This document shows positions 1 to 37,348 of a stretch of DNA of 37,348 nucleotides, one piece after another (positions within the stretch are counted from its first letter, which is position 1; every line of letters starts with the position of its first letter). Origin of the DNA: Bdellovibrionales bacterium (GTDB lineage Bacteria; Bdellovibrionota; Bdellovibrionia; Bdellovibrionales; JAMPXM01); NCBI GenBank assembly GCA_031416685.1, contig JANOUF010000321.1:1-37348 (forward strand), in the 5' to 3' direction. Both the position numbers and the translations under genes were made by a program. The notes below the pieces were generated by a model. It was given only the letters and a program-made list of their open reading frames with translations. It ran no database searches and was not told where the DNA came from.

Positions 1-1
1 A

Positions 2-1522
2 AAGTTAAAACGCTTCGGCTGGCGAATTGCTGTCATCACAGGATTTATACCACCTGCGCCTTTTCTAGAGATGCTTTCTCTTCGCATTTTACCGATTGCA
101 TGTGACATGCGTAAACTTGAACACGTCGATTACACTCCAGCGCCTGATATCGTTCACGAGGCAGCGGGACATGCGCCGATTATTTCTGATCCGGCATATT
201 CTTCCTATTTAAGAAAGTTCGGCGAGATAGCTCGGTACGTAATTTTCGCCAAAGAGGACGTCGATGTTTACAAAGCAGTTTTAGATCTATCGGAAATTAA
301 AGAGGATCCGGCTTCAACTGAAGAGCTGATCGCAAAAGCACAGAAAGCACTCGACGAGGCATCTGCGAAAGTCACTTACGTAAGCGAAGCGCAAGAGGTC
401 ACTCGACTTGGTTGGTGGACAACTGAATACGGACTCTTTAAAAAGGGTGATGAGTATTTGATTTATGGCGCTGGTCTGCTCTCGTCAGTTAGTGAGTCGT
501 ACAATTGTTTGGGAGATAAAGTTCCCAAGCTCCCGCTCACTATCGATTGTATTAAAATGGATTACGATATTACCAAACCGCAGCCGCAACTTTACTACAC
601 TGAAGATTTCAAAACGCTTGAAGCTGTTATTGAGGAGCTTGCGAATCGAATGGCGTATCGACGCGGCGGTGTTTACGGCCTTGAAAAAGCCAAGGAGGCG
701 CGCACCGAAACAACTACAGTTCTGGAAACTGGATTGCAGATTAGTGGCGTGCTCACAGAATTCCGCACAAAAGACGCTGAAAGCGTTTCCTTCATCAAAT
801 TCACGGGACCAGTTCAGATTTCATTTGCAGATAAACAATTGGAAGGCCACTCACCGTCCTATCACAAAGATGGATTCAGCACTCCGCTCGGGAAATTGAA
901 GAACTCAAAACTGAGTACGTCTTCACTTTCGCTTGAAGACTTAGAAGCATTCGGTTTTAAAGGCACGCAAAAAGGTCAACTTGAATTTGCGAGCGGCATC
1001 GTTGTTGAGGGATGTGTCCGTGAGGTTCTCAAGAAAAACGACAAGACATTGTTGATTGCATTTACTGATTGCACGATCACTAACGGCACTGAAATTCTCT
1101 TTATGCCAGAGTGGGGAACCTTCGACCTCGCATGCGGAGAAAAGATCGCCTCAGTGTTTGGCGGCGCTGCTGACCGAGCTGCTTACATTGAAGCGGAAAA
1201 AAATGTTCCGGAAAAACCTAGACGGCAAAAGCGCAATGTCTCTCCCGACAATGAAAAGCTGATCCCGCTTTACGCTAAAGTCCGTGAGCTGCGCGAATCC
1301 GGAAATATCGAATTGAAAACGATAGAAACTGTAGTCGCCTCACTAGATAAAACTTTTCCACACGACTGGTTGTTGCGACTTGAGTTGATTGAAATGCTTG
1401 AACCGAAACATTTGGCGCCTGAACTCACTGCTTCATTGCGAGCCAACCTTGATAGGATTTCGCGGACATCTGAGAATCTCCTGGTCCTCATTCAGCGCGG
1501 TCTTGCATTAATACGCCACTAA
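2..1522 (+). CDS. phhA: Aromatic amino acid (phenylalanine 4-) hydroxylase, long form with C-terminal extension; 5'-truncated by the window
   Basis: Frame is open from nt 2 (KLKRFGWRIAVITGFIPPAPFLEM...). It has the iron-ligand motifs PDIVHEAAGHAP and WWTTEYGL, plus IYGAGLLSS. Confidence 0.9.
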   Translation, partial: KLKRFGWRIAVITGFIPPAPFLEMLSLRILPIACDMRKLEHVDYTPAPDIVHEAAGHAPIISDPAYSSYLRKFGEIARYVIFAKEDVDVYKAVLDLSEIKEDPASTEELIAKAQKALDEASAKVTYVSEAQEVTRLGWWTTEYGLFKKGDEYLIYGAGLLSSVSESYNCLGDKVPKLPLTIDCIKMDYDITKPQPQLYYTEDFKTLEAVIEELANRMAYRRGGVYGLEKAKEARTETTTVLETGLQISGVLTEFRTKDAESVSFIKFTGPVQISFADKQLEGHSPSYHKDGFSTPLGKLKNSKLSTSSLSLEDLEAFGFKGTQKGQLEFASGIVVEGCVREVLKKNDKTLLIAFTDCTITNGTEILFMPEWGTFDLACGEKIASVFGGAADRAAYIEAEKNVPEKPRRQKRNVSPDNEKLIPLYAKVRELRESGNIELKTIETVVASLDKTFPHDWLLRLELIEMLEPKHLAPELTASLRANLDRISRTSENLLVLIQRGLALIRH

Positions 1523-1540
1523 CCTCATGATAAATCACCC

Positions 1541-2317
1541 ATGCAAGCTCCTAAAATCGCGCATCTCATTGAAGAACGAAAAGAAACGTTAGACGATTTT
1601 CTTAATGCGCATTTGTCTCTTCGCGAGTGCGCCCAGCTTCAGAAAAAACATCTCTTGCTTGATCTGGCTCTGAATCAGGTCAATGCATTCTGGGCGATTC
1701 CCGCACTATCGATTAAAAAAAGTTTCGACGTTTTGGATCAACTTGGATGGGACAACGCAAAAAGCTATCAGCAAAAACTCCCAATGGCGTTGCGGACCAA
1801 TTACCAGAAAGAAATTGAACGCCTAGTTGCTCAAAAGGTCGTCGGAATTTCGCAGATTTCAGAGCGCATCACGCCTGATCTCAAAGCGCAGTTAATCCGT
1901 GAAGCTCAAAGCGAGATCACCATCTATAGTCTTCGACAATCGTCTATAACTGACCTCACGTCGTCGGCACTCACTTACCTATTCGCAACGTGGATTTTCC
2001 AAGACGGCACTTTAAACGTGTTCGGAATCGGCCGAAGGATTGCTACGCTTTGGGCAAAGGACGATGCGGCCTCTAATTTTTTTCTCGGCAAGTCGTTAGG
2101 AAATGCGTTTTACTCAATCGCCCCTCCTGACCCAACAACATTTCAAATCGTACTCGCTACTGGAGTGACTCTTGTCGCAATCAGCGTCGTCAGCACAGTC
2201 GTTGCTGTCATCAGCATTCCGATTCGCAAGAAACTGGGCTTACAAAAGCGAAGTCTCAATCGACTGCTGGATTCGATTCACGATCGTTGGGTTCTAAAGA
2301 TTGCAAAAGGGAAATAG
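1541..2317 (+). CDS. Hypothetical membrane protein
   Basis: 258-aa ORF 18 nt after phhA, with a hydrophobic C-terminal segment (IVLATGVTLVAISVVSTVVAVISIPI). Confidence 0.7.
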   Translation: MQAPKIAHLIEERKETLDDFLNAHLSLRECAQLQKKHLLLDLALNQVNAFWAIPALSIKKSFDVLDQLGWDNAKSYQQKLPMALRTNYQKEIERLVAQKVVGISQISERITPDLKAQLIREAQSEITIYSLRQSSITDLTSSALTYLFATWIFQDGTLNVFGIGRRIATLWAKDDAASNFFLGKSLGNAFYSIAPPDPTTFQIVLATGVTLVAISVVSTVVAVISIPIRKKLGLQKRSLNRLLDSIHDRWVLKIAKGK

Positions 2318-2324
2318 CTACTGG

Positions 2325-3116
2325 TTAAAATGTCATACCCAGATTTATTTTAAGCACTGAGAAGCGCGGGAATTCTGAGATGAAATCAATTGCGTCGTTT
2401 ACGTTGTCTCGATCGGAGTTAGATACGTATTGAGTAAACCCAGTCTTTCTCTCTGTTTGTGATAGGGGTTGCGACCACACCGCCCAATCCACGCCGATAA
2501 TAAAATTGTCCTGAATGATCCACCGATTGCCAATACCGACAACGAATCCAATCGAGTTTAAAACTATCTCATCATACTCCGACGAATGCGGAACAGAGCG
2601 ATTGATGATGTCATTACCAAGCTTCACTTTGAACATGTGATAAGCGACACCGTAGTGATAATTGAAACTCGATTTGCCGAAGTGGCTTCGCATGACAAGC
2701 GAAAGCCTTTGATCAGTCATCCCTCCGAGGGACTCGAACAAGAACGGAACCGATAGTGAGCCGCGCACGTATTCAAGTTCGGCAGTTGTCTTTGGCGTGA
2801 ATCGCCAACCGACAGTAGCGCCGTATTTACTCGGCACAAATAAATCAAGTGGCGCATAAACGATCATCGCCAAAATCTTGCGTTCTAAATTGGTTTTAGT
2901 TGCTTGCTCTGGAGGAGTTTCAGTTTTGATCTCTTCCGATTTCACTTCGTCTGTCGGTTTTGAAATAGCGCCAGTAGTATCAGGCGTGTCGCCTGAGAGT
3001 GCCTCGTTGTATTCGTCGATTTTCTTTTGCTCTTCCGGGGTCGGCTTACGCGATTGCGCCTGTGCGGTTGTGGCACAGAAGGACAAACATAATGTCACAG
3101 TTAATATCCAGCGCAT
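2325..3116 (-). CDS. Secreted protein, probable small outer-membrane beta-barrel
   Basis: Signal peptide (..ATTAQA), a disordered linker, alternating amphipathic strands and a C-terminal ...LKINLGMTF. Confidence 0.65.
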   Translation of the reverse strand: MRWILTVTLCLSFCATTAQAQSRKPTPEEQKKIDEYNEALSGDTPDTTGAISKPTDEVKSEEIKTETPPEQATKTNLERKILAMIVYAPLDLFVPSKYGATVGWRFTPKTTAELEYVRGSLSVPFLFESLGGMTDQRLSLVMRSHFGKSSFNYHYGVAYHMFKVKLGNDIINRSVPHSSEYDEIVLNSIGFVVGIGNRWIIQDNFIIGVDWAVWSQPLSQTERKTGFTQYVSNSDRDNVNDAIDFISEFPRFSVLKINLGMTF

Positions 3117-3187
3117 GCAGGCACCTCAAGTAGAGAAGCATGCCATGGAGGGATCGTGGTGATAAGTGAAGAGGTCTTGAAGAATAG

Positions 3188-3215
3188 AAAAAGGCGCCGC
3201 TTTCGCGGCGCCTTT
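3188..3215 (-). terminator. Intrinsic terminator for the 3226-3831 gene
   Basis: aaaggcgccgc-tttc-gcggcgccttt perfect hairpin with a U tract on the minus strand. Confidence 0.85.
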
Positions 3216-3225
3216 AGTTGCGCTA

Positions 3226-3831
3226 TTAGTAAAGCTGATCGCCAGTTAGGTCGTCGGCGCCATCACAGTTTTGATCGCGGTCAGTGATTGGGTACGAAGT
3301 GCAAACTGGTGCGGAGCCGGCATCGCCAGAGCCACTGTCTGTTCCACCCGATGAACCATCTGTTCCACCAGTAGAACCGCCATCACCAGAACCACTGTCT
3401 GTTCCGCCGTCAGTACTACCATCGGTTCCACCATCAGTACCACCTGATGAACCATCGTCACCAGAGCCATCGCCTCCGCTATCATCCGATCCGTCTCGGC
3501 ATTCTCCGAGATAGTCTCGTTCACGATCGGCGTGCTTTTTGTTGTGGCCGTGGTTCATGTGGGCATCGACTGCGTTTTCGCTGATAGATATCGTATGTCG
3601 ATTATCAGGGTTTCCTGGAGGTACGTGACAAATCACAACCTTCAGTTCATTTCCCTTTTTGCCCTTCACTACAACCATGTGCTGTTCGAAATCTTCCGCA
3701 CTCGCCTTATCTAAATAGATAGGCTCCTGGTAAATTTGTCCATCTGCTGCGGTATACCCGACCCCTGAGTTACAGGCTGTCAGCGCTAAGCCGCAGAGTA
3801 GGAGTAATCCTAACTTACTGTCAGCTTTCAT
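3226..3831 (-). CDS. Lipoprotein with a Cys/His module and a Gly/Ser/Asp/Thr-rich tail
   Basis: ATG at 3831 follows GGAGG. Lipobox LALTA-C, module ICHVPPGNPDNRHTISISENAVDAHMNHG..DYLGEC, and GGTDG/SGSGDG repeats. Confidence 0.8.
   Translation of the reverse strand: MKADSKLGLLLLCGLALTACNSGVGYTAADGQIYQEPIYLDKASAEDFEQHMVVVKGKKGNELKVVICHVPPGNPDNRHTISISENAVDAHMNHGHNKKHADRERDYLGECRDGSDDSGGDGSGDDGSSGGTDGGTDGSTDGGTDSGSGDGGSTGGTDGSSGGTDSGSGDAGSAPVCTSYPITDRDQNCDGADDLTGDQLY
3310..3490 (-). repeat. Low-complexity coding repeats (GGTDG, GGTDSGSGD)
   Basis: Visible in the translation and as recurring ccactgtctgttcc / gatgaaccatc in the DNA. Confidence 0.75.
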
Positions 3832-4112
3832 AAAGCCTCCTCTGTTCAAGAGAAAAAAAGACCAGTTCAATAGATTCGAGTGAGAGCATACAGACTGCTA
3901 CACACAGTTTGCGCAAAGATCGTTAGAACATCCAATTTATTAAGTGCCGTGAAACACATTGGGATTAATGTTTTTGAGAGTGTCAAAGTGCCGACAGATT
4001 GTGGCGGTAACGCTTGAAGCAGTGGCGAGATTTTTGACGATAAATACGAAATTGCTGTCCCGGCTTGAAACTCGATTTTGCGCGGGCTATCCCAATTGAC
4101 TGGAGGCAGAAC

Positions 4113-4550
4113 GTGAAATTCTTAAGTCGAAAATCGTGGTTACACGCAGCCCTTGGCGGGACGCTCATCACACTGATTCTATTTATGACCTCGGTTTTCA
4201 TCTCTAGTCAGCAGATGAAATTGCGGCCGACGAACGTTCCAAAATTCTACGAACAATCGCTTTTGGTTAATCGACCGATATTCGAAACAATACAGCGAGC
4301 GCTGCTTGTTTGCGACACCATGGATTGGGAAGTCGTTTCTTATAACCCAGCAAAAGGTATTATTGAAGCGACTGCCACGACACCGATCTTTGGGTTTCGG
4401 GACGACGTTGTGATCAGAATAGAAAGCGAGAAACTAAACCAAACCCGCATTGATGTGCACTCTGTCTCTCGCGTTGGCGAGACCGACTACGGCAGTAATG
4501 CCGATCGAATCCGCTTCTATTTAGATCGACTCGAAAAACGCCTTAGGTGA
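4113..4550 (+). CDS. DUF1499-like membrane-anchored protein
   Basis: GTG at 4113 follows GGAGG. One TM helix and the motif FGFRDDVVIRI...IDVHSVSRVGETDYGSNADRI. Confidence 0.8.
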   Translation: MKFLSRKSWLHAALGGTLITLILFMTSVFISSQQMKLRPTNVPKFYEQSLLVNRPIFETIQRALLVCDTMDWEVVSYNPAKGIIEATATTPIFGFRDDVVIRIESEKLNQTRIDVHSVSRVGETDYGSNADRIRFYLDRLEKRLR

Positions 4551-4637
4551 CACGCACCTAATTTTTAACCGATTCTGGCTCTGCAGGTGTCTTAGTAATA
4601 GAGCCACCAATGATGGTCGGCTGTCTAGGGAGGGGCC

Positions 4638-4931
4638 ATGGAAGGTCAAGCCAAGAGGATTCATACGTTGAGTGCCGGAATCCTTTTCTTTTTGTTTCTG
4701 CTTTTGTATTCCCCCAATGCAAAAGCATTCACAAAAGATAACAGCGATCAACTTTTGATGGAGGCGACTCTTCGAGTTCAGGAAGAACTGCGAGTCGCAC
4801 AGGCTGAGCAGGCTCGCCGCACTCTGGAGTATAGAAACTCCTTTGATAAAAACTCACCGGGCGAGCTTGCTCTAGAATTTCCTATGGGGTCACAAGTGGC
4901 GCAGGCTTCAGGGTCTGCTCAGCTTCAGTAA
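4638..4931 (+). CDS. Small hypothetical secreted protein
   Basis: GGAGGGG RBS and a signal-peptide-like N-terminus (..PNAKA). Its 3' end overlaps the convergent protease gene by 50 nt. Confidence 0.55.
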   Translation: MEGQAKRIHTLSAGILFFLFLLLYSPNAKAFTKDNSDQLLMEATLRVQEELRVAQAEQARRTLEYRNSFDKNSPGELALEFPMGSQVAQASGSAQLQ

Positions 4932-5757
4932 CAAAATCATCGTACTTTAATAGATTGGCGAACGCGGCTGACGCTTGACATGCCTCTCCGCCTCCAGGCG
5001 TGATCGATCGACTATCGACGCCGATTAGGTAGAATTCTTCCTTAACTTTTATGTATGCGGGTCCACCTGAGTCTCCGTTACATGTTCCTTGACGAGTGAT
5101 ATCGAGAATAAATTCACGTGGCGTCGACTGCGAAATTAAGATCGGAGCTACTGCCCTTCGTAATGTTCCTTTCGTCTCAAACGCCTTTGGCTTAGAGACA
5201 CCGTAGCCCGCTATGTGGACTTTCGTTCCAGGCTTCATAAGAGATTCGTCTTCAAGTAATTTTGCTTTTTCAAATCCAGGCGGCAAGCCGCCTTCGAATC
5301 GTACGATCGCAACGTCGTGATGATCGCTATTTGACATGAAAACATCTTCTGCGACGGTGCGCTCTTCCGGAAGGACTTTGCTGATTCTTTCGATCTCGTC
5401 GTAACCTTCCATTCTTTTCCAGTCGATTATTTTTCTGCGGATTTTGGAATCAGAAACAACTAAGCCGAAAATTAATTCGCCCTCTGCTGTACCCGTCGGT
5501 AAACAGTGCGCCGCTGTGACTGCGAGTGAGTCACTCAAGATTGAAGCCGTGCATAGAGTTCCTGTGGGACTTAATTTCTTTCTTGTTGAGATCGCTACAA
5601 TCGAATTCGCGATTTTGTCGCCTGGCTTCACATCGTCGCCGTTAACAATGAGCCAGTCGCCGTTGCCCGCTTGCAAAGGTTGGTAAGAAGAGCCGGGCTT
5701 CACGCAAGCCGCAAGGCTCATCAAAAGAAGAACTGAACTAACAGTTTTGGCAAACAT
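4882..5757 (-). CDS. Trypsin-like (S1) serine protease, lipoprotein
   Basis: Triad motifs TAAHC, DVAIV and GDSGGP, IVNG at the start of the mature domain, and lipobox LAA-C. Confidence 0.93.
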   Translation of the reverse strand: MFAKTVSSVLLLMSLAACVKPGSSYQPLQAGNGDWLIVNGDDVKPGDKIANSIVAISTRKKLSPTGTLCTASILSDSLAVTAAHCLPTGTAEGELIFGLVVSDSKIRRKIIDWKRMEGYDEIERISKVLPEERTVAEDVFMSNSDHHDVAIVRFEGGLPPGFEKAKLLEDESLMKPGTKVHIAGYGVSKPKAFETKGTLRRAVAPILISQSTPREFILDITRQGTCNGDSGGPAYIKVKEEFYLIGVDSRSITPGGGEACQASAAFANLLKYDDFVTEAEQTLKPAPLVTP

Positions 5758-5799
5758 TGATGTGCTCCACTACTTTTAAAAAACCACTCTTCGAATGAT

Positions 5800-5815
5800 T
5801 GCAAACTCATGGCCA
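5800..5815 (-). promoter_or_regulatory. Candidate sigma54 (-24/-12) promoter for the trypsin gene
   Basis: The minus strand reads TGGCCATGAGTTTGCA, an exact GG-N10-GC spacing about 40 nt upstream of the start. Confidence 0.6.
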
Positions 5816-5872
5816 GACCTACTGGCCGAGAAATTGAACATTTAGTACCAGGAACAGTTTTAAGAGGTCCTA

Positions 5873-6001
5873 ATGACGATTAATTGGGTTTTAGCAGCGC
5901 TATTTATATCGATGAGCTCCTCAATGGCGCTCGCTGACCAGTGCTTTGACAGCTTTGGCAAAGGCACGCAGGCGGCCGCCAGAGCACAGGATTTGATATG
6001 A
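5873..6001 (+). CDS. 42-aa signal-peptide ORF absent from the ORF track (small protein or truncated remnant)
   Basis: GAGG RBS, translation MTINWVLAALFISMSSSMALA-DQCFDSFGKGTQAAARAQDLI*, and an ATGA overlap with the start at 5998. Confidence 0.5.
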   Translation: MTINWVLAALFISMSSSMALADQCFDSFGKGTQAAARAQDLI

Positions 6002-7650
6002 TTAAAAAATCTCTCTTAAGTCTAATTTCTATATCCATGCTCTCGTTTTCTGTTCGCGCATCGGGTGCCGATTACTGTATGGGCATTCGCGGAAACGGAG
6101 ATTCCGAGCCAGCGCATTGGGGTGCGATGGCAAGAACGGTTGAGCAACTTGGGCTACCGAAAGCCATGGCCGGCGGAAGTTCTGCGACCTACTCGATGTT
6201 TTTGCTGGAAGCCATCGCGAGCAATCCATTAATCAAGGGACAATCAGAAGAAATTCAAAAAGAGCGCGCTTCACTTATGATTAAAAGCTTACTCGGATTT
6301 TTAACAGAAATTCGCGAGACAAAGTCATGGAATGATATGGGCCTTCTCTTTCAAACAGCGAGTAACGCAAAAGTCGGCGGAGTGCTAAAAAAACTTGGAA
6401 CAGCACTCAATATCAAAAATTGGATGCTTGCTCACAAAGTTCTAAAGCAAGGCACGGAGCTCGGATTTATCGATTCGCATTTCGCAGCTCCACTTTTTGG
6501 GGCGATCAAACAGCGTAACTTAAAAATGGCGAAGTTTTATGTTCAACAGATGGGTGAAACGCTTTCTGTCTTAGGAAGATTCGATGCCGCCCGCGATCAA
6601 AACCTCTTCTTCCGAAAAGGGCTCGTTAATTTTGAGAAAGTTGCGGTTACGTTTGGTCGTATTGCGGGATTTTACGCAGGCCAAAATAAGAACCGTTTCG
6701 TGCAACACTACTGGCAACAGTTCGTGAATGATTGTGCCGATCACAGTGTCGGCAAAACTTGGACGGAGTTGATTGCGAAGCATCCGTATTGCCGCACGCT
6801 CTTTCACGGAGCATTTACTTTCCATTTTCAAAGCGAAGATAAAAATCTTCATCTTGAGGAAAAGCAACCTGGCTTCGCAATTCCTGTCTTAGCAAGCAAT
6901 ACCGTGCTCGTTGGAACTGCTGCACAAGAAGCTATGATTGGTCTAACAAAATATCATCAACAGTCGTCTAAGGTTTACGGCAAGGGCTTCTCGCTTTCGA
7001 ATCCTGAAGAGGTGAAGTTTGCTTATTGGGGACCCGACAAAGCTCTTGCGAGAATTCAGTCTCGCATCGACCGCACTGACGAAAAATCGCGCCGCTTCTT
7101 TCCACTCGGCCCTGCAACTTGGAAAACAATTTTAAAATTCTCTCCTGCTGAGCCAGGCCTTGCACCATTCACTCGCATGAATGAGAAAATGGTTTCTGTT
7201 GGCGGCTGGTCCGATCTTCACCCGGTACAAGTTCTTAAAGCATACGGTTGTTCAGACGTCGTTTACTTAACTCGCGAAGGTGGCGAGAGTTTGTTTGCTC
7301 AAGGTGTTGCGAAACGTTTGATGAAACTCGAGCGTGATTGGGATTTACTCGACAACGTCACTCCAGGAAAAATGGAGAGAAACGTTGAACTCAACAAAGT
7401 CGGTGATCCATCGGACATGACTTCAAAATGGAGCAAGCTCTACAACTTGGGAAATCCGAAAAGTTCAATCAAGCGCGCGCTTCACGGAGCTTCTGCAGTT
7501 CTTTGTACGGATTGGAATGCTTATCCTGTTCGCGAGAAGTTGGTTGAATTAATTGACACTTCTTATCGAAGCCCATTCTCTGTTCCGGAAGATTCTCGCT
7601 TGGCTCTTCAGCCACGATTGTCATCGCAAAAAGCCGGCTGCACGCTTTAA
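5998..7650 (+). CDS. Secreted hypothetical protein, possible divergent patatin-like fold
   Basis: Signal peptide. GIRGNG...AHWG, MAGGSSAT and VGGWSDLHPV occur in patatin motif order. Confidence 0.6.
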   Translation: MIKKSLLSLISISMLSFSVRASGADYCMGIRGNGDSEPAHWGAMARTVEQLGLPKAMAGGSSATYSMFLLEAIASNPLIKGQSEEIQKERASLMIKSLLGFLTEIRETKSWNDMGLLFQTASNAKVGGVLKKLGTALNIKNWMLAHKVLKQGTELGFIDSHFAAPLFGAIKQRNLKMAKFYVQQMGETLSVLGRFDAARDQNLFFRKGLVNFEKVAVTFGRIAGFYAGQNKNRFVQHYWQQFVNDCADHSVGKTWTELIAKHPYCRTLFHGAFTFHFQSEDKNLHLEEKQPGFAIPVLASNTVLVGTAAQEAMIGLTKYHQQSSKVYGKGFSLSNPEEVKFAYWGPDKALARIQSRIDRTDEKSRRFFPLGPATWKTILKFSPAEPGLAPFTRMNEKMVSVGGWSDLHPVQVLKAYGCSDVVYLTREGGESLFAQGVAKRLMKLERDWDLLDNVTPGKMERNVELNKVGDPSDMTSKWSKLYNLGNPKSSIKRALHGASAVLCTDWNAYPVREKLVELIDTSYRSPFSVPEDSRLALQPRLSSQKAGCTL

Positions 7651-8180
7651 TCGCACCAAGTGCCGGGCGTAACAACTCGATTGATATCGCCTGCGCGGAT
7701 GTAAAGGAACTCTGTCCCAACCGCCAGGCGCAGTCTTTGGGCCTTCTGTGAAACCGGAGATATCGTTTGAAGCTGCGCAAAGCCTTCGCTATCAGTCGCA
7801 GTTAGACCGTTCACGCCCTTAAGATTCCACTTCACGTTCGCATTTGAAACTGGAGTTATGTCAGCACTCGTAAGTGCCTGAGAAATTGTTCCTGTTGAAT
7901 GTCGACACTGAAGTCGAAAGTTAACGACAACAAAAAAGTTTTTCTCGCACGCAGACGCCTGCGGCAAATTGAAACCCTGCTGACAAGTATCGAACGATGC
8001 TTCAGCAAATCCTAAGTTCTTCGTTGATCGGTTGAGTCCGAGATGATTTCTCAAGCCACTATAGTCGACCGCTCGAGACGTCGTTTCAGTCGGAGATTTT
8101 GGTTCGTCTTTTTTCGGTGGAGTTGTGCAGCCGCCAATTAAAAGAGTGATCAGTGCGAGATAAGTCCTAACGCGCTTCAC
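7647..8180 (-). CDS. Hypothetical lipoprotein
   Basis: GTG at 8180 follows GGAGGA. Lipobox LIGG-C and four further Cys. Confidence 0.75.
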   Translation of the reverse strand: MKRVRTYLALITLLIGGCTTPPKKDEPKSPTETTSRAVDYSGLRNHLGLNRSTKNLGFAEASFDTCQQGFNLPQASACEKNFFVVVNFRLQCRHSTGTISQALTSADITPVSNANVKWNLKGVNGLTATDSEGFAQLQTISPVSQKAQRLRLAVGTEFLYIRAGDINRVVTPGTWCD

Positions 8181-8317
8181 GATTCCTCCAGCGAGAGAGT
8201 CATAATCTGTCGGCATCTTTCACACGAGCAAGGAGTCTAGTCGAGAATTCGCACGACTTTACTCCAGGATTCTATAAGTGAGAATTCGCGTTTCGAGACT
8301 CTAGATATAATGGACAG

Positions 8318-9310
8318 ATGACAAGCCCAAGACAGATGCGCTTTCTAATTCTACTCTGCTTCGTATTCGCAACGACTGCGTGCCGAGAGCAATCTGCCCT
8401 AAACAATCTTGTTGGCGGACCCGGCCCGTCAGATCAAGGCGGCGGCCCTAGCACGAATTGCTTCGTCTACGAGGCGTTCCGAGTTGGCAATTGTAACTCG
8501 CTTGTTAATCGCGACATGTTTTCGAGGGCTGAGCTTGCAGAGTACGATTACGTTTCTTCCTCGGACCCGCGCTACAAACCGCCGGTTCGTTTAATCGATC
8601 TCACTAAAATTTCTCTAGATGCGCGAATCACACCGTCTTTTCGACTGAGTGAATATCTTTCTGCATCGAAGGGCCGTTATGGTTATATTGCCGAACACGC
8701 TCTTCGATTCATCGAAAACGTTCGTCAGATTTTAAACTCCCCCGTTAAAATTACGAGCGGCTATCGGAGCCCCGGCTACAATAGTGGAACTGGTGGCTCG
8801 GCATCGCTGTCTCGTCACATGTATGGCGATGGTATTGATTTGAAATCTGCGGCCGCAACACCTGCGCAGATTAAAGCTGCCTGCCAAAAAGTAGGAGCTT
8901 CGTACATTCAGCTCTATGCGGATGGGCATGTGCATTGCGACTGGCGCAATCATCCGCTCGATGGAACTTTTTCTGATGACGGCGTGATCGGTCCAACGAC
9001 TGCCGAGATTTCTGTGATGTCCGATGAAGACTTCACGCAAATGCAAAAAGACATGGCAGGCGAACCGTTGATCACGATGGTTTCTGGAACCATGAACTTT
9101 GGTGACACCGTTCATTTCCGAGCGGATCTAGAAGACCAAGAGGATCCAGGCGAGTTGCATGTTGAATGGACCGTAACTCTTCCAGATGGAAAAGCTATAT
9201 TGCTACCAGGGACATTCTTATCGGTTGAGCTTCTCGAGCGCGGTGAATATGTGCTCACTGCTCGAGTTGGTGGCTTTGCCGAAACGACGGAACGATTCGT
9301 CGTTCAATAA
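8318..9310 (+). CDS. Peptidase M15A-family (D-Ala-D-Ala metallopeptidase fold) lipoprotein with a C-terminal Ig/PKD-like domain
   Basis: ITSGYRSPGYN, SRHMYGDGID and HVHCDWR zinc motifs, and a lipobox-like ATTA-C. Confidence 0.85.
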   Translation: MTSPRQMRFLILLCFVFATTACREQSALNNLVGGPGPSDQGGGPSTNCFVYEAFRVGNCNSLVNRDMFSRAELAEYDYVSSSDPRYKPPVRLIDLTKISLDARITPSFRLSEYLSASKGRYGYIAEHALRFIENVRQILNSPVKITSGYRSPGYNSGTGGSASLSRHMYGDGIDLKSAAATPAQIKAACQKVGASYIQLYADGHVHCDWRNHPLDGTFSDDGVIGPTTAEISVMSDEDFTQMQKDMAGEPLITMVSGTMNFGDTVHFRADLEDQEDPGELHVEWTVTLPDGKAILLPGTFLSVELLERGEYVLTARVGGFAETTERFVVQ

Positions 9311-9347
9311 TTTTGGTTCACTAATTTTAAATTTAAATCGTTCAAAC

Positions 9348-10352
9348 TTAGGTAGTCGGAACGATCCCAAGCTTGGCAAGGTAAGCTTCGCCCGGCTGGG
9401 ACACTTGAAGCTGCAAAGCAGCTTCGCGCTCTTGGCTAGCAAGTAACGTCGACAAATAACGCTCGGTAATACTTGGAATCACAACGACGATTAACTTTCC
9501 TTTATTCTCAGGCTTCGCTGCTTGGCGAAGACCCGCTACCACAGCTGCGCCGCTGCTGATTCCGACTGGAATTCCTTCTTCCTTGATGACCCGTTTTGCC
9601 ATCGCAAGAGATTCCTCGCTTGTCACTTTTTCAATGCCATCGATTAGTTTTGTCTCGAGATTTTTAGGAATAAAGCCAGCGCCGATTCCTTGAATCTTGT
9701 GAGGACCTGGTTTTTCGCCAGAAATTACAGCAGACTCAACTGGCTCTACTGCAATCATCTTCACGGAAGATTTTTTCTCTTTTAAAACTTGGCCTACGCC
9801 GGTGAGTGTTCCACCAGTACCTACACCACACACGACGATGTCGACTTTTCCATCTGTATCGGCCCAGATTTCTTGTGCGGTTGTGTTGCGATGTATTTCT
9901 GGGTTTGCTGGATTGTCGAACTGGGATGGCAAGAAAACGTTGGGATCTTTTTCAGCGAGTTCCATCGTTTTTGCAATGGCACCTTTCATTCCGAGCGGAC
10001 CAGGAGTGAGAACAAGATCTGCTCCGAGCAAAAGTAAAAGTGTGCGTCGCTCAACCGACATTGTCTCTGGCATCACAAGCGTGATTGGGTAACCTCGCGA
10101 AGCACAGATGAAAGCGAGTGCGATTCCGGTATTTCCACTTGTGGGTTCGAGAACGCGCATTCCCTTTTTTAGTTTTCCAGCACGCTCTGCGGATTCAATC
10201 ATCGCAAGACCGATTCGATCTTTGACTGAGCTTAGTGGATTGAAAAATTCCAATTTTAAAACAATCTCAGCTGGCAGATCGCGACCGAGGCGCTGCATGC
10301 GAACAAGTGGCGTGCGACCGATAGTTTGTGCAATATTGTCGTAGATTTTCAT
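9348..10352 (-). CDS. cysK: Cysteine synthase A
   Basis: [16 protein letters not shown] (PLP lysine), [15 protein letters not shown] and [13 protein letters not shown]. Confidence 0.96.
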
Positions 10353-10537
10353 GACTTAATCCTCCGGGACTTTGGGCTAGACAAGAGTTGCGCACTAGAT
10401 ACTTTCGGGTCAACTGATGACGCTTGTCTCTCGGCTTCAACTTTAGTCTAGAGAAAGGATCAGGGTTTGATTTATGAATTAAACGATAAAGGTATGTTTT
10501 CCCTCTAGAATTCGACTGTTTTTCCCGATGAAGAAGC

Positions 10538-12619
10538 ATGTCTGATTTTGTACTTCGAACATTGATGGCGGCGATCATTTCCATTCTTGGAGTTGTCGGC
10601 ACACAAATGTGGAGCAAGTCGAACCAAGTTCGAATCGCACCTGTCGATGCAAAACCTGTTGCCGAGATCAAACTCATTTTGAACGAAGTGCAGCGTCGTC
10701 CTGCGAATCGCTTAATTTGGCAACACGTCTATCCGGGCCAGGAACTTTACGCGGGTGAGGCCGTTCGTACCGCGGGTGATGCTGAAGTTGAAATCGAATT
10801 CCGTGAGCAGAAAGTAACCGTTCGACTAGATCCTTACTCGGTTATTGAAATTCAAGAAGGTTCGGATGGTCTGAATTTAGATTTCTTAAAAGGTAATGTG
10901 TTCATTGCGTCTGCGACCGATGCTCCGAATATCACAATGAGTTCTGGCGATCAGAAGTTAGCGATTGGTCAGAGCGAATTCCAAATGAGTAAGCAGAAGG
11001 CTACTGACGAAGTGTCAGTGAATGTTTTTAAAGGCAAGCCAAAAGTGGTTTCACAGAATGGTCAGACAAGCGCACTTCCAGATCTTAAGAAGTTGCGGAT
11101 ATTAAGTCCGCGACCGGGTGACGTCGCTTATGTAAAACCAGAGTCTGAAGAAACAGTGGTGTTTGAGTGGGAAGCGATTGATTCTGCTTACCAAGTTTAT
11201 CTTGAAGTCGGAAAGACGACTGAGAATCTGAAAGAAGTTTCATTGGCGACGGCTGCGGGTTCTGCTGGGCGAGTCAATGCAAAGCTTAATATCGGAAAAG
11301 GATATTACCGCTTAGTTGCAAGGAGCTCGCGTGGTGAGCTGAAGGAACTTAAAAGTTCTCCTACTCGCTACGAAGTCCGCGCGAAGGTTCCTCCTGTGCT
11401 TTTAGCTCCAGCAATTAATGCAATGGTGCAACCAGACCAGAGTGAGAGCCTTTCGTTTCAATGGTCAAATCCTGGCGACCTTGAGCAAATGCTTATCGAA
11501 GTTTCTTCGACTAAGGATATGAAACAGCGAATTCATTCTGAAGAGGTCGGACGCAATGTCGTCATAAAAGTTCCTGCATTTTCAAACTCAGGTCCGCTTT
11601 TTTGGCGCGTGAGTGGACAAATTCCAGGTGCGAAGACAGTTGTGTCGAGCGCGATTCAACAGTTTTTCTTACGCAACAGAGGAAAGAATCCGATGTTGCC
11701 GCCTGTGCTGAAAGCTCCTGTGAGCCAGTACACAGTCAATTTTGAGGAGATGCGCAATCAAGGCGTGACGCTGAACTGGATTCCAATTGCTGAAGCAAAG
11801 CTCTATACATTCTCGCTTTTGAAACTTGGTGGAGAAAAAGTTGCACAGCAAGATCAAGAAACGAAAGTTCCTGATCTAACGATTCGTGATTTGAAGCCAG
11901 GTATTTATCAGTGGTTTGTGACTGCGACCGATGAGTTTGGTGAGGCGACTGCTCCGTCTGAGAAATGGACATTTAGCATCGAGGGAGTTCCCACTCTAAC
12001 TTGGTCTGATGGACTTACGAACGCAAAGACGACTTACAAAGCTTTGAAGCCGCTTGCGCGGTTGAGCTGGCAGCGTGGTCCTGCAAATGCAAAGAGTTGG
12101 CGTGTGCGTATGTCGTCTACTCGCGAGCCGGCAAGTGATGGCGGTGGTTGGTACAATGTAAATGCACCGCAATTTGAGGCGAGACCTGAGACTGACGGCA
12201 CATATTATTTCGAGGCCGAAGCGTTGGATGAAAACGGTGTGGTCGTTGGTAAAACTGCGTTGCGTTCGCAAGAGTTCGTGCAATCTGCGGCTCCGGTTGC
12301 GCCTGAATTTACGGATGAGACTCCAGATCAAATCGAAGCTCGCGATGACGGATCGCTCGATATCGCATGGAAACCGGTCGCCGAAGCACGAGAGTATACT
12401 GTCTTGTTAAAAGCAGAAGACGGCACGACAGTTAAAACCGCAAAGACAACTTCCACTCGCGGCTCATTTAGCAAACTCAAACCCGGTCGTTTCTCAATCT
12501 CCCTTCAAGCAACCGACTCAATCGGCCGCTCCAGCGCCGAATCGCCGGCCCGCCCTCTCTCCGTCCCCGAATACTCCGACGTCCAAGCCCCCACCCTCCG
12601 CTCCATCAACGTAAAATAA
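10538..12619 (+). CDS. FecR-domain protein with multiple Fn3/Ig-like domains
   Basis: N-terminal anchor, the FecR-like stretch VQRR..W...LYAGEAVRT...VRLDPYSVIEI, and repeated 'F.W / Y.W.V.A' Fn3-like units. Confidence 0.8.
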   Translation: MSDFVLRTLMAAIISILGVVGTQMWSKSNQVRIAPVDAKPVAEIKLILNEVQRRPANRLIWQHVYPGQELYAGEAVRTAGDAEVEIEFREQKVTVRLDPYSVIEIQEGSDGLNLDFLKGNVFIASATDAPNITMSSGDQKLAIGQSEFQMSKQKATDEVSVNVFKGKPKVVSQNGQTSALPDLKKLRILSPRPGDVAYVKPESEETVVFEWEAIDSAYQVYLEVGKTTENLKEVSLATAAGSAGRVNAKLNIGKGYYRLVARSSRGELKELKSSPTRYEVRAKVPPVLLAPAINAMVQPDQSESLSFQWSNPGDLEQMLIEVSSTKDMKQRIHSEEVGRNVVIKVPAFSNSGPLFWRVSGQIPGAKTVVSSAIQQFFLRNRGKNPMLPPVLKAPVSQYTVNFEEMRNQGVTLNWIPIAEAKLYTFSLLKLGGEKVAQQDQETKVPDLTIRDLKPGIYQWFVTATDEFGEATAPSEKWTFSIEGVPTLTWSDGLTNAKTTYKALKPLARLSWQRGPANAKSWRVRMSSTREPASDGGGWYNVNAPQFEARPETDGTYYFEAEALDENGVVVGKTALRSQEFVQSAAPVAPEFTDETPDQIEARDDGSLDIAWKPVAEAREYTVLLKAEDGTTVKTAKTTSTRGSFSKLKPGRFSISLQATDSIGRSSAESPARPLSVPEYSDVQAPTLRSINVK

Positions 12620-12620
12620 A

Positions 12621-12644
12621 GGCGCCAGGCTCCATTTGGTAGCG
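12621..12644 (+). repeat. REP-like repeat copy 1
   Basis: GGCGCCAGGCTCCATTTGGTAGCG, 21/24 identical to the copy at 13375. It starts 1 nt after the FecR gene stop codon. Confidence 0.8.
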
Positions 12645-12660
12645 CACTAGCATTAAATTT

Positions 12661-13299
12661 CTAGAACAACTCGAGTTCCAGTTCGTTTTTTTTGCGAGTT
12701 ACTCGGTCAATTGGTAGGGAAAACTCTGCCTTCCCGAGAGCGTTCTTAATATCAACCACATGTTTGTCTTTCGGCTTTGTATTGAGCCATTTCAGCGTAC
12801 AGCCAATGTCTGGAAACAAAATCGTATCGTCCACAACTGGAATAAGGAGGAGTCGACGTCCCAGTAGTCCATGCAGTGTGGAAAACGGATAGTCTTCAAC
12901 GTTATCCGACATGCCAGCAGCCACCGGATTGCGGAAAAGGTATTTGTAAGCGTTTTGAAAATTGTGATGGTTTCGAATTAACGTTTTATGATGGCGTGTA
13001 CCGAAAGTTTGGTTAATCCGTCCAGATCGCTTGGTAATTTCTCTACTTACCATCCCCAACAAATATTCCATCGCACATGAAATATTTGCGTCCGGGGTCG
13101 AGAGCAAAAGGTGGAAATGGTTGTCCATGAGGACGAATGCATGAATCCGGAGGTTGAAAAGTTTCGTACAGAAATAAAGTCTATCTTCAAAAATTGACCA
13201 CACTTCTTCGGTCGGCAATCGAAACCAATCACGATTCAAGCAACGTCCAGTTATAAAATACGGATAGTCAGAACTTAAGATTACTTTTCTTCGCGGCAT
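12661..13299 (-). CDS. REP-associated tyrosine transposase (RAYT, HUH/Y1 IS200-like family)
   Basis: N-terminal MPRR..YFITGR, HUH motif AFVLMDNHFHLL, catalytic-Tyr motif YLFRNPVAAGM and YPFST. It is flanked by palindromic repeats. Confidence 0.9.
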   Translation of the reverse strand: MPRRKVILSSDYPYFITGRCLNRDWFRLPTEEVWSIFEDRLYFCTKLFNLRIHAFVLMDNHFHLLLSTPDANISCAMEYLLGMVSREITKRSGRINQTFGTRHHKTLIRNHHNFQNAYKYLFRNPVAAGMSDNVEDYPFSTLHGLLGRRLLLIPVVDDTILFPDIGCTLKWLNTKPKDKHVVDIKNALGKAEFSLPIDRVTRKKNELELELF

Positions 13300-13374
13300 G
13301 TTTCATCACAAGTGCAATAGTTCTGCTTCCACCGGCTCCAATAGATTACAAATGCACGCACGTTTGGTCCGACC

Positions 13375-13428
13375 GGCGCAAGGCTCCAATTGGTGGCGAA
13401 CTGCCGCCACCATTTGGTGCCTGGCGCC
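13375..13428. repeat. Inverted REP doublet (REPIN-like hairpin)
   Basis: GGCGCAAGGCTCCAATTGGTGGCG-aactgc-CGCCACCATTTGGTGCCTGGCGCC; the arms are 21/24 complementary. Confidence 0.85.
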
Positions 13429-13470
13429 TAAGGGAAGGGGCTTAATAGATAACGTGGAGCTTCCGATTTA

Positions 13471-13483
13471 GGAGCCTGACACC
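13471..13483 (-). repeat. REP core copy 4
   Basis: The minus strand reads GGTGTCAGGCTCC, 2 nt after the cyclase stop codon. Confidence 0.65.
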
Positions 13484-13485
13484 CG

Positions 13486-15426
13486 TTATGCGGAGATTTT
13501 GATTTTGTCGGCGGATTCGGAGGTGTAGTCGGAGTAGGGAGTGCTGACTTCGACCGGGTTGCCGGCGGCGTCGAAGTATCCGCGGACTTTGAGGAGTTTG
13601 ATTGCGTCGGCTTTGCCTTTTACTTCGGCGGCGCCGGCGTCTTCGGTGATGAAGCGTTCTGCGACTGCGCGAGCCGTTGCTTCACTCAATAAAATGTCCG
13701 CGCCAAAAGCTTTCGTTGAAGCTTCGATTCGCGATGCCATGTTCACAGTGTCACCGATGACCGTGTACTCCATGCGCTCGGTTGAACCAATGGTCCCCGA
13801 AATAGCTTCGCCAGAATGTACACCCATTCCAATTTTGATCGGCTCTTGCCCACGCGCAACTCTCAAATCATTTAACTTCGCAAGTGCAACACGCATTTCT
13901 AAACAAGCTTTCACCGCATACATCGGATCAGCACCCGTCGTTTGCGGCGCGCCCCACACTGCCATAATTGCGTCACCAACGAACTTATCCACAACACCGT
14001 GGTTCGCGGTGATAATACCAACCATCACTTGGAAATACTCGTTGAGCATTTCAACAACTTCTTCTGGCGTATGGCCTTCGCTGAATTTTGTAAATCCGCG
14101 AATATCACTAAAGAAGACCGTCACTTCTTTGCGGCTACCACCCAAGCTAACGTTACCTTTTAATAAGTCCTCAGTAATCGATGACCCATGGAACTTACTG
14201 AACATAGTTTTAACTTTGTCGCGCTCTTTCAGTCCCTCAACCATTGAGTTGAAAGCAATTGCAAGATCCGCAATCTCATCAAAACTGTTCACCTTAGCTT
14301 TAATATCAAAGTTACCCCGGCCGATACCTTCTGCAGCTTCGTTTAACTGCTCAATCGAAGTTGTAATCGTTAATGAAAACACCACGACCATGAAAAACGC
14401 CGCAGATAAAACATAGCCGGCAATAGTAAACGCTTCGACTCTCATTGTACGCGCAGGCTCTAAAATAAATTTCTCAGGAGCCTGTGCGATAACACTCGGA
14501 CCAAACGCAGTCTTACAGTAAGCACCAACAAACCATTCGTTGCTCTCTGGCTCAAGGTAACGTGTCTTCTGACCACGGCTACTCAAGCTCGTTGCCCGCA
14601 TGGCTTCGTCAACAATTGGCGACTTCGCAAGATTTTTGCCCTCAAGCACCAAACGATCATCGGCATGAGCGAGCAACTGACCATTCGAATCCACCAAAAA
14701 CAAAACGCGGACTCCCGAATGGGAAAATGCCTTTTGCAAACGATCCAATCGAATATCGGCAATCGCAATATGCTTTACCACGCCATTTTGATCTGGAAAT
14801 GGAACACCAATCGAGAACAATGGCACTCCACGCGGTAACGATGAGTTCTGAATATGAATTTTTTCTTTTTGAGCGAAGATCGATGAAACTGGAACAGGAA
14901 CCTCGCGCCTCAACCGATCTACGTAACTAGTATTAAGATCCTGCTCTTTAAAAAACTCTTCATTGGTTTTGCGTAAGTAAAGTTCGATCTTGCCTTTGTT
15001 ATAGTGATAGATCTCGACGTTAACAAGATCGAGATCTTTCGCGAGCATAAGATCCAACGACTCAACATCGGAGCCGCCGTCGTCTTTCAAAATAAAATTA
15101 GTCGCAGTACGAACCTTCTCGACGTAACCAAGCAACAACCCGTTCGTCTCAGTGGCTTTTGAGAACGCAAGCTCCGCGTTCGCGTCCTGTTGGCTTTTAC
15201 GAAACGTTTCTTCGAACATTTCTGAGCTCTTAATCGCAAGCGGAACGACCACCGCGGCAATCACCGCAGCAGTAGCTAAGACGAGCTTCACTAGAATGGG
15301 AATTCGGATCTTTGAAACCACATTACTAAATCGGAATAATCGAGACGAAAAATGATAATTCTCCTGTTGTTTTGCGTGCGATCTCGACCGAAGTCGGGCC
15401 AGTTTTAGCCTAGTCTGCCGTTTCAT
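13486..15426 (-). CDS. Membrane class III adenylate/guanylate cyclase with periplasmic Cache-like and HAMP domains (true start may be about 35 codons downstream)
   Basis: FFSDIRGFT, VVDKFVGDAIMA, EYTVIGDTVNMASRIE and VKGK (an adenylate-type specificity pattern), HAMP DEIADLAIAFNSM, and two TM helices. Confidence 0.93.
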   Translation of the reverse strand: MKRQTRLKLARLRSRSHAKQQENYHFSSRLFRFSNVVSKIRIPILVKLVLATAAVIAAVVVPLAIKSSEMFEETFRKSQQDANAELAFSKATETNGLLLGYVEKVRTATNFILKDDGGSDVESLDLMLAKDLDLVNVEIYHYNKGKIELYLRKTNEEFFKEQDLNTSYVDRLRREVPVPVSSIFAQKEKIHIQNSSLPRGVPLFSIGVPFPDQNGVVKHIAIADIRLDRLQKAFSHSGVRVLFLVDSNGQLLAHADDRLVLEGKNLAKSPIVDEAMRATSLSSRGQKTRYLEPESNEWFVGAYCKTAFGPSVIAQAPEKFILEPARTMRVEAFTIAGYVLSAAFFMVVVFSLTITTSIEQLNEAAEGIGRGNFDIKAKVNSFDEIADLAIAFNSMVEGLKERDKVKTMFSKFHGSSITEDLLKGNVSLGGSRKEVTVFFSDIRGFTKFSEGHTPEEVVEMLNEYFQVMVGIITANHGVVDKFVGDAIMAVWGAPQTTGADPMYAVKACLEMRVALAKLNDLRVARGQEPIKIGMGVHSGEAISGTIGSTERMEYTVIGDTVNMASRIEASTKAFGADILLSEATARAVAERFITEDAGAAEVKGKADAIKLLKVRGYFDAAGNPVEVSTPYSDYTSESADKIKISA

Positions 15427-15520
15427 ACGGGGACTCGGTTTGTTACCCTTTTAGAGGGTAGCTGCAATTCATATAACTACCCATAATGACCCGGTAAAAT
15501 GCCGGTGTGCATTTCAAAGG

Positions 15521-16462
15521 ATGGAACCAATGGCTCGTTCACGGCTCGCAGTTTTTGCGGTCTTAGCCTCGCTTTTATTTTGCAGCATCGAATTGCGCGC
15601 ACAAGACACAACGACTCCGGTGACACCGGCGACAAAAGAAGACGCGACTACGAAGTCAGAGCCTGTTCGTAAAAAACGTAGACGGCCTGTTGCCGACAAA
15701 GCGACTGAAACAAAAGAAGCAACTCCATCATCAACAGTCGACAATAACTCTGCGATCAACAAAGCAACTGAAGAGCGCGAGAAAAGTGGGAATCCCATCG
15801 CGGAGATCATGGAGAAACTTGATTACCCAGAGCTGCAAGTCGTTCCGCGTGCAAGCGAGCGACTTAAGATCGAGGCCGAAGAGGAACGAAGCTCCTGGTA
15901 TTGGACTCACTGGCAAATCGAAGTATCTGGTCTCTCAACTCTCTGGGCAGCGTCGACTCTGACTACTCGTCCCGACCTTAACACCAACGAACAGTCAGAT
16001 GCCGAAAGCATTTTGCAGGCAGGACAAGTTCTCGGCGCAGGCTGGCTCATTGCTGGCGCCGCACTTGGTTTTCAACGTCCCTATCGCTCGGGCGTAAACG
16101 CGATTGCGAAATATCCAGGCCGAGACACTCGCTCAGCAATCATGCGAGAACGCTTGGCCGAAGAAGCGTTAGAGAAGCCTGCACGCCTCATGGGGCCTAT
16201 CAAAACTGCAGCGATCATTTCAAACCTTGCGATTAACATCGGCATGGGAATCTATGCGACAGATGAAGGCCGCATCACTGCGGGTATCGCTGCACTTCTC
16301 GCCTTTTTGCCAGCGATGTACCCTGATCACAATATTCGCATTTACGAAAAACATCTCGAATACAAAACAAAGATCTATGGGCCGCTGAGCTCGATCGTTC
16401 CGCGTTACGATTACAACTCGAAGACTTATTCGCCACTTGCGAGTCTCACATGGAGATTCTAA
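15521..16462 (+). CDS. Hypothetical exported/membrane protein
   Basis: Signal peptide, several hydrophobic helices and a C-terminal ...ASLTWRF. Confidence 0.75.
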   Translation: MEPMARSRLAVFAVLASLLFCSIELRAQDTTTPVTPATKEDATTKSEPVRKKRRRPVADKATETKEATPSSTVDNNSAINKATEEREKSGNPIAEIMEKLDYPELQVVPRASERLKIEAEEERSSWYWTHWQIEVSGLSTLWAASTLTTRPDLNTNEQSDAESILQAGQVLGAGWLIAGAALGFQRPYRSGVNAIAKYPGRDTRSAIMRERLAEEALEKPARLMGPIKTAAIISNLAINIGMGIYATDEGRITAGIAALLAFLPAMYPDHNIRIYEKHLEYKTKIYGPLSSIVPRYDYNSKTYSPLASLTWRF

Positions 16463-17334
16463 ATCGGTTTGCGATTTGCATTTCGTTCGTTCTTGCGGGC
16501 TTGACTGCTTTTGCCGGCCCGTACGATGCCGCTCCGAATGCTTACTTGCTGCGAGCTGAAGCTGAGAAAAAACTCTGCAACTCAACCGAAGAATTTGTCA
16601 AAGCACTTAAGTTCCTCCGCGATTCGCCAGAATTTAAATTTCACGAAGACGAAGCTCGAGGTATCGCACTCAAAGTTTCCGCAGGATGTTCGGGAGCAGC
16701 AGAGCGATTCGCACAGATCCTTGTCTTAATCCGCACAACTGGATTCTCTGAGAAGAAATCGCTTGAGATGGCTCTTCAATTTGCGGCATCAAATGAAGAT
16801 GTTCAGCGAAACTTCCTCGAGATCTTCAGCAAGTCTTTCCTAAAAGAATTCTTCGACTACGAATCAACGAAAGCGCTTAACGTAGCCTACGAACTCTCCC
16901 GCGACTATAAAGGCGAACCCGGCCGCGCACGAGAAGACTACATTGCACTCGCAAAATTCTGTAAAGGTAACGACAAGCTCGGGCTTCCGATGGCGTTTTG
17001 TTCCGAGTATGTTATCCAAGTCGTCAAGCTGAGCCAGTTTTACCAAGAGGGAATCGTCCAACCGTTTATGGATCTCTACCAGAAACTTAGAGGCGAAAAG
17101 CAGTACGGCCTCGACATGAAAATCTCTCTTGAAGTTGCTTACAATATTTTGAAGTCAGGCCCAAGATCGCCAGAGAATTTCCACAAGGCCTTTGCTTTTG
17201 CGACAGAAGACTTGCGACTCGATAAAAAGAAATCTCTTGAGTTTGCACTCTTGCTAGCAGACCGCTCGTTTATCGGCGGAAAACAGCCGCCGCTTCTTCA
17301 GTTCCCTTCTGATTCATCGACTGTCGTACCATGA
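16450..17334 (+). CDS. Hypothetical secreted alpha-helical repeat protein
   Basis: Signal peptide (..LTAFA) and a recurring 'KSLE.AL/AY' helical pattern. It overlaps both neighbouring genes. Confidence 0.75.
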   Translation: MEILNRFAICISFVLAGLTAFAGPYDAAPNAYLLRAEAEKKLCNSTEEFVKALKFLRDSPEFKFHEDEARGIALKVSAGCSGAAERFAQILVLIRTTGFSEKKSLEMALQFAASNEDVQRNFLEIFSKSFLKEFFDYESTKALNVAYELSRDYKGEPGRAREDYIALAKFCKGNDKLGLPMAFCSEYVIQVVKLSQFYQEGIVQPFMDLYQKLRGEKQYGLDMKISLEVAYNILKSGPRSPENFHKAFAFATEDLRLDKKKSLEFALLLADRSFIGGKQPPLLQFPSDSSTVVP

Positions 17335-18281
17335 CCAGAGCCATGACCAGAAGTCTCCTGATCTTGCTTTTCTGCTTACCCTTCTTTGCGAGCGCGCAAC
17401 TTCCGCCGCCGCAAGCAACAGTTGAGCTTGATTGGGAACCGATCGAGAATGCGCAAGCCTACGAGGTTAAGCTTGAACCTAAAGATGGTAGCGAGACGAT
17501 CCTGATCAAGGCGACCGAGAATAAAATCAGCCAACGCGTGCCGGTTGGCGAGTATAGCGTGCGCATTCGTTCCCAAGACAAAAAATCAGGCTACTTCGGA
17601 AAGTGGAGTCCTGCGATTAGCATCGAGGTTAGCTCTAAGGTTATCAAGCTCATCACGCCCGAAGACAACGCTATCCTATCCGATTTTCCAGGTGAAGAAG
17701 GTGAAATTGAATTTCGCTGGGAAGGAAACGCGGATGCTCGGCAGTACACCATTAAAATTTGGTCCGACAACGAGGCGGAAGCGCAAGAAATTCCAGTTAG
17801 CGATACCGTCTATAAACTCAAACTTCCACTCGGCCGCATTTATCATTGGAACGTTACATTCGAAACGACTCGCGCAATTAAATATCAGGCCGATCCAATG
17901 ACGTATTCGTTTTCTCTTTTAGGTAAAAGACTTTTGCGTCCTGAGATTGATCCAATAATCCAGACGACAAAAGACGGCACAACAATCAAATGGACAGAGT
18001 CGCCAGAAGCCGCTGGGTACAAAGCTCAAGTGAGCTTTCGCTATTTAGATGAAACTGAGTACAAGTCTCTCGCAGAAGAGTCCGTGACAACGACGACTTG
18101 GAATACGCAACGATTCAAACCTGGCGCTTACAAGATCGAAGTCACTGCGACTGCCTCACTACGAATGAATTCTGAAACCGCGATCTACGAATACGTGCAA
18201 AAGCCGACAGAACAAGAGCTCAACAAAGCGCTCGAGCCGGCCCTTCGTGTCGGAGCAAAGCCAACATCTCAAAAAAAATAA
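17331..18281 (+). CDS. Secreted Fn3-like multi-domain protein
   Basis: Signal peptide, three units of the form 'W....A..Y.V' / 'G.Y...V', and an ATGA overlap with the upstream gene. Confidence 0.75.
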   Translation: MTRAMTRSLLILLFCLPFFASAQLPPPQATVELDWEPIENAQAYEVKLEPKDGSETILIKATENKISQRVPVGEYSVRIRSQDKKSGYFGKWSPAISIEVSSKVIKLITPEDNAILSDFPGEEGEIEFRWEGNADARQYTIKIWSDNEAEAQEIPVSDTVYKLKLPLGRIYHWNVTFETTRAIKYQADPMTYSFSLLGKRLLRPEIDPIIQTTKDGTTIKWTESPEAAGYKAQVSFRYLDETEYKSLAEESVTTTTWNTQRFKPGAYKIEVTATASLRMNSETAIYEYVQKPTEQELNKALEPALRVGAKPTSQKK

Positions 18282-19415
18282 TTAAGTTGTCCTCGGGTCT
18301 CTTTGTGTTCCGCGCGGTGTCTGCACCCCGATATCAGCAGGCAATGGCGCCTTTTCTCCGGTCGCTTTTCCGGTCGATGGTTCGCCTTCTTCAGTAAAGG
18401 CATAAACCATCACCAACTGCTCGAGTACAGGCGCGATAAACAGACCTGGGAAACCAAACAAGGTAACCCCGCCTATCAACGTAAGAATGGAAATTGCTGG
18501 ATTGCTCTTTGCTGCACGCGAGAAAAGCCATGCTCGCAATATATTGTCAGATATACCTACGATTACGCTCGTCACCAGCATTATAATTCCGGACGAAGTC
18601 TCGCCTTGCATAAACGCAAGAATCATCAATGCGACCGGAACTGCGCCTGCTCCAATAACCGGAATCATCGCAAGCAAGAACGCCGTTGCAAAAATCATCA
18701 CGAGTTGGCCATAACCCGCAATCATAGCACCGACGACAACAAGTGCCGCTTGCATTGCCGCAGTAAGAAGAACGGAACCTAGAGCTAGGCCACAGATTCT
18801 CTCGAAGCGCTGAAAGTGTTCTTTACCTGCTGTCCCTAAGCCAAGCGCGAAAGTCATGTTCACCCATAGCCGCGGCTGAATCACTAAAAACGCTCCGAAC
18901 GAAATAATAAACATCGCGAGGTTAATTAAAATTAAGGGCGCGTTTGTTACGAACCATTGCGCGCTGACCAGTGAAATATTTTTCAATGAATTAACGAGAC
19001 CAGAAACAGACCGATCTAGTTTTTCCTGCAATCGAAACGAACGTAAATATTCATTCGAGTTTGCCCACTGCACGATTTGGTCGCGCTTCTCGCTGATCTT
19101 ATCGTTAAAAGAACCGAGCATTTCTTTGTTTTCGAAGAGTTCGTAAAGTTGCGAGTAAATTTGCAATGCGATCACTGCAATGAACGCGACAAAAAGCGTG
19201 AGCGTAAGAGCAAAGGTGAGATATGCGATTCGGCTTCGTCGCGCATGAAACCGTTGGCGAAGCGAATTCATCATGGGAGCACAGGCCGCCGCAAACAAAA
19301 ATCCAAGCAACACAGCCTGCCAGAATGGAAGGAATAGCAACATGTAAAGCGCAATGAGGACGAAGACCATGATTTGAGTCTTTCGCGGGTTCCATTCCAT
19401 CAACTGCTTTTGCAT
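18282..19415 (-). CDS. AI-2E family (PerM/UPF0118) transporter
   Basis: ATG at 19415 follows AGGAGAG. Motifs AMIPVIGA, SDNILRA and GGVTLFGFPGLFIAP. Confidence 0.9.
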   Translation of the reverse strand: MQKQLMEWNPRKTQIMVFVLIALYMLLFLPFWQAVLLGFLFAAACAPMMNSLRQRFHARRSRIAYLTFALTLTLFVAFIAVIALQIYSQLYELFENKEMLGSFNDKISEKRDQIVQWANSNEYLRSFRLQEKLDRSVSGLVNSLKNISLVSAQWFVTNAPLILINLAMFIISFGAFLVIQPRLWVNMTFALGLGTAGKEHFQRFERICGLALGSVLLTAAMQAALVVVGAMIAGYGQLVMIFATAFLLAMIPVIGAGAVPVALMILAFMQGETSSGIIMLVTSVIVGISDNILRAWLFSRAAKSNPAISILTLIGGVTLFGFPGLFIAPVLEQLVMVYAFTEEGEPSTGKATGEKAPLPADIGVQTPRGTQRDPRTT

Positions 19416-19676
19416 ACTCTCTCCTCGTAAACCCAACTATTTTGCTTCAGTGGGTCGTAGGTTTTCCAGCACCGTTCGAGGATGCAGCGAAAAACACACA
19501 GCCTCAACGGGAAAGGTCAGAATCCCTCAAAGAGATCGGCAAAAATCAGGGTCGTTTCGCGCCTGGAACGATTATTGCCCTAAGAATCCAATATGGAGTC
19601 GTTTTGTATCTTGGCGCATGAAGGCGCACCATGCTAACACGACAATACGAGATCAATTTACACCAGGAGAAAAGAC

Positions 19677-21089
19677 GTGAGTTCAACGAATGCGAATGTG
19701 GTCGTCGACATGCCTGTAACAGGCGGAACCGATGCCTTTCACAAGAAAACTTGGTTCGGTCATCCAGTGGGCCTATTCGTTCTGTTCTTCACAGAAATGT
19801 GGGAACGGTTTTCATTCTACGGAATGCGCGCCTTGCTCATTCTCTATATGTCGAAGTACTTGATCGATGCGACTGCACAAGGTCTTCACGTTATCGGCTT
19901 CGATGCTGTACGCGGATTCTTTGAAGGCATGTACGGCCCTCTCACCACTGCACAACTTGCCTCCCACATCTTCGGCAATTACGTAGGCTTTGTCTACTTC
20001 ACGCCGTTCTTCGGTGGAATCATTGCCGATCGTTGGCTTGGCCAACGAAAAGCTGTTTGGGTCGGTGGTTTCTTCTTCATCCTTGGTCACTTTATGATGG
20101 CATTCGAGTCGATGCTTTTCATCGCACTCGGGCTCTTGTGTATTGGTAACGGTTTCTTCAAGCCGAATATCTCAACACAAGTTGGAGCGTTGTATCCTCC
20201 AGGCGATGCTCGCCGCGATTCAGCTTTCACAACTTTCTATCTCGGCATCAACTTAGGTGCTTTGCTTGCTCCACTCGTCTGCGGAACTCTCGGCGAAAAA
20301 GTGGGATGGCACTACGGCTTCACAGCTGCCGGCGTTGGTATGTGTATTGGTATGCTCGTTTACCTCTGGGGACAGAAGTATCTAGCGCCTGACCACAAAC
20401 AACTTCAACTGGCTGGCAAAGCGAAGAAAGATGAACCTCTCACAAGAAAAGAATGGTTTGCGGCACTCGCACTCACAGGAATTTGCGTGCTCAACATTGT
20501 CTTCTGGGCAGTGTACGAGCAACAAGGTAACTCCATGCAGTTGTTCGCAACCGATAAAGTGGATTGGACATTGTTCGGTTGGACAATGCCATCGACTTGG
20601 TTCCAATCACTCAACCCTGCGTTCATTCTTCTTTTGATCCCGGTACTCAACATTTGGTGGGCGTACCGAGCAACTAAAGGAAAACAGACAAGCAGTGTTT
20701 CAAAGATGGCGTTCGGGTCAATCGTACTTGGTCTTTCATTCCTAGTTCTGATTTACGCATTGAGTGGCAATCAGGCTGAAAAGATCCACTTCGTATGGCC
20801 AGTCATCATGATCTTCGTACTTACTATCGGTGAGATCTACGTCTCTCCAATCGGTCTCTCGCTCGTAACGAAGGTTGCACCAGTGAAGATCGTTGGAATG
20901 ATGATGGGTATGTGGTTCATGTCGAGCTTCGCGGGAGGCATCTTGTCGGGCCAAATCGGCGCGATGTACAACGAAGCCAATCCGATTCCGTTCTTCTACA
21001 TCCTCACCGGTTTAGGCATTGCAACGGGCGTCGCAATTTGGGCATTCAGTAAGCCTCTACAAAAAGGTATTGGCGTAAAAGATATCTAA
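19677..21089 (+). CDS. POT/PTR family proton-dependent oligopeptide transporter (MFS)
   Basis: EMWERFSFYG (ExxERFxY), GGIIADRWLG, GNGFFKPNIST and FYLGINLGA. Confidence 0.95.
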   Translation: MSSTNANVVVDMPVTGGTDAFHKKTWFGHPVGLFVLFFTEMWERFSFYGMRALLILYMSKYLIDATAQGLHVIGFDAVRGFFEGMYGPLTTAQLASHIFGNYVGFVYFTPFFGGIIADRWLGQRKAVWVGGFFFILGHFMMAFESMLFIALGLLCIGNGFFKPNISTQVGALYPPGDARRDSAFTTFYLGINLGALLAPLVCGTLGEKVGWHYGFTAAGVGMCIGMLVYLWGQKYLAPDHKQLQLAGKAKKDEPLTRKEWFAALALTGICVLNIVFWAVYEQQGNSMQLFATDKVDWTLFGWTMPSTWFQSLNPAFILLLIPVLNIWWAYRATKGKQTSSVSKMAFGSIVLGLSFLVLIYALSGNQAEKIHFVWPVIMIFVLTIGEIYVSPIGLSLVTKVAPVKIVGMMMGMWFMSSFAGGILSGQIGAMYNEANPIPFFYILTGLGIATGVAIWAFSKPLQKGIGVKDI

Positions 21090-21110
21090 TTAGAGAAAAT
21101 CAGTTCGATG

Positions 21111-21140
21111 AAAAAAGGCTCCGCAAGGGGCCTTTTTCTT
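21111..21140. terminator. Bidirectional intrinsic terminator
   Basis: aaaaaaggctcc-gcaa-ggggccttttt between convergent genes. Confidence 0.85.
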
Positions 21141-21156
21141 TGGTGTGACATGAAGT

Positions 21157-21348
21157 TCAATACGCCAGTTGGTAGTCGAAGCTGACTAACTGTCCGCTAC
21201 GCACTTCGAAAGAAATTTGGATCGGATGACAGCAGACCTCGCAATCCTCAACATACTGATGCGTGCCGTCTTCCGATAAATCCAAAAGCATCGAGATGCG
21301 CTCTAAGCACGACGGGCATTTGAACTTCTTTTCGATTTCCATCTCCAT
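21157..21348 (-). CDS. CPXCG-motif small cysteine-rich protein (start at 21342, 21348 or 21360)
   Basis: CPSC...LLDLS...QYVEDCEVCCHPI. Confidence 0.85.
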   Translation of the reverse strand: MEMEIEKKFKCPSCLERISMLLDLSEDGTHQYVEDCEVCCHPIQISFEVRSGQLVSFDYQLAY

Positions 21349-21400
21349 GAACCCTGTCATAATGAACTTCAGTCATATAAAAATTAATTTGGGGAGCCAA

Positions 21401-21955
21401 ATGGATTTCACTAAACTAGAGTGGCGCGCCATTATCAAATTTTGGTTCGAAGAAATTGAGACTGAAAAGTGGTTCGTTAAAGACCCTGAATTCGATCAAT
21501 TGCTGCGTGATCGTTTTGGTAAACTCCACGAGCGCGCCTCTCGCTCAGAACTTTTTCGTTGGCGCGAACACCTCGAAGGCCGTTTGGCCGAGATCATTGT
21601 ACTCGATCAATTCTCTAGGAACATGTTTCGCGGAGAAGCTAAGGCATTCGCCCAAGATCCGCTCGCACTAGCTCTCGCGCAGGAAGCAATTCGTGATTCT
21701 GAGCACAAATCTATGTCAGACTCGAAACGATCGTTTCTCTACATGCCGTTCATGCATTCAGAATCATCGATCATTCATGAAAAAGCAGTCGAACTCTTCT
21801 CGCAACCGGGTTTAGAACTCAGTCTCAAATACGAACTCATGCACAAAAAGATTATCGATCGCTTCAATCGCTATCCCCATCGCAACGAAATTCTCGGGCG
21901 AAAATCGTCACCGGAAGAGGTCGATTTTCTCAAGGAAAGCGACTCGTCATTTTAA
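21401..21955 (+). CDS. DUF924 family protein
   Basis: ATG at 21401 follows GGGGAG. Motifs IIVLDQFSRNMFRG, FLYMPFMHSE and RFNRYPHRNEILGR. Confidence 0.92.
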   Translation: MDFTKLEWRAIIKFWFEEIETEKWFVKDPEFDQLLRDRFGKLHERASRSELFRWREHLEGRLAEIIVLDQFSRNMFRGEAKAFAQDPLALALAQEAIRDSEHKSMSDSKRSFLYMPFMHSESSIIHEKAVELFSQPGLELSLKYELMHKKIIDRFNRYPHRNEILGRKSSPEEVDFLKESDSSF

Positions 21956-22042
21956 AAGTCTCACTCTGAAAAACTGTTTCATTTAGGCGCGATTCACCTT
22001 GGGACTCGGGTGTGCTACCCGAGATTCCGATAAGACTAAGGT

Positions 22043-22795
22043 ATGGAACGTAGAAAGAGACCGAGTACGACGCCTGGGTGGAAGCCTGAGCTAGTTGCAG
22101 TTTCGCTTACGGCGCTTGTTTTGGTCATGATGTTTCAAAACATGTCGTTTGTTGAGTTCGTGAAACTCAATATTTCGCCCGTCAGCGAGACGGCGCGCCG
22201 TCAGCATTCTATGGAATTGCTAGGCGATCGTTACAATGGCAGCCCTGCCCAAAAAATTGAGAGTCAGAGCTATCTTAATTATTTCGTGCTGCGTGAAGTG
22301 AAGCGCTCGTTACGCTCCGAATGGAAAGAATACGTTCCGACTCTCGTGCAAGTGATCATCGAAGAAAGTCAAAAGTACGATTTAGATCCTATTTTTGTGC
22401 TCGCGATTATTCAGACGGAAAGTAACTTTAATCCCAATACGGTTGGTACCTCTGGCGAAATCGGCCTGATGCAGATTCTGCCAAAGACAGGTGAATGGAT
22501 CGCAAAGAAATATGACCTGCCCTGGTCAGGAAGTTCCATACTCTACAATCCGATCGTGAACGTGAAAGTCGGCATTCGCTACTTTGCACTCTTGCGAAAA
22601 AAATTCGACAGCTCAGCTTATCTTTATCTGCCGGCGTACAACATGGGTCCGCTCAATGTTATGCGCTTAAATCGCGACCTTGCGAGCGCCGATGAGACCG
22701 GCAACCGCATCAAGTTTATATACAGCGCAAAAGTAATGTCGAACTACGATGCCATTTACAAAAGACTTGGCGCCTACACCGGATTGGAACTCTAA
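22043..22795 (+). CDS. Lytic transglycosylase (SLT domain), membrane anchored
   Basis: IIQTESNFNP, GEIGLMQI, AYNMGP and an N-terminal TM helix. Confidence 0.92.
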   Translation: MERRKRPSTTPGWKPELVAVSLTALVLVMMFQNMSFVEFVKLNISPVSETARRQHSMELLGDRYNGSPAQKIESQSYLNYFVLREVKRSLRSEWKEYVPTLVQVIIEESQKYDLDPIFVLAIIQTESNFNPNTVGTSGEIGLMQILPKTGEWIAKKYDLPWSGSSILYNPIVNVKVGIRYFALLRKKFDSSAYLYLPAYNMGPLNVMRLNRDLASADETGNRIKFIYSAKVMSNYDAIYKRLGAYTGLEL

Positions 22796-22800
22796 AAAAC

Positions 22801-22830
22801 AAAAGGCGCCACTCTTCAGGCGCCTCTCTT
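22801..22830. terminator. Intrinsic terminator between convergent genes
   Basis: aggcgcc-actcttca-ggcgcct with flanking A and T tracts. Confidence 0.7.
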
Positions 22831-22857
22831 TAGAGTAGATTAAATTTAAAATCCAAC

Positions 22858-23550
22858 TTATTTTTTTGGCGGCTTCACTCCGAAGAGCTCGATTTCAAAA
22901 ACTAAAGTTGATCCCGGCGGAATGCGAGGGTGAACTTGGTCGCCGTACGCAAGTGCTGCTGGGAGTGCAACTTCCCATTTAGAACCTACAGGCATCATTG
23001 CTAGAACTTGCTGCCAACCAGGAATCACTGTTTTCAAATTCAAATCAACGGGATTTGGCTGAGTACGAGAGCTATCAAACTCAGTTCCGTCGATGAGTTT
23101 ACCTGAGTAGTGAACTGTCACCACGTCATCGGCTTTCGGCTTAGCGCCTTTACCTTCAGTCAAAACTTTGAAGTGAACACCACTTGGTAAAAACTTAACG
23201 CCTTCTTTTGAGCGATAGTCGAGCAACCACTTCTCGCCCACTTCGCGATTTGATTTTGCTTTCTCAACAATCTGTAGATCGAATTTCTTTTGGTGCTCAA
23301 CGAGCGCTGTTCGCATCTCTTCTTCTGTGAGGCGCGATTTTTTGTTCTTCAAAACATCCTCAGCACCTTTAAGGAATTCAGGAATGTCGACTTCCACTTG
23401 TTGACGCTTTAAATTCATCGCGTATTCGTGACCAAGTGTATAGCTGAAGTTATCTCCAGAGCCACCGCCCTTTGATTTTTTCAAAAGAACTGCTGCCACA
23501 CCCACCACAACAAGAACCGCTACTACTACAACAATCTTTTTGTTACCCAT
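22858..23550 (-). CDS. FKBP-type peptidyl-prolyl isomerase (FkpA/Mip-like, with N-terminal dimerisation domain)
   Basis: FSYTLG, VTVHYSGKLIDGTEFDSS, VIPGW, LAYG and IPPGSTLVFEIEL. Confidence 0.95.
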   Translation of the reverse strand: MGNKKIVVVVAVLVVVGVAAVLLKKSKGGGSGDNFSYTLGHEYAMNLKRQQVEVDIPEFLKGAEDVLKNKKSRLTEEEMRTALVEHQKKFDLQIVEKAKSNREVGEKWLLDYRSKEGVKFLPSGVHFKVLTEGKGAKPKADDVVTVHYSGKLIDGTEFDSSRTQPNPVDLNLKTVIPGWQQVLAMMPVGSKWEVALPAALAYGDQVHPRIPPGSTLVFEIELFGVKPPKK

Positions 23551-23974
23551 GTTCATCTCACGCTGTTGGTTAAATTGGTTTACGACCATCTCAATCGTAA
23601 AGGTGCGATTAAGAGCTGTCTATGATACTGCGGCTCGTACAGACGTACGTTGTGCGCCATGCGAGCCTCCATAGAGAAAACCTCGACTTGCGTCGTGGTA
23701 CTTCCCTGGCTCAAGCCGAGAGCTGTGACTGAAGTTCGCGATAGGCACGACAAATTTCCTACTCATTTTGAGGCTATCAAACTGAAACAGTTTATACACG
23801 GGGATAGTTTAAAGCGGTCTACGCGTCGACTTTGCATCAGATCGGAGCGCACCAAAAGAGTTACTGTCAGCGTTCCTTACGTTTTCTTAATGCTTAGTTG
23901 ATACTTCTTATGTCAGCCAATACAGAAAATTTGTTTGGTGGAGTTTTTTGGAGAGGGAGTCTTAATATTCATAA

Positions 23975-24000
23975 CTCAGTTTGAAACGTATCAAACTGAG
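23975..24000. promoter_or_regulatory. Palindrome made of two TCA-N3-TGA boxes, candidate operator
   Basis: CTCAGTTTGA-aacgta-TCAAACTGAG with perfect 10-bp arms. Confidence 0.5.
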
Positions 24001-24087
24001 CTTGTTTACTCAACTCGCATATTCTCTTTACGAGTAGACAAGATGATTCATTCTGATTCGGAGCTGAACAAATATTAATACGATCAT

Positions 24088-24114
24088 TACAGTTTCTTAA
24101 TAATCACCCGATAA
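24088..24114 (+). promoter_or_regulatory. Candidate sigma28 (FliA) promoter
   Basis: TACAGTTT-N11-CCCGATAA against the consensus TAAAGTTT-N11-GCCGATAA. Confidence 0.65.
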
Positions 24115-24157
24115 GTTTAATGTCGGGTTTACAGATAACGAATGAAAGAGGTTGGGT

Positions 24158-25045
24158 GTGAAAAAAGTAGTTCTTGGTTTAGCAGTAGTACTTGGAGCGC
24201 AAGTCGCATTAGCACAAGCAGCTCCACGTATCGCATACACTAAAGTGACAGCTTTAAGAAAAGGCTATGACCGTAAGGTATACGTAGCAAACGCAGACGG
24301 CTCAAACGCTTCAGTCGTATACAGTACTTCATCTTTAATTGGTGACGTTGAACTCTCACCAAATCATGACAAGGTTTTTATTATAGATGATAAATCTTTG
24401 CGCGTTCTCTCGCTAAGCGTATCGGGTTCATCTGTGTCGGTGAGTGGCTCGATGATGCTCGATGACGGTTTGTCTGCTGACGGTATCGCGGCTTTTGGCG
24501 ACTGGTCTGCTGACGGAAATTCGATCCTCTATATAAATAACGGTCCGACCGGGATTTCAAAATTCAAAATTATCTCGGCTCTTGATGCTTCAGTAAGCTT
24601 CAGTTATTCGATCAATTCTAAAAACGTAGGCATTCCAAAATTCGTAGGCGCAAATAAAATCGCCTATATCGATTACTGCGCTACTTATTGCGTGAAACTA
24701 TTGACGCTAAATCTAGACGGCAGCGTAGCTTCTGATTCAGAAATTTATTCTGGCAGCGTTGAAACTATCGAGGCAGCTCGCACAAGCGAAACAGTTATTC
24801 TAAGTTCTGGCAATCAAGCAAGAGCGCTTGATGTGAACTCTCAAGCAGTCAGCTTGATTCACGCTAGCCCGACTACTCTGCAAGATGCCGTGTTGAACTC
24901 AAATGACTCAGCACTCTACTTCCGTCAGCAATCGAGCCTCAGAGGCAAAGTTAGCTACCAGTTAATGAAAAAAGACTTAGGTAGCGGAGTCGTTTCACAA
25001 ATATTGTCGTCGCCTGATCAGCTTCGCAACATCGACGCAGAATAG
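24158..25045 (+). CDS. Secreted TolB-like/beta-propeller protein
   Basis: GTG at 24158 follows GAGG. Signal peptide, RIAY...VYVANADGSN and WSADGNSILY. Confidence 0.75.
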   Translation: MKKVVLGLAVVLGAQVALAQAAPRIAYTKVTALRKGYDRKVYVANADGSNASVVYSTSSLIGDVELSPNHDKVFIIDDKSLRVLSLSVSGSSVSVSGSMMLDDGLSADGIAAFGDWSADGNSILYINNGPTGISKFKIISALDASVSFSYSINSKNVGIPKFVGANKIAYIDYCATYCVKLLTLNLDGSVASDSEIYSGSVETIEAARTSETVILSSGNQARALDVNSQAVSLIHASPTTLQDAVLNSNDSALYFRQQSSLRGKVSYQLMKKDLGSGVVSQILSSPDQLRNIDAE

Positions 25046-25067
25046 CTAATACTAGCAATTCAAAATG

Positions 25068-25097
25068 AAAAAAGCCGGCTCATAAAGCCGGCTTTTT
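25068..25097. terminator. Bidirectional intrinsic terminator
   Basis: aaaaagccggct-cataa-agccggcttttt. Confidence 0.9.
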
Positions 25098-25117
25098 ATT
25101 TTTCTTTTACTTAGGAT

Positions 25118-25774
25118 TTACATAAGGTCGCAAGTAGAGTGCGTGATTCCATTGATCGCGCATTCGCAACGGTCACGGCAGACAGCTTGTGTATTTGCAT
25201 TGCAATATTCGTTAATGCTTCCAGATCCGCAATATTGATTACCGCAAGTAGTCGCGCTGTTGGTTGCTACGGCCGCGCTTGAGTCGCCATCGCCCATGCA
25301 AACATCAAGCTTAGCCATTGTTGAGTTGTCACGTCCACCTGTTGGAGAACGAAGTACGCTGTTCACCCAGCCGTGATAAACCATTGCTTGATGAGCGCGC
25401 TCGCTTGGCGCAAAAACGTCACCCAAATTTTCGTTACTAGTTGAAGTCACTTGTTCTTCATCAGCCAAAATTTGGCGAGCAACATTCGCCGGTGGACACT
25501 GCGTGGAAGTCTGATGGCAGCACTTACTTCCGTTCATGACTGTACCCATTTGCGTCCAGCCACTTAAGCAACTGCCCGCTCTAATACTCCAAGTATGGCA
25601 GCTCTGCGCTTCACATTCGCATGTCGAACTATCGTTCTCGCAAGATTTTGCAGTGACACCAGAGTCAGCAGTTACAGTTGCTACACACCCAGTTATGTTT
25701 AGACATGTGTTCCAAGCTGCATTTGCCTCGCTCGCAGTTAAAACAAAAAACATTAAAGCTAAAATCGTCTTCAC
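25118..25774 (-). CDS. Secreted cysteine-rich protein (18 Cys)
   Basis: GTG at 25774 follows AGGAGGA. Signal peptide (..EANA) and two Cys clusters of 10 and 8. Confidence 0.8.
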   Translation of the reverse strand: MKTILALMFFVLTASEANAAWNTCLNITGCVATVTADSGVTAKSCENDSSTCECEAQSCHTWSIRAGSCLSGWTQMGTVMNGSKCCHQTSTQCPPANVARQILADEEQVTSTSNENLGDVFAPSERAHQAMVYHGWVNSVLRSPTGGRDNSTMAKLDVCMGDGDSSAAVATNSATTCGNQYCGSGSINEYCNANTQAVCRDRCECAINGITHSTCDLM

Positions 25775-25895
25775 CAAAATTCCTCCTGGAATAAATTGTC
25801 GGATGTATTAGTTAGCCAACGAAGTTTTTCGGTAAAGAACTCTTAAATCAAGTGAATAAATTGAATTCACCGAAAACTTCTGCACAGAAAAGCGC

Positions 25896-25932
25896 AAAAA
25901 AAAAGACCGACTCTTTTTTGGAGTCGGTCTTT
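25896..25932 (-). terminator. Intrinsic terminator for the 25978-27453 gene
   Basis: aaagaccgactc-ttttttg-gagtcggtcttt followed by a long U tract on the minus strand. Confidence 0.9.
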
Positions 25933-25977
25933 ACTCGTTTGGGAGAACGAGAACTAAAAAACTAAATCAAAAAAATA

Positions 25978-27453
25978 TCAACCGCACTTGCCGTCAGCTG
26001 GCGCAGTCGCTTGTGGCTTCGACGCTGGATCATTTGTCGGCTTACGTTTATCAGTTGGCGTAGTTTCAGTCGCTTTCACTTCTGTAGGTACGTAACCGAT
26101 CGTCGCTTTGTACTGTTCAGGTTCGTTCAATACATAGCGGTTTTGCCAGAGGTACGAAGGGCTGCCGCTGATACCGAGAGCTTTTCCATCAGCGATGTCT
26201 TTTGCCATGAGCTTTTTGCCCATTGGAAGATTCTTTTCAACTTGAACTGGATCAACTCCTGCTTGTGTAGCCGCTGGTTTCCAGTCTTCGCTGTTGTAAT
26301 CAGCATTACGGATCTCAAGATATTTCCAGAGTTTGTCAGGCCATAGTTTTTGAATCACGATCTGACGAATGTTTTCGTCGAGTTCTGGTTGGCCGTGAAG
26401 CGCTTTCCACTCAGTTTTACCATTCACTTTTTGTTCGCTAGCGATGTAACGAAGGTTAACTTTAACACCTTCTTTAACTAGCTTCTGCGCAGTCGCATTG
26501 ATGAAAGCAGTTTCTGCTTTTACACCGTATGGACATTGGCTCATCACCCACAAATCAAGAGTGTTTGGCGTCTCTTGGCCAGCAAGCTTGATTTCGGTAG
26601 TACCGCTCTTCATATCAAACTTTGAGTAGCCAGTTTTTGTCTTAGTTACGCGCTCAGCAGCGATAAGTTTGATGATCGCTGAGTTGCGAGCCGAAGATTT
26701 ATCGAAAATGTACGCTGGAATTGCGTTGATCTCTGCGTCTTTTAACAACTGCATTGCTTGCTTTGACTCAGGAGCAACAACTTGAACCGAAAGGTTCGGA
26801 ATCCAACGGAAAAATTCGCGCTCGAGGGCGATGTCACGCTTGCCGAAACCGTTGTCAGTTCCAACAACCCAAAGTTGTGTCGTCTCATATTTTCCGAGAT
26901 TTGCGATTTGCTTGTCTTTTGGAAGAAGCGTGTTCACTTCGTTTAACAATTGGCCCCACGCAAGTGGTCCTTGGTAGCGCATACCATTGATGAAAATTTC
27001 ACCGCGCTGAACGCTCTTCATATCTTGTAGCTTTTGAAGGTTCGCCAAAGTTTCTTTGCGAAGCTCTTTTTCTTTTTTCTTCATTGGCTTCATGTCGATG
27101 CCAACAACAGATGCGCAAGTGTGTGTCTCAGGATCGAAGTATACACACTGAAGCCACTGAGCGAGTTTTGTGCGCTCGTACTTCGCAACATAAGCTGTGC
27201 GCCAGAAAGTGTTTTCTTGGAACGTTTGATCTTTGTTAGCTGCGAAATATGGAGTCACTGTGAAAAGCTCTGGCTTGAATTGTTCAAGCTGAAGAACTTG
27301 CAGCGAGTACGCAATGTTCACTGCATCTGAGAACGGAGTGTAAACTTCGAAGTTTACTTTATCAGTAGCAGTTGGAGTTGTTGGAACCGTCGCTGGCTGT
27401 GTCGCCGCGAATGCACTTGCGCTCATCATAAGCGCCAAAAACATCGTCTTCAT
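25978..27453 (-). CDS. Secreted protein with a C-terminal thioredoxin/DsbA (GILT-like) domain
   Basis: LDLWVMSQCPYG, ALHGQPELDENIRQ and LGISGSPSY (cis-Pro loop), plus a signal peptide. Confidence 0.75.
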   Translation of the reverse strand: MKTMFLALMMSASAFAATQPATVPTTPTATDKVNFEVYTPFSDAVNIAYSLQVLQLEQFKPELFTVTPYFAANKDQTFQENTFWRTAYVAKYERTKLAQWLQCVYFDPETHTCASVVGIDMKPMKKKEKELRKETLANLQKLQDMKSVQRGEIFINGMRYQGPLAWGQLLNEVNTLLPKDKQIANLGKYETTQLWVVGTDNGFGKRDIALEREFFRWIPNLSVQVVAPESKQAMQLLKDAEINAIPAYIFDKSSARNSAIIKLIAAERVTKTKTGYSKFDMKSGTTEIKLAGQETPNTLDLWVMSQCPYGVKAETAFINATAQKLVKEGVKVNLRYIASEQKVNGKTEWKALHGQPELDENIRQIVIQKLWPDKLWKYLEIRNADYNSEDWKPAATQAGVDPVQVEKNLPMGKKLMAKDIADGKALGISGSPSYLWQNRYVLNEPEQYKATIGYVPTEVKATETTPTDKRKPTNDPASKPQATAPADGKCG

Positions 27454-27490
27454 GAAACCACCCTTTATGTTTTGTGGAATAGATTTTTAG

Positions 27491-27530
27491 TTGCGTGCAA
27501 AATTACGCAAAAGTTTCTTAACTCTGTCAA
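27491..27530 (-). promoter_or_regulatory. Candidate sigma70 promoter overlapped by a TTGCGT-N8-ACGCAA palindrome
   Basis: TTGACA on the minus strand at 27525-27530, an imperfect -10, and the inverted repeat at 27491-27510. Confidence 0.4.
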
Positions 27531-27631
27531 GAACACGAGTGCCTACTCGAAACTAATCTGTTTTAGATTATATAGCGGCGCAGCTTGCGGCTGAAATGAG
27601 CACAGATTGTGGAGATTGGCTTGCTGCGCAA

Positions 27632-27656
27632 CAAAAAGGTGCGTGTCACCTTTTTG
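27632..27656 (-). terminator. Weak terminator-like hairpin after the FG-GAP gene
   Basis: caaaaaggtg-cgtgt-cacctttttg, 10 nt past the stop at 27667. Confidence 0.5.
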
Positions 27657-27666
27657 CGGGAATGGG

Positions 27667-28242
27667 CTAGTAAGTGTTGAGTTGGCGCCAGACGGCGCCG
27701 TCGCACCAGTTGAGTTTTCCGGCTGAGTAATTGAGCGCGCCGGCTGCTGAGCATGCACCGCTCGCGTCGCATGTAGATGTGGTTGATGTACTGTTTGCTA
27801 GCGCACCTTTGTAAGCGACGAGCACCTCACCCCAAGGTTTGCTGGCAAGAAGTGCGCGGCCAGTAGAGTAAGCACTAGTTGCGCCGGCGGTTAAGTACGC
27901 AGAAGTAGCTGAAGCGTTATTGCCAGCAGCACCGCCGCTCAAAGTTGTAGCGACACGAGCGTTGTTAACAAAGCTATTTGTCCATGTCCCATTGTTCATT
28001 GCTGTATTTGGTTCATTAACACCCAAACATGCAAAAACAAAATCTTCAGCTTGCGTAGTTGCTAATGAAAGAGTGGCGGCTGCAGTAGCGCTAGTGGTCT
28101 CTCCAACGCCTGATCTGTCGATTGCATCTGAAGCAGCGGGCGGAGTCGTTGTCGGAGTCAAAATTCCATCTACGACCGCAATCGATACGGCCCTACCTTT
28201 TGCAACTGCCGAGCTAACGTTAACCGTTAAGTTGCCTGTTCC
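27667..28242 (-). pseudogene. C-terminal continuation of the FG-GAP gene in a shifted frame
   Basis: Inserting one G in GCGGAACA joins ...YRSAGA to GTGNLTVNVSS...CDGAVWRQLNTY*. The first roughly 29 aa of the listed 220-aa ORF look non-native. Confidence 0.75.
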
Positions 28243-31025
28243 GCACCCGCACTTCGATACGAAAATAGGTAGACTTTTTGAGTGGTTCCGGTAGCCGAGC
28301 CATCTAAGTGCATCGTGTTCCCGTTCCAAGTTGCACTCGTAATCGTCTCAGTGAACGAACTGACACACGCAAGCACTGTCTGCTTAGCCGCAACCGCAAC
28401 GCTCGCGACAGAGAAACTTGCAACCGCCGTTTGCGCAGAGCCTGTGTAACTTGCGACAGCTTTGGTATATCGACAGTTGCCTGACAAAATCGCGCCCGAG
28501 CTCGCCGTACCGAAAACGTAAACGCCTGGCTCGTTACCAGTATCGGTGTATGGTGCAGCCGCAAATGTTTCGTCGTCTGAAATTGCTAAGCCGTAACTGA
28601 AGTTATTGTTCTTCGTGGTATCACTTGCGTAAAGTTTAGATCCTTCAAGCCACGATGAACCCATTCTGGTGTAAACGTACGCCGCACCGTCGGTCGTGGT
28701 GTCAGTGTGAATTTCATCACCCGCACCGACTACGATTTTATCGCCCTTCATGGCCAAGGTGTATCCGTACCACGCGGCTGTTCCAATGCTTGGCTTCGTA
28801 AGTTTTGCTTGATGATTCCACGTGCTCACTCCGTCAAACAGATAAACATGCACAGCATCTTTTCGCGACACAGCAGCAGTTGTGCCGCTGATTCCAATTC
28901 CTTGGCCATAGGCATCGCCGTTTGCTGAAGAGCCGTCTGTTCTCACAAGTTCTACGCCCGCATCCCACGTTGCTCCACTGCCTGTGAAAACCCACGCTCT
29001 ACCTGGCACAGCCGCACCCAATCCTTTGGAACCAACCGCGAGACGTGTTCCATCAAGTGCGATCGACGAACCGAATAATCCGCTCGCAAGTGTCACTGGA
29101 CGATTAAAGGTTTTACGAAGAGTCCAAGTACTCGGGGCATAAGTGTAGACGTAAACTTCACCTTCGTTTGCGCGCCCAGCCACATCGTAGAGTGCGGCTC
29201 CTACTGCCAATGTCGTTCCAGAGAGCGAAAGCCTGTCGCCGAATGAAGAGTTTGTTTGCGGTACGGGAGGAGCAATCGGATTGCTAGCATAAGCATTCCA
29301 TGCGGCACCAACACGGTGAAATGCGTAGATTCTTCCAGTCGCAGTTGTAATGTTCGGTTCGCCGACGACAATAATGTCACCACTGATCGCAACTGCGTTT
29401 CCGAACCACGCGGCTGCCGTGCGTGTGCCTGGCACAAGCTTGGTCATGAACGTCCACACACCATTTGTTTTTTGATAAACGTAAGCCGCACCCACGTTGA
29501 GCGTTGCGCCCATGTCGTTCATCGGCGCACCGATGACCATGTAATTCCCGTCGACCGCGAGTGAGAACATACCTATGCTATCGCCAGGAAGATAAGTTGA
29601 ATCGTTGGCGGCTGATGGAAAAAGTTTTTGTTTTTGGAAGATCGTAGTTTTTAAGTAGACGGATCCTCTGTTGGTATCGTCACCGCTCGCGCCGATGGCT
29701 AGCAATCCGTCATAAATTGATACCGATTGGCCGAATTTATCTCCTGCTACTCCGTCAGATGCTATGAACTGTGCGAACTCAGTCCAAGAAGCACCGCTGC
29801 CGCTGTAAAGATAAACTACTCCATTTCCATTTATTGGTGCACCAACAACGATGTACCCCGAACTAAGTGCGACCGAGGTACCGAACAGATCTCCGGCCAT
29901 TGTGTCGGCCGCAACGAGCTTCACCCTTTGGGTCCAAGTTGAACCTGCGCGAGTGTAGTAGTACGCTCCCTCTGCCGCGGATGCGCCGACGACAACGCTG
30001 TCGCCATCGATATCAACCGAGTCACCGTATTTCGCAGAAGCTGCGCCATCTGACGCAAGCAATTCTTGTTGTTCGGTCCATGAGCTGCCTGAATAAAAGA
30101 AAACATGTGCAGACCCACGGTCGGCTGCTACTCCTACGTCGTTAAATGGAGCTCCAACCACGACTGACGTGCCACTAATTGCGACTGACTTGCCAAACAA
30201 ATCGCCTGCACCAGGCGTGGCCGCGACCAACTTTTGTTGCTGAGTCCAAACCGTTCCGCTTCGAGTAAAAACATAGGCCGCTTCCTTAGCGGACGCCCCA
30301 ACTACTAAGCGGTCGCCGGCAACATCTACGGACATTCCGAACAAATCACCGGCAACTACATCGCCTTGAAGTAGTTTTTGCTGTTGAGTCCAAATTCCGG
30401 CTCCGTCTACAACCCAGACGTAAGCAGCGCCCCGTGATCCATTGTGGTAAGGGGCGCCAACTACAAGAGTATTACCTCTTACTGACACAGACGTGCCAAA
30501 TTTGTCGCCTGTAGCACTGTCGCTTCCAGTAATCTTAGTATCGTACGACCACGCATTCGCTACGCGCTTGTAGAGATAAACCGCACCTTTATCGGTGGCA
30601 TCTCCGTAAGCACCAACTGCCAGAATGTTTCCCGAGATAGAACTTGAATAACCGAAAAAATGGTTCGCAGCTCCGTCGCTTGCTTGGAATTTCTGTTCTG
30701 AAAGTGCTGAGCAATTTCCGACATACGAGTCGGTCACTTTACAAGCGGTGGTGTTAAAAACACTGTTCTTACAAATCTTGTGTTTCTTAACTGTAGAGTC
30801 GTATTCGATGTTGTTTGCAGTCGTACACGTCTCGCTCGTTGCAGCGGTGTCGATCGTTTCCCAAACCGTTCCAGTACATACTCGGTAGACACCAGAAAAA
30901 TTTTCGATTGTGCCAGGTACGCGAGTAGGTGCCGGCGTTGTGCAATCGGCGTTTGCACGCTCTGGCGCGAAGGCTAGAGCTGCAAAAATGAGAATTAAAC
31001 TGCTGAGGAGATTACTTGCTCTCAT
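28227..31025 (-). CDS. Secreted FG-GAP repeat (integrin-alpha-like double beta-propeller) protein, N-terminal part of a frameshifted gene
   Basis: The ATG at 31025 gives a signal peptide (..ERANA). About 14 repeats of FG.SV.ISG..LVVGAP....G.AYVF. The frame closes just after ...YRSAGA. Confidence 0.88.
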   Translation of the reverse strand: MRASNLLSSLILIFAALAFAPERANADCTTPAPTRVPGTIENFSGVYRVCTGTVWETIDTAATSETCTTANNIEYDSTVKKHKICKNSVFNTTACKVTDSYVGNCSALSEQKFQASDGAANHFFGYSSSISGNILAVGAYGDATDKGAVYLYKRVANAWSYDTKITGSDSATGDKFGTSVSVRGNTLVVGAPYHNGSRGAAYVWVVDGAGIWTQQQKLLQGDVVAGDLFGMSVDVAGDRLVVGASAKEAAYVFTRSGTVWTQQQKLVAATPGAGDLFGKSVAISGTSVVVGAPFNDVGVAADRGSAHVFFYSGSSWTEQQELLASDGAASAKYGDSVDIDGDSVVVGASAAEGAYYYTRAGSTWTQRVKLVAADTMAGDLFGTSVALSSGYIVVGAPINGNGVVYLYSGSGASWTEFAQFIASDGVAGDKFGQSVSIYDGLLAIGASGDDTNRGSVYLKTTIFQKQKLFPSAANDSTYLPGDSIGMFSLAVDGNYMVIGAPMNDMGATLNVGAAYVYQKTNGVWTFMTKLVPGTRTAAAWFGNAVAISGDIIVVGEPNITTATGRIYAFHRVGAAWNAYASNPIAPPVPQTNSSFGDRLSLSGTTLAVGAALYDVAGRANEGEVYVYTYAPSTWTLRKTFNRPVTLASGLFGSSIALDGTRLAVGSKGLGAAVPGRAWVFTGSGATWDAGVELVRTDGSSANGDAYGQGIGISGTTAAVSRKDAVHVYLFDGVSTWNHQAKLTKPSIGTAAWYGYTLAMKGDKIVVGAGDEIHTDTTTDGAAYVYTRMGSSWLEGSKLYASDTTKNNNFSYGLAISDDETFAAAPYTDTGNEPGVYVFGTASSGAILSGNCRYTKAVASYTGSAQTAVASFSVASVAVAAKQTVLACVSSFTETITSATWNGNTMHLDGSATGTTQKVYLFSYRSAGAEQAT

Positions 31026-34000
31026 TCCGTTTGATTCTTCCACGCAATACAAAGATGAGGCCCACGATAACCATCAGAGCCATGAACAAACGTTGTTCTA
31101 AACGCATGCGCTCAAGCTCCTTTTCGTAGTTGAGGCGAGCTTGGTCTGAAGCAACATCACGTTTCACATCTTGCGATTGAGCCAATGCTTGTTTCTGTGC
31201 CGCCAACTCTTTTTTCAACTCTTCCGTTTCAGCTTTAAGCTGACGAGCTGTATCGATGAGCGGCGCGATGAAACCGATGTAGTTCACTGACTTCGTCTTC
31301 ATTTTGTCGTTTGCCGTCTTCACGAGTTCAGGGAAAAGCTCTTCAACTTCTTGAGCCATCACACCGTACTCGGTCGGCGCATCTGCTTTTTTCATTTTGA
31401 ACGTGTACGTATTTACTTTCGATAAACGTTCCATCACATCTTTGCCAGTCAAAGGCTTGATGTCGCGCTTCAAGCGACGATCAGAAGTATCTGTCAACAC
31501 GCCTGAGTAGCTGATATCGCCAGTCACTGTGAGTGTGTTTGAGGCGAAAACGAGGCTTGAGTTTGCATCAAACGCAGTTCCTGTTTTGAATTGGATTTGT
31601 CCGTTTGCTGTACCAGCAGGAGTTCCGCCGCCGCCGCCAGTCGCATCAGTTACGCACGACAGAGATGTTCCATTTCCTTTTAACACTTCGCCAGCTCCGC
31701 AAGTCGGGAGTGCCGCTTTCGCAAACGCAGTAACGCTTGAATCAGATTCAGTTACGTTCAACGTTGTGCCTGTGTAGCTCAAGCCTGTGCCGAGCGTAAT
31801 CTCTTCGATGTCGCCGCTTAATGCTGTCGCACGACCTAAGAGTTTATTTGTTGCAATGTTTTGAACTTTTGCAAAGGTCACGTTGTCGTTCAAGATCTTA
31901 ACTGTTGTAACTTTGTCGTTACCGAGCGTCGCTGCAACAGAACCAGTTCCGCTAGCAGTCACATCACCAGTAAGATCCGTGATTCCGCCGCCACCACCAG
32001 TTGCGTCCGCTTCCCACGTCATTACACCAGCAGTTGTCGATTTAAGAACGTAACCATTCGATGCAGGAGGTCCTGCAGGTAATTCGTAAATCATTGAGCC
32101 AGCTGCAGCTGGAACTTTGAATCCAGCGTAACCGCTCGTCGCACCGCTCATCACGATCGAACCTTTTACGTCGAATTTACCGTTTGGGGCAGTGGTGAAG
32201 CCGATACCAACGTTACCGCCGTTTGGCTGAAGGAGTACGTAGCCTTTAGTTGCGTCACTGGTTGATTCAAGAGTGAGATTGGCTGATGCAGTTGTGTTGC
32301 CCAATACTGAAAAGCCACCCATGTTGAGGTTGCCAGTCATTGCAAGCGTGCCGTTTCTTAGGAAGTCGCCACCAGCATTCTGATCAGTCACACACGCGAA
32401 TGCGTAGGTAGGACCACCAGCTACTTCAAGTTTTTGTGCTGAAGTACAAGTTGGAATTTGGCTAACTGAGAGAACTTTTGTCGCGCCTACACCAATGTCA
32501 GCTTTCAAAACGCCTGCTGCGACTACGAGACCGTCACCGACGGAAATTTCACTCGCGTCGCCAGCTGAACCCGCATTGAAGCGACCAACAAAACGGTTGT
32601 CTGCGATGTTTTGCATTTTTGCAAAAGTCACTGCGTCGGCAGCTATTGTGGCTGCTTGTGAACCGTTGCCAGCTCCTGCAGTTACATCGCCCGTTAGTTG
32701 CGTGATACCAGTATCTGCGCCTGCAGCTGTTGCACACGTAAATGAAATTCCATCAGTTGAAGTCAGAACTGTTCCTGCACCGCACGTCGGTAAGTTTGCT
32801 TTAATCGTGCCTGACGCCATTGAAAGACCGCCGCCGATTGTGATTTCTTGTGCGTCACCTGCTGAACCAGCACTGCGACCTAAAATTTTATTATCAGTTA
32901 CGTTTTGAATTTTTGCGTATGTTACTACGTCGTTTGCGATAGTAGTTGCTTGCGAACCAGAACCCGATGCAGTCACATCGCCAGTGAGTGCTGTCATGCC
33001 CGTATCAGTAGTGATTGGAGTGTAATACTCCCACGCTGTGTTGCCAGCATTCCAGCGAATGGATTTGCTAACTTCAGAAGCACCTGGTGCTGCGAGAGTA
33101 TTTCCTAAAAGTTTTGTATCAACGTAATTTTTGGTAGCAGCGCCATCTGCAACTGTCGGATCAGCAAGTCCTGTGAGTTTACGTGTACCGCCAGCAGTTG
33201 CGCCGTTTAAATCCCAATCTGCAGACATCGCAACTGAGCCATCAGCTTTTAGGTCCCCAGTTCCCGTAGCAACACACGAAAGTGATGTGCCGTTTCCTTT
33301 AAGAACAGTTCCAGATCCGCAATTTGGTAACGCTGCTTTTGCAAACGCAGAAACTGAAGTATCAGATTCAGTTACATTAAGTGTTGTGCCGGTATAGCTT
33401 AAGCCTGTGCCGAGTGTGATTTCTTCGATATCGCCGCTTGCTGCAGTTGCACGACCTAAGAGTTTATTCGTAGCAATGTTTTGAACCTTTGCGAACGTTA
33501 CAGCATCAGTTGCGATTGTTGCAGCTTGCGAGCCGTTACCCGAAGCAGTCACTTCACCAGTGAGTGCTGTGATACCAGTGTCTGTATCAGTTCCGAGGTC
33601 ATCAGTTACGCACGAGAACGAAGTGCCATCAGATTTCAACACTTGGCCAGCACCGCAAGTTGGCAAGTTTGCTTTCAAAGTTCCTGACGCCATTGAGAGG
33701 CCGCCACCAATTGTAATCTCTTGAACGTCGCCTGCAGAACCTGCACTGCGACCAAGAATTTTATTGTCAGTTACGTTTTGAATTTTTGCGTATGTTACTA
33801 CGTCGTTTGCGATAGTAGTTGCTTGTGAACCAGAACCGCTTGCAGTCACATCGCCAGTGAGTGCTGTCATGCCCGTATCAGAAGTAATTGGAGTGTAATA
33901 CTCCCACGCTGTGTTGCCAGAATTCCAACGAATGGATTTGCTAACTTCAGATGCACCTGGTGCAGCGAGTGTGTTGCCTAATAATTTTGTATCAACGTAA

Positions 34001-37000
34001 TTTTTGGTAGCAGCGCCATCTGCAACTGTCGGATCAGCAAGTCCCGTGAGTTTACGTGTACCGCCGGCAGTTGCGCCGTTTAAATCCCAATCTGCAGACA
34101 TCGCAACTGAGCCATCAGCTTTTAGGTCCCCAGTTCCCGCAGCAACACACGAAAGTGATGTGCCGTCACCTTTAAGAACTGTACCTGCTCCGCAAGTTGG
34201 GAGTGCGGCTTTTGCAAACGCAGAAACTGAAGTATCAGATTCAGTTACATTAAGTGTTGTGCCGGTGTAGCTTAAGCCAGTTCCGAGAGTGATTTCCTCG
34301 ATGTCGCCGCTAGCCGCAGTTGCGCGACCTAAGAGTTTGTTTGTAGCAACGTTTTGCATTTTAGCGAATGACACAGCATCAGCGGCGATTGTGCCTGCAA
34401 CAGACCCACTGCCTGAAGCAGTTACGTCGCCAGTGAGTGCTGTAATTCCAGAACCGCTTACACCGAGAGTTTGCCAGCTTGTTCCGTTACAGAACTGAAG
34501 ATTGCCGCCGTTGTAGCGGATGCCGCCACCAAAGTTTCCGCTCGCACAGGTTTCGCCACCGTCACCAACGCGAACTGTGCCTGCAACATGAAGTTTTGTA
34601 TCTGGTGCAGTAACGCCAATACCAAGGAAGCCGTTAGCATCAATGCGCATACGTTCAGCGTAGTTGCCTACGGTTGTCTGCTGACCGAAGACCAATGCAG
34701 GTGTATATCCAGATGCCTTCGAGATTGCAGCGAAATAGGCACGCTGTTCATCTGTGGCAGAATTCTTAACTGTGAAGTTTACACCAGTGCCCGCACCAGT
34801 TTGATCGGCGCCGGAAACTAGGTTGATACCATAAGTAGAAGTTGGCGATTCTGCAGAACCCGTAGCTGAATACGTATTGAATCTTTCATGGCCTACGTTC
34901 AACGGGTTGTCATAATAGACATCATTGAAGGAACCAGTAGATACAAGTCCACTGTTGTCGACCTTAATACCTTCGTCACCGCCATCGTTAGATAGCCACT
35001 TGCCACCAAGTTTTATATTTCCGGTCATTGTTACTGTGCCGTCGGCCTTAAAATCGCCGCCGCTGTTTGCATCAGCAACACATGAGAGTGAAGTGCCGTC
35101 GCCTTTTAATACTTGGCCAGCTCCGCAAGTAGGAAGAGCTGCTTTAGCAAACGCTGTTACTGATGGATCAGTCTCCGAAGTAATTCCAGTGTCGACGTCA
35201 GCAACACATGTCCAACCGAATGTTGGACCTGCTGACATCTGAAGTTTCTGTGCACCAGTACACTGCGGAACTCCATCAGCACCCATTGCTGATCCAGCAA
35301 TTTGCCCAACAGCAAGACCTGTAAGAATTCCGCCTGAAAGGGATAAACCACCAGCAACTGAAAGTTCTTCTGCATCGCCACTGCCTGCAGTAGTACGACC
35401 GATAATTTTGTTAGTCGCGATATTCTGAATTTTTGCAAATGTAACTGAGTCGTTGGCAACTGTTCCTGTGTCGTCAGCTACGCAAGAAAGTGAAGTGCCG
35501 TCTGCTTTTAATACTTGGCCCGCTCCGCAAGTAGGAAGTGCTGCTTTTGCAAACGCAGTAACCAAAGGATCAGTCTCTGAAGTAATACCAGTGTCGATGT
35601 CAGCTACGCATGAAAGAGAAGTGCCGTTGCCTTTTAATACTTGGCCAGCTCCGCAAGTTGGAAGTGCTGCTTTTGCAAACGCAGATACGCTTGCATCAGA
35701 TTCAGTCACGTTAAGTGTTGTGCCTGTATAGCTTAAGCCAGTACCGAGAGTAATTTCTTCGATGTCGCCGCTTGCTGCAGTTGCACGACCTAAAAGTTTG
35801 TTTGTAGCAACGTTTTGCATTTTTGCGAATGACACTGCATCTGCAGCTATTGTCGCTGCTTGTGAGCCTGAACCCGAAGCAGTTACATCACCTGTGAGTG
35901 CAGTCATCCCGTTGTCGGATGTGATTGGAGTGAAATACTCCCATGCTGTTCCACCAGCATTCCAACGAATTGATTTGCCAACTTCAGTGCCAGCAGGAGC
36001 AGCAAGTGTATTTCCTAAAAGTTTTGTATCAACATAATTTTTCGAAGCAGCGCCATCTGCAACTGTCGGATCAGCAAGTCCCGTGAGTTTACGTGTACCG
36101 CCAGCAGTTGCGCCGTTTAAATCCCAGTCTGCAGACATCGCAACTGAGCCATCAGCTTTCAAGTCGCCGCCCGAGTTTGTGTCTGTATCTATATCAGCGA
36201 CACACGAGAGCGAAGTACCATCAGATTTTAAAACCTGGCCAGCGCCGCAAGTCGGAAGCGCAGCTTTAGCAAATGCAGTAACTGAAGGATCAGTCTCTGA
36301 AGTAATTCCCGCGTCAGCTACGCACGAAAGAGAAGTTCCATCGGCTTTTAATACTTGGCCAGCACCGCAAGTAGGTAACGCTGCTTTAGCAAATGCAGTA
36401 ACTGAAGGATCAGTCTCAGAGGTAATTCCTGTGTCAACGTCAGCAACGCAAGTCCAACCGAAAGTAGGACCTGCTGACATCTGAAGTTTCTGAGCTCCTG
36501 TACACTGCGCAACTGCGTCTGCACCCATTGCTGATCCAGCAATTTGCCCAACTGCGAGACCAGTTAAAGTTCCAGCTGAAAGAGATAGTCCACCTGCTAC
36601 TGACAATTCTTCTGCGTCGCCACTACCTGCTGTTGTACGACCGATGATTTTGTTAGTCGCGATATTCTGAATTTTAGCAAATGTAACTGAGTCGTTGGCA
36701 ACTGTTCCAGTGTCGTCAGCTACGCAAGAAAGAGAAGTTCCGTCAGCCTTTAATACCTGGCCAGCTCCGCAAGTTGGTAACGCAGCTTTCGCAAACGCAG
36801 TAACCAAAGGATCTGTTTCCGAAGTTATACCTGTGTCGATATCAGCTACGCACGAGAATGAAGTGCCATTTGATTTTAATACTTGGCCCGCTCCGCAAGT
36901 TGGAAGGTCAGCAACAAGTGAACCCGCAGAGAATTTCAAACCCCCGCCAACAGTTAATTCTTGCGCATCACCAGCAGAGCCAGCGTTACGACCAAGGATT

Positions 37001-37348
37001 CTATTGTCAGCTACGTTTTGCAATTTCGCATAAGTCACAACATCGTTAGCGATTGTAGCTGCTTGTGAACCGTTACCTGCAGCAGTTACATCACCTGTGA
37101 GTGCAGTAATACCAGAATCAGTTCCGATATCATCCGCAACACACGAAAAGTTAGTTCCATCAGATTTTAAAACCTGGCCAGCTCCGCAAGTAGGAAGAGC
37201 TGCTTTCGCGAAGGCGCTAACCGTAGGATCAGATTCTGAAGCAAGAACTGAAGCATATTCCCAAGCAGTGCCACCAGCATTCCAACGAATGAACTTACCA
37301 GCGTCGCCGCCAGCAGGAGCTGCAAGAGTATTTCCTAAAAGCTTTGTA
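31012..37348 (-). CDS. Giant phage-tail-fibre-like trimeric adhesin (Bdellovibrio MAT-like) with a C-terminal peptidase S74 chaperone; 5'-truncated by the window (>2100 aa)
   Basis: The frame stays open past 37038 to the window end (TKLLGNTLAAPAGGDAGKFIRWN...). Fibre motifs DGAATKNYVD, ERMRIDANGFLGIG and GNVGIG, and S74 motif TSDRRLKRDI...YGVMAQEVEELFPELV...SVNY. Confidence 0.92.
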   Translation of the reverse strand, partial: TKLLGNTLAAPAGGDAGKFIRWNAGGTAWEYASVLASESDPTVSAFAKAALPTCGAGQVLKSDGTNFSCVADDIGTDSGITALTGDVTAAGNGSQAATIANDVVTYAKLQNVADNRILGRNAGSAGDAQELTVGGGLKFSAGSLVADLPTCGAGQVLKSNGTSFSCVADIDTGITSETDPLVTAFAKAALPTCGAGQVLKADGTSLSCVADDTGTVANDSVTFAKIQNIATNKIIGRTTAGSGDAEELSVAGGLSLSAGTLTGLAVGQIAGSAMGADAVAQCTGAQKLQMSAGPTFGWTCVADVDTGITSETDPSVTAFAKAALPTCGAGQVLKADGTSLSCVADAGITSETDPSVTAFAKAALPTCGAGQVLKSDGTSLSCVADIDTDTNSGGDLKADGSVAMSADWDLNGATAGGTRKLTGLADPTVADGAASKNYVDTKLLGNTLAAPAGTEVGKSIRWNAGGTAWEYFTPITSDNGMTALTGDVTASGSGSQAATIAADAVSFAKMQNVATNKLLGRATAASGDIEEITLGTGLSYTGTTLNVTESDASVSAFAKAALPTCGAGQVLKGNGTSLSCVADIDTGITSETDPLVTAFAKAALPTCGAGQVLKADGTSLSCVADDTGTVANDSVTFAKIQNIATNKIIGRTTAGSGDAEELSVAGGLSLSGGILTGLAVGQIAGSAMGADGVPQCTGAQKLQMSAGPTFGWTCVADVDTGITSETDPSVTAFAKAALPTCGAGQVLKGDGTSLSCVADANSGGDFKADGTVTMTGNIKLGGKWLSNDGGDEGIKVDNSGLVSTGSFNDVYYDNPLNVGHERFNTYSATGSAESPTSTYGINLVSGADQTGAGTGVNFTVKNSATDEQRAYFAAISKASGYTPALVFGQQTTVGNYAERMRIDANGFLGIGVTAPDTKLHVAGTVRVGDGGETCASGNFGGGIRYNGGNLQFCNGTSWQTLGVSGSGITALTGDVTASGSGSVAGTIAADAVSFAKMQNVATNKLLGRATAASGDIEEITLGTGLSYTGTTLNVTESDTSVSAFAKAALPTCGAGTVLKGDGTSLSCVAAGTGDLKADGSVAMSADWDLNGATAGGTRKLTGLADPTVADGAATKNYVDTKLLGNTLAAPGASEVSKSIRWNSGNTAWEYYTPITSDTGMTALTGDVTASGSGSQATTIANDVVTYAKIQNVTDNKILGRSAGSAGDVQEITIGGGLSMASGTLKANLPTCGAGQVLKSDGTSFSCVTDDLGTDTDTGITALTGEVTASGNGSQAATIATDAVTFAKVQNIATNKLLGRATAASGDIEEITLGTGLSYTGTTLNVTESDTSVSAFAKAALPNCGSGTVLKGNGTSLSCVATGTGDLKADGSVAMSADWDLNGATAGGTRKLTGLADPTVADGAATKNYVDTKLLGNTLAAPGASEVSKSIRWNAGNTAWEYYTPITTDTGMTALTGDVTASGSGSQATTIANDVVTYAKIQNVTDNKILGRSAGSAGDAQEITIGGGLSMASGTIKANLPTCGAGTVLTSTDGISFTCATAAGADTGITQLTGDVTAGAGNGSQAATIAADAVTFAKMQNIADNRFVGRFNAGSAGDASEISVGDGLVVAAGVLKADIGVGATKVLSVSQIPTCTSAQKLEVAGGPTYAFACVTDQNAGGDFLRNGTLAMTGNLNMGGFSVLGNTTASANLTLESTSDATKGYVLLQPNGGNVGIGFTTAPNGKFDVKGSIVMSGATSGYAGFKVPAAAGSMIYELPAGPPASNGYVLKSTTAGVMTWEADATGGGGGITDLTGDVTASGTGSVAATLGNDKVTTVKILNDNVTFAKVQNIATNKLLGRATALSGDIEEITLGTGLSYTGTTLNVTESDSSVTAFAKAALPTCGAGEVLKGNGTSLSCVTDATGGGGGTPAGTANGQIQFKTGTAFDANSSLVFASNTLTVTGDISYSGVLTDTSDRRLKRDIKPLTGKDVMERLSKVNTYTFKMKKADAPTEYGVMAQEVEELFPELVKTANDKMKTKSVNYIGFIAPLIDTARQLKAETEELKKELAAQKQALAQSQDVKRDVASDQARLNYEKELERMRLEQRLFMALMVIVGLIFVLRGRIKRNESK
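31640..37348 (-). repeat. Nested intragenic repeat modules of the fibre gene
   Basis: aactgtcggatcagcaagtc occurs at 33151, 34024 and 36061, and ctgctgacatctgaagtttctg at 35229 and 36471. There are about 13 LP(T/N)CG...C units. Confidence 0.92.

What the first reader, a model, noticed from the sequence alone, without database searches (positions are those of the whole stretch)
11880..13940. Mirror-symmetric synonymous-codon footprint centred on the RAYT/REP locus
Seen (hand counts): the last 45 codons of the FecR gene (12482-12616) end in C 30 times and in G/T only 6 times. The last 45 codons of the convergent cyclase (13489-13623) end in C 31 times and in G/T twice. Further into the same genes the bias reverses: 4/45 C-ending and 35/45 G/T-ending at 11882-12016, and 2/45 C-ending and 32/45 G/T-ending at 13801-13935. 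So on each strand running into a REP core there is a G/T-rich outer zone followed by a sharp C/A-rich zone of about 150-200 nt, and both reading frames stay intact. Two unrelated genes share the pattern, so protein function does not explain it. Established: RAYTs are HUH endonucleases that nick single-stranded DNA next to REP hairpins. Inference: REP-directed nicking or local DNA synthesis leaves a strand-specific mutational or selective halo in neighbouring host genes. This could be a visible trace of the still unclear host function of RAYTs. I do not know of a description of it, but I cannot check the literature.
Basis: partly seen in the sequence, partly recalled or inferred. Interest (0 to 1): 0.85.

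Follow-up and report, generated by a model that had tools for sequence, protein, structure and literature searches.

The report
C-rich codon halo beside REP repeats
Next to one family of small palindromic repeats (REPs, the partners of a RAYT transposase), host DNA is rewritten to C, and to A where C would change the protein, over about 40-290 bases on one strand without loss of the protein sequence; this looks like an undescribed trace of what these repeats do in the cell.

Summary
The last 45 codons of both genes flanking the RAYT/REP locus end in C 30 and 31 times, against a genome mean of 11.3, sd 3.4.

The pattern recurs genome-wide and is tied to the repeats. Only 22 of 3005 gene ends have 3 or fewer G/T in their last 25 third positions. 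At least 19 of these are followed within about 20 nt by a REP-like arm. The 2497 repeat-free gene ends show no bias.

The halo always lies 5' of the arm, on the arm's own strand. It fades with distance: C at 4-fold sites falls from 0.89 to 0.40. It also occurs in non-coding DNA, at anti-oriented gene starts, and 5' of an arm lying in frame inside an intact gene.

Orthologues without the repeat have no halo. Two other genomes carrying the same REP/RAYT type show it, one with mirror halos around its own RAYT.

The REP linkage is well supported. The cause is not shown. I favour a REP-anchored, strand-specific mutation bias (0.5) over selection for a C-rich, G-poor flank such as a Rho loading site (0.3). 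My literature searches found no description of it.

The parts
10538..12619 (+). Gene A, 693 aa. A repeat-domain protein; no Pfam family reaches its cut-off, so the FecR label is not supported. Its C-terminus (...INVK) is shared with orthologues.
   Evidence: ORF; Pfam; orthologue tails
12329..12616 (+). Halo A. Third positions lose G and T; C rises towards the REP, and the last 45 codons are C30 A9 T4 G2. Change-point length 96 codons, strongest from about 12420.
12620..12648 (+). REP arm, starting 1 nt after the TAA of gene A. Core GGCGCCAGGCTCC followed by GGTAGCGC. Inverted partner at 13405-13429.
12661..13299 (-). RAYT-type Y1 (HUH) transposase gene, 212 aa. Its own tail abuts the REP arm in the reverse orientation and has no halo (C10 of 45).
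   Evidence: Pfam PF01797; tail count
13375..13428 (.). Complete REP hairpin: arms of 24 nt, 88% complementary, 6 nt between them.
13469..13485 (-). REP arm on the - strand (core GGTGTCAGGCTCC), starting 3 nt after the TAA of gene B.
13489..13671 (-). Halo B. 61 codons with G/T at only 3% of third positions; the last 45 codons are C31 A12 G1 T1.
13486..15426 (-). Gene B, 646 aa, a HAMP + class III nucleotidyl cyclase. The orthologue in G012 ends at the same residue and has a normal tail (C14 of 45).

Best explanation
The C-rich tails are a REP-anchored, strand-specific compositional halo. On the 5' side of each arm of one REP superfamily, on the arm's own strand, free positions drift to C, and to A where C would change the amino acid. 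The arms have the form AAGG-N10-12-CC/AC followed by GGTAGCGC-type or GCGCGTCA-type inner palindromes. The drift extends about 40-290 nt, and purifying selection keeps the protein sequence.

I read it as the accumulated product of a local mutational asymmetry created at the REP. Repeated strand-specific events at the arm boundary would load the complementary strand with G and T. Candidate events are RAYT (HUH) nicking with extension of the free 3'-OH into the flank, prolonged single-stranded exposure of the complementary strand, or repair synthesis.

Shown: the linkage to REP, strand, side and distance; independence from gene identity; and absence in REP-free orthologues. Inferred: that the force is mutational and that RAYT or REP processing causes it.
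For: (1) Specificity. 22 of 3005 gene ends have <=3 G/T in the last 25 third positions, against 11 of 28,298 internal windows. At least 19 of the 22 are followed by a REP-like arm. The 2497 repeat-free ends are flat.

(2) Side and strand rule. The halo lies 5' of the arm. Tails that abut a reversed single arm have none (RAYT tail C10, C67 C11, C231 79..654 C13). The 3' side of single arms is unbiased.

(3) Context independence.
- Non-coding flank: C248.
- Anti-oriented gene starts carry the mirror image, with G/T-ending codons. TadA at C32 has 18 of 25. UDG at C191 has a REP-strand flank of C49 G15 per 100 nt. Three of 10 anti-oriented starts reach >=18 of 25, against 3.8% in the background.
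- Three such flanks occur in G142.
- An arm lies in frame inside an intact PMT-family gene. The 49 codons 5' of it are C38 A7 G3 T1. The aligned codons of two orthologues are C16 G15 A11 T13 and C13 G19 A9 T7.

(4) Monotonic decay from the arm boundary. At 4-fold sites C runs 0.89, 0.83, 0.71, 0.65, 0.40. G stays <=0.07 throughout. A rises distally to 0.36, above its background of 0.21. This fits fast transitions reaching further than a slower change of A to C.

(5) Saturation. In the first 10 codons G+T is 5 of 123 at 4-fold sites and T is 1 of 40 at NNY sites. This is more extreme than a collective, saturating trait should demand (inference).

(6) Not optimal codons. EF-Tu, ribosomal-protein and RpoB genes prefer T at 4-fold sites (mostly 0.38-0.49) with C at 0.19-0.24.

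(7) Lineage-specific co-occurrence with the repeat. Six of 6 G000 orthologues of halo genes in G142/G190 have neither REP nor halo (C 5-15 of 45). Gene A and cyclase orthologues have normal tails.

(8) The two RAYT-flanking halos rank 1st and 3rd in length among the 21 halos with a usable change-point fit. Mirror halos also flank the RAYT of G190, and a halo flanks a RAYT of G142.

(9) Several halo loci have a canonical intrinsic terminator right after the arm (C219 18420..19922, C68, C285), so an extra Rho site is not obviously needed there.
Against: No substitution was polarised and no rate was measured. The nearest relatives share 37-74% amino-acid identity, so synonymous sites are saturated.

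C far exceeds A at 4-fold sites next to the arm (0.89 vs 0.07). In GC-rich G190 the shift is from G to C. Both need transversions towards C, which simple deamination of an exposed strand does not give.

Halos are more frequent and stronger in co-oriented gene tails (loose core motif, co-oriented n=21: mean C 53.7, G 31.1 per 150 nt). They are weaker at anti-oriented flanks (n=9: C 40.3, G 32.0) and non-coding flanks (n=4: C 40.5, G 38.0). Seven of 10 anti-oriented starts show nothing. A purely DNA-level process should not care about context.

The two flanks of one symmetric hairpin can differ (C408: C7 vs C22 of 45).

Many boundaries look sharp and lengths vary from 13 to 96 codons. That is not the smooth decay expected of variable repair tracts.

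A second RAYT with its own REP family shows no halo in the adjacent co-oriented tail.

A few halos have no recognisable REP (C41, C31, C171).
Confidence: 0.5

Rival explanations
1. Selection at the nucleic-acid level. The flank 5' of the REP arm is kept C-rich and G-poor because the transcript, or the single-stranded DNA, must be an unstructured C-rich tract. The most concrete version is a Rho loading (rut) site embedded in the coding tail, with the REP as pause site and 3'-end protector. Together they would terminate convergent or read-through transcription, including read-through into the RAYT.
For: The composition matches the textbook rut description: unstructured, C-rich, G-poor, about 80-90 nt (passage read in PMC6061677). 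In its last 150 nt gene A has C66 G23 and C95 has C70 G27.

With positions 1 and 2 fixed by the protein, full recoding of third positions to C is the only way to reach such values (inference).

Rho is encoded in the genome.

Halos are commonest and strongest where a co-oriented gene reads into the arm. Eleven of 22 lie between convergent genes. TAA is the stop in 21 of 22, against 49% genome-wide.

A few halos sit at gene ends without a REP, one next to an intrinsic terminator (C41).

Some E. coli REPs act as partial Rho-dependent terminators (passages read in 10.64898/2026.03.23.713779).
Against: Halos occur where no co-oriented gene reads into the arm: the TadA, UDG and lipoprotein gene starts. 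One occurs in the middle of an intact gene.

The 2497 repeat-free ends show no trace of C enrichment, so this genome does not generally place rut sites in coding tails.

T is depleted as strongly as G, although Rho accepts U (recalled).

The bias peaks at the arm boundary and saturates to 96-98%.

Several loci have an intrinsic terminator directly after the arm.

In E. coli the C>G enrichment reported is mild and lies downstream of REPs, not upstream (PMC6061677 passage).

The tail plus REP of gene A is not predicted to be unusually unstructured (z = 0.44).
Confidence: 0.3
2. Insertion preference. C-rich tracts came first, and the REPs (through the RAYT) insert preferentially at their 3' edge.
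For: Arms start 0-3 nt after the stop at many loci, and TAA is the stop in 21 of 22 halos. This suggests some target choice. IS200/IS605-type enzymes insert next to short specific sequences in single-stranded DNA (recalled).
Against: Tracts with 0-3 G/T in 25 third positions are almost absent where there is no repeat: 11 of 28,298 internal windows, and at most 3 of the 22 such gene ends lack a REP-like arm.

Orthologues of halo genes lack such tracts in 6 of 6 cases, plus gene A, the cyclase and the PMT gene. There is therefore no pool of pre-existing targets, and chance cannot make them.
Confidence: 0.05
3. Foreign or artefactual origin. The tails would be imported by recombination from a donor with other codon usage, be an assembly chimera at repeats, or reflect translational selection for fast codons before the hairpin.
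For: The genome is a 450-contig draft and many halos lie near contig ends.
Against: The same pattern is seen in G190, a 10-contig genome that is 99% complete, and in G142.

The tails encode the ancestral protein end.

No organism's codon usage excludes G and T altogether (inference).

Highly expressed genes here prefer T, not C, at 4-fold sites.

Non-coding and anti-oriented halos cannot be codon selection.
Confidence: 0.03

Closest known systems
REP / REPIN elements with their RAYT (Y1 HUH transposase, IS200/IS605-like)
   Same: A RAYT gene (PF01797) is flanked by inverted REP arms, and the same arms are dispersed through the genome, mostly just after genes. Cognate RAYT homologues flanked by the same arm type occur in G142 and G190.
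   Different: No compositional footprint in the neighbouring host DNA is mentioned in what I saw of the REP/RAYT papers returned (titles and abstract starts only), nor in the passages read. Here the flank, not the element, is the finding.
Rho utilisation (rut) sites: C>G tracts of Rho-dependent terminators, and the mild C>G enrichment near E. coli REPs
   Same: A C-rich, G-poor tract of roughly 80-200 nt next to a stable hairpin at gene ends. Rho is present.
   Different: In E. coli the enrichment is mild and downstream of the REP. Here it is upstream, inside coding sequence, saturating, also depleted in T, graded from the arm boundary, and found in anti-oriented and intragenic settings.
Strand compositional asymmetry from single-stranded exposure: bacterial GC/AT skew and the gradient of A/C-rich, G-poor third positions along vertebrate mitochondrial DNA (recalled, not from a call)
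   Same: One strand becomes G/T-rich and its complement C/A-rich at free sites. G is almost eliminated, and there is a gradient with distance from a hairpin-type landmark.
   Different: The scale is about 100-300 nt around a dispersed repeat rather than a replichore or a genome. C is favoured over A close to the arm, which deamination alone does not predict.
Rolling-circle initiation by HUH enzymes: nick, free 3'-OH, strand-displacement synthesis (recalled)
   Same: It would renew exactly the strand that is G/T-rich here: the strand 3' of the arm's complement, pointing away from the REP.
   Different: No nick or synthesis was observed. This is a mechanistic analogy only.

Membership tests
REP/REPIN-RAYT system | A RAYT gene with the Y1/HUH transposase domain | tested here: met
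   PF01797 Y1_Tnp, 24.9 bits against a cut-off of 23, residues 44-99. HUH-like HFH and a downstream Tyr are visible in the translation.
REP/REPIN-RAYT system | The RAYT is flanked by REP sequences in inverted orientation | tested here: met
   Arms 12620-12644 / 13405-13429 (84% complementary) and 12621-12633 / 13471-13483. Full hairpin at 13375-13428.
REP/REPIN-RAYT system | The same short palindromic sequence is dispersed in many, mostly extragenic, copies | tested here: met
   26 exact copies of GGYGYCAGGCWCC in 19 contigs. Related arm families appear. This is a lower bound, because the draft breaks at repeats.
REP/REPIN-RAYT system | The RAYT cleaves or binds its cognate REP as single-stranded DNA | not testable with these tools
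   Needs biochemistry.
Rho-dependent terminator (rut + pause) | A C-rich, G-poor tract of about 80 nt or more in the transcript | tested here: met
   C66 G23 (gene A) and C57 G31 (gene B) in the last 150 nt.
Rho-dependent terminator (rut + pause) | It lies at the end of a transcription unit, on the sense transcript | tested here: inconclusive
   True for most halos (11 convergent, 7 tandem, 4 at contig ends). Not true for the intragenic case or for anti-oriented starts.
Rho-dependent terminator (rut + pause) | Termination depends on Rho (bicyclomycin-sensitive 3' ends) | not testable with these tools
   Rho is encoded. No RNA run holds the stretch.
Mutational strand asymmetry (single-stranded exposure type) | Complementary biases on the two strands at unconstrained sites, independent of gene orientation | tested here: inconclusive
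   Mirror-image codon bias in 3 of 10 anti-oriented starts, plus UDG, the intragenic case and non-coding flanks. It is weaker and rarer than in co-oriented tails.
Mutational strand asymmetry (single-stranded exposure type) | A spectrum dominated by G>A and T>C on the depleted strand's complement | tested here: inconclusive
   The distal halo fits: A 0.36, G 0.07, T 0.17 at 4-fold sites. The proximal halo is 0.89 C, which also needs A>C or G>C.
Mutational strand asymmetry (single-stranded exposure type) | A raised, strand-biased rate of new mutations in the halo | not testable with these tools
   No close relatives. Only a handful of strain differences were seen in the one run that covers the locus.

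The most novel reading that the evidence does not exclude
REP arms are sites of recurrent, RAYT-dependent, strand-specific DNA processing in vivo: a nick followed by outward repair or displacement synthesis, or long-lived single-stranded DNA. This processing locally raises and skews the mutation rate. Each long-resident REP would then recode up to about 300 nt of whatever host DNA lies on its 5' side. The halo would be a readable record of RAYT activity, of REP age, and, as ghost halos, of lost REPs.
Probability: 0.4. Interest if true: 0.9.

Novelty: new variant of a known kind. Interest (0 to 1): 0.8.

Why it matters
What REPs and RAYTs do for or to their hosts has been open since the elements were described. 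The papers seen here still list chromosome organisation, mRNA decay and termination as competing ideas (abstract and passages read).

A strong, side- and strand-specific footprint in neighbouring host sequence is a new kind of evidence. It says that something directional happens at the arm boundary, and that it reaches a defined distance into the flank.

If the footprint is mutational, it would be a rare case of a resident mobile element reshaping host codon usage locally. It would give a sequence-only assay for RAYT activity and REP age. If it is selective, it would show that hosts recode coding tails to build a functional module with the REP. That would be an unusually strong case of selection on synonymous sites.

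Either way it gives concrete loci and predictions for experiments. It also matters for annotation and for codon-usage or gene-transfer scans, which would flag these tails as foreign.

Tried and rejected
Translational selection for optimal codons is rejected. EF-Tu, ribosomal-protein and RpoB genes prefer T at 4-fold sites, and halos occur in non-coding and anti-oriented DNA.

The outer G/T-rich zone as part of the pattern is rejected as not general.

Faster protein evolution in the halo was not seen for gene A. Tail/body identity ratios are 1.13, 0.95 and 1.32 for G000 against L002, L003 and L008. They are 1.09, 1.38 and 1.40 among those three. The rows for L005-L009 in that call were wrong ORFs picked by my longest-ORF rule and were ignored. 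The G011 row was ignored for the same reason.

A search for close relatives to polarise substitutions failed:
- Among 41 genomes (G000 included) the best non-self match to gene A has 37% identity.
- The metagenome-contig scan found no relative.
- Of the sequencing runs, only one (possibly the source sample) holds most of the stretch. No RNA holder is listed.
- The laid contigs gave a few strain differences and no REP-free form. Parts without cover are not evidence.

The wider scan for the arm 15-mer found it in 7 of 201 genomes of the order and 8 of 401 of the phylum sample, G000 included in both. Most are single chance-like matches without a halo. G267 has REP-like hairpins with weak or no bias.

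The E. coli comparison was dropped. I fetched 50 kb of K-12, but REP features are not listed there, so whether classical REPs have halos was not tested.

Rfam gave only sub-threshold miRNA-like matches to the hairpin. The RNA fold of tail plus arm gave z = 0.44.

A diversity-generating retroelement target region was considered and set aside, because the halo conserves amino acids rather than diversifying them. No template repeat was looked for beyond.

Caveats on my own counts:
- ORFs come from a crude caller: longest ATG/GTG/TTG ORFs of 100 aa or more, made non-overlapping greedily.
- One search kept 2607 of the 3005 ORFs. It dropped those under 130 codons, those within 40 nt of a contig end, and those with repeat words in the last 300 nt.
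- The 22 halos were chosen by their C count and a repeat downstream. Their composition describes the halo and does not test it.
- For one of the 22 (C342) the change-point fit failed and its length was not used.

Literature. (terms on RAYT/REP/REPIN with codon, flanking, composition, skew, Rho-dependent, C-rich) returned no paper whose title or abstract start describes such a footprint. I read passages only of PMC6061677 and 10.64898/2026.03.23.713779, and only listings of the others. Supplements were not consulted. This is absence in these searches, not proof that it is unpublished.

Full report
**1. The observation**

The window is contig C321 of a 3.38-Mb, 450-contig draft genome with 47.5% G+C. 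Between 10.5 and 15.4 kb lie three genes:
- a 693-aa gene on the + strand (gene A);
- a 212-aa gene on the - strand;
- a 646-aa gene on the - strand (gene B).

Pfam identifies the middle gene as a Y1 (IS200-like, HUH) transposase: PF01797, 24.9 bits against a cut-off of 23. Gene B is a HAMP + nucleotidyl cyclase.

The transposase gene is flanked by inverted REP arms: 12620-12648, a complete hairpin at 13375-13428, and an arm on the - strand at 13469-13485. The outer arms start 1 and 3 nt after the TAA stops of genes A and B.

All four hand counts reproduce exactly:

| Region | Strand | C | A | G | T |
|---|---|---|---|---|---|
| 12482-12616 (tail of A) | + | 30 | 9 | 2 | 4 |
| 13489-13623 (tail of B) | - | 31 | 12 | 1 | 1 |
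| 11882-12016 (outer, A) | + | 4 | 6 | 14 | 21 |
| 13801-13935 (outer, B) | - | 2 | 11 | 13 | 19 |

**2. Is it more than chance?**

I called 3005 ORFs of 100 aa or more in the genome with a crude caller. A 45-codon window then has mean C of 11.3 (sd 3.4). Of 54,378 sampled windows, 10 reach C>=28 and 8 reach C+A>=39. None of the other 24 ORFs of the window exceeds 21 C in its tail. The inner zones are therefore extreme outliers.

The outer G/T-rich zones are not. Among 213 ORFs of 600 codons or more, 35% contain a window with G/T>=32 and 8% one with G/T>=35. Gene A as a whole has 58% G/T at third positions. No such zone appears in the average of 110 repeat-adjacent gene ends. It is also absent just outside the other halos, where G/T is 0.33-0.67 in 21 of 22.

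**3. It is a genome-wide property of one kind of repeat**

The most C-rich windows of the genome sit almost all at gene 3' ends. Almost all of those are followed, within 0-20 nt of the stop, by REP-like sequence.

The 19 gene ends with a copy within 400 nt downstream have mean C 22.4 of 45, against 11.5 for all other ends.
- With repeats defined blindly as 14-mers present five or more times, 110 repeat-adjacent ends have C3 = 0.42 in the last 10 codons. This decays to background by about 60-70 codons. The 2497 repeat-free ends are flat at 0.24-0.26 (Mann-Whitney p = 4e-11).
- A stricter score, 3 or fewer G/T in the last 25 third positions, is met by 22 of 3005 gene ends and by 11 of 28,298 internal windows.
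- At least 19 of those 22 ends are followed by an arm of a few related families. Those families begin AAGG or GG, then YRY, and most contain GGTAGCGC.

Other repeat families show no bias. These include a TTCAGCGGCGCCGCTGAA palindrome (the most abundant), GATATC-type and GAATTC...GTCGAC-type repeats, and AAGGTGACACGCACCTT.

**4. The halo follows the arm, not the gene**

The bias lies on the 5' side of the arm, on the arm's own strand.

- Reversed arms. Gene tails that abut a single arm in the reverse orientation have none: the RAYT's own tail has C10, C67 has C11, and C231 79..654 has C13. The 3' side of single arms is unbiased.
- Non-coding DNA. The 60-70 nt before an arm in C248 are almost purely C and A.
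- Anti-oriented gene starts. These show the mirror image, with G/T-ending codons in the gene.
  - The 29-nt spacer before TadA (C32) is C15 G1 A12 T1, and its first 25 codons have 18 G/T.
  - The region before and into UDG (C191) is C49 G15 per 100 nt on the arm strand.
  - Systematically, 3 of 10 anti-oriented starts within 120 nt of an arm reach 18 or more G/T of 25, against 3.8% of all genes. The other seven do not.
- An intragenic arm. In C219 an arm lies in frame inside an intact 509-aa PMT-family membrane protein. Orthologues in G012, G004 and G011 match it along nearly its whole length (query residues 5-507, 14-500 and 6-498 of 509).
  - The arm sits in a variable loop.
  - The 49 conserved codons 5' of it read C38 A7 G3 T1.
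  - The aligned codons of the orthologues read C16 G15 A11 T13 and C13 G19 A9 T7.

The halo is thus tied to neither a stop codon nor a transcript end.

**5. Anatomy of the halo**

I chose 22 halos by their C count and a repeat downstream, so these figures describe the halo rather than test it.

| Site class | Last 40 codons of the halo genes | Body of the same genes |
|---|---|---|
| 4-fold | C 0.71, A 0.13, G 0.08, T 0.08 | C 0.23, A 0.21, G 0.23, T 0.32 |
| NNY | C 0.91 | C 0.50 |
| NNR | A 0.79 | A 0.59 |
| Leu | CTN 0.93 | CTN 0.62 |
| Arg | CGN 1.00 | CGN 0.89 |

Amino-acid use shifts as well. Thr, Ser, His and Pro are enriched; Met, Cys, Phe, Tyr and Glu are depleted. The stop is TAA in 21 of 22 halos, against 49% genome-wide.

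Change-point lengths run from 13 to 96 codons, with a median near 40. The two halos of this window (96 and 61 codons) rank first and third among the 21 with a usable fit.

Within halos there is a gradient at 4-fold sites:

| Codons from the stop | C | A |
|---|---|---|
| 0-10 | 0.89 | 0.07 |
| 10-20 | 0.83 | 0.11 |
| 20-30 | 0.71 | 0.11 |
| 30-45 | 0.65 | 0.23 |
| 45-100 | 0.40 | 0.36 |

G stays at or below 0.07 throughout. The distal part therefore looks like G>A plus T>C. The proximal part also needs A>C.

The protein is not visibly degraded. The tail of gene A is as similar to its orthologues as their tails are to each other.

**6. Relatives**

Gene A orthologues in three other genera end at the same ...INVK and have 10, 11 and 5 C in the last 45 codons. 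The cyclase orthologue in G012, where synteny is kept, has 14.

The arm 15-mer is rare in the order (7 of 201 genomes, G000 included). G142, another genus of the same family, has 22 copies.
- There, seven gene tails before arms have C 22-36 of 45 with very few G/T. An eighth, a 61-codon ORF, has C16.
- Three arms there have C/A-rich flanks in front of anti-oriented gene starts.

Six genes carry a halo in G142 or G190 and have orthologues in G000 at 47-74% identity. In all six the G000 copy has no REP and no halo (C 13, 14, 5, 15, 10, 10).

G142 and G190 also encode RAYT homologues (53% and 47% identity) flanked by this arm type. G012 gave only a marginal hit. G009 and G011 gave none with this query, but they are 57% and 88% complete.

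Around the G190 RAYT both neighbouring genes carry halos.

A second RAYT paralogue in G000 (C243, 44% identity) has its own REP type, and the adjacent tail has no halo. The effect is thus family-specific or age-dependent.

**7. What it is not**

- Not optimal codon usage. EF-Tu, ribosomal-protein and RpoB genes prefer T, not C, at 4-fold sites.
- Not a chimeric assembly or an imported segment. The tails encode the ancestral protein ends, and the pattern is present in a 10-contig genome.
- Not insertion next to pre-existing tracts. Such tracts hardly exist without a repeat, and orthologues lack them.

**8. Mechanism**

Two readings remain.

(a) A mutational asymmetry anchored at the arm. Evidence for it:
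- the strict side and strand rule;
- the decay from the arm boundary;
- near-complete saturation;
- occurrence in anti-oriented, non-coding and intragenic settings;
- long halos at RAYT-flanking arms.

HUH chemistry offers a route (recalled, not tested). A nick at the 3' edge of the arm's complement leaves a 3'-OH pointing into the flank. Repeated extension or exposure would renew or damage exactly the strand that is G/T-rich.

The A/C-rich, G-poor third positions of vertebrate mitochondrial genes (recalled) show that single-strand exposure alone can nearly eliminate G.

Evidence against it:
- the preference for C over A near the arm, and the G-to-C shift in G190, need transversions;
- halos are stronger and commoner in co-oriented tails than elsewhere;
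- the two flanks of one hairpin can differ;
- boundaries are often sharp.

(b) Selection for a C-rich, G-poor tract, most concretely a Rho loading site that works with the REP.
- For: the composition fits and Rho is present. This reading would also explain the preference for C and the excess in co-oriented tails.
- Against: it does not explain the anti-oriented and intragenic halos.
- Against: repeat-free ends show no C enrichment at all.
- Against: T is depleted as strongly as G.
- Against: halos occur in front of arms that are directly followed by intrinsic terminators.
- Against: in E. coli the reported C>G enrichment is mild and lies downstream of REPs (passage in PMC6061677).

I put (a) at 0.5, (b) at 0.3, insertion preference at 0.05, artefact or import at 0.03, and the rest on something not thought of. 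A transcription-coupled variant of (a) would reconcile the context dependence. In it, polymerases stalled at the arm trigger repair synthesis of the template strand. It is pure inference.

**9. Novelty**

Searches on RAYT/REP/REPIN combined with codon, flanking, composition, skew, Rho-dependent and C-rich returned no paper whose title or abstract start describes such a footprint. The passages read in two papers treat REP function at the RNA level and mention only the mild downstream C>G skew.

I therefore rate it a new, well-replicated property of a known element, with high interest. It is strong, simple to score from sequence alone, and bears directly on the unresolved question of what REPs and RAYTs do.

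Noticed in passing
G000 contig C219 12749-14278 (locus L075 250-1776): A REP arm lies in frame inside an intact PMT-family glycosyltransferase gene. It is translated as part of a variable loop between conserved hydrophobic segments, and orthologues match the gene on both sides of it. This recalls the in-frame palindromic elements of Rickettsia (recalled).
   Followed up: yes
G000 contig C243 452-1081: A second RAYT paralogue (44% identity) is flanked by its own REP type (AAGGTGCCCGGTTCA...TTTTTTGCGAC). The co-oriented neighbouring gene tail (1148-3289, - strand) has no halo.
   Followed up: partly
genome-wide in G000: At least five further short repeat families sit just after stop codons without any codon halo. 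They include a TTCAGCGGCGCCGCTGAA palindrome (about 36 copies), GATATC-based tandem-like repeats, a GAATTC...GTCGAC palindrome, AAGGTGACACGCACCTT and CCGCGCCGGCGCGG.
   Followed up: no
G000 C41 20086-21426 (-), C31 1055-1444 (-), C171 1612-2727 (+), C199 10426-11592 (+): Halo-like C-rich tails occur without a recognisable arm of the halo families. C41 is followed by a canonical intrinsic terminator, and C171 and C199 by other palindromes. They may be ghosts of lost REPs or a REP-independent cause.
   Followed up: partly
window 12616-12623 and 13483-13488; 22 halo loci: Arms of the halo families start 0-3 nt after the stop codon at many loci, and the stop is TAA in 21 of 22 (49% genome-wide). 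The A-run at the 5' end of the arm seems to overlap the stop, which hints at a target preference or a G-avoidance effect on the stop itself.
   Followed up: partly
window 10538-12619: Gene A has no FecR match. Only sub-threshold Y_Y_Y, SusE and PKD hits were found, and it has orthologues of about 690-770 aa in several genera that end in a conserved ...SDV.AP.L..I.VK motif.
   Followed up: partly
G000 contig C55 2699-3928: The Rho gene sits in an open frame of 595 aa against a 415-position family model, so it probably carries an N-terminal extension.
   Followed up: no
run X1, loose ends at window 12617: Two contigs of the metagenome match the REP arm from 12617 onward. Before it they carry a different, C/A-only sequence. 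These look like further REP copies with halos that are not in the draft genome.
   Followed up: no
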